From the NCBI GenBank assembly GCA_031409655.1, contig JANNXQ010000012.1, positions 43,509 through 107,508 on the forward strand: a DNA stretch of 64,000 bases. The letters run 5' to 3'. Shown one piece after another: positions 1 to 64,000 of this stretch. The DNA is from Chthoniobacteraceae bacterium (lineage in GTDB: Bacteria; Verrucomicrobiota; Verrucomicrobiia; Chthoniobacterales; Chthoniobacteraceae). The position numbers were made by a program, and so were the translations under genes. The notes beneath the pieces are model-generated. The model was not told the origin of the DNA and did not search any database. It saw only the letters and a program-made list of their open reading frames with translations. Position 1 is the stretch's first letter, and every line of letters starts with the position of its first letter.

Positions 1-885
1 GAGGCCGGATTTGATGCGCTCGTCTCGGCCACCCTCCGCACCGGCGAGGCGCAATCTGGCGAACTCGAACTGGCCGGCAGCAAGCCGAAGCTCTTCGTCT
101 CGATGCACAGCAATCCGATGCGGGACGAAGCGGGTGCATCCGGGGCGGTGGTGATCTTCCGGGATATCACGCGGCTGCGGCAACTCGAGGACGTGCGCCG
201 TGAATTCGTCGCCAATGTTTCCCACGAATTGCGCACGCCGCTCTCGATTTTCCACGGCTACCTGGAAATGCTCGCCGACGCTCCGGACATGAAAGCGCCG
301 GAGCGTTTGGAAGTGGTGGACGTCCTGCGGCGCCATTCGCGCCGGCTCAATGCGCTGCTCGAAGATCTGCTCATCCTCGCGCGCCTGGAGTCGCGGCACG
401 AAGAACTCGTCTGTGAGTCCATCGCCGTGCCGGATTTGCTCCGCGACACGCTTCAGGATTGGGCGCCCGCGATTACCGAAAAAAAGCTCAAGGTGGAGCG
501 CGATTGGCCTGGCGACTTTCCGCTGCTCAAGGCGAATCGCCTGCGGCTCGATCAGGTCTTCAACAACCTCCTCGACAACGCGACCAAGTATACGGACGCC
601 GAGGGGCGGATCGCGGTGCGGGCGCGGGCGGAAAACGGGTGGGTGGAATTCCGGGTGGAAGACAGTGGCCGCGGCATTCCGCCGACCGATGTGCCGCACA
701 TTTTCGAGCGCTTTTACCGGGCCGACAAAGCGCGCAGCCGCGAGCAGGGTGGCACCGGACTCGGGCTTTCGATCGTCAAACACATCGTGCAATCCCACGG
801 CGGCACGGTGACGGCGGAGAGCACCTATGGCAAAGGCACGGCGATCGTGGTCCGCCTGCCTCTTGCCGGGCCGGTCGAGCGTTGA
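1..885 (+). CDS. PhoR-like sensor histidine kinase (5' truncated by window edge)
   Basis: Frame is open from base 1. PAS tail (VVIFRDIT), H-box FVANVSHELRTPL, N-box NLLDNATKY, G boxes DSGRGI and GGTGLGLSIVKH, FERFYRADKARSR. Confidence 0.85.
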   Translation, partial: EAGFDALVSATLRTGEAQSGELELAGSKPKLFVSMHSNPMRDEAGASGAVVIFRDITRLRQLEDVRREFVANVSHELRTPLSIFHGYLEMLADAPDMKAPERLEVVDVLRRHSRRLNALLEDLLILARLESRHEELVCESIAVPDLLRDTLQDWAPAITEKKLKVERDWPGDFPLLKANRLRLDQVFNNLLDNATKYTDAEGRIAVRARAENGWVEFRVEDSGRGIPPTDVPHIFERFYRADKARSREQGGTGLGLSIVKHIVQSHGGTVTAESTYGKGTAIVVRLPLAGPVER

Positions 886-887
886 GT

Positions 888-1559
888 TCAGCGGAGCCGG
901 GTGCGGAGCCAGACGGCGCCGTGCATGCCGCAGAAGATGGCCACGAGGAGCAGTCCGAGCCGGAGTTCATGGAGCGGGGCGGACCAGTCAAAGCGTTCCC
1001 GGCTTCCCTCCTGCCAAGGCTGGATGCGCGGCACGATCCGAGGCACATTTTCCCGGTAGCGCTGATACTCCTGCGCGAACTGCCGGGTGAGCATCTCTTC
1101 CTCCGCCGGAACGATGGAGACATAGAGGAAAATAAAAACGCCGACGTAGGGCACGAGCATCCAGGGATCGCCGAGGAGTCCCACCATGCCCAGCCCGAGC
1201 ACGATGCTCGCGAGATAGATGGGATTCCGGACGTGGGCGTAAGGGCCTCCGGTGACGAGATGCGGCGCCTCGATCGTCGCGCGCCGCGTGTGGCTCCCGG
1301 CCCACCCGGCTGCCCAGGCGCGTCCGGCGAGGCCGAGTAAAACCAGCAGGAAGGAGGCGACGGTGCCAGTGAACTGATGCGGGACGAAGAGCGGTCGCGG
1401 GCGGATAAAGAGCATGCCGAGCGCGACGACCGCGAGGCCGACGTGCATCCGCCGGTGGAAGATGCGCTGGCCGAGTGCGGCACAACGGGCTCGAAACGAG
1501 CCGTCAGGCGGAGGTGGGCCTCCGTTGGCTTCGTTGGAGAGGGGTTTGGCCGGTGGCAT
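888..1559 (-). CDS. Isoprenylcysteine carboxyl methyltransferase / phospholipid methyltransferase family membrane protein
   Basis: LVTGGPYAHVRNPIY motif, EEEML..FAQEY..Y...VPR C-terminal motif, several hydrophobic helices. Start taken at ATG 1559. Confidence 0.8.
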   Translation of the reverse strand: MPPAKPLSNEANGGPPPPDGSFRARCAALGQRIFHRRMHVGLAVVALGMLFIRPRPLFVPHQFTGTVASFLLVLLGLAGRAWAAGWAGSHTRRATIEAPHLVTGGPYAHVRNPIYLASIVLGLGMVGLLGDPWMLVPYVGVFIFLYVSIVPAEEEMLTRQFAQEYQRYRENVPRIVPRIQPWQEGSRERFDWSAPLHELRLGLLLVAIFCGMHGAVWLRTRLR

Positions 1560-1618
1560 CAGCGCAATGTCCCAAAGGCGCGCTGTGGCGACAACGTCTG
1601 AAGTAAATCGAGGGTCGG

Positions 1619-1635
1619 TTGGAACGATATTTGCA
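1619..1635 (+). promoter_or_regulatory. Sigma54 (-24/-12) promoter of the pilin-like cassette
   Basis: TTGGAACGATATTTGCA: GG-N10-GC with TTGC, close to consensus TGGCACG-N4-TTGC, in an AT-rich intergenic gap. Confidence 0.7.
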
Positions 1636-1673
1636 GTAAAAGCCATAATATGAATGCGCATTCCGAAACGCAG

Positions 1674-2141
1674 ATGACCAGGCGCGTCCCGCGATGCAGT
1701 GCCGCGTTCACCATTCTTGAGGCTGCGATTGCCTCCGCCTTGCTCGTGATCCTCGTCTCGACCGTGGCCGTGGCCATGATCCAGATCAATCGTTGGGCGG
1801 CGTCTGCTCGCCTCCAGACGATCGCGCTGGCCGTCGCGCAGCAGAAGGTGGATGAGGTGCTCGCCGTCCCGTGGCTGATCCGCAATCCGCGCCCCACCGT
1901 GCTCGCGGCCAGCACCGTGACCGAGAGTAACCTGACGCTGAACAACGACACCTTTAACTCCCAGACCGCCCTGAGTAGCCTGTTCACGGACCTCGATACT
2001 CCCGTCACCGCCACCCGCGTCACGGAGATCACCGATCTGCCGCCGCGCGGGGTCCGGGCTTCAGTGACGGTCAGCTTCACCTATCGGCAGCATACCTATC
2101 GGTCCCAACTGACCACGCTCCGCGTCACCGATGACATCTAG
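1674..2141 (+). CDS. Minor pilin/pseudopilin (PilV-like)
   Basis: Basic leader, then A|FTILEAAIASALLVILV class III signal with Glu5. Alternative start at 1650. Confidence 0.75.
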   Translation: MTRRVPRCSAAFTILEAAIASALLVILVSTVAVAMIQINRWAASARLQTIALAVAQQKVDEVLAVPWLIRNPRPTVLAASTVTESNLTLNNDTFNSQTALSSLFTDLDTPVTATRVTEITDLPPRGVRASVTVSFTYRQHTYRSQLTTLRVTDDI

Positions 2142-3051
2142 GCGCTCAGCATCGAACTCGGGCGGGATTGCAGGCTTCACGCTTGTGGAAATGCTGATGG
2201 CCATCAGCATCTTCACCGTGGTCACGGCAGGATTGATTTCATTCAGTTCCTTCACAACGCGGACGGTCGCACGCAATCTCGCAACCAACCGGACGCACGA
2301 GACAGTCCGCATCTCGAACCTGCAGTTCTTGCGCTATTTCCACGAATCCGCCTCCGCATTCCGCTTGCTGGATTTTAATGGCACCACCTACACGGATGCC
2401 ACCCCCGCTGGGACATCGGATCGAGATGCCACGACGGGAAGTTACGCGAGCACGCGCTCAAATGGCGTGCGTTTCCGGCGTCTCGCAGGCGGGCCTTACG
2501 CCTTCACGGCCAACACGACTTCGGGAAGCACGAACCTCTCCTTCAATTTCGCGGTGAATGGTCAGGTGCCCTACGTGCCGAGTGTCGGCGATAAGCTGGT
2601 CATCCCGCTGATTTCCCGGGAGTTCGATATCTCCGCCGTTCCGACGGCCCCGACCACGGGGAGTCCTACCGGAACGGTGACAATTTCCGAGGCCGGCGGT
2701 CTGGGCTTCACGATCAATGCCACAACCGCGGGGAACACGACCACGGCCTACTTTTACCGGTCAACCGCCTTCACGGTTTGGGGTAACACCCTGCGCTATC
2801 ACAACGATTTCACTGGAGTGCGGAAGGCCAACTTCACGGTCGTAAGGACGAACGTAACCTCACCGAAGCCCTTCTCGCTCCTCTACACGAGCCCGACTGG
2901 GACCACCGATGGACTTTCCGTGCGCATCTCGCTCGAAGCACACGATGGCGACTATTCCGCCCGGCGCTTCAGCAATGGAACCGCAACCCTCCAGGCCGTC
3001 ATCCCGACCCGTTTTCTGCCCACGCCGATCACCTCGACTAACTCCAACTAA
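2131..3051 (+). CDS. Prepilin-type N-terminal cleavage/methylation protein (PilW-like)
   Basis: G|FTLVEMLMAISIF motif; Thr/Ser-rich body; overlaps upstream stop. Confidence 0.85.
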   Translation: MTSRRSASNSGGIAGFTLVEMLMAISIFTVVTAGLISFSSFTTRTVARNLATNRTHETVRISNLQFLRYFHESASAFRLLDFNGTTYTDATPAGTSDRDATTGSYASTRSNGVRFRRLAGGPYAFTANTTSGSTNLSFNFAVNGQVPYVPSVGDKLVIPLISREFDISAVPTAPTTGSPTGTVTISEAGGLGFTINATTAGNTTTAYFYRSTAFTVWGNTLRYHNDFTGVRKANFTVVRTNVTSPKPFSLLYTSPTGTTDGLSVRISLEAHDGDYSARRFSNGTATLQAVIPTRFLPTPITSTNSN

Positions 3052-3056
3052 ATCAA

Positions 3057-4964
3057 ATGAAGACTCGATCCGATTCCGGGATGGCGCTCGTGGGCGTCAT
3101 TTTCACGATGGCCATCGTCGCCGCGCTCGTCGCGACGGTTTTTGCGGTCACTAATACTCAGGTTCACGTGGCCCGGCGCACCTTGAATCGAGCAACCGCA
3201 GTCGCCTACGGCGATGCCGTCATTGAGAGCCTCTACGATCAATGGCGATCTGCCATGATCTCGGTCACGGACACGACCGATCGGAAAGAAGGCCTTTCCA
3301 GCGCCGCCCTCGCCACCGTTTTGACCGCGCCATCCAGCACGACATTGCCGCCGCCCACGGGGATCAGCCTCGGGAGCTGGAGCGTGGTCGCCTGCACCCC
3401 TTTCCTCGCGCCCACCACGCTGGCAAGTGGGCGCCCGGTGCCGGAGAACGGCACCAACTCGAGCCTCCGGATCCGGTTCTACTACCTCGCCTCGGCCACG
3501 GTGAACTACCCGACGCCGGGCGGACCCTCCTCCCTCACGATTCAGCGGGCCTTCGTTCGGGGTGGGCGCAATCTCTTCGATAACTTCTTTTTTGGAACGC
3601 AGGCGAAGACTGAGTTTCATCCCGGCCCGGACATGTATGTCTCCGGCACCGTCTACATCGGCGGCGACCTCTTTACGGCCCACGACTCGCTTCACTTCAT
3701 GAAAGACGTCACCGTCACCGGTGCGCACTCGTTGAACTACCGAACCGAAGACTCCCGCTACGGGACGGCACCGACGATCACCAATGGTGGCACTGGGAAT
3801 AACTGGGACATCAACAATCCACCCCATGTCGGGCAACAGCAGAAGCTTCTCGATACGCCGGTCGCAAGTCTCGATCCAAACTTCCTCGATGATCTCCTCA
3901 GCAACGACGCCGACTCTGACACGCCAAGCAATTTGAACAACGACGGCTACCACGAGCTGATCGAGCAAAAGAACGGCACGGGTGCAGACCCCCTGCAACT
4001 GGACTCTGCGACTTCGGAGCGACTGGCGGGAAACAGTGACTACCGCATCCTTGTTGATGCGGGCAATAATGTCACTGTCTTTAAGGGGTCTGCGACAACC
4101 GCGCTCTCCACCGCCAGCGCGGACTACATTGCCATTACCGCCGCACTGACCCTGAACACGGCCCTGCGTGACGTCCGGGATGGCGATAACGTGCGGGTCG
4201 TAACGATGGATGTAGCGGCAATCAAGGCTGCACATACCAGCGGCACCATCACCGATAACTTCGGGGGGGCTGATGGCCTGATGCTTTACGTCCAGGACAC
4301 CAGCGCAGGAACGAATGTGAATACGAAAGTGGTGAATTCAGTGACGGCGGCGGTTACGAATGTGTCGAGTTCGCGTTCGCGCGGTGTAAAGCTCGTCAAC
4401 GGAGCGCAATTGCCGAGCGTCGGCTTCAGTGTGGTCTCTCCCAATGCGGTGTACATCAAAGGTGACTACAACACCGGCACCAATGGCGGAACTCAGCCCC
4501 CATCCAATACCGCGACTACTTACACTCCGCCGACCACCAACCCGAGCCCTGTAGTAAGCGGCTACACCCGAGTTCCCGCCGCCGTGGTCGGCGATGCGGT
4601 GAACATCCTTTCGAACGCTTGGAACGATGCCAATTCGCTCTCCGGGGTGAGCGCCAGAGTGGCGTCGAACACCACGGTGAACACGGCCATCGTCGCCGGT
4701 AACGTCCCGACGACCTCCAGTTCGTACAGTGGGGGGATTGAAAACTTCACGAGGTTTCATGAAAACTGGAGCTCGCGTTACTTCACGATCTACGGCGCGC
4801 TGGCCCTGCTCTACAACAGCGACCAGGCGACGCGCCCTTGGTCGAGTGCGAGCTATGGTGCGCCGAGCCGGCGGTGGTATTACGACAGCATGCTTCAGGA
4901 ATCCAACCCGCCAGGGTTCAGTGCGGCGCGCGTCTATGAGCGCGGGCGCTGGCTCCAGCGTTAG
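3057..4964 (+). CDS. Large PilX-like pilin-associated protein
   Basis: SG|MALVGVIFTMAIV (no Glu5, typical of PilX/GspK-type). C-terminal NAVYIKGDYN, GDAVNILSNAW, YSGGIENFTRFHENW, RRWYYD..L...PPG segments. Confidence 0.75.
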   Translation: MKTRSDSGMALVGVIFTMAIVAALVATVFAVTNTQVHVARRTLNRATAVAYGDAVIESLYDQWRSAMISVTDTTDRKEGLSSAALATVLTAPSSTTLPPPTGISLGSWSVVACTPFLAPTTLASGRPVPENGTNSSLRIRFYYLASATVNYPTPGGPSSLTIQRAFVRGGRNLFDNFFFGTQAKTEFHPGPDMYVSGTVYIGGDLFTAHDSLHFMKDVTVTGAHSLNYRTEDSRYGTAPTITNGGTGNNWDINNPPHVGQQQKLLDTPVASLDPNFLDDLLSNDADSDTPSNLNNDGYHELIEQKNGTGADPLQLDSATSERLAGNSDYRILVDAGNNVTVFKGSATTALSTASADYIAITAALTLNTALRDVRDGDNVRVVTMDVAAIKAAHTSGTITDNFGGADGLMLYVQDTSAGTNVNTKVVNSVTAAVTNVSSSRSRGVKLVNGAQLPSVGFSVVSPNAVYIKGDYNTGTNGGTQPPSNTATTYTPPTTNPSPVVSGYTRVPAAVVGDAVNILSNAWNDANSLSGVSARVASNTTVNTAIVAGNVPTTSSSYSGGIENFTRFHENWSSRYFTIYGALALLYNSDQATRPWSSASYGAPSRRWYYDSMLQESNPPGFSAARVYERGRWLQR

Positions 4965-4970
4965 ACCTTT

Positions 4971-5531
4971 ATGAAAACCCATATCCTCTGCGCCGGCCTG
5001 GTCCTGGCCACTCAAGGCCTGCTCTCTGCACTCGATCTGACGCCCATCCAGAGCTTCCGGGAACTGGAAGGAATCAAGATCCCGATGGTTCGGTTTAGCG
5101 ATGGTTCCCGCAGCGTGACTTTTCAACCGCCGTCGCAATGGCGCGTCAGTGGTGGTGGTGATCGCGTCCAGATTCTTCCCTCGGAGTTTCAGCGCGCCTT
5201 GTTTCAGCTTCACGTCTGCGAGCGGCCGGAGGTTTCGGCGGGGCAGGAAGAGGATCTCGGCAAGTGGACCCTGAGTCTTCTTCCAGACGGTGCCGAGGAA
5301 GTGGTGCCGAAAGGTGAGGCCGTGGGGCAGTTCACGCTCGGCGCAGTCCCGAGTAATGAGCGGACTTACTCATGCAATCTCGGCGGCCGTCCGAGTACGG
5401 TGTCAGTGGCGTGGGTGGATCTTGGGGAGAAAGAGCGTCTGGCGGTGCTGGTGATCGCCAGCGACAAGGATTTCAAGGCAGTCCATGAAGAGGCGATCCG
5501 CAGCCTCTTCAGTTGGAGTTGGAGCGACTGA
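4971..5531 (+). CDS. Secreted hypothetical protein
   Basis: Signal peptide MKTHILCAGLVLATQGLLSA; 6 bp downstream of the PilX-like gene. Confidence 0.65.
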   Translation: MKTHILCAGLVLATQGLLSALDLTPIQSFRELEGIKIPMVRFSDGSRSVTFQPPSQWRVSGGGDRVQILPSEFQRALFQLHVCERPEVSAGQEEDLGKWTLSLLPDGAEEVVPKGEAVGQFTLGAVPSNERTYSCNLGGRPSTVSVAWVDLGEKERLAVLVIASDKDFKAVHEEAIRSLFSWSWSD

Positions 5532-5554
5532 GCGTTCTCCGATTCCCGACAAAT

Positions 5555-6331
5555 CTATGGTGCTGGCAGGGCCGCGGGCGGGATGGGGCTCGGGGTGCCG
5601 GAGAAATTGCGCATGAGTTCAATGTGGCCGCTGAAGTCTTCGACGAGGGCAGAGTTACTCTCCACCCAGTCGCCACTGTTGAGATATTCCACTCCGTCGA
5701 TCATGCGTATGCACGGTGAGTGGATGTGGCCGCAGACGACGCCATCCACTTGATCGGTGCGGGAGTAACGGACGATCGTCTCTTCAAACTTCCCGATAAA
5801 ATTCACCGCGACTTTGACCCGCTGTTTGGCGTAGGCGCTCAAGGACCAATAGCCGAGACCGAAAACGCGGCGCGCCCAATTCAGGGGATGATTGAGGCGG
5901 AGCAACAGGTTGTAGCCAAAGTCGCCGAGATGGGCGAGCCAGCGGATGTTTTGCACGACGGCATCAAGCTCATGGCCGTGGATGACGAGCAGGCGCCGAC
6001 CATCTGCCGTTTCGTGGATGGCGCGAGGTTCGATGGTCACAGCCCCAAAATCGCCAATGAATCCGGCGACGAACTCGTCGTGGTTGCCCGGGATGTAGAT
6101 GATGCGGGTGCCTTTTCTGCCCGCGCGGAGGAGTTTCTGGATGACGTCGTTGTGGGCCTGCGGCCAGTAGATGTTGCGGCGGAGTTGCCATACATCGATG
6201 AGATCGCCGACGACATAGAGAGTCTCAAATTCGTTCAGGCGGAGGAATTCGAGCAGTGCTTCCGCTTTGCTCCCGCGGGTGCCGAGGTGGACATCCGAAA
6301 TCCAACCGGTGCGATGGCATTTTGGCGACAT
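5555..6331 (-). CDS. UDP-2,3-diacylglucosamine diphosphatase-like metallophosphoesterase (LpxH family)
   Basis: SDVHLG, VGDLID, PGNHD, IHGH, CGHIH and NSGDWVE motifs. Confidence 0.85.
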   Translation of the reverse strand: MSPKCHRTGWISDVHLGTRGSKAEALLEFLRLNEFETLYVVGDLIDVWQLRRNIYWPQAHNDVIQKLLRAGRKGTRIIYIPGNHDEFVAGFIGDFGAVTIEPRAIHETADGRRLLVIHGHELDAVVQNIRWLAHLGDFGYNLLLRLNHPLNWARRVFGLGYWSLSAYAKQRVKVAVNFIGKFEETIVRYSRTDQVDGVVCGHIHSPCIRMIDGVEYLNSGDWVESNSALVEDFSGHIELMRNFSGTPSPIPPAALPAP

Positions 6332-6410
6332 GATGATCTAAAGGGCGGATGGGTGGGCATTTGTCAAAGAATCCCCGGCCCGAGGTTTCAGATTTTACAT
6401 GTCTGTCACA

Positions 6411-6614
6411 ATGAAGCCACCCGATCCGCGCATTAAACGTGCTCTATGGGGCGCCATGCAATCGACAGCCTGTAAGGTTCCCCCACAAAGCGAGACCCGC
6501 CCGCGTTGCGCACGGAGTCGGCGCAGAGTCGTGTCGGAGGTGCTGCGCGCGGCCTATCGGCAGCACGTTCGCGACCGCTTCACGCGCATCGCGGTGAAGC
6601 AGGCGCTCGGCTAG
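6411..6614 (+). CDS. Small basic hypothetical protein
   Basis: ORF fills an intergenic gap; no motif recognised. Confidence 0.35.
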   Translation: MKPPDPRIKRALWGAMQSTACKVPPQSETRPRCARSRRRVVSEVLRAAYRQHVRDRFTRIAVKQALG

Positions 6615-6734
6615 GCGCACGGGTCACAAACCGGAGCGACTCGCTCCGCTTCCGCTGCGCGGAGGGCAAATGTTCACAAAAACCGAGTTGACGACCAGAG
6701 GCACAGTCGTAAGCGTTTTTTCACTCCCGTTCCT

Positions 6735-7064
6735 GTGAAAAAAGAAGCCGCCAGTAAATCGACCGCCGATCTCCAGTATCAGCCTGTTGCTCAAGAGCTG
6801 GGCTTTCTGCGCAAGACGATGCGCGAACTCGTGGGCGCGTACTCCGATCAATTGGAAGGCGAGATCGCGGCCCTGGCTTCTGGGGTGAAAGCGGATGCGG
6901 AGGGGAAGAAAGTGGTCCCTTCGTCGAGGGCGCACGATTTGCGCGACATGCTCTCCTTGCTCCGCAGTCTCGAGGTGAAGCCGGCCAAAGGTCGGCGGCG
7001 CGACCTCAAGAAAGTCGAGGTCCTGGTGGAAGACCTACAGCGCATCGTAGAGCGTTGGGCCTAG
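6735..7064 (+). CDS. Hypothetical helical protein
   Basis: GTG start, plausible codon usage, amphipathic helices (KGRRRDLKKVE). Confidence 0.65.
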   Translation: MKKEAASKSTADLQYQPVAQELGFLRKTMRELVGAYSDQLEGEIAALASGVKADAEGKKVVPSSRAHDLRDMLSLLRSLEVKPAKGRRRDLKKVEVLVEDLQRIVERWA

Positions 7065-7082
7065 CGGCAGCGGTTCCTTTCC

Positions 7083-7874
7083 TCAATCAACCGCGACGTA
7101 GAAAGGCGGCACGCGTTTGAACATGCTCTGTACATAGGGTGCGTCCGTCTCGTCGAGCAGGCCAAGTTCGACGAGGTCGATGTTTTTGGGCGCGGTGCCG
7201 GCGACCAGCCGCAGATCGTGGAAAATGGCGTCGTCGCGCGGATCCATGAGGACGAGCACCTGATAGTGTCGTCCCCCGGTCGGCAGTTTCTCGCCGCCCG
7301 GCACCCCGAAAATCCAGGCGGCGCGAAATTCACGGTGGCGCCGGAAAAGTTCGAAGAGGCGCTGCACGAGGGCGGTCGGGAAATCCGCGGGATCAATGTG
7401 TTTGAGCGTGCCGGTGCGCGACTCGTCGTTGGCCAGGGGGTGCGGTTTCAGCGCGGTGCCGTTCCCCAGATCGCGCAGCAGTTCCGGGGAAAGGGTGATC
7501 TCGCCAGTGGCGCAACTCTTATTCAATACTGCGCGCAATCCGGCTCCGCCCAGGATCGTCAGGACCTGCTCCGCCTCCATGGCTCCCGCGGAATAGGTGC
7601 GCGGAGGGACCTTGCCTTTCTCCAAACCTTCCTCGACGCGATCCTCAGACGAAAACAGCGGGACGACCGGGCCATGCGCATCCTGCAATTGCACGAAAGG
7701 AAGCGGCATTCCCACTCTGAGTTCCATCATCTCGCCCTCGATCTCGGGATGATACCGGACCAGGAACCAAAGCTCGCCCTCGATCAGTTGTCGGAAGAGA
7801 TCCGGCATCGCTGCCTGGCTGCGGATCGCTGCCATGATGGCGCGGTCAAGATCGTTCGTTGGAGAAAAGGCCAT
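7083..7874 (-). CDS. SseB family protein (SseB + SseB_C domains)
   Basis: FSPTNDLDRAI N-terminus, VPLFSSEDR, AVLN, and C-terminal RAAWI...VPPFY typical of SseB_C. Confidence 0.7.
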   Translation of the reverse strand: MAFSPTNDLDRAIMAAIRSQAAMPDLFRQLIEGELWFLVRYHPEIEGEMMELRVGMPLPFVQLQDAHGPVVPLFSSEDRVEEGLEKGKVPPRTYSAGAMEAEQVLTILGGAGLRAVLNKSCATGEITLSPELLRDLGNGTALKPHPLANDESRTGTLKHIDPADFPTALVQRLFELFRRHREFRAAWIFGVPGGEKLPTGGRHYQVLVLMDPRDDAIFHDLRLVAGTAPKNIDLVELGLLDETDAPYVQSMFKRVPPFYVAVD

Positions 7875-8111
7875 GGGTCGAGATGGGCTCGGGGCGATCT
7901 TTCTACGACCGGATTTCAGAGGCAACACTGCTCTTCGACGGATCATGGTCACCATCGGCGGCGGTCGGGGGTCTTGAGAGTATGACTTTGCCGTCCTTCA
8001 AAAACCCTCTTGCCAACCCCGGTGCTCTCTTTCAGCTTGCACGCCCTCGAAAGGAAAAGCCCCTGCGCGTGCTCCGGGGCCCGATCTTCGTAAAACTGTT
8101 GTAATTACTTC

Positions 8112-10613
8112 ATGGCCAAGACTCTCGTTATCGCGGAAAAGCCCAGTGTCGCCGCTGATTTGGCCAAAGTGCTGGGGCGTTGTAAGAAGGAGACCGACTA
8201 CTACGAGAGCGATCAGTATGTGATCTCGTCGGCGGTCGGCCATCTGCTCGAACTCGCCCCGCCGGAGGGCTTTGAGCCCGCCCGGGGGAAGTGGAATATC
8301 GAGAATCTGCCGTCGCTGCCGCCCGAGTTTGCGCTCGTGCCGATCGAGAAAAATGTGAATCGGCTAAACGTCCTGAAGCGACTGCTGAAGCGGAAGGATG
8401 TGGATGAAGTCATCGATGCGTGCGACGCCGGGCGTGAGGGGGAACTCATTTTCCGCAATGTGATGCGACATACGGGCTGCAAGAAGCCGAGCAAGCGGCT
8501 GTGGCTCCAGTCGATGACCCCGGACGCCATCCGGACGGCTTTCAGTAATCTGCGGAGCGATGAGGAAATGCGGCCGCTGTCGGACGCGGCGACTTCCCGG
8601 AGCGAGTCGGACTGGCTGGTCGGGATCAATTCCACGCGCGCCCTCACGGCCTTTAATACGAAGGCGATGGGCGGCTTTCAGAAGACCACCGCTGGGCGGG
8701 TGCAGACGCCGACGCTGGCGATCCTCGTGGAGCGGGAGGAGCGCATCCGGGCGTTTAAGGCGAAGACGTATTTTGAGGTCTATGGCGACTTTGGTGTAGA
8801 TGCGGGGAGTTATCGCGGGCGCTGGTTTGACGATAAATTTACGAAGAAGACGGGAGAAGAGGAAGGTAAGGCGGAGCGCATCTGGGAGAAGGCCAAGGCA
8901 GAAACGATCAAGGCAAAGTGCGATGGAAAGCCGGGCACGATCACGGAGGAAAAGAAGCCGACCTCGCAGATCAGTCCGCAGCTCTACGACCTCACGACTT
9001 TGCAGCGGGAGGCAAATCAGCGGTTCGGTTTCCCGGCCCGGATGACGCTCCAGATCGCCCAGGCGCTCTACGAGAAGCACAAGGTGCTGACCTATCCGCG
9101 GACGGACTCGCGTTATCTGCCGGAGGATCACGTGGCGACGGCGAAGGAGGTGATGACGAGCTTCGACGATGTCTCACTTTCGACCCACGCGACGAAGGCG
9201 CTCCAGCAGGGCTGGGTGAAGCCGAACAAGCGCATCTTCAATAATGCGAAGGTGAGTGATCACTTTGCCATCGTGCCGACAGGCACCTCGGCGAAGAGTC
9301 TGGACGAGAAGGAGCACAAAATTTTCGACATGGTCGCGCGCCGCTTTATCGCGGTGTTTTTCCCGGCGGCACAGTTTGAGGTGACGACGCGGATCACGAC
9401 AGTGGAGGCGGAGAAATTTAAGACTGATGGGAAGGTGATCGTCGATCCGGGCTGGCTCGCGGTCTATGGCCGGCAGGCGGAAGGCGATGGGGAGAATGAC
9501 CGGGCCATCGTGCCGATCCGGGCGGGCGAGACGGCGCGCACCGAAGGGATCGAGATCAGGGAATGCGAGACGAAGCCGCCGGCGCGTTTTTCCGAAGCGA
9601 CGCTGCTCTCCGCGATGGAAGGCGCGGGCAAACTCGTCGATGACGAGGAACTGCGCGAAGCGATGGCCGAGCGCGGGCTCGGCACACCCGCGACGCGGGC
9701 GCAGACCATTGAGGGGTTGATTTACGAGGGCTATCTCTTGCGGCAGGGTCGGGAGCTTTTTGTGACGGCGAAGGGGATGTCGCTCATCACGCTGCTGCGC
9801 AATGTGCAGGCAGAAGCGCTGACCAAGCCGGAACTCACTGGCGAATGGGAGCACAAGCTCCGGCGGATGGAGCGCGGCGAGCTTTCGCGCGATGTCTTCA
9901 TGGGCGAGATCCGCAAGCTCACGACGGAGATCGTGGAGAAAGTGCGCAAGGGCATCGGTCAGGAAGTGCATGGGACCTTTGAGGCGCTGGCGGTGAAGTG
10001 TCCGCGCTGCGCCGAGGGGCCGTTCAAGGAAACCTTCCGCGCATTTGAGTGTCCGGGCTGCAAGCTCATCGTCTGGAAGACCATGGCGGGGCGGGAATTT
10101 GAGCGCGAGGAAGTGCTGAAGCTCCTGACGGAGAAGCGCGTCGGGCCGCTGGAGAATTTTCGGAGCAAACTCGGGCGCACCTTTTCCGCGACGGTCATTT
10201 TCGACGAGCAGGAGTGGAAGCAGAAGTTCGACTTCGACAAAGGCGACGGTTCGGACAAACCGAACGGCGGGCTGGACATCACCCAAGCAAAGGCGCTCGG
10301 CGAATCGCCGGCGGGCGCAGTGTACGAAACGGACGCTGCCTACTTCTGCGTGCCGGCTGATCCGAAGGGGAAGACCGTCCGCATGGGCAAGCTGATCCTG
10401 CAAAAACACATCCCGCCAGAGCAGGCGTTGAAACTTTTCCGCGAAGGTAAGACGGACTTGCTTCCCCGCTTCATCTCGAAGAAGGGCAAGCCATTTGCCG
10501 CGCATCTGAAGCTCGAAGGAGACAAGGTCGGCTTTGAGTTTGCGCCGCGGGCGCCGAAGAAGCCCGCGAAGTCGAAGAAGCCTCCTGAGGCCCCGGCTGA
10601 GGAAGCGGCCTAA
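8112..10613 (+). CDS. topB: DNA topoisomerase III
   Basis: LVIAEKPSVA, DAGREGE, AGRVQTPTL, catalytic TYPRTDS, GLGTPATRA; C-terminal Cys cluster and FRSKLGRTF/FISKKGKPF repeats. Confidence 0.95.
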   Translation: MAKTLVIAEKPSVAADLAKVLGRCKKETDYYESDQYVISSAVGHLLELAPPEGFEPARGKWNIENLPSLPPEFALVPIEKNVNRLNVLKRLLKRKDVDEVIDACDAGREGELIFRNVMRHTGCKKPSKRLWLQSMTPDAIRTAFSNLRSDEEMRPLSDAATSRSESDWLVGINSTRALTAFNTKAMGGFQKTTAGRVQTPTLAILVEREERIRAFKAKTYFEVYGDFGVDAGSYRGRWFDDKFTKKTGEEEGKAERIWEKAKAETIKAKCDGKPGTITEEKKPTSQISPQLYDLTTLQREANQRFGFPARMTLQIAQALYEKHKVLTYPRTDSRYLPEDHVATAKEVMTSFDDVSLSTHATKALQQGWVKPNKRIFNNAKVSDHFAIVPTGTSAKSLDEKEHKIFDMVARRFIAVFFPAAQFEVTTRITTVEAEKFKTDGKVIVDPGWLAVYGRQAEGDGENDRAIVPIRAGETARTEGIEIRECETKPPARFSEATLLSAMEGAGKLVDDEELREAMAERGLGTPATRAQTIEGLIYEGYLLRQGRELFVTAKGMSLITLLRNVQAEALTKPELTGEWEHKLRRMERGELSRDVFMGEIRKLTTEIVEKVRKGIGQEVHGTFEALAVKCPRCAEGPFKETFRAFECPGCKLIVWKTMAGREFEREEVLKLLTEKRVGPLENFRSKLGRTFSATVIFDEQEWKQKFDFDKGDGSDKPNGGLDITQAKALGESPAGAVYETDAAYFCVPADPKGKTVRMGKLILQKHIPPEQALKLFREGKTDLLPRFISKKGKPFAAHLKLEGDKVGFEFAPRAPKKPAKSKKPPEAPAEEAA

Positions 10614-10616
10614 CTC

Positions 10617-10745
10617 CTGGGAGCGCCGCCGTCCCGTGCGGCATCCTGATTTTCCGCGCGAAGCGTCTCGCTTGCTAGAAGACCGAAATGAATTCGGCGC
10701 TGCGCGCCGCACACGGATTGCCGCACGGGACGGAGGCGCTCCCGG
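10617..10745. repeat. REP/REPIN-like palindromic element, copy 1
   Basis: 27-bp arm CTGGGAGCGCCGCCGTCCCGTGCGGCA (10617-10643) inverted at 10719-10745, between convergent topB and murA. Second copy at 50394-50505. Confidence 0.8.
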
Positions 10746-12005
10746 CTAGGCCTTCACCCGTTCGATGTGCGCGCCGAGGCCGTTGAGTTTTTCGTCAATG
10801 GACTCGTAACCGCGGTCGATGTGATAGACGCGGTTCACTTCGGTGACGCCTTCCGCTTGCAAGCCGGCGAGCACCAAGGCCGCAGACGCGCGAAGGTCGC
10901 TGGCCATCACGGGCGCGCCGCTCATGCGCTCGACGCCTTTGATGATCGCAGTCGGGCCGTTCAGCGAAATATCGGCGCCCATGCGCTTGAGTTCCGAGAC
11001 GTGCATGTAGCGCTGCGGGAAGATCGTCTCCGTGATGACGCTGATGCCGCCGGTCTTTGAAAGGAGCGCACACATTTGCGCCTGCATGTCGGTGGGGAAG
11101 CCGGGATAGGGCTCGGTCGTAAGTTCGAGCGATTTGGTGGCGCCATTGCCGCTGATCGTCACGCTGTCACCGTCGATGGAAATGACATAACCCGACCGCC
11201 TCAGCGCATCGATGACCGAGGTCAGGTGGCTCGCGTCCACGCGGCGCAGCTTCACGTCCTGCCCGGCGATCGCGCCGGCGGCGAGGAAAGTGCCGGCTTC
11301 GATGCGATCGGGGATGACTTCGTGCTCGGCCCCGTGCAACTCCTTGACGCCTTCGATGAGGATGCGTCGCGTGCCCGCGCCTTCGATCTTGGCCCCCATC
11401 TTGTTCAGGAAATTAGCAAGGTCCACGACCTCCGGTTCGGCGGCCGCGCTCTCGATCACCGTCAAGCCATCCGCGAGCACTGCGGCCATCATCACGTTAT
11501 CCGTGCCGAGGACGGTGGGCCCTTGTTTTCCGCGCAGATTGATCACGCCGCCTTTGAGTTCACCGGCGAAGACTTTCACATTCCCGGCGTCGATCCGGTG
11601 CGCGGCGCCGAGCGCCTCGAAGCCTTTCAAATGCAAATCGATTGGACGATCGCCGATGATGCAGCCACCCGGAAGCGAGACCGTCGCTTCTTTTTCCCGG
11701 CCGAGCAGCGGACCGAGCACGCAGACGGACGCCCGCATTTTCCGGACGATTTCGTAAGGCGCTTCTGTGATGATTTTCTCCGCCTGCACGGTGACGGTGC
11801 CGCTGGCCCGCTCCACCTGCGCGCCGAGATGCGAGAGGATCTGCAGCATATAGTGGATGTCGCTGAGGTCCGGCACGTGATGGACGACGCATTGCTCTTT
11901 GGTGAGCAGCGTGGCGGCGAGGATCGGCAGCGCGGAGTTTTTTGAGCCGCTGATGCGGACGCTGCCGCTGAGTTTTTTGCCGCCGTGAACGAGAATCTTA
12001 TCCAT
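10746..12005 (-). CDS. murA: UDP-N-acetylglucosamine 1-carboxyvinyltransferase
   Basis: [28 protein letters not shown] (catalytic Cys), [21 protein letters not shown]. Confidence 0.97.
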
Positions 12006-12825
12006 AGGTTGCGAAGAGGAATCGGTGGCGACCTTGGTAGTCGCTCACAGTGCGGATGTCTTGGAAATTGTGGGCCGCGAGTTCGGCGGTGAGCGGCGCG
12101 GATTGATCGTGGCCGATTTCCAGAGCGAGCCGGCCGCGCAAATGTTTCGGGGCTTCGGCGATGAGTCGGCGGAGAAGTTCGAGGCCGTCAGTGCCGCCGT
12201 CGAGTGCGCTGAGCGGATCGTGCTGAACTTCACGGGCGAGCGTCGGGATGATCGCGGAGTCGATGTAGGGCAGATTTGCGACGATGAGATCGTACTCCCC
12301 CTCGACTCCCGCGAGAAGGTCGCTACGGAAAAAGCGCACGCGATTGGCGAAACCGAGGCGTTCCGCATTTTCCGCAGCCAGGGCTAGCGCGTCTTCCGAG
12401 AGATCGACTGCTTCCACCTGCGTCTCTGGCCACGGCGCGGCGAGGGTGAGCGCGATGACGCCGCTCCCTGTGCCGACGTCGAGGAGGCGGCGCGGATGGC
12501 TATCGGCGAGGACGAGTTCGCAAAGCTGCTCCGTCTCGGGCCGGGGGATGAGAGCGCGTCGATCGCAGGCAAAGGTGCGTCCGCAAAACTCCACGGTCCC
12601 GAGCAAATGCTGCAAAGGCTCACCCGCCGCGCGCCTTTTCACCAAGCCGCGCAAAGGCTCCAGCGCAGTCTCCTCGAGCGCGCGATCGAATTGCAGGTAA
12701 AGCTCCATCCGCTTCTGACCGAGTACGTGGGCGAGCAGGTGCTCGATATTCAGCCGGGCATTTTCGACCCCGCTTTTTTGAAAGTAAGCGGTGGTGGCCT
12801 GGATGACCTCGAGGACGGTTTTCAT
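11998..12825 (-). CDS. prmC: Release factor glutamine methyltransferase
   Basis: [39 protein letters not shown]. Confidence 0.95.
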
Positions 12826-12898
12826 GGAGCGCGCTGTTTTAGCGGCGAGTGCCAGTGGGAGCAAACGATACGGACGGAGGTGGGCCGAAAAGCGAGAT

Positions 12899-13273
12899 AT
12901 GGAAATTATAGATCAGGCACGCCTCTTGCATCAAGAAGGGTGCATGAGCGCCTTTCCACAAAGCGCCTTGCAGTCCGGCCGATCTCCCATCGACCCGCCT
13001 GCAAAGCCGCCGCGCGAAATTTTACCCGACCACAGCGGGCGCCGGGGCGCGGTGGTGCGCACGGATGCGGAGGCCGAGTATGCCGCGGTCTTCGGCGCTT
13101 TCGGTATCGTGCAGCAAGCGAAGGAAGGCTTCATCGCCGCGCGCTTCAGCCCGAATCAGCCGTTGCGGATGAAGCGCCTGAGCAATGCCCGGCGGGAACT
13201 GCCGATGCCTTACGCGGAGGTGGCGTGCGTTTTCTACTCCGCCACTCATTTCGAGAATTCGCTCGCGGCCTGA
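12899..13273 (+). CDS. Hypothetical protein
   Basis: ORF fills the gap between prmC and the kinase. Start uncertain (12899 or 12944). Confidence 0.45.
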
Positions 13274-13342
13274 GTGGGTCGCCGATGTTTGGATTGCGGC
13301 GCACTTTCACGCCGCAATCTGCCGCCACCGCCGCTCGCGAGA

Positions 13343-16300
13343 TTAGCTCTGGAGCACGGACTTTGGCTGGCGCGGCAGCGCGAGGACTTCCGTGACCTTC
13401 CGGCACATGGCGTCGATCGGGTAGGGCTTCGCCAGCATGCCGGTGAAGCCGAAGTCCTGGTAGCGGCTGATCACGGGATCATTGGCATAGCCGCTCGAGA
13501 CGATCGCGCGCACTTCCGGGTCGATTTCGCAGAGGCGCTTGATGGTCTCCTGGCCACCCATGCCGCCCGGGATGGTGAGATCCGAGATGACGAGGTCGAA
13601 GGTCTTCCCTTCTTTCATCGCGGCGTCGTAAGCGGCAACGGTGTCCTTGCCATCGCGGGTGATCGTCACCTGGTGTCCAAGATCCTCGAGCGCGTATTGG
13701 ATGACCATGCAGATCGCCTCCTCGTCATCGAGGATGAGCACGCGAGCTGGCGTCTCCGCGACTGGCGGTGGCGGGAGTGGAGCGCTGGGCAGTTCCCTTT
13801 CCGACGCCGGCAGGTAGGTCGTGAATGCGGAGCCCATGCCGGGTTCGGACTCGAGCACGATCGAGCTGCCGTGATTGCGGATGATGCGGTGCGCCGTGGC
13901 GAGGCCGAGTCCAGCGCCCTTCGGTTTTGTGGTGAAATAGGGATCGAAAATTTTCTGCTGGTACTCCTCCGGAATGCCGATGCCTTCATCGCGGATGGAG
14001 ACGCGCACCCAGCGTCCGGCGCGCAGCATGAGGTCCGGTTCGTCGTCCCCCAGTTCGAGATTTTCGGCCACGACGCGGATCGTGCCTCCGGCGGGCATAG
14101 CCTGATCGGCATTGAGGACGAGGTGATGGATGACCTGGCTCAACTGTCCAGGATCGGCATCCACTGGCCAGAGATTGTCGGGAAAGGTGGATTCGCACCA
14201 GGCCTTGGATCCCTGAAGCGTGCAGGCCACGGTGTCGCGGATGAGCTGGGCGATCGAAATGGTCTGGAGCACCGGTGCGCCGCCTTTGGCAAAGGGCAGG
14301 AGTTGTTGCGCGAGTTCCTGGGCCCGCGCCGTGGCTTTCCCTGCTTCCTCCAGTTGCAGCCGGCTGCGTTCGCTGAGGCCTGGCGACTTGAGGACGAGCG
14401 AGACATTCCCCACAATCATGGTGAGGATGTTATTAAAATCGTGCGCGATCCCGCCGGCGAGGAGGCCGAGCGACTCGAGCTTCTCGGCTTTTTGCTGCTC
14501 CTCGGCGGCCCGCATTTTTTCGGTGACGTCGCGGAAGACGATCACGACGCCCTCTTTCCGGTTCGACTTGTTGCGGATGGGGGAAGTCGAGCACTCCACG
14601 AGGCGTTCGTCCCCGGCGCTCGAGACGAGGATCGCCGGGTAGTTGATGTCTTCCGAAGTGCCGGTCTCGACGATCCGCGCGAGCGCGTGCTGGCAGCGTT
14701 TGCGCGTCCTTTCATGGAGCAGGTGGAAGATCTCGTAGAGCGGCTTCCCGATGGCGCGGGTTTGTGACAGACCGATGAGCTGTTCGGCCACGGCATTCAG
14801 CATGAGCACGTTGCCCTCGTTGTTCGTCGTGATGAATCCTTCACCAATCGAGCGCAGGGTCACCGCGAGTCGTTCCTTCTCCGCGGCGAGATCTTCCTCA
14901 ATGCGCTTGCGCACAATCTCCGCACCGGCCCGCGCGCCGATGATTTGGAGCGCCGATTCGATGACCTGCGTTTCCCCGAGCGGCTTGCGATCAATGACGC
15001 CGATGAGGCCGATCGTGCGCTGATTTTGATCCACAAGCGGCATGCCGACGAAGCTTTCGGCACCGAGGGTCTCGAGGATGGCATCCTCCGGAAACTTTGC
15101 GCGGACGCTGCTGGGGTAAATGCGGAAGCCTTTGTTGAGGGATTCGCCGCACGCGGTGTTGGCGAGATTCTCCTGCGAGGTCCGCTGGATCACGCCCTTG
15201 GTGGCCAGGGTGAGATTGGTGGTCGCCTCCTCGCCCCGCCCAGTCATCTCGACGAGGAAGGCGAACTCTTGATCGAGTGCTTTCGAGAGCTCTTTGAGCA
15301 GCGAGCGCACGAACTCTTCGCCCGTCGCGGAGGACACGCCGAGGCCGATGTGTTTCAGCGTGTCTTCCGAACGGCTGCGCTCGGTGACGTCGCGGATGAT
15401 CGCGACGAATTGCTTGCGCGTGCCGACGAGCATTTCGCTCAGGGAAATCTCGATCGGGAAGGGGTAGTAACCTTGCCGCTGCCCGATCGCCATCATCGCG
15501 CCGCGGCTCAGGCCATTCATGTCGTGGAGGAGATGCCGCTGCGGGATCAGCGTCGAAATGTTTTGTCCGACCATGGCCTTCTCCTCTTGGACGAAGATTT
15601 TCTCCGCAGCCGGATTCATCGAGAGGATCAGGCCGTGATCGTCCAGGGTGACGACCCCGTCGAGCGTGGTGAAAATGATGGCCCGCGTCTGCGCGTGGAC
15701 CGCGTCGGATTTTTCGCGGTATTCGCGGAAGGATTTCCGACCCGTGACGGTGGCGGCAATGATGAAACCAATCGCCAGGACGGCGACGAGGGTGGCTCCG
15801 AGGGTCTGGATGGTTCGGGCGAGTTTCGTCGTCTGGCGGGCGGCTTCACTCGCGCCTTCATACTCTGCGAGAAGTTGTCCCGTGGAGGCGCGCAGACCGT
15901 CGAGGATCGGTTTGCCGGTATTTCGGGCAACGAGACTGGTCACTTCCTGGCTCCGTTTGCGGGCCTCAATCTCCGGGAGCGCTGCGGTGCTCAACCAGCG
16001 CTCCACCTCGCGCTCAAATCCGCGCACGGTGTCGTGGTGACCGTTCTTTTCGCGGAGCTGTGGGAGGAGTCGCAGGGTCGTCGCTTTGAGCGCCGCGGCA
16101 GCGTTGTGGAATGCTTCGAGTTGACCGCTTTGCCCGCCGAGAAGGTAGGCGTGCTGCGCTGCCTCCACCTTCGCCAGTGCGACCTCGAACTCCGCAAGAT
16201 TGCGCATTGAGACGAGGGTGTCATTGCGGCGGCTTTCACTGGTCCGTTCGAGTTTGGCCACGAAAAGAGCGATCGCCGCGAGCACGACGATGACGGTCGT

Positions 16301-16411
16301 GCCGATCAGCGCGACATTGATCAGCCGACCCTCCGGTCCACCATTCGTTCTCGAGAACCTGCGCAATTTACGCAGCGTCGGAATACGGTCGGCGGCTTCT
16401 GATTTCGGCAT
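13343..16411 (-). CDS. Hybrid sensor histidine kinase (CHASE3-like, PAS, GAF, PAS, HisKA, HATPase, REC)
   Basis: Two TM helices around a helical periplasmic domain, PAS motifs (MNPAAEKIF, IRDVTER), AGGIAHDFNNIL, FTTKPKGAGLGL, receiver LILDDE...DLTIPGG...KP. Confidence 0.9.
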   Translation of the reverse strand: MPKSEAADRIPTLRKLRRFSRTNGGPEGRLINVALIGTTVIVVLAAIALFVAKLERTSESRRNDTLVSMRNLAEFEVALAKVEAAQHAYLLGGQSGQLEAFHNAAAALKATTLRLLPQLREKNGHHDTVRGFEREVERWLSTAALPEIEARKRSQEVTSLVARNTGKPILDGLRASTGQLLAEYEGASEAARQTTKLARTIQTLGATLVAVLAIGFIIAATVTGRKSFREYREKSDAVHAQTRAIIFTTLDGVVTLDDHGLILSMNPAAEKIFVQEEKAMVGQNISTLIPQRHLLHDMNGLSRGAMMAIGQRQGYYPFPIEISLSEMLVGTRKQFVAIIRDVTERSRSEDTLKHIGLGVSSATGEEFVRSLLKELSKALDQEFAFLVEMTGRGEEATTNLTLATKGVIQRTSQENLANTACGESLNKGFRIYPSSVRAKFPEDAILETLGAESFVGMPLVDQNQRTIGLIGVIDRKPLGETQVIESALQIIGARAGAEIVRKRIEEDLAAEKERLAVTLRSIGEGFITTNNEGNVLMLNAVAEQLIGLSQTRAIGKPLYEIFHLLHERTRKRCQHALARIVETGTSEDINYPAILVSSAGDERLVECSTSPIRNKSNRKEGVVIVFRDVTEKMRAAEEQQKAEKLESLGLLAGGIAHDFNNILTMIVGNVSLVLKSPGLSERSRLQLEEAGKATARAQELAQQLLPFAKGGAPVLQTISIAQLIRDTVACTLQGSKAWCESTFPDNLWPVDADPGQLSQVIHHLVLNADQAMPAGGTIRVVAENLELGDDEPDLMLRAGRWVRVSIRDEGIGIPEEYQQKIFDPYFTTKPKGAGLGLATAHRIIRNHGSSIVLESEPGMGSAFTTYLPASERELPSAPLPPPPVAETPARVLILDDEEAICMVIQYALEDLGHQVTITRDGKDTVAAYDAAMKEGKTFDLVISDLTIPGGMGGQETIKRLCEIDPEVRAIVSSGYANDPVISRYQDFGFTGMLAKPYPIDAMCRKVTEVLALPRQPKSVLQS

Positions 16412-16465
16412 TTGACCGATCCTCAAGCCGAATCCGTGCCTTGGCGGGCGGAAGCCGCTCGCGGG

Positions 16466-16996
16466 TCAGTAGGTCAAGAGTGCGCGGATGGGCGCATTTC
16501 CGAGCGCTTTCCGCCCTCCGAGAAACGCCAGTTCGATGAGGAACATGACCTCGACTAGATTGCCGCCCGCCCGCTGGATCAGCGCCAGCGCCGCTGCGGC
16601 CGTGCCGCCCGTGGCCAGCAGATCGTCGATCAGCACCACGCGCTCGCCCGGCGCGATCGCATCAGTATGCATCTCTACGGTCGCCTCCCCATACTCCAGC
16701 CGGTACGCCGCCGACTCGCAGTGGTAAGGCAGCTTGCCTTTCTTGCGCACCGGGACAAAGCCGACGCCCAGTTCATGCGCGACCGCCGCTCCGAAGATGA
16801 ATCCCCGCGCGTCGATGGCGACGACTTTACCCACCGCCAGTTTGCGACAAGCGGCCACAAAGTGCGCGACGGCGATCCGAAACAACGCGGGATCGGCAAG
16901 CACGGGAGTGATGTCTTTGAAGAGGATTCCCGGTTTGGGGAAGTCGGGCACATCACGGATGGCCGCGCGCAAGCGATCGAGATCGTCATTTTGCAT
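16466..16996 (-). CDS. apt: Adenine phosphoribosyltransferase
   Basis: PDFPKPGILFKDITP, DARGF, RKKGKLP, LEYG, IDDLLATGGT. Confidence 0.97.
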   Translation of the reverse strand: MQNDDLDRLRAAIRDVPDFPKPGILFKDITPVLADPALFRIAVAHFVAACRKLAVGKVVAIDARGFIFGAAVAHELGVGFVPVRKKGKLPYHCESAAYRLEYGEATVEMHTDAIAPGERVVLIDDLLATGGTAAAALALIQRAGGNLVEVMFLIELAFLGGRKALGNAPIRALLTY

Positions 16997-17093
16997 ACCG
17001 GCGGTTTTCGCAGAGGGGTGGGGGAGATGGCAAGATGCGCAGTGCCCAGCGCCAAAAGATTCGCCCGACGCCCTTCCACTGCCTGCCGCGCCG

Positions 17094-17747
17094 CTAGGCC
17101 GGCTGGGTGTGGAAGTAGTAGTCGAGAATGCGCGCCGGGTCCGCAGGCTGCGCATGGTGGTGCGCCACCGCATCCGCCGTGGGACCGAGGAGCTCGGCTG
17201 GGAGGCCGAGATCGTCATTCCCGTGGAGGAAGAGCGCCTTCAGGGAGTGCAGCTTCCGCAGTGAGTCGGGCAGGGTGCAGAGGAAATTCTCAGTGAGATC
17301 CAGCGTCTCAAGGCTGGTGAGTTCCCCCATCGATTCCGGAAGGTCGGTCATTTCATTGCAGGCCACATCGAGATGCCTGAGACGCGTGAGCGCGCCGATG
17401 ATCTGCGGCAGACTCGTCAGGAGATTGCAGGAAACATCGAAGGCTTCGAGCGCCGCGAGCCGGCCCAGCGAAGTCGGCAGCCAGGTGATGCGATTCCCGG
17501 AGGCTTCGATGGAGCGCAGGTTCGCGAGCCGCCCGAGCGCCGGCGGCAGGGTCGAGAGGTTGCTGCCGTGGTGCTCGATCTGGATACTTTCCAAGTCCAA
17601 GTGCTCCAGAGACACCAAGTCCCCGATGGATTCAGGGATTTCGTGGATATTAAGATCCCCGAGGATCAGCGTTTTCGCACCCAGCTTCAGCACCCGAGAG
17701 ATGCGATCTTCGGCAGAGTAGGCGGCGATTTGCACAGGTTTTTCCAT
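17094..17747 (-). CDS. Leucine-rich repeat protein
   Basis: About six 23-aa LPxxIGxLxxLxxLDLxxNxL repeats; ends LFLHGNDDLGLPAELLG...PARILDYYF. Confidence 0.85.
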   Translation of the reverse strand: MEKPVQIAAYSAEDRISRVLKLGAKTLILGDLNIHEIPESIGDLVSLEHLDLESIQIEHHGSNLSTLPPALGRLANLRSIEASGNRITWLPTSLGRLAALEAFDVSCNLLTSLPQIIGALTRLRHLDVACNEMTDLPESMGELTSLETLDLTENFLCTLPDSLRKLHSLKALFLHGNDDLGLPAELLGPTADAVAHHHAQPADPARILDYYFHTQPA

Positions 17748-17902
17748 TTTGGAGCCTCGGTTTCTGACCGTATTTACCTATTGAAATGCCGCTCCTTAGG
17801 CAAGGCCGAAGATATTTTTTGCGACGCCTGGCGCCCCGGGTTTTGGAATTGTCTGCGCCGCTGCATTGCGCTTCGTGCGAACCTCGCTATTTCATCCCCA
17901 AC

Positions 17903-19321
17903 GTGTTTGTCCTGCTTCGCCCTGCGTTTTGTGCCTTCCTGTGCTTGTTGTCGGGAGCTTTTGCCGCCGATTCAGGCGCTCTCAGTTTGCTGCGGCAGCT
18001 CGACGAGAGTTTCGTCCAAGTCTTCGAAAAGGTGGCGCCTTCGGTGGTGGTGATCGAAGCGGAGAAAAAGCCGGCGGAGGAGGAAGGCGATGAGGAGAAG
18101 GGCTTCGAGTTTTTCCTCCAGGGGGAAAAGGACGCGCGACGCGATGGCGCAGATCGCCAGTGGACGCTGCCGAATCGCAGCGAGGGCTCGGGTTTCATCA
18201 TCCGCCCGGATGGGCTCATCCTCACGAATCACCATGTCGTCGCGGGCGCGAAGAGCATCAAGGTGCGGCTCAAGGACGGGCGGACTTTCCCTGCCAAGCC
18301 CTTTGCCGAGGACGAGAAAACCGATGTCGCCATCATCCGCATCGAAGCAAAAGGTCTCGTCGCCGCGGAGATCGGCGACAGCGATCGCGTGCGGGTCGGG
18401 CAGCTCGTCTGCGCGATCGGTGCGCCCTTCAGCCAAGCCTTCAGCTTCAGCGTCGGCTGGGTCAGCGGAAAAGGTCGCACGAACCTGCTCAGCCCGACCT
18501 CCAACACCATTTTGTACGAGGACTATTTGCAGACCGATACTTTCATCAATCCCGGGAACAGCGGCGGCCCGCTCTTTGATGTCGATGGCCGCGTCATCGG
18601 CATGAACACCCTGATCAATGGTATCGGGCGCGGCCTGGCCTTTGCCATCCCTTCAAACATGTTTCAGGAAGTCGTGAATGAATTGATCACCCACGGAAAG
18701 GTCCATCGCGCGTGGCTCGGGGTGCGGATCGAGACCCTGAGTGAACACCCCGCGCTGCGCGGGCGGCTGGTCGGAATCGAACAAGGAGTCGTGGTCGAGA
18801 CCATCGAGCCGAATTCGCCGGCCTTTATTAGTAACCTCCGCCCGGACGATGTGATCACCGAGGTGGACGGGGTGAAAGTGGTGGCGAAGCGCGAGCTGCA
18901 GAAGGAAATCTTGAAGAAGAAAGTCGGAGCCACCGTGCAGCTCACCGTCTGGCGGGCGGGCGGCAGTTTGCAAATCCCCGTGACCACCGGCGAACTGCCC
19001 AGCGATCCGGTTGTCGCGATAAAGGCGCGCCCCAAAAAATCTGGGAGCGACGCGAAATCCGAGAGCCTCGGCCTGAGACTCCGCGACGCCAAGCCCGACG
19101 GGGCGCTGGTGGAGAGCGTCACTCCTGGAAGCCCCGCGGATCGGGCGCTGATGCAGGGCGAAGATGTGATCAAAGAAGTGGAAGGTCGCGCCGTCCGGGA
19201 CGCGGCCGCAGCGGCGGGAGCCATCGGCGATCGAGTCCGTACTGCGGGGGACAAGACCGTCTCGCTGTCCATCGAACGGAAGGGGAAACGGATCCTCGTC
19301 GCGATCACGCCGGACGTTTAG
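17903..19321 (+). CDS. DegP/HtrA family serine protease with two PDZ domains
   Basis: Signal peptide, GSGFII, TNHHV, DVAII, INPGNSGGPL, PDZ AWLGV. GTG start inferred. Confidence 0.92.
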   Translation: MFVLLRPAFCAFLCLLSGAFAADSGALSLLRQLDESFVQVFEKVAPSVVVIEAEKKPAEEEGDEEKGFEFFLQGEKDARRDGADRQWTLPNRSEGSGFIIRPDGLILTNHHVVAGAKSIKVRLKDGRTFPAKPFAEDEKTDVAIIRIEAKGLVAAEIGDSDRVRVGQLVCAIGAPFSQAFSFSVGWVSGKGRTNLLSPTSNTILYEDYLQTDTFINPGNSGGPLFDVDGRVIGMNTLINGIGRGLAFAIPSNMFQEVVNELITHGKVHRAWLGVRIETLSEHPALRGRLVGIEQGVVVETIEPNSPAFISNLRPDDVITEVDGVKVVAKRELQKEILKKKVGATVQLTVWRAGGSLQIPVTTGELPSDPVVAIKARPKKSGSDAKSESLGLRLRDAKPDGALVESVTPGSPADRALMQGEDVIKEVEGRAVRDAAAAAGAIGDRVRTAGDKTVSLSIERKGKRILVAITPDV

Positions 19322-19379
19322 TGCGGCGGCAGGGACGGGAAGCTTGGTATCTTCCCGCGGAAAGCTATTTGTCTGCTTT

Positions 19380-20849
19380 GTGCGTGAATCCACCCCCAAG
19401 CCCGCTGGCCTCAATCTCCGGCTGAAGATCATTCTCGCGATGGCGGTCGTCGCGCTCGTCGTGGTGGCGGCGATCCTTTTCACGACCTACCGCGCCCGCC
19501 AGAAGCAACTGCTCACCGAGTTTCAGTACTTCGTGCGGAGCGCCGCGGGCACTACCGCGCTGGCCCTGCGGGGCGGAGATCTCGCTGGCATCCGCACGAA
19601 TGACGATGCGCGCAAGCCAGAGTTCCTCCGCGTGCGCGCCATGCTCGAGCATTCCCGAAGGATCAATGGACTCGAGGAGCATGAAATTTACATCCTCCGT
19701 CCCATCGACGAGGGACGGGAGACGGAGTTTGTGGTCATGCTGCAGCGCGAGCCTTTTATCGGGAATCGCTACCGCATCCGCGAAGAGAATGTCGCCCCGC
19801 TCCTCGCGGCTTGGCAGACTTTGGAACCCACGAGCACGGGCATCTACCGCGACGAGCACGGCACCTGGATCAGCGGCTACGCGCCGATCCTGGACGCGAG
19901 TGATAAGCCGGTGGCGATCATTGAAGTGGATGCCGAAATGAGCCGCTATTTCATGAAGCAGCGCGAGGAACTGCTCTTCTCCATCGCCGTCGCGGCCGGT
20001 GCCTTGCTCGTCGCCATGGTGCCGGGCTTGATCCTCGCCAGCGGGATCACCGGCGGCTTGAAGCGCCTCTCGGCTGGGATGCGCCGCTTCCAATCCGGCG
20101 ACCCTGGCGTGCGCGTCGAGGCGCGGAGCGGCGATGAGATCGGGCAGCTTGCGGGGGTTTTCAATGACATGATCATAGGCCTCGAGGAAAAGCTCGCGCT
20201 GCTCCCCTACGTCTCGCGTTTCACCGCCGAAGCCGTCCGCCGCAGCCGGGATCAGCCCGATCTGCTCACTGGCGCCGAGGCGGAAGTCTATGTGCTCTTC
20301 GCCGATCTCCGCGGGTTCACGCGCTTCAGCGAACAGCGCGCGGCGAGCGTGCTGGTGCGGGAACTCAACCAACTCCTCAGCGTGCAGGCCGATGTGGTGA
20401 TCGGCGCGGGCGGCGATGTGGATAAGTTCATCGGCGACGCGGTCATGGCCGTTTTCCTCGAGCAAGACGATGCGGCGGCCCGGGTCTTCGAATGCGCGCA
20501 GCGACTGATTGCGCGCGTGCGCGCAGAAGTGGAGCGGAATGGCTGGCCGCTGGCCTTGGGGATCGGCATCCATCGGGGGAGCGCCGTCGTCGGCTCGATC
20601 GGCAGTGCTTCGCGGCGCGACTTTACCGCGATCGGCCACACCGTGAATCTCGCCGCACGCCTCTGCGACCACGCCGCTCCGTGGGAAATCCTCGTCACCT
20701 TGGATTTCCGCGATGCCCTGCCGCCTGCCGTCAGTGCGCAGTTCATCGTGACCGAGCCCATGGCCTTCAAGAATGTCGCGCAGCGGGTCGAGACCTACCG
20801 CTGTTCCGGACTCCCGAAGGTTCCGGGAGCGACTTCGAGCGTCGCGTAG
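19380..20849 (+). CDS. Membrane-bound class III adenylate/guanylate cyclase with HAMP domain
   Basis: Two TMs, Cache-like periplasmic domain (YRDEHGTWISGYAPI), HAMP DEIGQLA..FN, FADLRGFT, DKFIGDAVMA, TVNLAARL. Start uncertain. Confidence 0.9.
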   Translation: MRESTPKPAGLNLRLKIILAMAVVALVVVAAILFTTYRARQKQLLTEFQYFVRSAAGTTALALRGGDLAGIRTNDDARKPEFLRVRAMLEHSRRINGLEEHEIYILRPIDEGRETEFVVMLQREPFIGNRYRIREENVAPLLAAWQTLEPTSTGIYRDEHGTWISGYAPILDASDKPVAIIEVDAEMSRYFMKQREELLFSIAVAAGALLVAMVPGLILASGITGGLKRLSAGMRRFQSGDPGVRVEARSGDEIGQLAGVFNDMIIGLEEKLALLPYVSRFTAEAVRRSRDQPDLLTGAEAEVYVLFADLRGFTRFSEQRAASVLVRELNQLLSVQADVVIGAGGDVDKFIGDAVMAVFLEQDDAAARVFECAQRLIARVRAEVERNGWPLALGIGIHRGSAVVGSIGSASRRDFTAIGHTVNLAARLCDHAAPWEILVTLDFRDALPPAVSAQFIVTEPMAFKNVAQRVETYRCSGLPKVPGATSSVA

Positions 20850-20954
20850 CGCGGGCTTGCATTGGGGGAAGCCCTTCATTATGGAAATTACCGCCCGCGC
20901 TGGCGGCCTCCAGCTCAAAGCAGCTTTCGACACCTTCACTGACTCTCCCTAATC

Positions 20955-22235
20955 ATGCACCTTCCGACCCTCCGCGTGTTCACGGCGATCCTCGCCATCT
21001 CCCTCTTTCAGGTCCTCGCAGCCCAGGCGGATGTCGTGACGGATTGGAATACCATCGCCCTCCAGGCGATCAAAACGGACAAGACGCCGCCGCCAAAAGC
21101 TTCGCGCGCCCTCGCGATTCTCCACGTCGCGATCTATGACGCCATCGGCGCCACCACCAAGACGCATGACCCCTATCTCGTTAGTTGGCGGGCGCCGCGA
21201 GTCGTCTCCGTGGATGCGGCCGTGGCCGCCGCTGCGCGCGCCGTGCTCGTGCAGCTCTATCCCGCCCAAGCGCCCACCTTCGACACCGCCTATGCAAATG
21301 CCATCGCGACCCTGCCGAAGAGCACCGGTCGCCAGGCCGGAATCGCGTGGGGCGAATACGTCGCCAAGCGAGTGCTCGCGCATCGCGCGAATGATGGGGC
21401 CAGTGCCGTCGTTACTTACACGCCTGGCACTGCGCCTGGTGATTGGCAGCCCACGCCACCGGCACTCGCCGCCGCGCTCCTCCCCCAGTGGCCAAAGGTC
21501 CGCCCGTTCGTGATGAACAGCGGTCACCATTTTCGCCCGCCCCCACCGCCGCAGTTAGCCACCGCGCTCTACGCCTTTGACTTTAATCTCGTGAAAGATC
21601 TCGGCTCGAAAACCAGCACCACGCGCACTGCGGAGCAGTCCGCGATCGCGACTTTCTGGGCAGATGGTGGCGGGACGGTGACGCCTCCCGGGCACTGGAA
21701 TGTGATCGCCCGCGATGTGGCGAATGTCCGCGGAAACACGGTCGCGCAAAATGCCCGCCTTTTCGCGCTCCTCAATGTCGCTCTCGCCGATGCCGCGATC
21801 TGCTCGTGGGATTGTAAATACTCGGACAATCTCTGGCGCCCGATCACCGCCATCCGCGCCGCCGACACCGATGGCAACAGCGCCACCAGCGCGGATCCCA
21901 CCTGGACGCCGTTCCTCGTGACCCCGCCCTTTCCGGAGTACATCTCCGGTCACAGCACCTTCAGCGGCGCCGCCGCCACGGTTCTCGCGAGCTTCTTCGG
22001 GGCGGACGATATCCCCTTCACGACCACCTCCGAAGATTTGCCCGGCGTGACGCGTTCCTTTAACTCCTTCTGGGAAGCCGCTGCGGAAGCCGGCCTCAGC
22101 CGGGTCTTCGGAGGCATCCATTTCATGTCCGGCAATCAGCAGGGTCTCCAGTCCGGCGCGCGGCTCGGTGCCTTTGTCACGGAAAATGTCTTTGGTGAAT
22201 GCGTGGGTCGCCCGCCCCGGACGGCTAAGCAGTAA
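20955..22235 (+). CDS. Secreted vanadium-dependent haloperoxidase / PAP2 superfamily protein
   Basis: Signal peptide, DVVTDWN, K......RP (WDCKYSDNLWRPIT), PPFPEYISGHS, SRVFGGIHF. Confidence 0.85.
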   Translation: MHLPTLRVFTAILAISLFQVLAAQADVVTDWNTIALQAIKTDKTPPPKASRALAILHVAIYDAIGATTKTHDPYLVSWRAPRVVSVDAAVAAAARAVLVQLYPAQAPTFDTAYANAIATLPKSTGRQAGIAWGEYVAKRVLAHRANDGASAVVTYTPGTAPGDWQPTPPALAAALLPQWPKVRPFVMNSGHHFRPPPPPQLATALYAFDFNLVKDLGSKTSTTRTAEQSAIATFWADGGGTVTPPGHWNVIARDVANVRGNTVAQNARLFALLNVALADAAICSWDCKYSDNLWRPITAIRAADTDGNSATSADPTWTPFLVTPPFPEYISGHSTFSGAAATVLASFFGADDIPFTTTSEDLPGVTRSFNSFWEAAAEAGLSRVFGGIHFMSGNQQGLQSGARLGAFVTENVFGECVGRPPRTAKQ

Positions 22236-22322
22236 CCGCGGGCGCGGAGGTAGTCTGCGCAGCGAGGGCCGGTAGGCAGAAGTTGCCGGGCGGTGGCACC
22301 ACCCTTGCTCTGCTAGGCGGGA

Positions 22323-24503
22323 GTGCGCCACCACTCCCCAACCTCCGACATTGCCGAAGGACTCCGCCATCATCAGGCAGGGCGTCTGGAAGAGGCGGCA
22401 AAAAATTACCGGCAAATCCTGACGGAAGACCCCGAGCAGCCGGATGCGCTGCACCTTCTCGGAGTGGTCGCGGGGAGCATCGGTCAGCTCGATGAGGCCG
22501 TCGAACTCATCTCGCAGTCGCTGCGTGTGAACCCCAACAATGCCTCCGCGATTAACAATCTCGCAGGGGTGCTGAAGGATCAGGCGCGATATCCCGAAGC
22601 CATCGAATTTTACGAAGCCGCCATCGCGGCGGCGCCGAACGAAAGCTACATCCACAGCAATCTCGGCAACGCCCTGCGTGACGCCGGACGACTCGAAGAA
22701 GCAGGAACGTGCCATCGGCGCGCCCTCGAACTAAGTCCCGATTCGTACGCGGCGCTTAGCAATCTAGGCTCCGTGCTCGACGCCCAGGGTCGGCTCGCTG
22801 AGGCGGTGGAGTGCTTTCGTCGCGCCTTGCAGCTCAACCCCGACAGCCACGAGACGCACGTCAATCTTGGCGTGACTTTGAAACGGGAAGGTCGGCTCTC
22901 GGAGGCGGAGGAGTGCCTGCGCCGCGCGCTCGATCTTCAGCCGCGCTCCGATGCCGCGCTGGCAAATCTCGGTTCCCTAATGCTCCAGCAGGGGCGCGTG
23001 GAGGAAGCCTTCGTCACGCTGGAACTCGCCCTCAGCGTCAATCCGCGGTCGGCCGTCGCGCTGATCAACATGGGCAATGTCCTCAAGGACCTGGGCCGAT
23101 TCGCGGCGGCGCTGGAGTGCCTGCAAGCGGCCGTCCAGCTCGCCCCGAGATCCCATCTCGCGCACAATAATCTCGGCACCGTTCTCAATGAACTCGGTCG
23201 CGCTGCCGAAGCCGCGGAATGCTTCCGCCGCGCTCTCGAGCTTCAACCCGACTACCACTGGGCGCACAGCAACCTGCTTTTCACGCTGCAATATCTGCCG
23301 GGGATCGATCGCGCGGAACTCTTCGCTGACCACCGTCGCTACGACGAAAAATATGCGCGCCATTTTACCGAGCGCGCTGCGTCGCACCCGAATGCGCGCG
23401 ATCCGAATCGCCGCCTGCGCATTGGTTACGTCTCCGGTGATTTCCGCGAACACTCCGTCGCCTTCTTCATCGAGCCCGTCCTCGCCAGTCATGATCGCGA
23501 TCAGTTCGAGGTCTTCTGCTACGCGAACCAGGTCGGCAATGACGCGATGACCGCCCGCTTGCGGGCGCTGGTCCCGCATTGGCGCGAGGTTGCGTCGCTC
23601 AGTGACGACGCCCTCGCGGCCCGCATCCGCCGCGACGAGATCGACATCCTCGTCGATCTCTCCGGCCACACCGCGCGCCATCGCCTGCTCACCTTTGCCC
23701 GCAAACCCGCGCCCATCCAGGTGACGATGATCGGCTACATGCACAACACGGGGCTGAGCGCGATGGACTATCGCATCACCGACGTGACTCTCGACCCGCC
23801 CGGCACGAGCGAGACCTTGAATTCCGAAGAACTCATCCGCCTCCCGGCAGGCGCTGCGACTTTCCGCCCGCCGGCCGAATGCCCTCCGGTCAACGACCTC
23901 CCGGCACTGACGAGTGGTTACGTGACTTTTGGGTCGTTTAACAATCTCGCGAAGGTCACGCCCGAAGTGATCGCGACGTGGGCGCAAATCCTGACGGCGG
24001 TGCCAGGCTCGCGCCTTCTGGTCGTCGGTCGTGGCGGCAATGCTGTGAAGCCAGAGATGGAAGCGCACGGCATCGCCGCGGAGCGCGTTGAAGCGATCGA
24101 TCGTCAGCCACTGCGGAAATTCCTCGAATTGCATCACCGCGTCGATCTTACCCTCGACACGTTTCCCTACAACGGCGGCACCACTGGCTTGATCGCGATC
24201 TGGATGGGAGCGCCTTTTGTTACCCTCGACAGTGGCCACACCACGGGACAAGCGGGCGGCGGGCTGCTCCGCCCCATCGGGCTCGCTCAACTCATCGCTG
24301 CTGACCCTGCAGATTATGCGGCGAAGGCCGTGGAGGCCGTGTCCGATCTCCCTCGTCTCGGGGAGTGGCGGTGTTCCTTGCGCGGTCGCATCGCACCATT
24401 GCTCGGTGGTGGCGAGGCTTACACCGGTCAGCTCGAAGCCGCCTACCGCGACAAGTGGCGGACGTGGTGCGCCCGGGAGGTGCCCGTGAACAACTACTCA
24501 TGA
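22323..24503 (+). CDS. TPR-containing SPINDLY/OGT-like protein glycosyltransferase (GT41)
   Basis: About nine TPRs, then RLRIGYVSGDFREHSV, DILVDLSGHT, KPAPIQVT, FGSFNNLAKV, LDTFPYNGGTT. Confidence 0.92.
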   Translation: MRHHSPTSDIAEGLRHHQAGRLEEAAKNYRQILTEDPEQPDALHLLGVVAGSIGQLDEAVELISQSLRVNPNNASAINNLAGVLKDQARYPEAIEFYEAAIAAAPNESYIHSNLGNALRDAGRLEEAGTCHRRALELSPDSYAALSNLGSVLDAQGRLAEAVECFRRALQLNPDSHETHVNLGVTLKREGRLSEAEECLRRALDLQPRSDAALANLGSLMLQQGRVEEAFVTLELALSVNPRSAVALINMGNVLKDLGRFAAALECLQAAVQLAPRSHLAHNNLGTVLNELGRAAEAAECFRRALELQPDYHWAHSNLLFTLQYLPGIDRAELFADHRRYDEKYARHFTERAASHPNARDPNRRLRIGYVSGDFREHSVAFFIEPVLASHDRDQFEVFCYANQVGNDAMTARLRALVPHWREVASLSDDALAARIRRDEIDILVDLSGHTARHRLLTFARKPAPIQVTMIGYMHNTGLSAMDYRITDVTLDPPGTSETLNSEELIRLPAGAATFRPPAECPPVNDLPALTSGYVTFGSFNNLAKVTPEVIATWAQILTAVPGSRLLVVGRGGNAVKPEMEAHGIAAERVEAIDRQPLRKFLELHHRVDLTLDTFPYNGGTTGLIAIWMGAPFVTLDSGHTTGQAGGGLLRPIGLAQLIAADPADYAAKAVEAVSDLPRLGEWRCSLRGRIAPLLGGGEAYTGQLEAAYRDKWRTWCAREVPVNNYS

Positions 24504-25666
24504 AACGCATCGAACGTCTCAAGGCCCGCCTCGTCGCCGCCGCCGATCAAGCCCGCCGCAATCCCTCCTTTGGCCTGCCCTCCTGGGCTGATGAGAGCGT
24601 GCTCGCATCGCTCTGCAGCCGTCCCATCGTCTGCTGCGGCACCGGGTTTTGGGCGCAGGAGTTTTTGCGGAATGCGCGCGATCTCGACGTGATCGCGCTG
24701 GTCGATGATTGCCACGGCGGGAAGCAGATCCTCGGGCTGCCATGCCTCGACACCGCCGGCTTCCTGAAACTCCTGGCGAAGCGCCCTGACGTCGTCTGTA
24801 TCAACACCGGCCAAAGCGACGCCGGCTACAGCCACTTTGAGCGCCTCGGTCTCGAGCACGGACTGAAGATGCTCGATTGTCTGCAAGCGGTGCGCGCGTT
24901 TCGTTTCACGCCCGACATTCGTGTGGCCGACTGGCTCAACCCGATTGTCACCCGCATAGACGAATTTCTCGCCGTCGGCGAACGCCTTGCCGACCCACTC
25001 TCCGTCGAGACGCTCTACTCGGTGTTGCTCTATCACCTCGAGACCGACCGCGAGCACCTGCTCTCGGTCAATCGTCCTGGCGAGGCGACTTACTTTCGTT
25101 CAGGTCTCTTCACCATTCGCGACCGCGAGTCCTATGTCGATTGCGGTGCGTTCGACGGCGATAGCGTGCAGCAATTTATTCGAGTTGCGAAGGGGAAGTT
25201 TCATCGCATCCACGCCTTCGAACCCGACCCTCAGAATTTCGCCGGGCTTTCCTCATGGCTCGCTTCGGAGCCGCGTTACACCGACCGCGTCTCGGTGCAT
25301 CAAAAGGCTGTGGGCAGTTCCAACGGATCGATCCAACTGAGTTCGACCGGGGATGCCGGCGCCTGTGTGCCGCTCTCCTCGAACGGTGCTGCGACCTGCA
25401 CCGTGGATCTTGTAACTTTGGACGGGGCGGTCGATGGCCCGATCTCCCTTTTGAAACTCGACGTCGAAGGACACGAAATCGAAATCCTGCGCGGCGCTGT
25501 CGGACACCTCGAACACAACGGGCCTCGCCTCGCCATCTGCGCCTATCATCTGCCTGGAGATCTGATCGATCTGCCCGCCTTCATCGAGCAACTCGACATC
25601 GGCTATCGCATCGGTATTCGCCACCATAGCGCCACGCGCTACGACACCGTGCTCTACGCATTTTGA
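24500..25666 (+). CDS. FkbM family methyltransferase
   Basis: YVDCGAFDGDS, AFEPDPQN, LKLDVEGHE, LAICAYH; ATGA overlap with the GT41 stop. Confidence 0.9.
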   Translation: MKRIERLKARLVAAADQARRNPSFGLPSWADESVLASLCSRPIVCCGTGFWAQEFLRNARDLDVIALVDDCHGGKQILGLPCLDTAGFLKLLAKRPDVVCINTGQSDAGYSHFERLGLEHGLKMLDCLQAVRAFRFTPDIRVADWLNPIVTRIDEFLAVGERLADPLSVETLYSVLLYHLETDREHLLSVNRPGEATYFRSGLFTIRDRESYVDCGAFDGDSVQQFIRVAKGKFHRIHAFEPDPQNFAGLSSWLASEPRYTDRVSVHQKAVGSSNGSIQLSSTGDAGACVPLSSNGAATCTVDLVTLDGAVDGPISLLKLDVEGHEIEILRGAVGHLEHNGPRLAICAYHLPGDLIDLPAFIEQLDIGYRIGIRHHSATRYDTVLYAF

Positions 25667-25670
25667 GTCG

Positions 25671-26867
25671 ATGACGCCGCTCATTCCACCTGCTGGCTAC
25701 TTTGATGCTGCGACGTTTGCCGCGGAACGCGAGCGTGTGTTTTTGCGGAATTGGCTCTTCGCTGGCACCACCGCGCAATTGCTGAATCATGAAGACTACC
25801 GGCGCATTGAGATCTGCGGCGTGTCCGTGATCCTGCAAAATTTCCACGGCGAGATAAAGGCGTTCAACAACGTCTGCACGCACCGCTTCGCCCGGATCCA
25901 CGCGGAGCCCGCTGGCAACCGGCCCCTCAAGTGCCGGTATCACGGCTGGATCTACAATGGCGAAGGACTGCCCTACGCGATCCCACGCAAACCGTTCATC
26001 TCCGAGATCACGCCCGCGACACTGTGCGACTACCGGCTAAGTCGCTGGCACGTCCGAACCGTCGGCCCGCTCATCTTCATCAAGAAGGAGGATGCTGGCG
26101 AGGCGCTGGCCGACGACGACTTCGACGCGCAACTCGACGAATATGCCGCGCCCTTGGCGCAACTCGCCGCAGCTTGCGGAGAACTCGTCGAGCAGACGGA
26201 TTACGAAGTGAAGGCAAACTGGAAGCTCGTCGTGGAAAACACGCTCGAGGGCTACCACGTCGATTGCGTTCATCCAAATACGATCCGCAAGCTCGGGATG
26301 AGTGGCCTGACAAAAGTAACGAACGACGAGGCGCCCAGTTCCGCGCCTGCTCTGGGCAGTCGCTTCGACTTCGCCGGACAAAACTCCGCCGTCTTCTCGC
26401 CGCTAAATCCCGAGGTCTCGGCTCGCATGGATCGAACTTACAAATTTCTCGCAGGCCGTCCGCAGCAGCTCGACGGCTACCGCCACTACTACTTCTTCCC
26501 GAATTTTGTCATCGCCTCCACACGGGGCGAGTCCTTCAGCATCCAGCGCGTCCTGCCGATCGACGAGCAGACGACGCAACTCTCCAGCTTCCTTTTTGCC
26601 ACGAATGGTCTCGGCGATCTCACGAAGATGGAAGCGGCACTGCGGAAGCAGTTCTACCAATCCGCCGCGGAGTTTGTGCAGGCCATTTTCGTCGAGGATG
26701 GCGCCATCTGTGAAGAGGTGCAGCGTGGCGTCGCCTTTGCGCACACGGCCGGGGTGCTCAGCGACGAAGAGGAACGTATCTGCGCCTTTCACACCGCCTA
26801 CCGCCACGCCCTCAATCCGCGCTGGAGCACAGCCGTCCCGGCGGTGCTCCGTGGCGCGACCCGATAA
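25671..26867 (+). CDS. Rieske non-heme iron oxygenase alpha subunit
   Basis: Rieske CTH...CRYH; mononuclear iron site ENTLEGYHVDCVH...ED. Confidence 0.92.
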   Translation: MTPLIPPAGYFDAATFAAERERVFLRNWLFAGTTAQLLNHEDYRRIEICGVSVILQNFHGEIKAFNNVCTHRFARIHAEPAGNRPLKCRYHGWIYNGEGLPYAIPRKPFISEITPATLCDYRLSRWHVRTVGPLIFIKKEDAGEALADDDFDAQLDEYAAPLAQLAAACGELVEQTDYEVKANWKLVVENTLEGYHVDCVHPNTIRKLGMSGLTKVTNDEAPSSAPALGSRFDFAGQNSAVFSPLNPEVSARMDRTYKFLAGRPQQLDGYRHYYFFPNFVIASTRGESFSIQRVLPIDEQTTQLSSFLFATNGLGDLTKMEAALRKQFYQSAAEFVQAIFVEDGAICEEVQRGVAFAHTAGVLSDEEERICAFHTAYRHALNPRWSTAVPAVLRGATR

Positions 26868-26888
26868 CTCACACCAAACATACAACCC

Positions 26889-27134
26889 ATGGAAATCCAC
26901 CAATTCGTCCGCCACTTCGAAAACGCCATTGAAGGCATCGAGCCCGATTCACTGACGCCCGACACTAAGTACCATCTGCTCGCGCAGTGGGATTCGCTCG
27001 GGCTCCTTTGCCTCCTCGCCATGATCGACTGCGAATACAATGCGCAGGTTCCCGGCATGGAGCTGAAGAGTTGCGACACCCTGCGCGACCTCTTCGATCT
27101 CGTCTGCTCAAAGCTCCACGTCCAGGCCGCCTGA
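26889..27134 (+). CDS. Acyl carrier protein
   Basis: 81 aa, acidic, WDSLG phosphopantetheine site, TLRDLFD. Confidence 0.88.
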   Translation: MEIHQFVRHFENAIEGIEPDSLTPDTKYHLLAQWDSLGLLCLLAMIDCEYNAQVPGMELKSCDTLRDLFDLVCSKLHVQAA

Positions 27135-27135
27135 T

Positions 27136-28188
27136 ATGGCCCTCGCCGTCTTGCGCCGCGTGCGGATCGCCGGAGTCGCGTCCGCCGTCCCAAAGGAAGT
27201 GGTGTCCAATTCGGACTACACCGTCCTTTCTGAGGAGCAGCGCGAGAAGATCATCAAGTACACCGGCATCCGCTACCGCCGCTGGGCGCCGAAGGAGCTC
27301 TGCTGCTCCGATCTTTGCCAGGCCTCCGCTGAGAAGTTGATCGCGGAGCTTTCCTGGAATCGTGAAAGCATCGGCGCGGTCGTCTTTGTCTCGCAGACGC
27401 CGGACTATCCATTCCCCGCCACTGCACAGCTTCTCCAGCATCGACTCGGCCTTTCAAAGTCGTGCCTCGCCTTTGACGTGAATCTCGGTTGCTCCGGCTA
27501 CACCTACGGCCTCCACATCCTCGGCAGTTTGCTCGAAGCCTCCGGCATGAAGCGCGGACTGCTGCTCGCGGGCGATGTCTCGAAAATGCACGGCGATAGC
27601 GATCCGGCGAGTGCGGTGCTCTTTGGCCACGCGGCCACGGCCACCGCGATGGAGTTCTCTCCCGGGACCAAGCCGCTCTACTTCGACATCGGCAGCGATG
27701 GCGGCGGACACAAAGTCATCTACGTGCCCGCCGGTGGCTGCCGGAATCCGGTCGGTGCGCAATCCTTCCAGAAAGCCTCGCTCGAAAGTGGCGGTGCGCG
27801 CGGCGAGACCGACGTCGTCCTCGACGCCGCGGAGATCATCAATTTCACCATGCGCGAAGTGAGCGTCTCCATTAAGCGGCTGTTGGAATTCGCGGGACGC
27901 ACCGTGCCCGACATCGACGCCTACGTCTTTCATCAGGCGAATCAATTCATCAACAGCCAAGTCGCGCGGAAGATCGGCATCAAGGCCGATAAGGCACCCA
28001 CGACGCTCTACGATTTTGGGAACACCAGCTCGGCGACCATCCCGCTCACCATCACCGCGAAGCTCCGCGAGCGCATCGCCGCCGGGCCGCAGAAAGTCGT
28101 GATGTCCGGTTTCGGCGTAGGGCTTTCGTGGGCCTCGACTTACTGGGAGGCGGAGGACGTGGCGTGTCCGGAACTCGTCGAAGTATGA
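27136..28188 (+). CDS. Ketoacyl-ACP synthase III (FabH-like), intact Cys-His-Asn triad
   Basis: TGIRYRR, DVNLGCSGY, VFHQAN, FGNTSSA, GFGVGLSW. Confidence 0.92.
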   Translation: MALAVLRRVRIAGVASAVPKEVVSNSDYTVLSEEQREKIIKYTGIRYRRWAPKELCCSDLCQASAEKLIAELSWNRESIGAVVFVSQTPDYPFPATAQLLQHRLGLSKSCLAFDVNLGCSGYTYGLHILGSLLEASGMKRGLLLAGDVSKMHGDSDPASAVLFGHAATATAMEFSPGTKPLYFDIGSDGGGHKVIYVPAGGCRNPVGAQSFQKASLESGGARGETDVVLDAAEIINFTMREVSVSIKRLLEFAGRTVPDIDAYVFHQANQFINSQVARKIGIKADKAPTTLYDFGNTSSATIPLTITAKLRERIAAGPQKVVMSGFGVGLSWASTYWEAEDVACPELVEV

Positions 28189-28925
28189 CGCATCCCTTTT
28201 CTCTCTCTGGCAAGACGGTGCTCATCACTGGCGCGACCGCGGGCCTCGGTCGGCAGACCGCGATCACTGCGGCGCAGATGGGTGCGCGGGTCCTCGTCAC
28301 GGGGCGAAACGAAGAGCGTCTCGCCGCGACCCACAGGCAACTCGAAGGCTGTGGGCACCTGGCGATCGCCGCAAATCTCGTCGAGGAGAAGGAACGCGAA
28401 GCCCTTGTTAGTCAGCTTCCAGCGCTCGATGGCATCGTCCACTGCGCGGGGGTCACGTTGCTGCATCCGTTTAAGTTCAGCGACGAAAAGCGCTACCGCG
28501 AAGTGTACGCGATCAATGTCGAAGCGCCGCTTTTCCTCACTCAACGCCTCTTCAAAAGTAAGCGGCTCACCAATGGCGGGTCGATCGTCTTTATCGCTTC
28601 GCTGGGGGCCTTCATCGGTGCGCGGGGGCACTCGATCTATGCGGGATCAAAGGCGGCCATCATCGGTATCATGAGGGTGCTGGCGCACGAACTCGCCGGT
28701 AATGGCATCCGGGTGAATTGTCTCTCGCCCGGAATGGTAAAGACCGAGGTGGTCGATGGCTTTTCCCAGCAAGTCTCCGCCGAAGTCGTCGCTGCCGATG
28801 AAGCCCGCTACCCGCTCGGCTACGGCACGCCGGAGGATGTCGCCAATACCGCGGTCTTCTATCTCGCCCCCGCGAGCAAATGGATCACCGGCACCAACCT
28901 CATCATGGATGGAGGCCTTACTTAA
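28185..28925 (+). CDS. SDR oxidoreductase (FabG-like ketoreductase)
   Basis: TGATAGLG, YAGSK, RVNCLSPG, WITG..L.MDGG. Confidence 0.92.
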   Translation: MTHPFSLSGKTVLITGATAGLGRQTAITAAQMGARVLVTGRNEERLAATHRQLEGCGHLAIAANLVEEKEREALVSQLPALDGIVHCAGVTLLHPFKFSDEKRYREVYAINVEAPLFLTQRLFKSKRLTNGGSIVFIASLGAFIGARGHSIYAGSKAAIIGIMRVLAHELAGNGIRVNCLSPGMVKTEVVDGFSQQVSAEVVAADEARYPLGYGTPEDVANTAVFYLAPASKWITGTNLIMDGGLT

Positions 28926-28927
28926 TT

Positions 28928-29125
28928 ATGCCCATGTTCTCAATCGAACCCACCAAGCTCGGACGTTACATCTCAGGGACTGCTGCGGACGCGCGCATCC
29001 CGGATCCTGATGTGGAAATTCCCCTGAAACGAACTCCGGAACGAGGTGCCAAAGCCTCGCGTCGCAGTCTCGCTAAACCGTGCTCAAGCGCCGGCGACGA
29101 GGCTTCGGGCGCTCACCAAAGCTGA
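28928..29125 (+). CDS. Putative 65-aa small protein inside the operon
   Basis: Starts 2 nt after the SDR stop and ends 1 nt before the next ATG (TGA-T-ATG). No motif recognised. Confidence 0.4.
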   Translation: MPMFSIEPTKLGRYISGTAADARIPDPDVEIPLKRTPERGAKASRRSLAKPCSSAGDEASGAHQS

Positions 29126-29126
29126 T

Positions 29127-30170
29127 ATGCCCACGCTCTCGATTTCGAATGTCCGCTTCGCCGGACTCGCCGTCGCGGTGCCTCCAGTCGAAGAGGTTTC
29201 CTGGTCGGAAGTTTGGGGTGCGGATCACCTCCACGTCGCGCAACAGCGCCACGAAACGCCCTTTCGACGAATGGCGAAAGTCGAGCAGTGTCAGTCCGAT
29301 CTCTGTGTCGATGCTGCACGGAGTCTTCTCGCCGATCTCAAGTGGGCTGCGGCGAGCGTTGACCTCGTCGTGATGGCTACGCTCACGCCTGACTACCCGA
29401 TTCCGGCGACGGCGATTATCGTGCAGGACCGTCTCGGTATTCCCAAGAGCGCCGCCGCCTTTGATCTCCCAAGTGGCTCGCTGGGCTTCATCCATGGCTT
29501 GCAACTCGTCGCCAGCATGCTGAATCCGGGTTCGTTTAAGCGCGCGTTGCTCCTCACTGGCGAGGTCTCGAAGACGCCGGATACTTCCGATCACTGTGCG
29601 CCCCACCGCGCGATTCATGGCCATAGCGGGAGCGTGTGCGCTCTGGAGTTTTGGGAAGGGGCAGAGCCGATCTACTTCGATGCCGGCGGTGACGGCGCGG
29701 ATTTTGATGCGCTCTATATGCCCATCGGCGGCGTGCGCAATCCGCCTCGGCCCGAGATGTTCAATGACCCCGAAAGCGTGCGCGGGGCGAGCGAGTTTGT
29801 CCTGGATGCGGCGAAGCTTGGAGCACGGGCGCACGACGAATTGCCCGCGTCGATGCTGCGTGTCCTCGACGCGGCGGGTCACACTTCCCGGGAAGTAGAT
29901 GCCTGTTACCTGAGCGAACTTCCGTTGCCAGTGGAGTCCGCGATCCGCCGGGAAATGCAGTTTCCGATCGACCGCTTGCACAGTGTCATTCCGGACTTCG
30001 GGGCGAGCGGATCGGGCACCATCCCACTCGCCATGCTGGCCCGCGAGGCTGCGCGTTTGCGCGCCGGTCGGCAGACCTCGCTACTCAGCGCCATGGGCCC
30101 TGGCCTTGCCTGGGGAAGCGTGTTGCTCGCCACCGATTCCATCTCCTGCCCGGAACTCCTCGAAGTCTGA
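29127..30170 (+). CDS. FabH-like protein with degenerate catalytic triad
   Basis: Aligns along its length with 27136-28188 (SDLC..AA..L, TPDYP.PATA, FDAGGDG, GPGLAWG) but has DLPSGSLG, YLSELP and FGASGSG at the triad positions. Confidence 0.85.
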   Translation: MPTLSISNVRFAGLAVAVPPVEEVSWSEVWGADHLHVAQQRHETPFRRMAKVEQCQSDLCVDAARSLLADLKWAAASVDLVVMATLTPDYPIPATAIIVQDRLGIPKSAAAFDLPSGSLGFIHGLQLVASMLNPGSFKRALLLTGEVSKTPDTSDHCAPHRAIHGHSGSVCALEFWEGAEPIYFDAGGDGADFDALYMPIGGVRNPPRPEMFNDPESVRGASEFVLDAAKLGARAHDELPASMLRVLDAAGHTSREVDACYLSELPLPVESAIRREMQFPIDRLHSVIPDFGASGSGTIPLAMLAREAARLRAGRQTSLLSAMGPGLAWGSVLLATDSISCPELLEV

Positions 30171-30173
30171 CCC

Positions 30174-31160
30174 ATGCTTACTGGCATCCTCGATAATCTG
30201 CTCCTCAACGGTGACTTCCTGCCTGATCTCTGGACCCGTCTGCCCGACCCACGCGCGTCCTTGGAATGCCCCAACTGGAGGCAGACCTTCGCCGTGGATC
30301 GCTGGAAGATCCGCTACGCGATGCCGCATGGCGCGGGCATTCGCCAGGCCATGTCCAGCGATGTGCCGATGCAAGCCGCCGCCGCGCGCAGTCTCGAACT
30401 ACGGGGCGCCACAGGCGTCACTCAGCCGGTCTTTCTCGGACAGCGCATTGAGGCTGCGGAGGTTGTTCGTTACCGGCGGCGGATGATCTTTTCCGCCTGG
30501 GTACGAATCGAGCATCCCGACAAAGGCCCTAAAGAAGTGGACCTGACGATCGGTACCGCGCGGGACCCGGATGTCTTTGGTAATCCTTTCAATGACAACG
30601 TCCGCAACGAAGTCAGCATTCGCTTTGAAGAAGCGCCGGTGGGCCGCTGGTGGCTTATCGAACGAGACATCGACGGTCGCGGCTTTGCCGCGAATGGGCT
30701 CTCGGTGGAACTGGAGTTTCCCGCGGACCTACTGGACACCCCGGATGCCCGCGTGCGGGTCGCGGCCCTGCGGCTCACGGATGCATCCGCGGCGGGCCGT
30801 TCCATGGAGCGGGCCGCTGGCGTCGAACGCCTCCTCGCGCGCCGTTTCTTCCAGCGCCATGATTCCAGCACCGTCAACTCCCTGGGCCGCGCGCTCGTGG
30901 TCAATGCGCACGAGCTGCACTTCCAATTCACCTTCGCCGAGATGCGCGCCTTTCCCGCCGTTACGCTGACGCAAGACGAATCCCAGCTCTGCGTCTTCAA
31001 TCTCGAAGGCCTCCCGCAGACGGGCTTTACTTGTGACGTTACTTATCGCTCGTGTGGCTCTGTCATCCTCCGCGCCACCAAGGAAAACCACGGTTTGCGT
31101 GATGGCTTCCTTTCCTTTGTTGGCACCGGCGGCGCGATCCTTCTGGACGCGGAGTTATGA
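30174..31160 (+). CDS. Hypothetical protein resembling a phage tail-fibre C-terminal / carbohydrate-binding domain
   Basis: NLLLNGDF...VDRW...GQRIE...FSAWV...ERLLARRFFQ...F.EMRAFPAVT...LDAEL* matches the motif series recalled for phage tail-fibre tips (NxIINGDF, DRW, QxIE, LCQRYY, MRxxPTV, DAEL). Confidence 0.6.
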   Translation: MLTGILDNLLLNGDFLPDLWTRLPDPRASLECPNWRQTFAVDRWKIRYAMPHGAGIRQAMSSDVPMQAAAARSLELRGATGVTQPVFLGQRIEAAEVVRYRRRMIFSAWVRIEHPDKGPKEVDLTIGTARDPDVFGNPFNDNVRNEVSIRFEEAPVGRWWLIERDIDGRGFAANGLSVELEFPADLLDTPDARVRVAALRLTDASAAGRSMERAAGVERLLARRFFQRHDSSTVNSLGRALVVNAHELHFQFTFAEMRAFPAVTLTQDESQLCVFNLEGLPQTGFTCDVTYRSCGSVILRATKENHGLRDGFLSFVGTGGAILLDAEL

Positions 31161-31960
31161 CGACATTTCGTTTCGCGGAGTTCGGCGTGGAGCGCATTGA
31201 AAAGGGACGATCCACTTTCATCGCCGAAGACTCCCGGCAGCCAGCCTGGCGGGAATTTGAATCCTGGCGCGACGCCGGCAATCAGCCATTGCCGCTCGCG
31301 CGCCGTTCTCCGTTTGCAGTTGCCCGAGATCCCAAGCGTTTGTGGATCATCGGAGCCGGCGGCTTTGGTCGTGAGATTTTCGGAGCCGCACAATCGGCCC
31401 TCGGACACCGGTCGGAGTGGGAGATCGCCGGGTTCCTGAATGACATCGTTGATTCGCTGGACGCCTTCCCGGAGTTCCCGCGGATCGCGGCCGGGACCGA
31501 CTACGAACCAGAGGAAAATGACGTCTTCACTTGCGCGATTGGCGAACTGCCGGGGCGCCGTGATGTCTGCGAAAAATTCCGCGCGCGCGGAGCAAGGTTT
31601 GTCAATCTCATCCAGCCGATGGCCTGCGTCTCTCCGAGCGCGGAGCTGGGGCAGGGGATTATCGTCGAAGCCATGGCGGGCATCGGGGCGAATGCGCACA
31701 TCGGCGATTTTTCGACCGTCCTTAGTCACGCCAATGTCGGACACGATTCAAAGATCGGTGCGTATGTTTCCATCTCGCCGTTTGCCGCAATCCTCGGTCG
31801 CACCGAGATCGGCGAAGGCGTGGTCATCGGCAGCCACGCGGTCGTCTTGCCCGATGTGAAGATCGGTCCCGGTGCCACCGTCGGCGCCGGTAGTGTGGTG
31901 CTGAAGGATGTGCCTGCGGGCGCGACGGTCTTCGGCGTTCCGGCGATGCGGATCAAATGA
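31157..31960 (+). CDS. NeuD/PglD/VioB-like sugar acyltransferase with an extra N-terminal domain
   Basis: IIGAGGFGRE, hexapeptide repeats, HANVGHD, VGAGSVV, GVPA. The first ~47 aa are not part of the family. Confidence 0.9.
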   Translation: MTTFRFAEFGVERIEKGRSTFIAEDSRQPAWREFESWRDAGNQPLPLARRSPFAVARDPKRLWIIGAGGFGREIFGAAQSALGHRSEWEIAGFLNDIVDSLDAFPEFPRIAAGTDYEPEENDVFTCAIGELPGRRDVCEKFRARGARFVNLIQPMACVSPSAELGQGIIVEAMAGIGANAHIGDFSTVLSHANVGHDSKIGAYVSISPFAAILGRTEIGEGVVIGSHAVVLPDVKIGPGATVGAGSVVLKDVPAGATVFGVPAMRIK

Positions 31961-33219
31961 CCATGGCACCTACAACGGCACTCTTCGATTTGCCCGCTGC
32001 CGCGCTTACCGCGGGCGAGACCGTGGCGCCGCGGCTGTTGGGAATTCTCGGAGGCGAGCCTGCTTTTGCCGAACCGCTCCACGTCGGGCGGCCAAACATC
32101 GGCAACCGCGCGCGCCTCCAGGAGCGCATTGATGCGATGCTGGATGCACGGTGGTTTTCCAATGGCGGTCCGCTGGTCCGCGAATTCGAGGACCGCATCG
32201 CGAAGTATCTCGGAGTGAAGCACTGCATCGCGACCTGCAATGGGACCACCGCGCTGATGCTCGCGATCCGCGGCCTCGACCTGAATGGGGAAGTCATCGT
32301 CCCGTCGTTCACTTTCATCGCCACCGCGCACGGCCTGCTCTGGCAGCAGACCAAGCCCGTCTTCTGCGACATCGATCCCGCAACGCACAATCTCGATCCT
32401 GTCTCCGTCGAGAAGCTGATCACGCCGTGGACCACCGGCATCATCGGCGTGCATCTGTGGGGTCGTCCGTGCCCGACTACCGCGCTCCAAGCTCTCGCAA
32501 AGAAACACCGACTGAAGCTGCTCTTCGACGCCAGCCATGCCTTCTCCTGCACGAATGACGGCGATTTCATTGGCCGATTCGGCGACGCCGAAGTCTTTAG
32601 CTTTCATGCGACGAAGTTCCTCAACGCCTTTGAAGGTGGCGCCGTGGTCACGCAGAACGATGCACTCGCAGAGAAGCTGCGGCTGATGCGCAACTTTGGC
32701 TTCACTGGCTACGACAACGTCGAACACATCGGCATGAATGCGAAGATGACCGAGATCTGCGCGGCCATGGGCATCACGGGGCTCGAAAGCATCGACGATT
32801 TCATCGCCGCCAATTTCCGCAACCACGCCGCCTACCGCAGCGCCCTCGCCGACTTGCCGGGAATCATTGTCGCCGAGTATGCGGAAGGCGAGAAGAGTAA
32901 CTACCAATACGTGATCGTCGAAGTGGACCCCGATGAGTGCCCGCTGAATCGCGACGAACTCCTCCGCGTCCTCCACGCCGATCGCGTGCTGGCCCGCCGT
33001 TACTTTCATCCCGGCTGTCACCGCATGGAGCCCTACCGCACCCTTTATCCAGCTTCCGGCCTCGAACTCCCGGAGACCGAACTCCTCTCCGAGCGCATCC
33101 TTGCCCTCCCGACCGGCACCGCGGTGAGTCAGGACGATGTGGAGAGGGTCGGCACAATCATCCGCACCGCCCTCGTCAGCGCGGCAGAAGTGCGCGCGAC
33201 CATTGCCCAGATGGGCTAG
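31957..33219 (+). CDS. DegT/DnrJ family NDP-4-keto-6-deoxyhexose aminotransferase (DesI/VioA-like)
   Basis: LHVGRPN, WFSNGGPLVREFE, DASHA, SFHATKFLNAFEGG (PLP Lys), NAKMTE, RRYF.PGCH.MEPY. Confidence 0.9.
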   Translation: MTMAPTTALFDLPAAALTAGETVAPRLLGILGGEPAFAEPLHVGRPNIGNRARLQERIDAMLDARWFSNGGPLVREFEDRIAKYLGVKHCIATCNGTTALMLAIRGLDLNGEVIVPSFTFIATAHGLLWQQTKPVFCDIDPATHNLDPVSVEKLITPWTTGIIGVHLWGRPCPTTALQALAKKHRLKLLFDASHAFSCTNDGDFIGRFGDAEVFSFHATKFLNAFEGGAVVTQNDALAEKLRLMRNFGFTGYDNVEHIGMNAKMTEICAAMGITGLESIDDFIAANFRNHAAYRSALADLPGIIVAEYAEGEKSNYQYVIVEVDPDECPLNRDELLRVLHADRVLARRYFHPGCHRMEPYRTLYPASGLELPETELLSERILALPTGTAVSQDDVERVGTIIRTALVSAAEVRATIAQMG

Positions 33220-35484
33220 CTAGAAGGAAAGCGAGAAGCCGACGTAGTAGTTCCGTCCGTAGGCGGGGTCGATGCCGTCGTCGCGGATGCGGTTGTAGTA
33301 GTCTTCATCGAAGAGATTGTTAATCCCGGCCTGCACGCTCACGAAGTCTTTGTAGACCTTGGCTTCGGCGGTGAGATCCCAGGTCATGTAGGCGGGGACG
33401 GAGCGCTCGAGGGTATTCGCGTCGTCGGCAAAGGTGTCGCCGACGAAGGTGCCGAGCAGGGCGACTTTCACGCGATCCTGCCAGCGGTAGATCATGCCGG
33501 CGCGGACGAGATAGTCGGGGGCGAAGCGCGGGGTGAGGCCGTCGAGCGGGCCGCTCACAAACTCCGCGTCGAGGATCGTGGCATTCGCGTAGAGGCTCAG
33601 CGAACCGAAGCGCTCAGTGAGGGAGCGCTCGACGGGCACGACGGCTTTGTCCTTGCCCATCGGCGCGGTGGTAGGCGTGCCGCGGAGCGCGTCGGCGAGG
33701 CCGATGATATCGAGTTCGACCGCCGCTTCGACGCCGCGATGCTGCGCGCGGCCGACATTCGCCACGGTACTAAAGCCGCCGGGCAACGCGATGGTCCCGA
33801 CCTGATTGTCGAAATCGAGGAGGAAGGCGCTGACATCCCACGAGACCCACGACGCGGGCCGTCCGCGGAAGCCGACTTCGTATTGCCAGGCCTTGCCGGC
33901 TTCGAGGTCGCTTGGCACGAGCACGGTGCCGCCGGTCGGCACGGCTTGGGTGTAAATCTTCGGGCGATAGCTCTGCGCGACGTTGCCGTAGATCTCGACG
34001 CTCTTCGCGACTTCGTAGGAGATGCCGAGGCCGAAGAGCGGTTCGAATTCTCCATCCTGCTCATCGGCGAGCGGCTGGCCGTCGTTGGTCTTCGAGACGT
34101 TCACGTTCTCCTGCACTTCCTGCCAGAAGTTCTCGAAGCGCACGCCGGGCGTGACCGAGAGCGCGCCCCACTGGAAACGATTTTCCAGGAAGACCGGGAG
34201 ATAGAGCACTTCGCGATCGGCGTCGTACCGCACCACGCCGTCGCGGTCGTTCTTCGATTGCCCGCGGCGCTCCTGCCGTGGCGACTCCGTGCGATAGACC
34301 TGCATCCCGCCGGCGATGGTGTGGGTGCCGCCGAGCCACTGGTAGTCGTGCCGGAGCCGCGCTTCGAGACCGAGGGTGTAGAATTCCTGCTCCTCGTTCG
34401 TCGTCGAATTCGCATCCGGGCCTGTTGGCACGGTGCCAAAGCCGCCGCCGCGCTGCCGCGAACTCCACCGCGAATAATAGCCGCCCCACGCGGTCGCGGT
34501 CAGCTTGGTCTCCGGCGAAAAATCCCGCTCCCAGGCGAGCGAGGCAAAGTACCGCTTCAGCTCGAAACGATCGTAGAGCCGCGAGGCGGCATCGCGATTC
34601 GCGTCGTAGTTCACCGCATTCGGGCCGGTGGCAAAGGTCAGGCCGCCGGGTTCGCCGTGTTCTTCCTCGTAACCTTCGAGGCTCAGGATCCAGCGACTGT
34701 CGGTGTTGCCATCAAGCACGAGCTTAATGTTCGCGGCGTTGAGCTCAAAGTCGCTGTTCGTCGTGCGGAAGCCATCGCCCTGGCGGCGATTGTAATAGGC
34801 GTAGTAACCGAGACGGCCCGAGGTGCCGTCGAGGTAGGTGAAGTTCGAGTAATAGTTGTCGCTGCCGAAGGTGTTCGTCGTGCCGAAAGAAAACGGGCGA
34901 TCGAGCCGCGGGCGATGGGTCACGTAGTTCAGCGCGCCGCCGGGCTGCGGACCAAACTGGAGCGCCGCGCCGCCGCGAAGGAACTCGATGCGATCCACGG
35001 TGTCGAGCGGCGGCGTGTAATAGGCCTCGGGGTAGCCAAATTGATCCGCGTGAATCGGCACGCCGTCCTTGAGCATCTGCGTGAATTGCACGCGATGCGG
35101 ATCGAGGCCGCGATAGCCGATGCTGACGAGCGGCGTGGTCTCTTCGCTGAGGTAAAGTCCGGGCGTGAGCGCGAGCGCCTGGCGGTAGTTGTTGTTGGTG
35201 ATCCGCGGGAAGGCATCGAGGTCGATCAGCGAACTCTTTTTGCCCGAATTGATCCGCGTGCCTTCGACCGCCGGGAGGAAGGGCCCCTGCACGAGAGCAT
35301 CGGCCTCGGCCTCGACGACGACTTCGGAGAGAGTTGCGCTGGGGGTCGATTCCTGCGCCTCGCCCGACATGGCAAGCAAGCCACCGATCAGAGCAGGAGC
35401 CCAAGTGGCAACCGTCTTGGCAAAAAGTGGTGGACGCGGGAGAAGGAGAGACGGGGGCAGAGAGCGGCGGGCAGATGCATTCAT
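33220..35484 (-). CDS. TonB-dependent receptor (FecA-like, probably iron uptake)
   Basis: TonB box LSEVVVEA, plug RIEFLRGGAALQFGP...GGALN, C-terminal NNLFDEDY...GRNYYVGFSLSF. Confidence 0.93.
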   Translation of the reverse strand: MNASARRSLPPSLLLPRPPLFAKTVATWAPALIGGLLAMSGEAQESTPSATLSEVVVEAEADALVQGPFLPAVEGTRINSGKKSSLIDLDAFPRITNNNYRQALALTPGLYLSEETTPLVSIGYRGLDPHRVQFTQMLKDGVPIHADQFGYPEAYYTPPLDTVDRIEFLRGGAALQFGPQPGGALNYVTHRPRLDRPFSFGTTNTFGSDNYYSNFTYLDGTSGRLGYYAYYNRRQGDGFRTTNSDFELNAANIKLVLDGNTDSRWILSLEGYEEEHGEPGGLTFATGPNAVNYDANRDAASRLYDRFELKRYFASLAWERDFSPETKLTATAWGGYYSRWSSRQRGGGFGTVPTGPDANSTTNEEQEFYTLGLEARLRHDYQWLGGTHTIAGGMQVYRTESPRQERRGQSKNDRDGVVRYDADREVLYLPVFLENRFQWGALSVTPGVRFENFWQEVQENVNVSKTNDGQPLADEQDGEFEPLFGLGISYEVAKSVEIYGNVAQSYRPKIYTQAVPTGGTVLVPSDLEAGKAWQYEVGFRGRPASWVSWDVSAFLLDFDNQVGTIALPGGFSTVANVGRAQHRGVEAAVELDIIGLADALRGTPTTAPMGKDKAVVPVERSLTERFGSLSLYANATILDAEFVSGPLDGLTPRFAPDYLVRAGMIYRWQDRVKVALLGTFVGDTFADDANTLERSVPAYMTWDLTAEAKVYKDFVSVQAGINNLFDEDYYNRIRDDGIDPAYGRNYYVGFSLSF

Positions 35485-35495
35485 GGCGGGCAGGT

Positions 35496-35524
35496 TTATT
35501 GCGACTGATTCTCATGTGCAATAA
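35496..35524 (-). promoter_or_regulatory. Fur-box-like palindrome overlapping a putative sigma70 promoter of the TonB receptor
   Basis: Minus strand TTATTGCACATGAGAATCAGTCGCAATAA: 7-bp inverted ends, ATGAGAATCA core; also contains TTGCAC-N17-TAAACC. Confidence 0.65.
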
Positions 35525-35757
35525 GTATCCGCGGAATTCTTCGCTCTTTGGAAGCTGGGCGGGACGGCGGAAATCTCGGGCATTCATCCGCACTCAGGGT
35601 GGTGGCCGTGGTCGGCGATCGCGGGTGCGGTAGCCTGTGGCGAGCGCGGGTGTCGTCTGGGGAAGTTGGAGGCGGTGCGTCCGCTGCTCGGTCCGAGCGG
35701 CTTCTCCATCGGCGGTGATTGCGGCGCGTCGCGGCGAGCGCGGGATCGCTTGCGGGG

Positions 35758-35785
35758 TTGACCTCGCGCGCGGCAGCAGGATACT
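35758..35785 (+). promoter_or_regulatory. Putative sigma70 promoter
   Basis: TTGACC-N16-GATACT, about 40 nt upstream of ATG 35824. Confidence 0.4.
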
Positions 35786-35823
35786 GCGCGGCCCTTTTCC
35801 ACTCACCAAAAGCCAACTCCTCG

Positions 35824-36897
35824 ATGCCCGCCAAGCTCTACATTCCCGGTCCGATCCAAGTCTCTGAAAAAACCTTCCGTGCTTTTTGCCAGCCGATGAT
35901 CGGGCATCGCAGTGGGGATTTTAAGAAGCTCTATGCGTCGATTCATCCGCGGTTGCAGGAGCTGTATGGGACGAAGCAGCCAGTGTTTCTTTCGACCTCG
36001 AGTGCCTGGGGGGTGATGGAGGGGGCGATCCGGAATCTCGTAGGTTCGGGCAAGGTCTTGAACTGCATGAAAGGGGCGTTTTCGGACAAGTGGTTCGATG
36101 TCGCGAAGAAGTGCGGGCGCGAAGCGGTGGCGCTCCAGGCGGAGTGGGGGCAGCCGATCCGGCCGGAGGCGCTGGATGCGGCTTTGAGCGCGGGTGGGTT
36201 TGATGCAGTGACGATCATTCACAATGAAACTTCGACGGGCGTGATGTCGGATATCGCGGGGCTCGCGGCGGTGCTGCGGAAATATCCCGAGGTGTGCTCG
36301 ATCGTGGACAGCGTCTCGTCGTTTTCGGTGCTGCCGATCCCGATGGATGAGCTCGGGCTCGATGTACTGCTGACGGGTTCGCAGAAAGCGCTGGCGATGC
36401 CGCCCGGGCTCGCGCTTTTTTCGGCGAGTGAGAAGGCCTTTGCGCGGGCCGAGAAGGTGCAGGGCCGCGGTTACTATTTTGACTTCCTCGAATTCAAAAA
36501 GAATCAGGCCGATGACATGACCCCATCGACGCCGTCGATCTCGCACATCTACGCGCTGCAATCGAAGCTCGACGACATCTTCGCCGAAGGCGTGGCCGCA
36601 CGGCACGCGCGGCACACGGAACTCAATGACATGATCCACGATTGGGTGCGCCGGCATGGGTTCGAGTTTTTCGCGCCGCAGGGCTATCGGTCAAAGTCGC
36701 TGACCTGTGTGGCGAATAACAAGGGCATCGATGTGGCGGCCTTCGTCGCGAAGCTGAAAGCGGCGCACGGCATCATCATCGATGGCGGCTACGGAAAGCT
36801 GAAAGGCGCGACCTTCCGCATCTCAAACATGGGCGACGAAACCCGCGCGACGATGACGGAGCTGATCGCGGCGCTGGACGATTCGCTGCCGGGCTGA
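35824..36897 (+). CDS. Class V PLP aminotransferase (alanine-glyoxylate/serine-pyruvate family)
   Basis: IPGP, IGHRS, HNETSTG, VDSVSS, GSQKALAMPPGL, FRISNMG. Confidence 0.92.
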   Translation: MPAKLYIPGPIQVSEKTFRAFCQPMIGHRSGDFKKLYASIHPRLQELYGTKQPVFLSTSSAWGVMEGAIRNLVGSGKVLNCMKGAFSDKWFDVAKKCGREAVALQAEWGQPIRPEALDAALSAGGFDAVTIIHNETSTGVMSDIAGLAAVLRKYPEVCSIVDSVSSFSVLPIPMDELGLDVLLTGSQKALAMPPGLALFSASEKAFARAEKVQGRGYYFDFLEFKKNQADDMTPSTPSISHIYALQSKLDDIFAEGVAARHARHTELNDMIHDWVRRHGFEFFAPQGYRSKSLTCVANNKGIDVAAFVAKLKAAHGIIIDGGYGKLKGATFRISNMGDETRATMTELIAALDDSLPG

Positions 36898-36962
36898 GCG
36901 GGACAGAGCGGTGGACTAAGGGCACGAGGGGTGCGTAAGTCGGCTCGTTCACGGAACCCATT

Positions 36963-38006
36963 ATGAGCCGCAAGACTATCGTCATCCTTTCATTGCTGGT
37001 GCTCGCGGTCGCGGGGCTCTTTTTTGTCGGGCCCGTGGAGAGGGTGCTGAATGATCCCGCGCCATCACCCGAGGCCATGGCCGGGACGGAAGTGATCGAT
37101 AAACCGCTGACCGTGCCGCTGCCGGAGCCAGTGCCCGAAATCGAGCCAGTGCCGCTTTCGACCCCCCTCAGCAAACGACTCGTGATCCGGGAGTCGGTGG
37201 ATGTGCCGGTGCCGGAAGGCTCGGTGCGGCTGCTGCGCGGCATGGCGGTGTCGCTCGCGAAGGATGGCGGCGAAAAGGTGGACGTGAAATTTGGCAATGT
37301 CCGCAAGCCCACTCAGGTGACGGTGCCGCGGGGTGCGTTGGCGAATCGCGAGCAGCAGAGTGAGCCATCGACCTTCGGGCCGGTCGTCGCCCTGCAGAAG
37401 ACGGTGAACAATATCTTCCAGGCGCCAGCCGGGAGCCTGGCGGTCGAGGCAAAGGAGATCGGGACGGGGCGCGGCGTCGCGCGCAGTTATGGCGTCGGAT
37501 CGGAGTGGGATCGCACGGACAAGGAAACCTTCCGGACGAAAGGGCTCGCGGTGACGTTTCGGAATCTGAGCCGGCGGCCGACGGGGGATTGCGAGATCGT
37601 CGTCTGCTGGGTGGGCCGACGGCTCGCCGATGATACGCGCCACATCAGCCACGCGGAGACCTTCCGGGTGAATCTCGCGCCGCTCTCCGAGCATCAGGCC
37701 ACGAGTTGGTGCCCGCTGCTCGATGGGCGGCAGACGAAGTACTCGACGACCGGCGCGACGTTCCTTTCGGGGAGCAAGTTTGACGGTTGGTTTGCGATCG
37801 TGAAGCGGGACAGCCAGGTGCTCGTGGGGCGCGGCGGCACGGACGCTTACGCTACGATCCTCCGCGACCCCGCGCAGCTCGATCTGCTGCTCGCGAGCTG
37901 GGGTGGATCGACGCAGGGAGCGACCAGTTCGATGCCGAAGTGGCGGGACGAGCGTCCCGGTGCGAGCGCGATCCCGAGGCCGCGCACACCACCGACGACT
38001 TACTGA
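36963..38006 (+). CDS. Membrane-anchored hypothetical protein
   Basis: N-terminal hydrophobic helix, Pro-rich linker, globular remainder. Confidence 0.65.
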   Translation: MSRKTIVILSLLVLAVAGLFFVGPVERVLNDPAPSPEAMAGTEVIDKPLTVPLPEPVPEIEPVPLSTPLSKRLVIRESVDVPVPEGSVRLLRGMAVSLAKDGGEKVDVKFGNVRKPTQVTVPRGALANREQQSEPSTFGPVVALQKTVNNIFQAPAGSLAVEAKEIGTGRGVARSYGVGSEWDRTDKETFRTKGLAVTFRNLSRRPTGDCEIVVCWVGRRLADDTRHISHAETFRVNLAPLSEHQATSWCPLLDGRQTKYSTTGATFLSGSKFDGWFAIVKRDSQVLVGRGGTDAYATILRDPAQLDLLLASWGGSTQGATSSMPKWRDERPGASAIPRPRTPPTTY

Positions 38007-38103
38007 AGTCGGAGCCAGCGCTGGACGGCTGCCCCGTCCACCTTTCGCTATTCGAGACGCACAAAGGCTTTTCAGAAAGCACTGTTCCGGGTTGCATCAC
38101 GCC

Positions 38104-38979
38104 ATGCCAAATCCCTGGACCGGAAAAGGAAACCCCTACACTCGACAAGAAGTCTGCGATCGCCTGCGGGCTGCGCTGGAGCGTGGCGAACCCATCATCG
38201 CTGCCGGCGCGGGCACGGGGATCAGCGCGAAATTCATCGAGAAGGGCGGCGCGGACCTCATCATCATTTACAATTCCGGACGCTTCCGCATGGCGGGTCA
38301 CGGCTCCACCTGCGGGCTCATGGCTTACGGCGATGCGAATCAGGTGGCCATGGACATCGGGGAATATGAAGTCCTGCCGATCGTCGAAGAGATCCCGGTG
38401 ATCTGCGGCGTGCATGCCACAGACCCGCGCCGCCGGATGTGGCACTGGCTCGGGCGGGTGAAAGAGATGGGTTTCTCCGGGGTGAATAATTTTCCCACGC
38501 ACACGATCGTCGATGGCCAATTCCGGCGGGTGCTCGAAGAGACCGGGATGGGTGTGCAGAAGGAGTTTGAAATGGTGGCGCTGGCGCATCGCATGGATCT
38601 CTTCACCATCGTCTATGTGGCCACGCCGGAGGAGGCGAAGGCCATGGCCGAGGCGGGTGCGGATGCGATCATCGCGCATGTCGGGACGACGGTCGGCGGG
38701 TCGATCGGCGTGACCGGCGCGGTCGTGCCGATGGATGACGCGGTGCGGCGGACGCAGGCGATCATCGAAGCCGCACGGACGGTGCGGAAGGACATCTTCT
38801 TCCTGAGCCACGGTGGGCCGATCGCCACGCCGGAAGACGCGACGTATGTGAACGAACACACGGACTGCGTGGGCTTCGTCGGCGCGAGTTCGCTGGAGCG
38901 GCTGGGCGTCGAAGCATCGCTCACAGCGTTGACGCGGGAGTTTAAGAAAATCCCGGCCCCCGCGGCGAAGCGCGGCTGA
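38104..38979 (+). CDS. Phosphoenolpyruvate hydrolase / Tm-1-like TIM-barrel family protein
   Basis: GAGTGISAK, IYNSGRFRMAG.GS..GLM.YGDAN, GVNNFPT, LEETGMG, HGGPI, GFVGASSLERL. Confidence 0.85.
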   Translation: MPNPWTGKGNPYTRQEVCDRLRAALERGEPIIAAGAGTGISAKFIEKGGADLIIIYNSGRFRMAGHGSTCGLMAYGDANQVAMDIGEYEVLPIVEEIPVICGVHATDPRRRMWHWLGRVKEMGFSGVNNFPTHTIVDGQFRRVLEETGMGVQKEFEMVALAHRMDLFTIVYVATPEEAKAMAEAGADAIIAHVGTTVGGSIGVTGAVVPMDDAVRRTQAIIEAARTVRKDIFFLSHGGPIATPEDATYVNEHTDCVGFVGASSLERLGVEASLTALTREFKKIPAPAAKRG

Positions 38980-38994
38980 GGGCGGTCCGGGGAG

Positions 38995-40194
38995 CTACAG
39001 CGTCTCGGGAGCCTGGAAGAGCTCGGCGATGCGGGCGAGGAGGCGGCCAGCGGCGCCGCCGTCGAGTACGCGGTGGTCGAAGCTGAGGGTCATCTGCGCT
39101 TCGGTGGCGGGACGGAATTCCTTTTTCGCCGCATCCCACACCGGGACGACGCGACCGGCGCCGAGGCCGAGGACCATGGTCTGCTCGGGGAGCGGGATGG
39201 GTGTGGCCCACTCGAGGGCGAAGCTGCCGAAGTTGGTGACGGTGCCGACGGAGCCGCCTTGCGCATTGGCGGGGAGGCGGCGCTGGCGGGCGAGTTCGAC
39301 GAGTTCATTGTAGCGGGCGACCATGTCGCGGAGCAGCGTCTGGTCGGCATTGCGGATGACGGGAACGAGCACGCCGTCTTCGGCTTCGACGGCGAAACCG
39401 ACATCGACGGATTTCGGATGCACGATGTGGCCACCGATGAGGCGGCCGGCCGGCGCGCTGTTTTCACCGAGCGCGAGCGCGAGCGCGCGCAGGGCGTAGA
39501 GCGCGGGGCCGGCCTTCGGCGAGCTGGCTTTGCGATGCGCGAGCAGGAGGTCGAGTTGCACGCTGCGACCGACGGTGGCGAGGGGTCGCGCCCAGGAGCG
39601 GCGCATGGCATCGGCCACGGCGACGCGCATGGTGGAGGCGGGCGTGAGTTTGTGTTCGTTGAGGCGATCGAGAAATTTTTCAAAGTCCTCGACCGTCACG
39701 CGGCCAGCGGCGCCGCTGCCGGCGATGCCCGCGAGGTCCGCGGCGTGCAGACCGAGTTCATTCATCCGCGCCTTCATCCGCGGGGACATGTAACTCGCCC
39801 CGGCAGCGTGGGCGGGGACGGGCAATCCGCGCACCGTGGGAGCGACGCCTGGGCGCGGCTTGGCGGCTTCCGCATTCTTCGGGTGTCCGTTCTGCGGTTG
39901 CACGTCGCGGTCGGGCGGGAGCGTGTCGAGGCCAAGCCGCCGGGCTTCCGCCTCGCTTACTTCGAGCCAGCCGAGGGTCGCGCCGACGGGATAACTTTGC
40001 TGCAACTCGACGGTGAGTTCCGCGAGCTTGCCGGTGCAGGGTGCGGTCACGCCCATCGTCGCCTTATTCGTCTCCACCTCGATGATCTCCTGATCGCTGG
40101 TGATCTCCGCGCCGACCTCGAAAGGGATACGGACGATCGTGGCCTCGGCGATGGACTCGCCGAGCTGCGGCATGATGATGGGGATGCGGGGCAT
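38995..40194 (-). CDS. 2-oxoacid dehydrogenase E2 (dihydrolipoamide acyltransferase)
   Basis: MPQLGESI, lipoyl VETNKA, E3-binding GSGAAGRVT.ED, SFDHRVLDG. Confidence 0.92.
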   Translation of the reverse strand: MPRIPIIMPQLGESIAEATIVRIPFEVGAEITSDQEIIEVETNKATMGVTAPCTGKLAELTVELQQSYPVGATLGWLEVSEAEARRLGLDTLPPDRDVQPQNGHPKNAEAAKPRPGVAPTVRGLPVPAHAAGASYMSPRMKARMNELGLHAADLAGIAGSGAAGRVTVEDFEKFLDRLNEHKLTPASTMRVAVADAMRRSWARPLATVGRSVQLDLLLAHRKASSPKAGPALYALRALALALGENSAPAGRLIGGHIVHPKSVDVGFAVEAEDGVLVPVIRNADQTLLRDMVARYNELVELARQRRLPANAQGGSVGTVTNFGSFALEWATPIPLPEQTMVLGLGAGRVVPVWDAAKKEFRPATEAQMTLSFDHRVLDGGAAGRLLARIAELFQAPETL

Positions 40195-40197
40195 GGC

Positions 40198-40636
40198 GAA
40201 AGGATGAAGGATGAAGGATGAAGGATGAGGGATGAAGTGGGCTAGCGTGCTGTTGCCTTTTTCACGATCGTGACCAGCATGGCGGTGAGTTCCTCAGTTT
40301 CCTGATGAAGCAATTCCAGTCGTTCGGGTGCGACGATTTTCCCCTCGCCGAGCAGCTCTAGCCAATAGCCGGTTTCTTCGAGTTCCTGCAATGCACCTTC
40401 TATCTTGCTCACGAAATCGGCGTCCGACTTGGCGCGCTTCGCCTCACGATAGTGCGCGCCCACCGAAGTGGCAGATCGCAGCATCTGTCTGCCGAGGATT
40501 CGGGCCTCCTCTGTTTTTGGAAGGGACACGAACAGCTTGATACAACGGAGGGCGAATCGCTTGGTGCGCTGACGCAAGTCGCCTTCCGTTGCTCCACTCT
40601 TTTCTTCATCCTTCATCCTTCATCCCTAATCCTTTC
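40198..40636. mobile_element. Putative intervening element: four-helix-bundle gene bracketed by inverted (AGGATGA)n / (TCATCCT)n arrays
   Basis: Left array 40198-40237 (5 units), right array 40604-40636 (4 units) in inverted orientation. Occupies the whole gap between E1b stop and E2 start. Mobility is inferred. Confidence 0.6.
40242..40616 (-). CDS. Four helix bundle protein (23S rRNA intervening-sequence protein family)
   Basis: LRQRTKRFAL, QMLRSATSVGAHYREA.RA.S.ADFVSK, ELEETGYWLELL. The start codon lies inside the heptamer array. Confidence 0.92.
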   Translation of the reverse strand: MKDEEKSGATEGDLRQRTKRFALRCIKLFVSLPKTEEARILGRQMLRSATSVGAHYREAKRAKSDADFVSKIEGALQELEETGYWLELLGEGKIVAPERLELLHQETEELTAMLVTIVKKATAR

Positions 40637-41598
40637 TAACTGCGGAGCAAATCGCGCATGGCCACGGCGATGGTCCGCGCGGTCGGGCGATGGGTGCCCC
40701 AGAGGTTCGGGTGATAGGGGACGGGCGTGTCTTTGGCGTTGAGACGTTTTGGTGGGGCGTCGAGGAGATCGAAGCCATCCGTGGCCACGCGGGCGACGAT
40801 TTCCGCGGTGACGCCGCCCCAGGGCCAGGCTTCGCCGACGGCGAGCAGGCGGCCGGTGCGGGCGACGCTGGCGAGGACGGTGTCGGTGTCGAGCGGTTTG
40901 ATGGAACGCAGGTCGATCACTTCGATCTCCGAGCCTTCGGTGGCGAGTTCTTCGGCACAGGCAAGGGCTTCGTGGACCATGGCGCTGTAGGTCACGATGG
41001 TCGCGTCGCGGCCCATGCGCGCGATGCGGGCTTTGCCGGTGGGCACGGCTTCCTTCGGGAGCGCTTCGGCTTTGAGGTGATAGTACAGGTACTTGTGCTC
41101 GCAGAAGACGACGGGGTCATCGATGGCGACCGCTTCGAGGAGCATGGAGTAAGCGTCCTCGACGGTCGCCGGTGTCATGACGATGAGGCCAGGGTAGTGC
41201 GCATAGAGACCCTCCATGCTCTGGCTGTGAAAAGGGCCGCCGCCCGAGGTGCCGCCGCTCGGCAGGCGCACGGTGATGGGGCAGGGGACGCGGGTGCGCC
41301 AGTGCATGGTCGCGGCGTGGTTGACGATCTGGTTGAAGCCCACGGTCGAGAAATCCGCGAACTGCATCTCGACGATCGGCCTCATGCCTTCGATGGCCGC
41401 GCCGATGGCTGCGCCGATGATCGCATCTTCGCTGATCGGCGCATCGAGCACGCGTCCGGGAAATTCCTTCGCGAGTCCTTTCGTCGCCTTGAAGGCCCCG
41501 CCGAACTGCCCCACGTCCTGACCGTAAACGAAGACCCGCGGATCTTCACTCAGCGCCCGGGCTTGGGCTTCGCGGATGGCTTCGAGATAGGTGATCAT
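40636..41598 (-). CDS. 2-oxoacid dehydrogenase E1 beta subunit
   Basis: GQDVG.FGGAF.AT.GL, DAPISE, EMQFADF, HSQS.E, IDLRSIKPLD. Confidence 0.95.
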   Translation of the reverse strand: MITYLEAIREAQARALSEDPRVFVYGQDVGQFGGAFKATKGLAKEFPGRVLDAPISEDAIIGAAIGAAIEGMRPIVEMQFADFSTVGFNQIVNHAATMHWRTRVPCPITVRLPSGGTSGGGPFHSQSMEGLYAHYPGLIVMTPATVEDAYSMLLEAVAIDDPVVFCEHKYLYYHLKAEALPKEAVPTGKARIARMGRDATIVTYSAMVHEALACAEELATEGSEIEVIDLRSIKPLDTDTVLASVARTGRLLAVGEAWPWGGVTAEIVARVATDGFDLLDAPPKRLNAKDTPVPYHPNLWGTHRPTARTIAVAMRDLLRS

Positions 41599-42629
41599 TC
41601 GCCGCTGAACCCATCGGTGAGTTGGCGATTGGAAAGCGCGCACCAGTCCTCTTCATCGGGATCGGGGAGGGGCTCGCGGATCGTGGTGGCGATGGCGGCT
41701 TCCACCTGCGCGCTCGCTTCGGTCTGCCATTGGCGGAGCGTCGCGGCATCCGTCCAGCCTTCGCTGAGAAAGCGCTGCTCCGCGACTTTCAGGCAATCGC
41801 GCCCCGTCGCGGATTGCTTTAAGCGGGGATCGACGTAGCCCGCGTCATCATGCTCGCCGTGGCCGACGAGGCGCAGGAGCGTGGCGACGACGAGTTGCGG
41901 ACCGTGGCCGGAGCGTGCGCGCTCGACGGCGCGCCCGACGACGGTGAGACAGGCCGCGAGGTCGGTGCCATCCACGGTGTGTCCCTCGACGCCGTAGCCG
42001 ATCGCTTTATCGACGAGGTGCCGACAGGCAAACTGCCGCGCGTTCGGCGTGGAGTAGGCGTATTGATTATTCGCGACGACGACGACCAGCGGCAGCTTCT
42101 CGACCGCCGCAAGATTGAGCCCTTCGTGGAAAGCGCCGGTCGAGGTGCCTCCCTCGCCAATACACGTCGCGCCGACCGCGCCGGTGAGACCTTGAAAACG
42201 CCGCGCCATGAGTGCGCCGGCGACGGTGGGGATCATCGCGCCGAGATGGCTGATCATCGCGTAGTAGCCTTCGCGCGGGCGGCCGCGGTGAATATTCCCA
42301 TCGCGACCGAGCATCGGGCCGAGGCGCGAGCCGAGATAGGTGCGCGTGTAGTCGAGCAAGGCCTCGCCGAAGGCAAAGCGTCCGGCCTGATCGCGGATCA
42401 GCGGCGCGAAGATGTCGCCTTCGCGCAAGGCCACGCCGACGGAGGCGCTGAGCGCTTCCTGGCCTTTCCCGAGAAAGACGCCGCCGATTATTTTCCCGCC
42501 CCGATAGAGATTGGCGATCCGATCCTCGGCGGTCCGCGCGAGCAACATCCAGCGATACGCTTGGAGGCAAGCGTCTTTGAGATCGGTAGGCTCTGCGCAG
42601 GATGCGCGGGCCGCGGTCGTTTGAACCAT
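41595..42629 (-). CDS. 2-oxoacid dehydrogenase E1 alpha subunit
   Basis: GQEA, TPP motif GEGGTSTGAFHE.LN...NNQYAYS, RL.GHGEHDD. Confidence 0.93.
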   Translation of the reverse strand: MVQTTAARASCAEPTDLKDACLQAYRWMLLARTAEDRIANLYRGGKIIGGVFLGKGQEALSASVGVALREGDIFAPLIRDQAGRFAFGEALLDYTRTYLGSRLGPMLGRDGNIHRGRPREGYYAMISHLGAMIPTVAGALMARRFQGLTGAVGATCIGEGGTSTGAFHEGLNLAAVEKLPLVVVVANNQYAYSTPNARQFACRHLVDKAIGYGVEGHTVDGTDLAACLTVVGRAVERARSGHGPQLVVATLLRLVGHGEHDDAGYVDPRLKQSATGRDCLKVAEQRFLSEGWTDAATLRQWQTEASAQVEAAIATTIREPLPDPDEEDWCALSNRQLTDGFSGE

Positions 42630-42819
42630 GCGCGGGATAGTAGGGAGCGTGGTGCGACGCGTGCAATTGAAGAAATGGCGGATGCGGCGGGTGGTCATCC
42701 TGGCATCCGCAACGCTCCGCGCCAGAGCTGATGAAGATGACGATGCTGAGAATGAGCAGGAGCGAGCCGCCCACTTTCTCTTGGCAAGGCCCGTCCCGTC
42801 TCCGTTTAATCCCCGTCCC

Positions 42820-43959
42820 TTGAAGCTCCTCGACCGTTACGTCCTCCGCAATTTCCTGGAGCCCTTCCTCATCTGCTTCTTCGGGTTCATCGCCATCTGG
42901 CTCATTTTCGATCTGGCGGATAACGGGCCCGACTTCACGCAGGCGAAGGCGTCTTTCAAGGCGGTCGCCTTTTTCTACCTCACGCAACTCCCGCAGACGG
43001 TGGTGATCTCGCTGCCGATCGGCTTGCTCCTCGGCCTGCTCTATTCGCTGAGCCAGATGTCGCGCTCGCAGGAGATCATCTCCATGCTCACCGCTGGGCG
43101 CAGTGTGCCGCGGGTGATCCTGCCTTTGATCGTCGTGGGGCTCATCGCCACGGCGGTCTGCATGGTGCTGAACTACCGCCTCGCGCCCCACGCCGAATCG
43201 ATCCGCAAAATTGCCCTCGAGCAGATCAGCCGCGGGCGGCGGGCCGGGGAGATTGAGCCGGTGAAAGGGCATCTCTTTCGCGATCGGCTCACGAATCGCA
43301 TCTGGTTCGCGCGTCGCTTCACGCCAGGCTCCTTGCAGCTCGATGGCGTCCAAGTCGCGCAGCAGGACGCCGCTGGCCGGATCACGAAGAAGTGGTACGC
43401 GCTGCGGGCGGTCTATGATCCGCGGGCGCGGGAGTGGACGCTCAATCGCGGGATCTCTGTCGAGTTTTCGGAAAATGGCGACATCGCGAAGACGGACGAT
43501 TTTCAGGATTCCTATCGCACCATCAAAGACTGGAGCGAAACGCCGTGGCGGGTGGGCAGTGTGCGGCTGGATGCGCAGGGGCTCTCGGTGCCGGAGTTGC
43601 GCGAGTATCTCCAGCACAATGTCGATTTCCCCGACGTGCAACTCGCGCCCTACCGCGCCACCCTGTCCGATCGCTGGGCGCTGCCCTGGACCTGTCTGAT
43701 CGTCGTCTTCGTGGCCGCGCCGCTCGGCATCGTCTTCTCGCGGCAGGGAGTACTCGCGGGCGTCGCCAGCTCCATCTTCATCTTCTTCGGCATGGTCATG
43801 GTCCGTTACCTTTTCCTCGCACTGGGCAAAGGCAACCGCATCGACCCTTGGATCGCGCCGTGGGTGCCGAATGCGATCTTCCTCTTCGTCGGCCTCGTGC
43901 TGCTTTGGTTCCGCACGACGAACCGCGATCTCCCGAGGCTGCGCCTGCGGAAAGGATGA
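42820..43959 (+). CDS. LptF/LptG family LPS export permease
   Basis: KLLDRYV start, LPIGLLLG.L..L....RSQEI.SM..AG.S, periplasmic beta domain, APWVPN. TTG start inferred. Confidence 0.9.
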   Translation: MKLLDRYVLRNFLEPFLICFFGFIAIWLIFDLADNGPDFTQAKASFKAVAFFYLTQLPQTVVISLPIGLLLGLLYSLSQMSRSQEIISMLTAGRSVPRVILPLIVVGLIATAVCMVLNYRLAPHAESIRKIALEQISRGRRAGEIEPVKGHLFRDRLTNRIWFARRFTPGSLQLDGVQVAQQDAAGRITKKWYALRAVYDPRAREWTLNRGISVEFSENGDIAKTDDFQDSYRTIKDWSETPWRVGSVRLDAQGLSVPELREYLQHNVDFPDVQLAPYRATLSDRWALPWTCLIVVFVAAPLGIVFSRQGVLAGVASSIFIFFGMVMVRYLFLALGKGNRIDPWIAPWVPNAIFLFVGLVLLWFRTTNRDLPRLRLRKG

Positions 43960-44060
43960 AGGCGGAAGGATGAAGGCTGAAGTAGTCAGCGCTGCGCGCC
44001 GCGGTGTCGATTTTCCACCACTCTTCACTTCATCCTTCATCCTTCATCCTTCATCCTTTC
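43950..44060. repeat. Inverted heptamer arrays with short spacer (gene-less derivative of the 40198-40636 element)
   Basis: GAAAGGATGA-AGGCGGA-AGGATGA-AGGCTGA...(TCATCCT)x4-TTC; spacer ends resemble both ends of the four-helix-bundle gene. Confidence 0.8.
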
Positions 44061-44063
44061 CCC

Positions 44064-44639
44064 ATGACTCAAGACTGGACCATCCAAGGCCGCTCGCATT
44101 CCTGCTCCTCCACGGGGCGGGATTTTAGTGAGGGCGAATTTTTTTACACGTTGCTCTTCGATGAACCGGCGGGCTTTCGGCGCGAAGATTGGTGCGAGGA
44201 GGCCTTCAAAGCGCGGCCTGCGGAGGCGGCCGCACCGTATTCGCAGTGGCGGGCGAAGTATCAGCCGCCCGCGCCCCCGCCGCCGGAAGCGCTCGGCAAG
44301 CAGACCGCGGAAGACCTGCTCCGCCGCTACATGGACGAGGACACGCCGCAGCACACGAATGCGCGCTACCTGCTCGGGGTCATGCTCGAACGTAAACGCT
44401 TGCTCAAAGAGGTGGAGGTGAAAAAGGGCGACGATGGGCAGATCGTCCGCATCTACGTCCACAACAAGACGGGCGAGGTTTTCATCGTGCCTGACCCGCA
44501 GCTCCGGCTCGATCAACTCGCGGCCTTGCAGGTGGAGCTGTCCGGCCTGCTTTCGCCCGAGGCCGCTGCCGCGCCGATGGCGCCCCCGGAAGAGTCGCCG
44601 GTCCCCGCAGAGACCTCCGAAACTCCCGCTGAGCCATGA
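44064..44639 (+). CDS. Conserved-looking hypothetical protein
   Basis: W.I..R...C..TG..F..GE..Y..L...R.D...W motif, YLL.VMLERKRLLK, F.V.DP.L; acidic Pro-rich tail. Confidence 0.7.
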   Translation: MTQDWTIQGRSHSCSSTGRDFSEGEFFYTLLFDEPAGFRREDWCEEAFKARPAEAAAPYSQWRAKYQPPAPPPPEALGKQTAEDLLRRYMDEDTPQHTNARYLLGVMLERKRLLKEVEVKKGDDGQIVRIYVHNKTGEVFIVPDPQLRLDQLAALQVELSGLLSPEAAAAPMAPPEESPVPAETSETPAEP

Positions 44640-45100
44640 GCCACGAAGCCCGTCTCGCCGCGCTCGGCGTCGAACTCCCCGCCGCGCCTGTGCCCGTCGC
44701 CGTTTACCAGCCGCTCGTCATCGCGGGCGGACTCGCCTACGTGTCCGGTCACGGACCCGTGCTGCCCGATGGGAGCAAGATCACCGGAGTCGTCGGACGC
44801 GATCTGGGCATCGCTGGCGGGCACGGCGCAGCGCGGCAAGTCGGCCTCGCGATCCTCGCCACGCTGCGTTCGGAGCTGGGTTCACTGGACCGGGTGGCGC
44901 GGGTGGTGAAGGTGCTCGGGATGGTGAATTCCGCGCCGGATTTCTACGAGCATCCGAAGGTCATCAATGGCTGCAGCGAGCTTTTCGCCGATGTCTTCGG
45001 CCCCGCTGCCGGGGTCGGTGCGCGCAGCGCCGTGGGCCTGGGACCGCTGCCCGGAAACATCGCTGTGGAGATCGAGGCCATCTTCGAACTCGTCCCATGA
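44636..45100 (+). CDS. RidA/YjgF family protein
   Basis: YVSGHGP, VVKV.GMVNS, P.VINGCSEL...VFG, ARSAVG...LP.NIAVEIE. Confidence 0.92.
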   Translation: MSHEARLAALGVELPAAPVPVAVYQPLVIAGGLAYVSGHGPVLPDGSKITGVVGRDLGIAGGHGAARQVGLAILATLRSELGSLDRVARVVKVLGMVNSAPDFYEHPKVINGCSELFADVFGPAAGVGARSAVGLGPLPGNIAVEIEAIFELVP

Positions 45101-46206
45101 TGTCCGACTGGTTCCGCCCGGAAAATGAGCGCGACATTCCCTCGCCGGGACTGCTGCTCATCTCCGAGCGCATCGACGCGAATCTCCGGTTGATGGTCGA
45201 ACTCGCGGGCGATCCCGCGCGGCTCCGGCCGCACGTAAAAACGCACAAGCTCGGCCCGATCGTGCAGCGCCAACTCGCGCTCGGCATCACGAAGTACAAA
45301 TGCGCGACCATCGCCGAGGCCGAGATGACGGCGGAGGCGGGCGCGCCGGAGGTGCTCCTTTCCTTCCCCGCAGTCGGTCCGAACATCGCGCGCCTCTGCG
45401 CCCTCGTGCGCCATTTCCCGGCCACGAAATTCTCCGCGATCGCCGACAACGCGCCGACCATCCGTGGTCTGAGCGCGGGCGCGCGCGCCGCTGGTCTCGC
45501 GCTCGACGTCTTCCTCGATCTCGATTGCGACATGCAGCGCACCGGCATCGCGCCCGGCCCGGAAGCCGTCACCCTCTATCGCCTCCTCACCACCACGCCC
45601 GCCCTCCGCGCTGCGGGCCTGCACGCTTACGACGGGCACATTCAAGAATCCGATCCCGCTGCGCGCGCGGCCAAGTGCGACGCGGATTTCGCGCCAGTGC
45701 TGGCCTTGCGCGATCAACTCACCGCCGCTGGCCTGCCCGTGCCCGCGCTCATCGCCGCCGGCTCGCCTACCTTTCCGTGCCATGCGCGCTTTCCCGATCG
45801 CGAACTCAGCCCCGGCACCACGGTCCTCTGGGATTTCGGCTACGGCGACAAATTCCCCGACCTCGCTTTCCAGCCCGCCGCGGTGCTGCTCACACGCGTC
45901 ATCAGCAAGCCCGGCGCGAATCGGCTCTGCCTCGATCTCGGACACAAAGCGGTGGCCTCCGAAATGCCGCATCCCCGCGTGCGCCTCCTCGAACTCCCCG
46001 ACGCCGTGCCCGTGGTGCATAGCGAAGAACATCTCGTGATCGAGACCCCGCGGGCCAGCGAGTTCTCCATCGGCGCCACCCTCCACGGCATCCCGCGGCA
46101 CATCTGCCCGACCGTCGCGCTGCACAGCGAAGCCTGGCTGGTGGAAGGCGGCGTGGCCCGCGCACGCTGGCCGATCCTCGCGCGGGCTCGACGGCTGACG
46201 GTGTAG
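45097..46206 (+). CDS. D-threonine aldolase / DSD1-like fold type III PLP enzyme
   Basis: LRPHVKTHK, CATIAEAE, RTG, HAYDGH, DLGHKA, SEEH, HICPTVALH. Confidence 0.9.
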   Translation: MMSDWFRPENERDIPSPGLLLISERIDANLRLMVELAGDPARLRPHVKTHKLGPIVQRQLALGITKYKCATIAEAEMTAEAGAPEVLLSFPAVGPNIARLCALVRHFPATKFSAIADNAPTIRGLSAGARAAGLALDVFLDLDCDMQRTGIAPGPEAVTLYRLLTTTPALRAAGLHAYDGHIQESDPAARAAKCDADFAPVLALRDQLTAAGLPVPALIAAGSPTFPCHARFPDRELSPGTTVLWDFGYGDKFPDLAFQPAAVLLTRVISKPGANRLCLDLGHKAVASEMPHPRVRLLELPDAVPVVHSEEHLVIETPRASEFSIGATLHGIPRHICPTVALHSEAWLVEGGVARARWPILARARRLTV

Positions 46207-46299
46207 GCGGAAAATCTCAGGCTTCCCCCTTGTGACCTCCACGGCCTGGCCATTGATCGCGCGCGGCTGCGGCTCCCTTTGCCTTTCACTGAAGCAGCT

Positions 46300-47283
46300 T
46301 CAGCTTCGACGCAGCAGGCTGCCGGCGCGGGTGAAGTGTTCAGCGCGGAATCCCATGGCCAGTTTGAGCTGATAGTCACGCTCGATGACGTTCGTGATCG
46401 CCCGGCAGCGGCGGTAGTCCTCGCCGCTGATCAGCCCGCGCAACCGCGCCCACAGGCCGTGGACCGGCACCGGAAAATCGCTGCCATGCACGAGCCGCTC
46501 CGCGAGCAATCCCGTGTGACATTTTCCCGCATGACGACCGCGCAGCGGAACGTGCCACGCACTCGTGTCGCCGTAGAGCTTTGCGTGCTTCCCGACCATC
46601 TCCGCGAAGACGTGGAAATACTCCGGATCGCCGAGACCGCTCTTCGTCGCGGAGTGCGCGGCGATCACCGTCACGCCGCACTCGAGCGGCTGCGTGAGCA
46701 CGCGCGGATCGGCGTAGGCTTTGTTGATCACGGGCACGGTGTGCTCGCCGCCGGTGTGCGCGAGCAGCGGCAAGCGCGCCGCCGCCATGCGCTCCCAAAA
46801 CTTCCGGTAACGCCGATCATTGCAATCCACGTTGTGGCAGTTGGGCAGAAGCTTCAGCACCACCGCGCCACTGGCGATGCAGCGGTCGAGTTCTTCCAGC
46901 GCATCCCGGCGCGCGGGATGGATGGAGACGGCAGGGAGAAATTCGGGATGCTTGCGGGCGAGCTGCAGCACGTAGTCATTCGGCACGTGAAAGGAACCCA
47001 CACCTTCCAGGCGCCGCCCCTCAGCGTCATAGACCTCCTCTTGCGCCAGGATCACCGCGTGGCTGCATGAAGATTCGCGCACGAGCCGGACGAGATGCGT
47101 CACGTAGCGTTCGTCAAAGTCCGGCGCATCGAGCGCCAATCCCGCGAGCCCGATGTGCCGCATCATGTAAGCAGCCAGGGGTCGGTGCCAGAACCCCGAC
47201 ACGCGCAACCAGCAACCGCTGCCGCCCCGGCCATTGCCGACGATGTGAATGTGGGCGTCGATGTGCGGGGTGGGCTGGCTCAT
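46300..47283 (-). CDS. Amidohydrolase family protein
   Basis: IDAHIH, SIHP.R.DA, KLLP, LAHTGGE, IAAH, HGSDFP. Confidence 0.88.
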   Translation of the reverse strand: MSQPTPHIDAHIHIVGNGRGGSGCWLRVSGFWHRPLAAYMMRHIGLAGLALDAPDFDERYVTHLVRLVRESSCSHAVILAQEEVYDAEGRRLEGVGSFHVPNDYVLQLARKHPEFLPAVSIHPARRDALEELDRCIASGAVVLKLLPNCHNVDCNDRRYRKFWERMAAARLPLLAHTGGEHTVPVINKAYADPRVLTQPLECGVTVIAAHSATKSGLGDPEYFHVFAEMVGKHAKLYGDTSAWHVPLRGRHAGKCHTGLLAERLVHGSDFPVPVHGLWARLRGLISGEDYRRCRAITNVIERDYQLKLAMGFRAEHFTRAGSLLRRS

Positions 47284-47309
47284 GGGAAACTCGTGGACTG
47301 ATTCTGAAA

Positions 47310-47424
47310 AAGCACCAAGCAGCAAGAACCAAGCACCAACGATCGCGCACGCAGTCGCGAGAGCGAAAATTGGAATTTGGTGCTTGGCGCTTCTTTGGAG
47401 CTTGATGCTTGGTTCCTGGTGCTT
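47310..47424. repeat. Inverted heptamer arrays (AAGCACC)n / (TTGGTGC)n
   Basis: Four units at 47310-47339; 3+4 degenerate inverted units at 47370-47424; between divergent genes. Confidence 0.8.
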
Positions 47425-47439
47425 CTCACCACGACCTCC

Positions 47440-48501
47440 ATGAAAATTCTCGCTCTCCTCCTCGCCCTCACGTTCTCCGCCAGCGCCGCGCGCATCGAAC
47501 TCGTCGCCGGCGGCGGCAGCAAAGACCAAGACGCCCCGGCTAGGGAGTGCGAACTGCGCGAACCATTCGGAGTCGAGTTCACGGCAGCGGGCGAAATGAT
47601 CATCGCCGAAATGACGAAAGGTCAGCGTGTGCTGAAAGTGGGTGCGCAGGGTTTGCTCAGCGTGATCGCGGGCACTGGCGCGAAGGGCTACTCCGGCGAC
47701 GGCGGCCCGGCGACCGCCGCGACCTTCAATGGCATCCACAATCTCGCCATCACCTCCGAAGGCGACTTGCTCATCGCGGACAGTTTCAACCACACCCTGC
47801 GCCGGATCGACGCGAAGACCGGGGTGGTGAAAACGATCGCCGGCAACGGAACGTCCGGCTTCGCCGGCGACGGAGGCCCCGCAGCCGAAGCGAAATTCGC
47901 GACGCTCATTCAGATCGCCCTCGATCCCGCGGGCCGGCAGCTTTTCCTCGCCGACATCGGCAACAAGCGCATCCGCCGGCTCGATCTCGCGAGCGGAAAA
48001 ATCACGACTGTCGCGGGCCATGGAAAGAGCGGCGTGCCGGCAGATGGAGCCGACGCCGCGACTTCATCGCTCGTCGATCCCCGCGCCGTCGTGCCGGATG
48101 CGGTCGGCGGATTCTACATCCTCGAGCGCAACGGTAACGCCCTGCGCTACGTCGATCCCGCGGGCAAAATCAAGACCGTGGCCGGGACCGGCGCGAAGGG
48201 TGCGAGCGGCGATGGCGGCCCTGCCCTGCAAGCCACGCTGAACGGCCCGAAACATCTCTGCCTGGATCAGGACGGCACCGTCCTCATCGCCGACGCCGAG
48301 AATCACCTCATCCGCCGCTACCATCCGAAGGACGGAAAAATCACCCGCGTCGCCGGCACCGGAAAGCGCGGCACCGCCGGCCTCGGCGGCGACCCGCTGC
48401 AATGCGAACTCGCCCGCCCCCACGGCGTCACCGTCCACCGCGACGGCACCCTTTACATCACCGACAGCTACAACGACCGCATCCTCAAGATCGTCCCCTG
48501 A
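47440..48501 (+). CDS. Secreted NHL-repeat beta-propeller protein
   Basis: Signal peptide; repeats AGTG..G.SGDGGPA..A....P..L.IAD..NH.IRR. Confidence 0.9.
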   Translation: MKILALLLALTFSASAARIELVAGGGSKDQDAPARECELREPFGVEFTAAGEMIIAEMTKGQRVLKVGAQGLLSVIAGTGAKGYSGDGGPATAATFNGIHNLAITSEGDLLIADSFNHTLRRIDAKTGVVKTIAGNGTSGFAGDGGPAAEAKFATLIQIALDPAGRQLFLADIGNKRIRRLDLASGKITTVAGHGKSGVPADGADAATSSLVDPRAVVPDAVGGFYILERNGNALRYVDPAGKIKTVAGTGAKGASGDGGPALQATLNGPKHLCLDQDGTVLIADAENHLIRRYHPKDGKITRVAGTGKRGTAGLGGDPLQCELARPHGVTVHRDGTLYITDSYNDRILKIVP

Positions 48502-48580
48502 CCGATGGCTAGAGCGGACAGTCCCGCAGCGAATTGCAGTGCAAAAGCCCAGCGCAGGACGGTATCCGTAGCCGTGCCAC

Positions 48581-48653
<73 letters not shown>

Positions 48654-48655
48654 TT

Positions 48656-48690
48656 GCATTTAGGATTTAGCATTTTGGATTTAGGATTTA
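48656..48690. repeat. Single heptamer array (GGATTTA)x5, degenerate
   Basis: GCATTTA GGATTTA GCATTTT GGATTTA GGATTTA between the tRNA 3' end and the panE start. Confidence 0.7.
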
Positions 48691-48700
48691 TCCCATCTTC

Positions 48701-49636
48701 GTGAATCCAACTATTCTCGGAAAAATCGCGGTCGTCGGATCCGGGGCGGTGGGGTGCTATTATGGCGGGATGCTGGCGCACCTGGGGTGTGATGTGCGGT
48801 TTCTCATGCGGGCGGATTTGGCGGCGGTGCGGGCGCAGGGGCTGACGATTCGGACGGGGGGGGACGAGGTGCGGGTGCGGGTGGAGGCGTTTGGATCGAC
48901 GCAGGAGATCGGGCCAGCGGACTTTGTGATCATTGCCCTGAAGGCAACGGGGAATGCGTTGCTGGAGACTTTGCTCCCGCCTTTGCTGCATGAAAATACG
49001 GCGCTGGTGACTTTGCAGAATGGGTTGGGAAATGAGGAGTATCTCGCGGAGCGCTGGGGGGCGGAGCGGGTGCTGGGGGCGTTGTGTTTTGTGTGTCTGA
49101 ATCGGACGGCACCGGGGGTGGTCGAACATTTCGATCATGGGTCGATCTCGGTGGGGGAGTTCGGGCGCGCGCCTTGGCCGCGGACGCGAGATCTTGTGGC
49201 GGGGCTACTGGCGGCGGGGATCGAGGCGAAGGTGGTCGAGAATCTCGTGGAGGAGCGCTGGCGGAAATTGCTCTGGAATATCCCTTTCAACGGACTGGCG
49301 ATCGCCGCCGGCGGGGCGACGGTTGCGGAGGTGCTCGCGGACTCGGGGCTGCGCAAGGTGGCGCGCGATCTGATGAGCGAAGGGCTCGACGCCGCGCGGC
49401 GCATCGGGCACGACATCCCGGACAGTTTCGCCGACTTTCAAATCGAACGCAGCTACAGCATGGGACCTTATCAACCTTCCAGCATGATCGATTGGAAATT
49501 TGGACGACCGGTGGAAGTGGAGGCGATCTGGGGTGAGCCGTGGCGGCAGGGGGTGCGCGCCGGGGCGACGATGCCGCGGCTGGAAATGCTCTATCAATTG
49601 CTCCGCCAGGTGACGGCACGGGAGGTGGGACGATGA
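48701..49636 (+). CDS. panE: 2-dehydropantoate 2-reductase
   Basis: VVGSGAVG.YYG, ALK, LQNGLG.E, W.KLLWN.PFN, SS..D...GRP.EVEAI. Confidence 0.88.
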   Translation: MNPTILGKIAVVGSGAVGCYYGGMLAHLGCDVRFLMRADLAAVRAQGLTIRTGGDEVRVRVEAFGSTQEIGPADFVIIALKATGNALLETLLPPLLHENTALVTLQNGLGNEEYLAERWGAERVLGALCFVCLNRTAPGVVEHFDHGSISVGEFGRAPWPRTRDLVAGLLAAGIEAKVVENLVEERWRKLLWNIPFNGLAIAAGGATVAEVLADSGLRKVARDLMSEGLDAARRIGHDIPDSFADFQIERSYSMGPYQPSSMIDWKFGRPVEVEAIWGEPWRQGVRAGATMPRLEMLYQLLRQVTAREVGR

Positions 49637-50391
49637 GCGACTGGCGCGAGCTGCGACCGGAGTGGGGGATCGTGTTGGGCTCGGGGCTCGGCGCGATGAT
49701 CGAGCGGGTGGAGGTGCTCGCGGAGGTGCCCTACGCGGAGGTCGAGGGGCTGCCGGTGTCGCGCGTGCCGGGCCATGCGGGGAAGTTTCTCTTTGGCACG
49801 CTGGCCGGAGTGCCGGTGCTAATCGCGCAGGGTCGGGTCCATCTTTATGAAGGGCGCACGGCGGCGGAGGTGACGGCGGGGGTGCGCTTCATGGCGACGT
49901 GCGGGGTGAAGCGGCTGGTGCTGACGAATGCGGCGGGGACGGCGAATCGCGAATTTGCGCCGGGGACCTGGATGATGCTGGCGGATCATCTGAACCTCAC
50001 GGGCGCGACGCCGCTGCTCGGTGGGCCGAATTTTGTGGACATGAGTGAAGTGTACTCGGCGCGGCTGCGGGAGCGGTTTGCGGCGGTGGCGGCGGCTGAG
50101 GAGATCGCGCTGCATTCCGGCGTCTATGCGGGTTTGCTCGGGCCGCAGTACGAGACGCCGGCGGAGGTGCGGATGTTTCAGCGTCTGGGCGCGGATGCGG
50201 TGGGAATGTCCACGGTGCTGGAGGCGATCCAGGCGCGGGCGCTGGGCTTGGAAGTGGCGGGGTTTTCGTGTCTCACGAACTGGGCCGCGGGGCTGAACAC
50301 CGAACCGCTCGCGCACGAAGAAGTGCTCACGATGGGCAAGCGCGCGGCGGGAGACATGGTCCGGCTGCTGGAGCGAGTGATCGGGGGGTGA
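49633..50391 (+). CDS. Purine nucleoside phosphorylase (PNP family 2)
   Basis: VLGSGLG, VPGHAG, QGRVHLYEG, TNAAG, GPQYETPAE, VGMST, TNWAAG. Confidence 0.93.
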   Translation: MSDWRELRPEWGIVLGSGLGAMIERVEVLAEVPYAEVEGLPVSRVPGHAGKFLFGTLAGVPVLIAQGRVHLYEGRTAAEVTAGVRFMATCGVKRLVLTNAAGTANREFAPGTWMMLADHLNLTGATPLLGGPNFVDMSEVYSARLRERFAAVAAAEEIALHSGVYAGLLGPQYETPAEVRMFQRLGADAVGMSTVLEAIQARALGLEVAGFSCLTNWAAGLNTEPLAHEEVLTMGKRAAGDMVRLLERVIGG

Positions 50392-50393
50392 AG

Positions 50394-50505
50394 CTGGGAG
50401 CGCCGCCGTCTCGTGCGGCAAACGGATCCCTCGGCGAAGCCGCATTTATCAATGTGGCGCTACGCGCGGCGCGCACGATGCCGCACGGGACGGCGGCGGT
50501 CCCAG
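50394..50505. repeat. REP/REPIN-like palindromic element, copy 2
   Basis: CTGGGAGCGCCGCCGTCTCGTGCGGCA (50394-50420) inverted at 50479-50505; between convergent PNP and trmD. Confidence 0.8.
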
Positions 50506-50532
50506 GTTTCGCTTCCGAAAGTTTTTCCCAGC

Positions 50533-51222
50533 TTACTGCTCCTGCGGCGGGGGCGGTGAGAGCAGATCGGGGCGGACGCGTTGAGTCTTTTCCAGGGCGC
50601 GCTCGCGGCGCCATTTGGCCACTGCGCCGTGATGGCCGCTGAGCAGGATGTCCGGCACGCGCGCGCCGCGGAAGTCCACGGGCCGCGTGTATTGCGGGAA
50701 CTCGAGCAGGCCCGTGGAAAAGCTGTCGTCGGCGGCGCTCTGGTCGTCGCCGAGCACGCCGGGGATCAGCCGTACCACAGCATCGGAAAAGACCGCGGCG
50801 GCGAGCGCGCCATTCGTGAGCACGTAGTCGCCGATGGAAATTTCCTCATCCACGAGCTGATCGATGACGCGCTGATCCACCCCTTCATAGTGCCCGCAGA
50901 GAATGATGAGATGCGGCATCTTCGAGAACTCCAGCGCCGCGCGCTGATCAAAGCGCCGGCCAGCAGGCGACATGAAGATGACGCGCGACTCCGGCGTGCG
51001 CAGCGCTTCGAGCGCGGCGAAGATCGGCTCGCATTTCATCACCATGCCCTGGCCGCCGCCGTAGGGCATGTCGTCCACGGTGCGGCGCTTGTCGGTGGTC
51101 CAGTCGCGGAGATCGTGCGCGCGGATGGTGGCGAGGCCGCGCTCCTGCGCGCGTTTCATCATGCTCTCGGCGAGCGGGGCCGCGGCGATGGCGGGGAAAA
51201 GGGTGACGATGTCGATCTTCAC
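50533..51222 (-). CDS. trmD: tRNA (guanine-N1)-methyltransferase
   Basis: [59 protein letters not shown] start. Confidence 0.97.
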
Positions 51223-51229
51223 GGGAGGG

Positions 51230-51332
51230 AGCATCGAACGCCGAACGTCGAACGTCGAACCTCCAGTGGATCTCCCGCCCGCTCGCCGCGCGCATTCGAG
51301 GTTGGATGTTCGACGTTCGATGTTGGATGTTC
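51230..51332. repeat. Inverted heptamer arrays (AACGTCG)n / (GTTCGAT/GTTGGAT)n
   Basis: About five units at 51230-51265 and five inverted units at 51296-51332; fills the gap between divergent trmD and PBP. Confidence 0.8.
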
Positions 51333-51341
51333 TGCGCCGCC

Positions 51342-53498
51342 TTGGCCAAGAAACCCTCCCGCACTAGCAATCGCACCCGCGCCCCCCGCCGCCGCTTGAA
51401 ACGCTGGCTGCTCTGGGGCGGGCTCGCGGCGTTCCTCATCGTCGCGGCGGTCGTCACCACCTACGGCTTCTGGGCTTCGACCTTCGAGATCCACGACGTG
51501 CGCACGATGCGCGAGCGCTCCACAGTCTTCGACATGGACGGAAAAATGTACGCGCGGCTGCAAGGCGAGAATCGCATCACCGTGCCGCTCGCCGAAGTGT
51601 CGCCGCACTTCGTGAAGGCGCTGCTCGCGCGGGAAGACTCGCGCTTTTACAATCACCGCGGCGTCGATCCCATCGGCATCGCGCGGGCCATCGTGCGCAA
51701 TGTCACCTCCGGTTCCGCGGCGCAGGGCGCCAGCACCATCACCCAGCAACTCGCGCGGAATTCCTTTGTGCTCGGCGGCAAAAATCTGCACCGCAAATTA
51801 CTTGAAGCCTTCGTCGCCGCGCGCATCGAGCAGCATTACGCAAAGGACGAAATCCTCGAGCACTACATGAACCGCATCTACTTCGGTTCCGGCGTCTATG
51901 GCATCGAGACCGCGAGCCAGGCTTACTTCGGGAAACGCGCCCGTGACCTGACTCTGAGCGAGGCCGCGATGATCGCCGGTATCATCCGCGGCCCCACGCG
52001 TTTCTCGCCTTTTCGCAATCCCAAAGGCGCGCGCCGCGAGCGCGACGACGTGCTGGATCGGCTGGTGAAGTTGGAGAAAATCCAACCCGGCGAGGCGCGC
52101 ACGGCCAAGGCCGCGCCGCTCACCCTCGCCCGCAAACGGCAGCTCGGGACGCAGGAAAACTACGGCATGGACATGGTCCAGCGCGAACTCGACATCCTGC
52201 TCACCGACGATCAACAGGCGCTCGGCGGCTTCAAGATTTACACGACCATCGATCCTGATTTGCAAAATGCCGCGCAGATTGCCGTGGATGCGCAGCTCCG
52301 GAAGATCGAAGCGAAGCCCGGCTACGTGCATCCGAAGCGCGCCGACTTTTCCGACGAAGCGCGCAAGGAGGAACTGCCCACGCCTTACCTCCAGGGCGCA
52401 TTGGTCGCGATCGACAACCGCAGCGGCGGCATCCGCGCCCTCGTGGGCGGGCGCGACTATGCGGAAAGTAAGTTGAACCGTGCCGTGCAATCCGAGCGTC
52501 AGGTCGGCTCCACTTTCAAGCCCTTCGTCTATGCGGCGGCCTATGCGCGCGGCCTGCTCCCAGGCACCACGATCGACGACGGGCGCATTGATCGCGGGGA
52601 GATTCGCGACGCCGCGGATTGGACGCCGGGAAATTCCGACGGGACTTTCAAAGGACCCCAGCGCGCCGACGAAGGACTCATCCTCTCGCGCAATACGATG
52701 AGCGTGCGGGTCGGCGAGCGCGCCGGGTTAAAGGACATCGCCCGGCTGGCGAAGTCTGCTGGCCTGCCGGAGATCCCGCTCCAGCCCGCCGTGTACCTCG
52801 GTGCCTTTGAGGCGAATCTCACGGACCTCACGGCCGCCTACACCGTCTTTGCGAACAGCGGCTTGCGCCGGCAGAGTTACATCATCGAGCGCATCGACGA
52901 CGCCGATGGCGAAGTGGTCTATCGCGCTGCCCACGTGCAGGCCCGGGTGCTCGATCCTGGCGTGTCTTGGGAAGTGACCGATGCGCTCACGAAGGTCATG
53001 GAGCGTGGCACCGGGGCCAGCGCCAAGGCCCTGGGTTTCACCAAACCCTCCGCCGGAAAGACCGGCACCACGGATGACTTCAAAGATGCGTGGTTCGTGG
53101 GCTTCACCAGCGCGCTCACGTGCGGCGTGTGGGTCGGGCTCGATCGTCCGGAGAAAATCGCCGCGAAAGGCTACGGCTCCGCCCTCGCCCTGCCCATCTG
53201 GGTCGATCTCATGAACGACGCCTCCGGCGCGCGCTATCCCGCAAAGACAATCACGCCTCCCGTCGCCCTCAAGCGCTGTCTCGTCTGCGCCGTCTCGAGC
53301 CATCTCGCCACCAGCGGCTGCGAGAAAGTGGGCGCCGCCTATACCATCGACCTGCCCGACTCCTGCGTGCCCGGAGAGCCCTGCAGCCAGCATCGCGGCA
53401 GCCTCCTCACTGGCCGCGAACGGAAAGACGAAGGCGAACGCCGCTCCGTACCGCAGAGCATCTTCCGCTCGTTCAAAAAATTCTTCGGCCGCGACTGA
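51342..53498 (+). CDS. Class A penicillin-binding protein (PBP1A-like)
   Basis: TM anchor, transglycosylase [19 protein letters not shown]; transpeptidase STFK, SRN, KTGTT. TTG start inferred. Confidence 0.95.
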
Positions 53499-53564
53499 CC
53501 CAGCGCGAAGTCCCGTCGATCAGCGCCGGGTCGCGCCTGCGGGGACGATGGAGATGCGCCTGAC

Positions 53565-56500
53565 TTACTTAACCCACAACACCGGCTGCGTGATGCCGAT
53601 GTTGCGCTGGACTTCGGGGTCGGTCGGGTCGGCGGGCAATTTTTGCCAAAGATCGAGGTAGCCTTTCTCTCCAAGGGCGAGGCCACCGAAGATCAGGTTC
53701 GTCTGCCGCGCGGGCCAGCCTTCCCACGCCTGCACGTCGGGCTTGAGCGTCCACTTCGATTTATCGGCGAGGAAGGGATAGAGGAATGCGATGGCTTTAC
53801 GGATGCCGCGGCCGTCGGGCAGTTCGTAGGTCCACAAGTTATCCTGCTCGGTGCTCAGCACATGGCAGAGCGTGGTCATGTTATCGAGTTGGAAGATGGA
53901 GTAGCCGTAGGGCTTGGTGCGCTCGAGCTCGAGCGGGAAGCCGCCGTCCACGGCCATCTGCTTCGCCACGAAGACTTCTTTGTATTCCTTGCGGCAGCGC
54001 GCGAGCTTTTCCTCGTCGCCGATGAAGTCCGCATACACGGCGAGCTGGAGGTAGAAGGCAACGGCGTGGTTGTTCTTCGCGCGCGCCTCGTCCGCGCCGT
54101 TCTTGCTCGTAGTCATCCATTCGGCGAGCTGGCGGAACCATCCGCGCAACTCCTCACTCATCCCTTTTGGGAATACTTTGGACTTCTCGATCGCGCGCAC
54201 CGCGGCCGGGACTTCGATCAGGTGCAGCGCGTCGATGATGCCGATGCCGCGCCCCGGTGAGACGCCGGGGATGGCCTGCGCAAAGTCGAGGTTCGGATTC
54301 ATCCGCGTCTTCGGATCGAGGAAGAAACCGCGCAGCAGTTCCGTCGCTTTGGTCACGTAGCGCTCCTCGCCCGTGATCTTATAAGCGGCGGCGAGCGCGG
54401 CGACGGAATCGCGCAGGGCTTTCACGACGAGGCGATGCTGCGCAAAGTTCTCGGGATTCGATTCCCCGTCGCGGCGGACATAGGGCAGGCCGTCGGGCTT
54501 GCTCGGGTCGGGCCACCAGTAGTCGCCGTTCGAGTAGAAGTCATTCGGTCCGCCCTGGCTGAGATTTGCAGGAAAGGCGGTGATGGTAACGGGCTCCTGC
54601 TTCAGCGCGGCGGCGGAGGCTTTCAGGATGCGCTCGCGATCGAGCGCGGCGACATCGAGCGTGAGTTTCGGTGCGGGGGCTTTCGCGGGGGCTTTCGTTT
54701 CGGCGGTGGCCTTCGCGGGCTTCGTCGTCTTCGATTCGGTCGTGGGGGCGCGGTTGTCGGTGATGTATTTGAACTGCGGCTTCCGGCCTTCCGAAGATAC
54801 GGAGACGCACACCTTGTAGTTCGTGATCTCGGCGTTGATCTGCGCGCGACCGTTGTAGAGTTGCACCACACGCGCGCCGGTGGAGGTGCCGAGGTTGTCG
54901 AGCAGGCGGCCATCGCCCGTCAGACCGAAGTGCACGACATTGGCGGCGTCGAGGCACTCCACGTCGTTCGAATCGAGCATGCGCACTTCCATCGTGGCGA
55001 TGCCGTCCTTCTGCGCGATTTCTTCGAGTTTCATCTTCGCGGGTTTGCCCCACTTCTTTGTCTGGTAACCCACGGTGACCTCATCGCTGACCTCGACACC
55101 TTCGCGTTTGCCGACGGCCCGCAGCTTGTTTTCGCCTTCGTTGAGTTTCACGTTCCAGCGCAGTCCAGCAGCAGGAAAGTCGGCGCTCTTGCGTTGCTTC
55201 ACGCCGGCGGACTTACCGTTCACGAAGAGCTCCGCCTCGGGGCAATTCGAGTAAACGCGAATCTCTTTTTCCTCGCCGGCCGCACCCCAGCGCACCGGCC
55301 AGTTGTGGCCGAAGAGCCGGAGCATCGGCTTCTCAGACCAGTAGCTCTGGAAGACGTAGAAGCTCTCCTTCGGCGTGCCGTCGCGCTCGATCACGCCTTT
55401 TTGGTTCACGCGCGGCACCGGGTTTTCCGGTCGCAACGGCGTGGCGAAGTCTTTGAAGATCCATTGTGCGCTACCCGTAAGCCACGGCATCTCCTCCTGC
55501 TCCTTCAGGTGCCAGTCGAACAGGTTGCACATGTAACTCTCCGACCAGTCACCGTCCTTCGACATGCGCACCTTGCCGCCCGAGCCCTTGTAAGCCTTGC
55601 CCTTCTCCGCCGTGCCCTGGCCGGTCGCGACCTTCTCCATCATCTTCTCCGGCTCCTCGGAAAAACGCCGCGCGTGGCTGTCACCACCCCACTCGGCGTG
55701 GAAGAAATGTTTGGTATCCTTCAACGCCTTCTCCGACGACGCGCGATACTCCGTGTAGCGGCCGGAATACCAGCCCGCCCAGATGCTCGGCGCATAGACA
55801 TCGACGATGTCCTTGCAGAAGTCGCAGCGGCGAATGCAGGTGGGCCGCGAGGGGTCCAACTCATGCGAGAGCGTGTTTAGCTCTGTCATGAAGGCGCGGA
55901 TCTTGTCCTTGTCGAAGACCTCGAAGTCGCCCGGCCAATCGTTCTCATTACCAAGTCCCCACAGGATGACCGATGGGTGATTGTAATGCTGATCGAGGAG
56001 CGCGCGCAGCATGTCGCGAGTCTGTTGCTGGTAACGCTCGCCACCGAGACCACCGCGGCACCAAGGCACTTCCTCCCACACGAGCAGGCCGAGTTCATCG
56101 CACAGATCGAGCACCAGCGGCGCCTGTTGGTAATGGCCGAGGCGCACGAAGTTCGCGCCCATTTCCTTGATCATCGTCAGCGTCTTGCGCACCACGTCAT
56201 CCGGCACCGCCGCCGCAACGCCCGCGTGATCTTCATGGTAATGCGTGCCGCGCAGCAGGAGTCGCTCGCTATTGAGTTTGAACGGCCCGTGTTCCACCCA
56301 CTCGAACGAACGCACGCCGAAACGCTCCGCCGTCTGCTGCTCGCCGTGTTTCGATTTCAAAGTCACCACGCAGCGATAAAGCGCCGGGGTCTTCGGCGAC
56401 CACAGCTCCGGCTTCGCGATCTCAAACGCCCCGACTTCCTTTTCGCCCGACCACGGCGCGAGCTTCTGCGCCGCGGTGTGGATGACCTTGTCCCTCGCAT

Positions 56501-57197
56501 CGCGCACTTCGATCCCGAGTTCGACTTCGTCTTTCAGCGCCATCGCATTCGCGAGCCGCGAGCGCACTTTCACCGAAGCCTTGGCGCCTTCCACTTTCGC
56601 CTCCACATGCACGCGCTCGACTGAGATCGCCGGCACATACATGAGGCTCACATGCCGATAGATCCCGCCGTAGCGATTGAAGTCGCTGAGATCGGAAGGG
56701 ATTGCCTCCGCATCGCGCGAGTTGTCGCACATCACCGCCACCGGCACCTCGCCCTTCAAGGCCTCATTCTTCAACGCCTTCGCCGCCGCGTCCGTGATGT
56801 CCACTGTCCACTCATCGTAGCCGCCGACGTGCTCGCCCACTTTCTCCGTGTAAACGAACACCTGCGACTTCTGCCCCGCGCCATCGAAGTGCAACAGCGT
56901 GCGCCCATTCGGAAAGGGATTCGCGATCTTCAGCCGCGTGCGATACCAGCCCGGGCCTTGGTAGTAGCGGACCTCGGGATCCACCGCATCGCGCGCATTG
57001 AAGCAATGCGGCAACGTCACCTTTGACCACGCGACATTGTCGCTCGCCGCCTCCCCGCGCCATACTTCCCAGGTGCTGCCGAGCGAACCTTGGTAATGCT
57101 CCCAGCCCGTCGAGAGACGCTGGATCGTATCGGCGGCGAAGGAGTCCGCGCTGACGAAAACAAGGAGGAGGGCGAGGAGTCGGTGGGGGAATTTCAT
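53565..57197 (-). CDS. Secreted GH2 glycoside hydrolase fused to a C-terminal alginate lyase-like domain
   Basis: Signal peptide; GH2 motifs GWYR, H.GGY, YGGIYR, NFVRLGHYQ, WGLGNE; Lys/Ala/Pro/Thr linker; then YWWPDP, PY.RRDG..NP, MNPNL.FAQ, NNH, EL.RTKPYGYS.F. Alternative start at 57206. Confidence 0.88.
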   Translation of the reverse strand: MKFPHRLLALLLVFVSADSFAADTIQRLSTGWEHYQGSLGSTWEVWRGEAASDNVAWSKVTLPHCFNARDAVDPEVRYYQGPGWYRTRLKIANPFPNGRTLLHFDGAGQKSQVFVYTEKVGEHVGGYDEWTVDITDAAAKALKNEALKGEVPVAVMCDNSRDAEAIPSDLSDFNRYGGIYRHVSLMYVPAISVERVHVEAKVEGAKASVKVRSRLANAMALKDEVELGIEVRDARDKVIHTAAQKLAPWSGEKEVGAFEIAKPELWSPKTPALYRCVVTLKSKHGEQQTAERFGVRSFEWVEHGPFKLNSERLLLRGTHYHEDHAGVAAAVPDDVVRKTLTMIKEMGANFVRLGHYQQAPLVLDLCDELGLLVWEEVPWCRGGLGGERYQQQTRDMLRALLDQHYNHPSVILWGLGNENDWPGDFEVFDKDKIRAFMTELNTLSHELDPSRPTCIRRCDFCKDIVDVYAPSIWAGWYSGRYTEYRASSEKALKDTKHFFHAEWGGDSHARRFSEEPEKMMEKVATGQGTAEKGKAYKGSGGKVRMSKDGDWSESYMCNLFDWHLKEQEEMPWLTGSAQWIFKDFATPLRPENPVPRVNQKGVIERDGTPKESFYVFQSYWSEKPMLRLFGHNWPVRWGAAGEEKEIRVYSNCPEAELFVNGKSAGVKQRKSADFPAAGLRWNVKLNEGENKLRAVGKREGVEVSDEVTVGYQTKKWGKPAKMKLEEIAQKDGIATMEVRMLDSNDVECLDAANVVHFGLTGDGRLLDNLGTSTGARVVQLYNGRAQINAEITNYKVCVSVSSEGRKPQFKYITDNRAPTTESKTTKPAKATAETKAPAKAPAPKLTLDVAALDRERILKASAAALKQEPVTITAFPANLSQGGPNDFYSNGDYWWPDPSKPDGLPYVRRDGESNPENFAQHRLVVKALRDSVAALAAAYKITGEERYVTKATELLRGFFLDPKTRMNPNLDFAQAIPGVSPGRGIGIIDALHLIEVPAAVRAIEKSKVFPKGMSEELRGWFRQLAEWMTTSKNGADEARAKNNHAVAFYLQLAVYADFIGDEEKLARCRKEYKEVFVAKQMAVDGGFPLELERTKPYGYSIFQLDNMTTLCHVLSTEQDNLWTYELPDGRGIRKAIAFLYPFLADKSKWTLKPDVQAWEGWPARQTNLIFGGLALGEKGYLDLWQKLPADPTDPEVQRNIGITQPVLWVK

Positions 57198-57267
57198 CAC
57201 CCTCATGAGAGCGGGGGATCTCGTGGGATGATATTGGCCAGATGGCCAAGAGACTGCGAAACGCGGG

Positions 57268-59307
57268 TTACTTTACCTGTGCGTCCAGCCACGGCGCCAC
57301 TTTCTCCACCCAGCGCGCGGCGTGTTCGCGCAGGCCGGAGCCGCTGAAGTGAACGCCCTGGCCGCCGTTCTCGCGGAGGTCGCCTTTCAGCGCGTCACTG
57401 TCGGGGCCTTCGAGGGCGATGCCATCCCTCCACAGCGATGCCTGCGCGGCGCGGATGTCCGGCGACGCTTCATCGCCGGGCACGTGATAGCTCACCTGCG
57501 CCACGAACCACGGCGCCTCCCAGCCGATCGCCCGTCGCGACTCCCGGATGACCTTCTCCAGATACTCGCGGTAAAGATTCCCCGGCAGCGTGCGCGTCGG
57601 GTCTTTCTGGTTCGCATCGCTTTCACCCTGATGCCACAGCACGGCGCGAAAGCCGCGGGGACCGATCTGCTGCATACGGGCGACGAAGTTCGTGAAGGCG
57701 TCCCCGTTGCTCTCCCATTCGCCGCTCGGGAGCTGCTGCACGCGTCTCTCGACGGTCGGCGGATTTGGAAAACGTGAGCCCTTCGGCAGCCACTCGCGCA
57801 CGCTCGACCCGCCGATGCCGCACGCGATGAAGCCGACGGGCACGCCGAAGCGCTGCGCAATGGCATCGCCGAATGGAGGCAGGAAACTCCCTCCGCGACC
57901 GCTCGCTCCCGGCTGTGGGTCGCGGCAGAGTTGCCAGGCTTTTCCGTCAACGGTGACGACGCGCTCCGTCTGCGTGCTCAGCTTTTCGGCACCGTGATTC
58001 GCGGAGTTCGACTGCCCGGCGACGACGAAGACTTCACCGACTCCCACATGCTCCACGGCGGCGTCGCCGAAGACCTTCCCATTCCTCGTCACCCGCACTT
58101 CCAACCGATACCAACCGCCCGCCGGCAACTCGAGTGTCGCCTGAAAGTTCGCGCCCTGGAACGCGGCCGCGAGGTTTCGCCACTCGCCCGCCTTTTCCTC
58201 CACGACGATCCGCGCCTCGATCACGCTCGCGCCCGCGTCGGCGCCGCCGATCTCACCGCTCACGGCGATGCTTCTGCCGCCGCCCGGCTGCCGCTGGATG
58301 ACCTGATACTCCGCCGGCGAGTGCAGCGTCACCGCCCTCCGAGGCGGGGGCGAAAGCAGCGCGAGCATCCCTTTGCCCAGCGCATCGCCGACGAGAAAAT
58401 ACGTCTCCGCATTGCCGAACTCGTGATGGCCGTGGCCGGGATTCGGCGACTCCCCCGGCTTGCGGACAAACTCGCGGGTCGGAACGAAGATCACATTCCC
58501 CGCAAACTCCGGTCGCGCCGCCGCCGCCGCCTGAGCCTGCCGCAACTTCGTCCACTCCGGCGGTGCGCTCACCCATGGTCCCGTCAGTTCGCCGATCACG
58601 ACCGGCAGCCTCGGCGCCGCGAACTCTCGGCGCACGTCGTGAATCAGATTCACGAGATTCTGCTCATACTCTGGCACCGCCGTCTTCGGATTCACGCCGT
58701 CGTTCCAGCCCTGATACCAGACGAAGCCAGCGAGTTCGTAGCCACAGCCGCGGGTCGCCGGAAATTCGTGCTCCATCTTCGCCAGCGCCTCGCGCACCTG
58801 CGCAATCATGAGCGTGTAATACTTCCCCACCTCCCCGCCCGAGGACGGTGGACGGAAGTCGCGGAACAAACTCTTCCCGCCCCACGCCGTCTTGATGAGC
58901 AGCACCTGATTCTCGAAATGATCTCCGACAACGTGACCGAACTGCAGCTCCGGCCCGAAGTGATGCGCATCGCCATACACCGAGAATCCCAGCGCCAGCG
59001 GCCCCGCGAGCAGCGGCCGATCCTCACGTTGATAGCGCACGAAGACATCCTCCCGCACCGTCCACTTCCCATCCGCGCCGCGCAGATGCTGGAAGATTGG
59101 TGCCTTCACCGGATCACGCATTAGAAGCGCGAGCGAGCCTTTGCCTTCGTTGTAGTCCTTGCCCTCCAAATCCACGACTGCCTGCCCCTCCATGTTGGAT
59201 TGGCCGGCGAGCACGAACACCTTTACGGGCATCCTGGCGGCCTTGAGGGCGGTGAACGGAAATAGCAGCGCCGCCGCGATGAACAGGAAGGTGAGTTTCA
59301 CAGGCAT
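57268..59307 (-). CDS. Secreted tandem sialate O-acetylesterase (SASA/CE6-like) protein
   Basis: Two AGQSN motifs, each followed by W.QG..D and a C-terminal His motif. Confidence 0.85.
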   Translation of the reverse strand: MPVKLTFLFIAAALLFPFTALKAARMPVKVFVLAGQSNMEGQAVVDLEGKDYNEGKGSLALLMRDPVKAPIFQHLRGADGKWTVREDVFVRYQREDRPLLAGPLALGFSVYGDAHHFGPELQFGHVVGDHFENQVLLIKTAWGGKSLFRDFRPPSSGGEVGKYYTLMIAQVREALAKMEHEFPATRGCGYELAGFVWYQGWNDGVNPKTAVPEYEQNLVNLIHDVRREFAAPRLPVVIGELTGPWVSAPPEWTKLRQAQAAAAARPEFAGNVIFVPTREFVRKPGESPNPGHGHHEFGNAETYFLVGDALGKGMLALLSPPPRRAVTLHSPAEYQVIQRQPGGGRSIAVSGEIGGADAGASVIEARIVVEEKAGEWRNLAAAFQGANFQATLELPAGGWYRLEVRVTRNGKVFGDAAVEHVGVGEVFVVAGQSNSANHGAEKLSTQTERVVTVDGKAWQLCRDPQPGASGRGGSFLPPFGDAIAQRFGVPVGFIACGIGGSSVREWLPKGSRFPNPPTVERRVQQLPSGEWESNGDAFTNFVARMQQIGPRGFRAVLWHQGESDANQKDPTRTLPGNLYREYLEKVIRESRRAIGWEAPWFVAQVSYHVPGDEASPDIRAAQASLWRDGIALEGPDSDALKGDLRENGGQGVHFSGSGLREHAARWVEKVAPWLDAQVK

Positions 59308-59504
59308 TTTCGTGTCGGAAGTTCAGGGACTTTACCAGCGCCGCGCCGAAGGTTCCCGCACCGTCACCGTGACCACCGCTTTCAGCACGGGCAACAAGGT
59401 CGCTTCGGTGGGTAAGAGCGCGACCGGGTGGGGCTGAATCACAGGATGCGGCAGATGCGCGGTGCAGTGGGTGCGGGCGAGGAGGGCGTTGATCGCGCGG
59501 CTGC

Positions 59505-61091
59505 CTACTTCACCTGGGACTTCTTCCCGCCGTTGCTGATGTATTCCTCGCGCGTGACGATGCCGTCCTTGTTCACGTCCATCTTCTCAAAGCGCGTCGC
59601 CGCGGCTTCGGCATCGGACTGATTTGTGGTGTAATATTCGCGCGTGAGCTTGCCGGTCCTGGCCTTGTCGAGCCGGTCAAACTTCGCGGCGCGCTCGGCG
59701 GCCGCTGCGTCCGCAGACTGGCTGGTGGCCGGTGAAGTGGATGGGGCTGGTTTGGTCTCCGGCTTCTCCGGCTCGTCGCTTTTCTTCTTCTTCTTATCCT
59801 TATTCGCGTGGCGGCCGGTGCCGTCGCCGCTGTCGGGGATGCCGCCGGCGGGATTCAGTTTCGCGAGCACGGCGGTGAGACGCGCGCGGGCGGCTTTGCT
59901 GGCCTCGGTGTCGGCGGAGGCGGCGACGAGCTTCTCGGTGAAGGGCGTGCCGCTCATGTCGTAGAGTTCGCACTTCTCGTTCAGCTTCCATCCGGCTTCG
60001 CGCACATACCACATGGCGGCGAGTTGGTTGTAGATCCATTCGCGCTTTTTGCCGGCTTCACCGCGGAGTTGTGGCGCGATGCTGTTTCCGTCGAACACGA
60101 CTTTCTCGGGCAACTTGCCACCGGTGAGTTCGGCGAAGGTGGGGAGCAGGTCACTCGCGTCGATGAGGTCGGTGGAGACTTTTCCCGCGGGTGTTTTGCC
60201 GGGCCAGTTGGCGATGAAGGGAACGAGACCGCCGCATTCGAGCATGGTGCCTTTCATGCCGGAGAGATTGCGACCGCCGATGGTGGAGAGCGGGTTCTGA
60301 CCTTTGCCGGTGCCGTTGTCGCCCATGAAGACGATGAGCGTGTTGTCGCGGATCTTGAGCGCTTCGAGTTCGGCGGTGAGTTTGCCGACGAGCTTGTCCA
60401 TGTAGAGGATGTTATCGCCGAAGAGATCCTTGCTGTCGGGCGCGCTGTCGGGCGTCGGCTGGATGTCGCCGTGGACGTGGACCATCGAGTAGTAGAGGAA
60501 GAAGGGCTTGGTCTGGTTCGCGCGCAGGAATGTCGTGATCCGGTCGTGCATCAGGTCGGGCATGTATTCCTTGTCGCCGAGTTTCAGTTCCTTGCCATTC
60601 ACGCGATAGGCCTCGGACTTGCCGGCCTTCTTGTTCCAGTAAACTCCGCTGCCATTGAAGCGCAGGTAGTCGTCGAAACCGGCGGCATCGGGATCGCCGG
60701 GGAGCTGGCCCCATTTCCCGATAAATGAAGTGGCGTAGCCGGCGGACTTGAACACGCGCCCCAACTGGAGTTCCGAGTTGGGCATGACCATGCACGCGTC
60801 CTGATTCGACGAGCCGTTCCGGAAGGCGTAGCGCCCCGTGATGATGAGCGCGCGCGACGGCCCGCACAGCGCCCCGGTGAAGGACTGCGTAAAGCGCGTG
60901 CCGGTGGCCGCGAGCTTGTCGATGTTCGGCGACTTGTAGTTGTCGGAGCCGTAGCAACTGAGGTTTCCGATGCCGAGATCGTCGGCGAGGATGAAGATGA
61001 TGTTGGGCTTCGCGGGCGTTGCGGCGACGGCCGCGGTGACTGCAGGACCGAATGCAGAAATCAGAAGCGCCAGGAGGATGCGTGTTGTCAT
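59505..61091 (-). CDS. Secreted formylglycine-dependent sulfatase with C-terminal EF-hand-like pair
   Basis: PNIIFILADDLG, CGPSR...TG, GKW, GDNG, KG; tail FDRLDKARTGKLTREYY and FEKMDVNKDGIVTREEY. Confidence 0.92.
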   Translation of the reverse strand: MTTRILLALLISAFGPAVTAAVAATPAKPNIIFILADDLGIGNLSCYGSDNYKSPNIDKLAATGTRFTQSFTGALCGPSRALIITGRYAFRNGSSNQDACMVMPNSELQLGRVFKSAGYATSFIGKWGQLPGDPDAAGFDDYLRFNGSGVYWNKKAGKSEAYRVNGKELKLGDKEYMPDLMHDRITTFLRANQTKPFFLYYSMVHVHGDIQPTPDSAPDSKDLFGDNILYMDKLVGKLTAELEALKIRDNTLIVFMGDNGTGKGQNPLSTIGGRNLSGMKGTMLECGGLVPFIANWPGKTPAGKVSTDLIDASDLLPTFAELTGGKLPEKVVFDGNSIAPQLRGEAGKKREWIYNQLAAMWYVREAGWKLNEKCELYDMSGTPFTEKLVAASADTEASKAARARLTAVLAKLNPAGGIPDSGDGTGRHANKDKKKKKSDEPEKPETKPAPSTSPATSQSADAAAAERAAKFDRLDKARTGKLTREYYTTNQSDAEAAATRFEKMDVNKDGIVTREEYISNGGKKSQVK

Positions 61092-61276
61092 GGTGGAGGG
61101 GGTTGAACGTGCGAGCTCGTGAGAAGCTGGAGCTTCGCATATTGCCTCATTCGGGTTCGATCGCCATTGGCCAAGTGGACAATGCGTCTCGAAGCGTCGA
61201 ACGACCCCTTCGACCCAAGTCCCCGCGAGTCCGGCACAATCGCACCCAGGGACTCCACCGGGCGCACTGGCAAAGT

Positions 61277-62173
61277 TCACATCCTTTCCGCGATCGCCGC
61301 CGCCAGCGCATCGGCCGCGGGCGGGGAAAAGCGGAAGAACAGCTCCGGCTCCACGAGTTCGAGTTCCATGAGCGACAGCGCGCCCGAATCATCGCGCACA
61401 GCATCCACGCGGGCATAGAGCGGCGCTTGCGGGCACGCCGCGACAGCGCTCTCCGCGAATGCGATTTCATCCGCCGCAGGCGTGTGCGGATGCACCGTGC
61501 CGCCGTGGTCGTTCTGCACCCGGAAGTCGCCCGCTTTCGCAATCTTCCGCACCGCATGCGTGCAGCATCCGCCGATGACGATGAGCGAAAGCTCGCCCTG
61601 CGTGAGCACGTTGCCGAGGAACGGCTGCAACATCATCGCCTCCTCGCGCAGCAGCTCGCGCAGCACCGCCTCATGCGCATCGAGATTCGCCGCGTTCAGC
61701 CGGTAGGTGTGCCGCGCCGCGCCCGACACCGCCGGTTTCAAAATCGCCTCGCTCCACCCGCAGGCCGCGAATGCCTCGCGCAGCGTCGTCGTTTCCCCGC
61801 GCTCGATGAACCGCGTCACCGGCACATTCACCCCGCGCCCCGCGAGGTCGCGCAGGTAGTGCTTGTCCACGTTCCAGCGCACCAGTTCCGGCGCATTGAA
61901 AAGCCGTGTCCCGCGTTCCACGCGATCCATCCACGCCGAAAACTCCGCGAACCGCTCGAAGTAATCCCACGTCGAGCGAAACACCGCCGCGCGGGTGCGG
62001 CTCCAGTCAAAGTCCGGATTCGACCACGCCACGCGCGCCGTGCGCAGCCCGCGCGCCTCCAGCCCGGCGAGCAGCAGCCGCTCTTCACCGAGCAACTGCG
62101 CAACATACCAGTTCGCTTCGTCCGGCTTCTCGTAACGAGCGTCAGTGAGGATGACGATGTCGGGGCTGTCCAT
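61277..62173 (-). CDS. ATP-grasp (RimK/glutathione synthetase-like) protein
   Basis: RSTWDY, WN.DK.YL..L, KPAVSGAA, GE.SL, HAVRK....GDFRVQ..HGG, YARVD, MELELVEP. Confidence 0.88.
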   Translation of the reverse strand: MDSPDIVILTDARYEKPDEANWYVAQLLGEERLLLAGLEARGLRTARVAWSNPDFDWSRTRAAVFRSTWDYFERFAEFSAWMDRVERGTRLFNAPELVRWNVDKHYLRDLAGRGVNVPVTRFIERGETTTLREAFAACGWSEAILKPAVSGAARHTYRLNAANLDAHEAVLRELLREEAMMLQPFLGNVLTQGELSLIVIGGCCTHAVRKIAKAGDFRVQNDHGGTVHPHTPAADEIAFAESAVAACPQAPLYARVDAVRDDSGALSLMELELVEPELFFRFSPPAADALAAAIAERM

Positions 62174-62227
62174 GCGCCGCGCACTCTCCGCAATCCGCGC
62201 GGACAGACAATTCCGCAGATGGAACAC

Positions 62228-62256
62228 TTGCAGTCTCGTCGGGGTTGTTATGTAAT
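62228..62256 (+). promoter_or_regulatory. Putative sigma70 promoter
   Basis: TTGCAG-N17-TGTAAT about 100 nt upstream of ATG 62361. Confidence 0.35.
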
Positions 62257-62360
62257 CTCCCCCCAGCCGGATCGGGATTTGCCGCCAAGGGGGCGGCGGC
62301 TTCTTTCCTCAGGCGGAACATTGCCTTTCCCGCGATACCGTAGCCCTCCCTCCCAGCACC

Positions 62361-64000
62361 ATGATCTCCTTCCTCCAGCACCTCTTCGATACGAGCGGCT
62401 TTCCAGCACGCTGGCACTGCGGGCAGTGGTCCGCCGGCCACGGGTGGCTGCACATCCTTTCGGACATCGCCATCTTCGGGGCGTATTCGGCCATTCCGCT
62501 GACGCTCGCGTTTTTCATCCGGCGGCGGCGGGATGTGCCGTTCCTGCCGATCTTCTGGCTCTTCGCGGCCTTCATCGTCGCGTGCGGGCTCAGCCATCTC
62601 ATCGAGGCGACGCTCTTCTGGCATCCGTGGTATCGCCTCTCGGGCTTGGTGAAGCTGGTCACGGCGGTGGTTTCGTGGGTCACGGTTTTCGCCCTGCTCA
62701 AGGTCCTCCCCAGCGCGCTCGCGCTGCCGGGCATTGCGAAAATCAACCAGCAGCTCAGTGCGGAAATCGCCGAGCGCAAGCAGGCGGCGGAAGCGTTGCG
62801 GAAGAGCGAGGAGTTCAACCGCACGGTGCTCCAGAGCAGCCCGGATTGTGTGATGGTCGTCGATCACGATGGCGTCCTCATTTCCCTGAACGAGTCGGGG
62901 CGCTGCCTGCTCGAACTCGACGACCCGGCGGCGGCGCTCGGGAAAAAATGGTGGGAGATTTGGCCGGAGGAGGCGCGGTCGCAAGTGCGCGGGGCCTTCG
63001 AGCGGGCGCGGGCGGGCGAAGTCGCGCGCTTTGAGCAATTCTGCCCGACGGCGCGGGGCACGCCGAAGTGGTGGGATGTGCAGGTCTCGCCGGTCCACGA
63101 TGGCGCCGGTGCGGTCGAGCGCGTAGTGGCCGTCTCGCGCGATGTCACGGAGCGCCGGGAGAACGACGAGGCATCCCGCAACCAAAAGCGCTTCCTCGAC
63201 CGGATCACGGCGGTGACGCCCGATGTCCTGTATGTGCTGGATATTACCGACTTTCATTTCAAGTGGGTGAGCCAGCAGGCGGCGAATCGGATGGGATATT
63301 CCGCGGAGGAAATCCTGGCGATGGGCGCGGACTTCATGCCTCGCGTCATGCACCCCGACGACCTCGCACGGATGCCGGCGCACTTCGCGGAACTCGCGCA
63401 GGCCGCGGACGGGCAGACGCTCGAGACCGAATATCGCCTGCGCCATCCCGATGGCAGTTGGCGCTGGTTCGGGGGCCGCAAGACGCCCTTTACCCGCGAC
63501 GCGGACGGACGGGTCCGGGAGATCATGGGCACCTCCGCGGACATCACCGAGCGCAAGCGGGCGGAGGAGGCCGTGGCGCGGCTGGCAGCCATCGTCGAAT
63601 CCTCCCACGACGCGATCTTTGGCGAGGATCTCGACGGGATCATCACCAGTTGGAATCCGGGAGCGGAACAAATCTTCGGCTACCGCGCGGAGGAGATCGT
63701 GGGCACCTCGATCATGCGGCTGATGCCCGCGGATCGGCAGGCAGCGGAGCACGAGATCCAGCGACAAATCGTCGCCGGGGAGCTGGGGGGAACTTTTGAA
63801 GCGATCCGGCTGACCAAGGAAGGGCGGGAGTTTCCCGCTTCGATCACCATCGCGCCGCTGAAAGATGCGGCCGGCAAAGTCATCGGCACATCCAGAGTTC
63901 TCCGCGACATCACCGAGCGCAAGCGCACCGAGGAGGCGCTGCGGGAAAATGCCGCGCTGTTTTCCACCCTCATCGCGCAGGCGCCGATGGGGACGTACGT
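62361..64000 (+). CDS. Multi-PAS sensor protein with N-terminal ETR1-type ethylene-binding-like membrane domain (3' truncated; missing from ORF track)
   Basis: Manual translation: MISFLQHLFDTSGFPARWHCG...SDIAIFGAYSAIPLTL...FAAFIVACGLSHLI...VKLVTAVVSWVT, then at least three PAS/PAC units (SRDVTER, ADITERK, RDITERK). Appears open to the window end. Confidence 0.88.
   Translation, partial: MISFLQHLFDTSGFPARWHCGQWSAGHGWLHILSDIAIFGAYSAIPLTLAFFIRRRRDVPFLPIFWLFAAFIVACGLSHLIEATLFWHPWYRLSGLVKLVTAVVSWVTVFALLKVLPSALALPGIAKINQQLSAEIAERKQAAEALRKSEEFNRTVLQSSPDCVMVVDHDGVLISLNESGRCLLELDDPAAALGKKWWEIWPEEARSQVRGAFERARAGEVARFEQFCPTARGTPKWWDVQVSPVHDGAGAVERVVAVSRDVTERRENDEASRNQKRFLDRITAVTPDVLYVLDITDFHFKWVSQQAANRMGYSAEEILAMGADFMPRVMHPDDLARMPAHFAELAQAADGQTLETEYRLRHPDGSWRWFGGRKTPFTRDADGRVREIMGTSADITERKRAEEAVARLAAIVESSHDAIFGEDLDGIITSWNPGAEQIFGYRAEEIVGTSIMRLMPADRQAAEHEIQRQIVAGELGGTFEAIRLTKEGREFPASITIAPLKDAAGKVIGTSRVLRDITERKRTEEALRENAALFSTLIAQAPMGTY

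Follow-up and report, generated by a model that had tools for sequence, protein, structure and literature searches.

The genes described here lie within a window of 64,000 nucleotides, the whole stretch of DNA that was analysed, from a Chthoniobacteraceae bacterium (GCA_031409655.1, JANNXQ010000012.1:43509-107508). Those that make up the operon are all on the plus strand. Family scans identify, in this order, a TPR-GT41 glycosyltransferase (22323-24503), an FkbM-family methyltransferase with an approximate start (24500-25666), the alpha subunit of a Rieske oxygenase (25671-26867), an acyl carrier protein (ACP, 26889-27134), a VioS/FabH-like KAS III in which the Cys-His-Asn triad is present (27136-28188), a VioR/FabG-like SDR reductase (28185-28925) and a second KAS III paralogue whose residues no longer include the catalytic Cys, His and Asn (29127-30170). 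Next come a gene referred to here as X328 (30174-31160), a fused sugar N-acyltransferase (31157-31960) and a DegT/VioA/DesI-type sugar aminotransferase (31957-33219). Between the SDR gene and that of the second KAS III lie about 200 bases in the window (28926-29126); in related loci these two genes abut. Just upstream of the operon, positions 20955-22235 hold a vanadium haloperoxidase-like gene, which is missing from a locus of the same genus (L002), where an adenylate cyclase-like gene abuts the GT41 gene. Promoter and terminator scans gave a signal no better than chance.

X328 is an ORF of 328 aa that carries the motifs NLLLNGDF, VDRW, GQRIE, LARRFFQ and EMRAFPAVT and ends in DAEL, and its TGA stop overlaps the ATG of the following ORF (267 aa) as ATGA. 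A sequence-only reading of this DNA had taken these features as signs of a phage tail-fibre tip followed by its chaperone-like partner, and reading both ORFs confirms every one of them. The ATGA junction also appears on contigs from two more runs of one study, which are not independent of the source campaign. As that reading had also remarked, the pair stands apart from other phage genes, none being recognised by a Pfam scan of 32 other ORFs of the window.

Taken alone, X328 has no match in Pfam, PHROGs or NCBIfam, its best E-value against PDB sequences is 0.23, and a tblastn search of phage genomes came back empty; since the window protein by itself gives no direct PHROG or tblastn phage match, its link to phages needs a profile or a fold. 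Both are available. Among 8000 scored candidates 71 homologues were found, which places the family beyond chance; nearly all measure 310-338 aa, with intact frames and full length, and the two that bear an organism name are both Verrucomicrobiota. A profile from 63 of these homologues retrieves 1050 cluster representatives (E<=0.001); outside the close family, what it matches is a stretch of 300-odd residues at the C-terminal end of longer proteins. Of the 61 longer relatives that were scanned, most align with PHROG 4492 (tail fiber protein) in its C-terminal 300 positions, and X328 aligns with the fibre protein P0078 at 32% identity from residue 8 to residue 328, through to the DAEL end. Predicted caudoviral proteins, many of them named tail fiber, resemble the AlphaFold model of X328 (pLDDT 93, pTM 0.88) across its two domains together (best TM 0.78, E 3e-20). 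With solved structures the match is confined to residues 7-204, a CBM4-like jelly roll (CBM4-2 structure 4bj0, Z 14.7, rmsd 2.7, 163 aligned residues), both PDB fold lists for the whole protein being filled by CBM-domain matches; no solved structure of the fibre-tip/partner family was found. Resemblance to the tail proteins of phages, whose absence would have undone the proposed tail-fibre-tip origin, was thus found by profile and by fold, and X328 is confirmed as homologous over its whole length to a phage tail-fibre C-terminal module, composed of a CBM4-like domain and a tip domain. Six other proteins of about 700-720 aa (P0079, P0080, P0081, P0082, P0085 and P0086) contain two tandem copies of the CBM-like domain and a different C-terminal domain; P0079 has no Pfam match.

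In the model, the CBM4-like jelly roll takes up residues ~8-205 (30195-30788), a neck with a helix follows at residues 206-230 (30789-30863), and a beta tip domain runs from residue 231 to the DAEL end at residue 328 (30864-31160). The fold of residues 7-204 resembles that of CBM4, CBM16 and CBM22, from which it differs in its identity of only ~10-15% and in the lack of a Pfam match. Only 7-9 residues precede the folded module in 58 of the 71 homologues, against more than 15 in 130 of 136 distant relatives. The earlier remark that no shaft or baseplate part is present holds for X328, which is a stand-alone module without anchor or shaft, but it is not diagnostic: phages too encode versions of the tip module of 313-339 aa, and the missing shaft is therefore no proof of domestication. 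In a quick tree of 98 modules, rooted at the midpoint and with many X328 rows flagged for biased composition, the 24 X328 rows all fall into a single clade (SH-aLRT 100), which branches among phage-type tips with a stem length of 0.95; this argues for one capture and then a long separate evolution. A profile search of the genome frames finds X328 to be the only tip module of its genome, and its GC3 of 0.73 is the same as that of the operon. The tip domain, variable in phages, is conserved in the bacterial family, more so than the CBM-like domain (66% vs 49%). For this reason a new role of X328 may lie in the tip rather than in the CBM domain, where a conserved lectin site is not favoured. Export of X328, or its display as a surface lectin or adhesin (the flagellum being one possible site), would draw on the CBM fold of a receptor-binding protein and on the connection of the operon with flagella. 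We regard it as highly improbable, given the few residues that stand before the folded domain, a highest 19-residue hydropathy of 0.97 with no signal peptide or membrane segment seen, and the fusion of the partner to a cytoplasmic enzyme.

The ORF downstream of X328 opens with a domain of 47 aa (31157-31297), recognised by profiles and by a model, which is joined by a variable, weakly constrained linker (31298-31336, from alignment and selection) to the NeuD/PglD/VioB-type enzyme (31337-31960). TIGR03570 starts only at residue 62, in agreement with the extension of about 47 aa that had been described ahead of a NeuD/PglD domain, and residues 1-60 match no model of Pfam or NCBIfam. Every aligned orthologue (11 of 11) carries the extension, in which R5, G10, T20, F21, W31, W37 and G41 do not vary. 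A true start of the acyltransferase further downstream, named at the outset as an objection to the fusion and for which TTG codons at 31289 and 31340 lie in frame, is ruled out by this conservation and by the constraint on the extension.

A profile of the 11 bacterial extensions alone, searched over 20464 six-frame segments from 171 viral and phage loci, gives 29 viral matches (E<=0.1), and 29 of the 29 lie directly behind a tip module. They include gp51 of cyanophage S-2L, matched over the whole profile (E 8e-6), whose gene likewise overlaps the fibre gene. Conversely, when a profile was made of viral downstream genes only, using 114 of the 204 unique ORFs found in that position, each of the 11 extensions scored against it over residues 1-58, with P from 2e-11 to 2e-3. 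The extension of the window itself is weak alone, reaching 9.6 bits on the viral profile (E 3.2), at rank 1 of 90985 genome frames. Two other figures, 135 of 136 small-domain matches behind tips and hhalign scores of 100% and 97.9%, are partly circular because the profiles were built from selected matches. When stand-alone relatives of the extension were sought with a word index, not one of the 93 candidates scored, and the phage relatives came to light only through gene context. When viral loci were fetched by the small gene alone, a tip module was found upstream in 75 of 79 (from 84 loci, 5 having too little upstream DNA; three more, two query loci and one start-cut, were dropped), and the pairing of tip and partner in phages is close to obligate. 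The extension is confirmed as a member of the small-gene family found downstream of such fibres in phages, and both its phage origin and the phage gene order of the pair are borne out by the reciprocal matches. Tandem arrays of tip modules with a common N-terminal sequence and a single partner gene were seen at the viral or proviral loci L156, L163, L166, L167, L177, L183-L186 and L190-L192. A fusion born inside a phage has no support, as no phage record was found with the whole fusion: coverage of 80% is reached by 0 of the 56 phage records that match, and in the 15 listed the match begins at residue 60 or later. Some phage records (H41, H43, H46-H49) contain NeuD/PglD-type acyltransferases of their own, without the extension.

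Of 114 phage cases, 83 have the small domain as a protein by itself and 31 have it at the front of a longer one. Among 21 of these long members that were scanned, it is followed by PF16778 in 4 and by DUF4376 in 3, with 2 above the cut-off in each case, and the acyltransferase therefore occupies the cargo position here. The domain is modelled as three strands and one helix (pLDDT 90). It has no Pfam match (11 and 46 members searched) and no solved relative, and fold searches returned nothing clear, with a best Z of 4.1 for a 52-residue model and no Foldseek match under E 1.7. What stands of the chaperone-like character first ascribed to the extension is its descent from a phage gene behind a fibre; no chaperone match was obtained in Pfam or PDB, PF16778 and DUF4376 lie behind the domain, and the small domain is itself at most a candidate chaperone. 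The extension might nevertheless be a folding helper of X328 and nothing else, which touches it transiently and came to sit on the acyltransferase by an accident of insertion, leaving X328 with a separate task, inside or outside the pathway, and not as an enzyme subunit. Genes right behind fibre genes often encode chaperones that leave the mature fibre, S-2L gp51 is annotated as tail fiber assembly-like, and PMC7289586 places DUF4376, one of the domains seen behind the small domain, on homologues of the tested chaperone V22 gp27. Co-occurrence, selection and covariation would fit equally well. This explanation is considered unlikely, though it deserves serious weight; the fusion is never split in 12 genomes and in the 5 metagenome loci with a visible gene start, and the DUF4376/PF16778 part itself is missing here.

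Residues 62-263 of the fusion match TIGR03570 (NeuD/PglB/VioB) with 185.1 bits against a cut-off of 160.8, and display the PglD_N plus left-handed beta-helix architecture of NeuD/PglD/VioB proteins. His196, the catalytic histidine, aligns with the PerB histidine that reads as Asn in the mutant structure 4eaa, and the acyltransferase is probably active since this residue is invariant in 11 of 11 orthologues. Aminotransferase, acyltransferase, ACP, KAS III, reductase, methyltransferase and glycosyltransferase occur together, at family level, as in the viosamine island of Pseudomonas syringae pv. tabaci 6605 and the glycosylation island of P. aeruginosa PAK; according to PMC3927599, the viosamine island builds the N-acyl, O-methyl aminosugar of P. 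syringae flagellin. The present operon differs from these islands in its TPR-GT41 enzyme, its Rieske oxygenase, its dead second KAS III and its phage-derived pair. The second KAS III (29127-30170) is still kept beside X328 or the fusion in related loci in spite of the lost catalytic residues; it may be the partner without catalysis in a KAS III heterodimer, and so another subunit of scaffold type in this operon. Several operons contain an extra Rieske gene, a second acyltransferase without the extension and a different or second FkbM gene (L003:2638-5697, L005:1501-5717, L006, L009 and L019), and these variable genes point to variable sugar decoration.

By analogy with such islands, and from its association with flagella, the operon is most likely a flagellin glycosylation island; the sequence-only reading had not drawn this connection with flagella. 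Flagellin is encoded in 11 of 12 genomes that carry X328 and in 47 of 139 that do not (Fisher p 1e-4, which is an overstatement, related genomes not being independent samples), and within the two genera in which both traits vary the numbers are 6 of 7 carriers against 10 of 33 (p 0.011). FliD and FliS genes follow the DegT gene in one carrier (G002), and in another (G489) a FliD-like gene, recognised by eye, lies ~3 kb and a flagellin gene ~10 kb upstream of the operon. Against the flagellin link stand the flanks of the window, in which no flagellar gene was found, the genome G509 (93% complete), where the operon is present and flagellin and FliD were not found, and the 47 flagellated genomes without the module. 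Across the 151 genomes of the Chthoniobacterales family that were surveyed, flagellin genes are very patchy between and within genera, occurring in 58. In G002, a restriction-modification gene of MmeI type is located directly upstream of the operon (L001:8-2401).

X328 was found in 12 of the 151 family genomes, and the same 12 have the acyltransferase orthologue, always with the extension, so the fusion is not confined to this assembly, a doubt that the sequence-only reading had raised about itself. The carriers belong to a group of freshwater and soil bacteria. The operon KAS III likewise occurs in 12 of 151 genomes, 11 of them in common with the X328 carriers; the two exceptions are contig ends, one contig stopping right after the second KAS III (G003) and the other starting inside X328 (G524). 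Of 11 loci from named Verrucomicrobiota MAGs, 8 have the overlap together with the full fusion. A gap of 230 bases replaces the overlap in one locus, and in the remaining two X328 has moved ~4 kb downstream and follows other genes; in both genomes with the displaced X328 the acyltransferase retains its extension. Seven metagenome loci comprise 5 with the pair, one that is cut and one with a phage-type fibre and partner. The neighbours at all X328 loci are glycosylation enzymes, and the expected conservation of the fusion beside GT41 and DegT (VioA-type) genes is seen in the genome survey and in the related loci. Estimates of dN/dS are 0.15-0.26 for X328 and 0.07-0.43 for the extension (7 listed pairs of 66), with mean pN/pS values of 0.50 for X328, 0.47 for the extension, 0.72 for the linker and 0.37 for the enzyme domain, at a dS near saturation. 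Homology of both halves, fusion, co-inheritance, purifying selection and a single clade are thereby shown for this pair.

A neutral prophage relic would be hard to reconcile with purifying selection, with intact full-length frames in 71 homologues or with a GC3 like that of the operon. X328 could alternatively serve as a spare tip for a tailocin, an injection system or a prophage elsewhere in the genome, and among four other carriers that were searched G509 does have matches to baseplate J and sheath, and G001 a sub-cut-off sheath match. However, no baseplate J, sheath or tape measure gene was found in the genome of the window, G002 or G489 (MAGs 95-96% complete), and the presence of X328 follows the operon, not tail genes. 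Either form of this explanation is largely refuted and barely plausible, whereas the suggestion that the pair has been domesticated is upheld by the selection on it, by its co-inheritance and by the absence of tail machinery among the genes sought in the window's own genome.

The patchy presence of X328 (12 of 151 genomes, with none in wider samples of 400 genomes of the phylum and 300 of the class) would also be expected of an anti-phage accessory, in which the anchorless tip and its partner poison the assembly of phage fibres of related type within the cell, or act as a partner sink or decoy, in connection with an island that alters the flagellar glycan receptor. The diversity of flagellar glycans has been proposed to be driven by phage pressure (PMC7099621). 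This idea, which the sequence-only reading had offered as one possible function, fared poorly: PADLOC (2023 model library) matched 0 of 5 proteins, and no signal peptide or membrane segment was seen. In addition, the family is one clade on a long stem, far from the sampled phage tips, its most conserved part is the tip domain that varies in phages, and the fusion to a metabolic enzyme would be left unexplained. We judge it distinctly unlikely.

Contact between the partner domain and X328 was examined through covariation. Corrected mutual information was computed for 178 non-redundant tip-partner pairs out of 201 (13 of the input pairs being bacterial) from automatic alignments in a reduced alphabet; the signal comes mostly from phage pairs, and residual relatedness remains. 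It peaks between residues 211-221 of X328 and W37, G41, P46 and E24 of the partner, the E24 column looking badly aligned. The maximum z is 9.2, compared with 5.1+-0.5 in 30 free shuffles, and pairs with z >4 number 14 of 1100 for the neck, 9 of 7172 for the CBM domain and 2 of 3256 for the tip domain. When partners were exchanged only inside clusters of related tips (5 to 30 clusters, 160 shuffles), z rose to 8.1 at most and the neck count to 9. The strongest position is R213: partner G41 is present in 108 of 112 pairs with R213 in the tip, and in 13 of 66 with other tip residues. The bacterial family retains both sides, R213 being nearly invariant in X328 and W37 and G41 invariant in the extension. 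These coupled positions are suggestive of a contact between the partner domain and the X328 neck, and to this extent they favour the docking proposed in the sequence-only reading; stable docking is not told from transient chaperoning, because a transient chaperone contact gives the same covariation signal.

Taken together, the observations are best explained by a mechanism in which a two-gene phage cassette, made up of a tip module and its small partner, would have been captured once by an acyl-aminosugar glycosylation operon in the Chthoniobacterales. Well supported by the gene content are the enzymatic steps, in which DegT and then the fused acyltransferase would make an N-acylated 4-amino-4,6-dideoxy NDP-sugar, ACP, KAS III and SDR would supply the acyl group, and the TPR-GT41 enzyme would transfer the sugar to a protein, probably flagellin. 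With moderate support, the 47-aa domain would still bind the X328 neck (211-221) and so tether X328 to the acyltransferase in the cytoplasm, much as in phages it brings other cargo domains to the fibre tips. More speculatively, X328 would be a non-catalytic accessory subunit, sugar-binding or scaffolding, that holds a substrate or product or organises the pathway. The fibre-tip and acyltransferase families are both trimeric, and a 3:3 complex of X328 and acyltransferase could fit. We give about an even chance to the proposal that X328 is an accessory subunit in an acyl-aminosugar pathway for flagellin glycosylation and is tied to the acyltransferase by a docking pair exapted from phages. A shade less confidence is placed in the broader notion that tip and partner form an intracellular docking pair, used to build a hetero-oligomeric glycosylation enzyme, with the 50-residue domain as a portable cargo tag. 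Against an accessory subunit, the second acyltransferase paralogue of several operons has no extension, and viosamine islands elsewhere function without any X328-like protein (PMC3927599).

The closest relatives of the pair are phage tips of the PHROG 4492 type, such as S-2L gp50, gp19 of Stenotrophomonas phage Silvanus and the fibres of Synechococcus phage S-H34, with which X328 shares the two-domain module, the motifs, the AEL end and the same downstream partner, in phages often with the same 4-base overlap. Unlike those fibres, X328 has no anchor or shaft and no phage context, is present in a single copy, and forms its own clade with a conserved tip. The extension is homologous to the 45-50 aa domain encoded behind the tip gene in the small fibre-partner families PHROG 34019 and PHROG 20370 (N-terminal part of S-2L gp51). 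It differs from PF16778/DUF4376 chaperones such as V22 gp27 in that the cargo is an enzyme, and the small domain has neither a Pfam family nor a solved structure. Tailocins, contractile injection systems, type VI secretion and gene transfer agents are all phage tail genes fixed in bacterial chromosomes. To our knowledge, such domestications keep whole machines that act outside the cell, in contrast to the two genes found here in a biosynthetic operon. Looser parallels, set beside the pair by description, are neuO of prophage CUS-3, an acetyltransferase gene adjoining the tailspike and thus a receptor-modifying acyltransferase near a phage tip gene; WcaM, a tailspike-like protein in the colanic acid operon; and FlaGrab. 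We know of none of these three with a fibre-partner domain fused to an enzyme. FlaGrab is a non-virion protein of a Campylobacter phage that binds the flagellar glycan (PMC7099621). While this kind of glycosylation island and the domestication of phage tails as a process are already known, no precedent for a two-gene exaptation with an enzyme fusion was found in a literature search that covered titles and abstract openings, with few subscription papers and no supplements.

Two tail genes are maintained here under selection inside a biosynthetic operon, one of them fused to an enzyme. The bacterial pair offers a small, anchorless and probably soluble model of a very common tip-partner family, and covariation singles out residues R213 and the neck 211-221 of X328, and W37, G41 and P46 of the partner. 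If the pair docks, phage structure would have entered the enzyme architecture of the cell by a new route, on which a phage receptor-binding protein has been joined to the making of what is probably a phage receptor. Should the full mechanism hold true, a widespread and unnamed phage domain of 50 residues would be a tag on the necks of CBM-type tips that carries variable cargo, and in these bacteria a receptor-binding protein would have become part, as a subunit, of the machinery with which the cell builds its own surface glycan.

Follow-up and report, generated by a model that had tools for sequence, protein, structure and literature searches.

Introduction

In REPIN–RAYT systems, a gene is flanked by its own inverted repeats and accompanied by many gene-less intergenic doublets, and in Rickettsia palindromic elements and intragenic REPs, repeat-derived peptides are carried in frame in the loops of conserved proteins. 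In Coxiella burnetii, the intervening sequence (IVS), which carries a gene of the S23p family, is described as having heptamers in its 5′ arm and as being cleaved by RNase III (PMC4990558), and genes of the same family have been noted in cas loci (PMC3936711), near DGRs (PMC10053308) and among strain-specific genes (PMC8700078). As for heptamer arrays themselves, those of GGGAATC in Xanthomonas and Nostoc are reported as inverted pairs, with 70 in X. campestris (PMC4692102), and those of TAACTGA in Beggiatoaceae are reported to occur before start codons (PMC4679880). In the literature searched, from which subscription journals were largely absent, we found no general link between the family and heptamer arms beyond the Coxiella IVS and no account of arms replacing native DNA.

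Here, we analyzed a window, that is, the whole stretch of 64,000 nucleotides from contig JANNXQ010000012.1 of a Chthoniobacteraceae bacterium (genome G000), in which a gene of this family lies between inverted heptamer arms within a dehydrogenase operon. As in REPIN–RAYT systems, the gene has its own inverted repeats and there are many gene-less doublets, but the gene does not encode an HUH transposase, the arms are tandem heptamers and not short palindromes, and the spacers are unique and sometimes native host DNA. Rickettsia palindromic elements are insertions of one shared element, whereas here arms with lineage-specific units have taken the place of two separate loops. The cassette resembles the Coxiella IVS, as far as that is described, in that the same protein family is found in an inverted-repeat loop with tandem heptamers directly upstream of the ORF. 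It differs in being located in a protein-coding operon and not within an rRNA gene, in belonging to a genome where 10 paralogues with differing units and some 200 gene-less pairs are found, in having arms without a sign of RNA-stem selection, and in carrying a gene under purifying selection, whereas the Coxiella ORF is reported to be decaying (PMC4990558). The GGGAATC and TAACTGA arrays are, like those of G000, dispersed, intergenic, mostly of about four units, often in inverted pairs and near stop or start codons, but the published accounts, as far as they go, tie them to G-quadruplexes, slippage or S1/Csp/CsrA and not to four-helix-bundle genes or the replacement of native sequence. Avd of DGRs (PDB 4DWL, 8UB7) has the same fold as the window protein and is reported to be a pentamer, with flipped-out bases bound between the five protomers (bioRxiv 2023.10.23.563531). 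Unlike in DGRs, the genome yielded no reverse transcriptase, the variation of the arms is not adenine-specific and the protein is approximately neutral in net charge. The feature is real, and the system that it belongs to is undescribed as far as the literature was searched.

Results and Discussion

The host operon encodes the E1a, E1b and E2 components of a 2-oxoacid dehydrogenase complex on the minus strand (E1 alpha, 41595..42698, with an uncertain start; E1 beta, 40636..41598; E2 dihydrolipoamide acyltransferase, 38995..40194), and the same operon was present in two Chthoniobacterales-labelled records with an E1b identity of 90–91%. On this strand, the E1b stop codon TAG (40638-40636), which abuts the first arm, is followed after 19 nt by the ATG (40616) of an ORF of 124 aa (40242..40616), and the stop codon of the latter (40244-40242) is followed by five TCATCC(T/C) units, TTCGCC and the E2 ATG (40194), in base-for-base agreement with the order of elements given in a preliminary description of the locus. 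Tandem Repeats Finder (period 7) delimited an upstream arm (40604..40634, minus strand) with 4.4 GAAGGAT copies, as read on the transcribed strand, and a downstream arm (40200..40237, minus strand) with 5.4 copies of its reverse complement, which stops 6 nt short of the E2 start codon, the inverted GAAGGAT arms being 31–38 nt in length. The inverted-repeat match of the upstream arm reaches 40594-40636, and no inverted repeat in the 2-kb region is longer than that of the two arms, which are 84% complementary over 43 nt and share a perfect core of 22 nt. Their score was 52, compared with 28 at the 99.9th percentile of random genome positions, and the arms are not due to chance.

The upstream arm contains the start codon and the first codons (MKDE) of the four-helix-bundle gene, and another ATG of the array opens an out-of-frame 5-codon ORF, MKDEG (40606..40623, minus strand). 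The preliminary description had regarded the arm as supplying both the start codon and a purine-rich sequence resembling a ribosome-binding site (RBS). A start codon within the arm was found in 36 of the 55 cassettes with an ATG-containing unit and in 10 of the 108 others, so that its occurrence there is mostly incidental. The purine-rich arm is unlikely to be important as an RBS because a Shine-Dalgarno-like motif was present in only 7% of the 3,744 crudely called genes of the genome, in which leaders are pyrimidine-rich. Phase variation of the start codon was ruled out by inspection, since every unit of the GAAGGAT array carries an ATG. An Rfam scan gave a tRNA as the only gathering-level match, and even with E values of up to 5 the arms had no meaningful match. 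A promoter and terminator scan gave no signal above shuffles, and the joints that spanned the cassette in four DNA sequencing runs were uninformative on excision, as their source was different loci or different organisms with repeats.

The 124-aa protein scored 93.5 bits against TIGR02436 (cut-off 24) and 72.7 bits against PF05635 (cut-off 33.8). Its AlphaFold model consisted of four helices (pLDDT 92) in a predicted fold like that of the nearest solved structures, 2RLD (Z 17.7) and Xcc0516/2GSC (Z 16.1), and Avd (4DWL) was also matched (Z 13.2, 17% identity). The profile scores, the structure matches and PMC4990558 agree with the family assignment made earlier, including the kinship with 23S IVS proteins and Avd. 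By analogy with 2RLD, which has five chains, and with PMC4990558, the window protein is predicted to be a homopentamer. Residues Q44, R47, S51 and E81 were almost invariant among 163 homologues, and the net charge was about zero in the five proteins checked. Compared with the copy at the E1b–E2 junction of G001, the gene had a pN of 0.20 and a pS of 0.76, and therefore is under purifying selection; the upstream arm was nearly unaltered. With regard to a residue-to-base code between the protein and the repeat unit, a glutamate at residue 58 coincided with a purine at unit position 2 in 103 of 104 loci, and an alanine or serine coincided with T there in 19 of 25. A simulation test gave weak signals, with a family-wise p of 0.016 for that position that came mostly from one clade, and an independent-pairs test, which was without power, gave three supported pairs. 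Such a code is only hinted at by these alignments.

The association of the family with inverted short-repeat arms, which the preliminary description had proposed to count, was evident on a wide scale. Among 219 loci surveyed, 211 had a clear gene and 209 of these had flanks, and an inverted-arm score of at least 30 was found in 141 of the 209 homologous genes, a level reached by 2.6% of the mismatched pairs and at 0.13% of the random positions. Matched tandem arms were present in 164 of 208 loci, with a period of 7 in 131, 8 in 22 and 6 in 11 and a median of 4.4–4.5 copies, and periods 6 and 8 mostly grouped by protein clade among the rows listed. In G000, the arm scores of 8 of the 10 paralogues exceeded the 99th percentile, and all eight genes have co-directional neighbors. 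Paralogues with units other than that of the window cassette include those at G000 C144:34335 and C47:38672; one paralogue (G000 C179:4150-4436) is frameshifted, with decayed arms. With PF05635 as its cargo and a position between E1b and E2, the window cassette conforms to the earlier idea of a transposase-free cassette at gene junctions. The distance between repeat units was correlated with protein identity (Mantel r −0.54, 130 loci), being 1.77 for cross-phylum pairs of at least 60% identity and 3.14 for same-genome pairs below 40%. In these sequence comparisons, the repeat unit was shown to track the protein clade, also across phyla, and not the host genome. With regard to vehicles, 31 plasmid records were matched, with clear matched arms in three of the six copies inspected (two from Nostoc and one from Dolichospermum), whereas phages were rejected, since 50,697 phage records gave two weak matches. 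The gene NPUN_RS35560 of Nostoc punctiforme has arms. In a reverse test starting from the GGGAATC array, such a gene was located within 700 nt in 2 of 80 loci of the 120 found, and at most one of them was plausibly armed.

The E1b–E2 junction was compared in relatives, and the empty sites anticipated in the preliminary description were found: the gap was 60 nt or less in 95 of the 108 junctions with E2 located, consisting of 23 of 27 among the first 29 relatives, none of which had the gene, and 72 of 81 among 82 further junctions. The cassette was also present at this junction in G001 and in L041 and L043, the latter two having been found by searching with the four-helix-bundle gene, and G286 had an arm and the start of the gene at a contig end. 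An arm was present in all five genomes that carry the gene here, and a clade-wide gene without arms, which would have argued against a cassette, was not what we observed. The four filled junctions fell within one 11-row subclade of the tree, intermixed with empty junctions. Gene-less pairs or single arms with other units occupy this junction in further lineages, and the site is therefore tolerant and has been struck repeatedly. The junction is broken in G002 (L013, L281), where E1b precedes a vestige of the E2 start and an unrelated gene, with E2 on another contig, and L360, L367 and L369, from other lineages, have REP-like hairpins without a heptamer period at the junction.

Repeat arms without a gene were abundant in G000. 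Arrays of period 7 numbered 453, whereas period 8 was represented by 31 and period 5 by 22. Inverted pairs numbered 222, 214 of which were gene-less. According to a crude gene caller, 133 of the latter were in co-directional, 51 in divergent and 12 in convergent contexts, 11 were within genes and 7 were at contig edges, so that, as with REPIN doublets, most of them (196) were between called genes. The pair began 30 nt or less from the stop codon in 109 of 127 co-directional cases. Arm length was constant within each family (31, 32 or 39 nt), both polarities were present, and variant units occurred at set positions counted from the outer end of the arm, which suggests copying from templates. 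Only 26 of 183 spacers had a non-self match, mostly of 16–21 nt, and the remaining 157 had none in the genome; a common internal sequence, as in MITEs, was thus limited to one small subset of pairs. Within the window, a gene-less pair of the GAAGGAT family (43952..44058, plus strand; arms at 43952-43982 and 44028-44058, with a 45-nt spacer) provides the lptF/G stop codon with its left arm and is absent there in G001, G002, G003, G012 and G030. The window also contains, on the plus strand, a degenerate gene-less pair of a different unit and opposite polarity (47310..47424), a single GATTTAG-type arm (48658..48690) directly 3′ of a tRNA gene (48581-48653), and, within a divergent gap, a GAACATC-family pair without a gene (51229..51332). 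A reading of the spacers as relics of deleted genes was not supported, with a mean score of 25.5 compared with 24.0 for shuffled sequences and leftover repeat units as the top matches. Local spreading was not supported either, the same family being found in 7 of 36 neighboring pairs within 5 kb with an expectation of 0.25.

The matches to four array patterns rose with the number of four-helix-bundle genes in 60 relatives (rho 0.60; 28 of 44 vs 2 of 16 genomes), which are not independent samples and in which a cassette's own arms add to the counts. The partial r was 0.52 when controlling for GxxExxY genes and −0.06 in the reverse direction. In a cognate-clade test, for which 122 of 193 genes were used, three families showed the association, and the GAAGGAT family of the window cassette did not (2 of 6 genomes, p 0.22).

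To follow the arms over shorter distances, 17 sites were compared with three congeners, giving 32 comparisons read by eye, in which a different or independent pair was found in 11, the same pair in 4, a GxxExxY gene in 1 and no such pair in 16. Gene-less pairs were shown in this reading to turn over at the same junctions between congeners. Two empty stop/start overlaps were found duplicated (5–6 nt) around the filled copy, a duplication that selection alone could enforce. Eleven pairs were in frame within called genes (G000 C103:55380, C127:17381, C130:28349, C137:13871 and seven others), among them dnaE, squalene-hopene cyclase, ubiD and queG. In smc, where the pair of G000 is located in the hinge (G000 C293:17243-17457), paired inverted arms of different units were found in the same two loops in G000, G002, G012, G007 and, weakly, G015, that is, in five of the best 30 of 52 matches. 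These arms need five changes on the tree, and G000, G012 and G007 each have a native sister. The first loop kept its length (13–14 vs 14 codons) at an identity of 7–29%, and the second was longer by 4–7 codons; in four comparisons, the loops had 0–29% identity, compared with 44–63% for the 41–43 codons between the arms, and loop identity between two native genomes was 50% and 80%. In ubiD, arrays occupied one loop in about 12 of 29 genomes, and the native WPxAP core was retained between the arms in G025 and G012 (34 vs 32–33 residues). As judged from these alignments, arms were shown to have replaced native codons around a retained native core in smc and ubiD. Therefore, arms can be set individually on either side of native DNA, which is impossible for a fixed inserted module. 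Insertion also occurs besides replacement: the dnaE pair is a net insertion of 38 codons, and queG has single arms at the native loop length in two genomes and a net insertion in G000.

For the interpretation of the cassette, we give about an even chance to its being a copy of a widespread protein-plus-repeat system that likely operates at the DNA level, with a pentamer binding about five units and a putative enzyme writing the arms. The protein, as a predicted five-subunit ring, would likely recognize about five repeat units on a single strand, with one unit per subunit, binding to a single strand being proposed by analogy because Avd binds bases between its protomers. The putative writer would place arms at tolerant sites, with native sequence being replaced or added to, either by gene conversion from an existing arm or by flap synthesis from nicks on both strands. 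The gene may then move by exchange between arm pairs, for which gene-less pairs would serve as landing sites, and the intervening sequence of a 23S rRNA would represent a copy whose landing site was an rRNA helix, from which RNase III removes it. As for candidate writers, the 94.9%-complete genome gave no match to PF00078 (reverse transcriptase), and only 1 of its 13 matches to Y1 transposase was within 1 kb of an arm. The neighbors of the cassette are dehydrogenase genes and not a reverse transcriptase with a TR/VR pair as in DGRs, and its cargo is PF05635 and not the HUH/Y1 transposase of REPIN–RAYT systems. Counting against the DNA-level system are the six anchors, not five, in the arms of the commonest families, the lack of a cognate gene among the 10 found for some abundant array families in G000, and the fact that the tracking of protein and unit could be plain co-inheritance.

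The preliminary description had interpreted the cassette as an mRNA intervening element, the arms of which pair into a stem of about 30 bp that is excised by RNase III or bypassed by the ribosome, limiting polarity. The transcribed strand is indeed predicted to fold into such a stem (z −3.77), the terminal inverted repeats being comparable in this respect to those of an rRNA IVS. In addition, all 8 well-armed paralogues of G000 lie between co-directional genes, and the heptamer-bearing 5′ arm of the Coxiella IVS is reported to be cut by RNase III in vitro (PMC4990558). However, the fold predicted for the opposite strand is only slightly weaker (z −3.32). Selection for a stem in mRNA would be expected to allow G·U and remove A·C on the strand that is transcribed, but the G·U:A·C ratio was 136:132 (51%) in gene-less pairs and 128:139 (48%) in cassettes, compared with 156:90 (63%) in control hairpins after stop codons in G000 and 37:10 in those with a U tail (Fisher p 0.004 for gene-less pairs and 0.0005 for cassettes, against the controls). 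Both arms were equally conserved, whichever reads purine-rich on a transcript, and the frequency of gene-less pairs in divergent gaps did not depart from that of the background (51 of 196, p 0.67). The absence of a G·U bias and the symmetric conservation of the arms point to a sequence constraint on DNA, with which an incidental cleavage of the arms by RNase III may be compatible. Furthermore, excision would take out about 70 hinge codons in smc, and a stem ending 6 nt before the E2 start codon would probably hinder initiation and not help it. The excision of an IVS is not known to be followed by religation, and a cut here would therefore separate E2 from E1b. An mRNA stem that is excised or limits polarity is thus quite improbable and a weaker reading than the DNA-level system. 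Alternatively, the ring could be an RNA-binding regulator modeled on TRAP, a ring that binds repeats in mRNA leaders, with five heptamers bound in leaders and trailers, the arrays acting as regulatory sites and, here, its own translation coupled to E2 initiation. The retention of the cassette at the E1b–E2 junction beyond synonymous saturation is in line with this, as are the RNA binding of Avd (bioRxiv 2023.10.23.563531), the translational role that MacGregor (2015) proposed for TAACTGA arrays (PMC4679880) and the preference of single arms in co-directional gaps for the pyrimidine-rich strand (37 vs 20, p 0.03), at a median of 7 nt before the start codon. Nevertheless, the strand bias may be because pyrimidine-rich arms resemble the ordinary leaders of the lineage, the two arms are equally constrained although only one reads purine-rich on a transcript, and pairs are found in frame within genes and turn over between congeners, which makes such a regulator unlikely.

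A self-rewriting process driven by the host, in which replication slippage and hairpin-templated repair generate the inverted arrays and maintain them where a site is tolerant and the gene is a passenger without arm recognition, seems fairly unlikely. The heptamer excess has been ascribed to polymerase slippage in the account of the GGGAATC arrays (PMC4692102), no writer enzyme emerged from the PF00078 and Y1 searches of the genome, and an arm was closer to its own partner than to those of other pairs in two of eight family groups, all of which would fit this process. In the other six groups, however, an arm resembled its own partner no more than other family members, indicating no mirroring between arms, and the fixed arm lengths, the position-specific variants, the coupling of the unit to the protein and not to the host, and the rise of array counts with gene counts are all contrary to it. 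The least probable of the readings, and a highly improbable one, is a REPIN- or MITE-like module, a fixed arm–spacer–arm unit inserted by a trans-acting transposase or nuclease. The net insertion in dnaE, the 5–6-nt duplications at two empty sites and the small subset of pairs with a common spacer and outer flanks would be accounted for by such a module, but not the 157 of 183 spacers without another match in the genome, nor the spacers in smc and ubiD, which are native coding DNA. The GxxExxY cassettes, with periods of mostly 8–10 nt that are not predictive of heptamer abundance, also argue against it.

Returning to the DNA-level system, the model predicts that each protein binds the repeat flanking its own gene. 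In a broader form, which is possible but which we regard as doubtful, four-helix-bundle (S23p/Avd-like) proteins would be sequence-specific guides of natural paired-overwrite editing and the source of the heptamer excess seen in many bacteria and of ORF-bearing IVSs, and likely the origin of Avd. Each clade would then recognize its own 6–8-nt repeat, and two inverted arms would be written into the chromosome in place of native sequence, even inside conserved genes. This would join three long-open matters, namely, the function of S23p/TIGR02436, the bacterial excess of 7-base repeats and the origin of ORF-bearing rRNA IVSs. The repeated, independent exchange of native loops for new peptide sequence seen in smc and ubiD is an unusual route of protein evolution, and the writer enzyme, if it exists, would represent a new kind of targeted DNA rewriting.

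Several further arrangements of repeats were observed. Genes of GxxExxY (TIGR04256) were flanked by inverted tandem arms in 20 of 28 loci, mostly with periods of 8–10 nt (G000 C84:19614-19952 and C28:11572-11922; L703-L732), and these cassettes are a parallel system; GxxExxY was rejected as the writer because of these periods and because heptamer counts were not predicted by it. At the E1b–E2 junction of G015 (L019), there is an 8-mer gene-less pair similar to GxxExxY arms. An opposite-polarity subset of gene-less pairs (G000 C127:87200-87450, C4:13030-13260 and C195:93660-93900) has a common spacer and common outer flanks and looks like a hairpin element of about 190 nt that is copied as a unit in a REPIN-like manner. 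At G000 C275:10191-10398 and C127:94204-94545, heptamer arms enclose a different repeated element, about 160 nt in length. Finally, in two Terriglobia records (L107:1426-1892 and L117:1353-1897), E1a and E1b of a different dehydrogenase operon are separated by a four-helix-bundle cassette whose arms are made of 8-mers, which is an independent strike on a similar operon.
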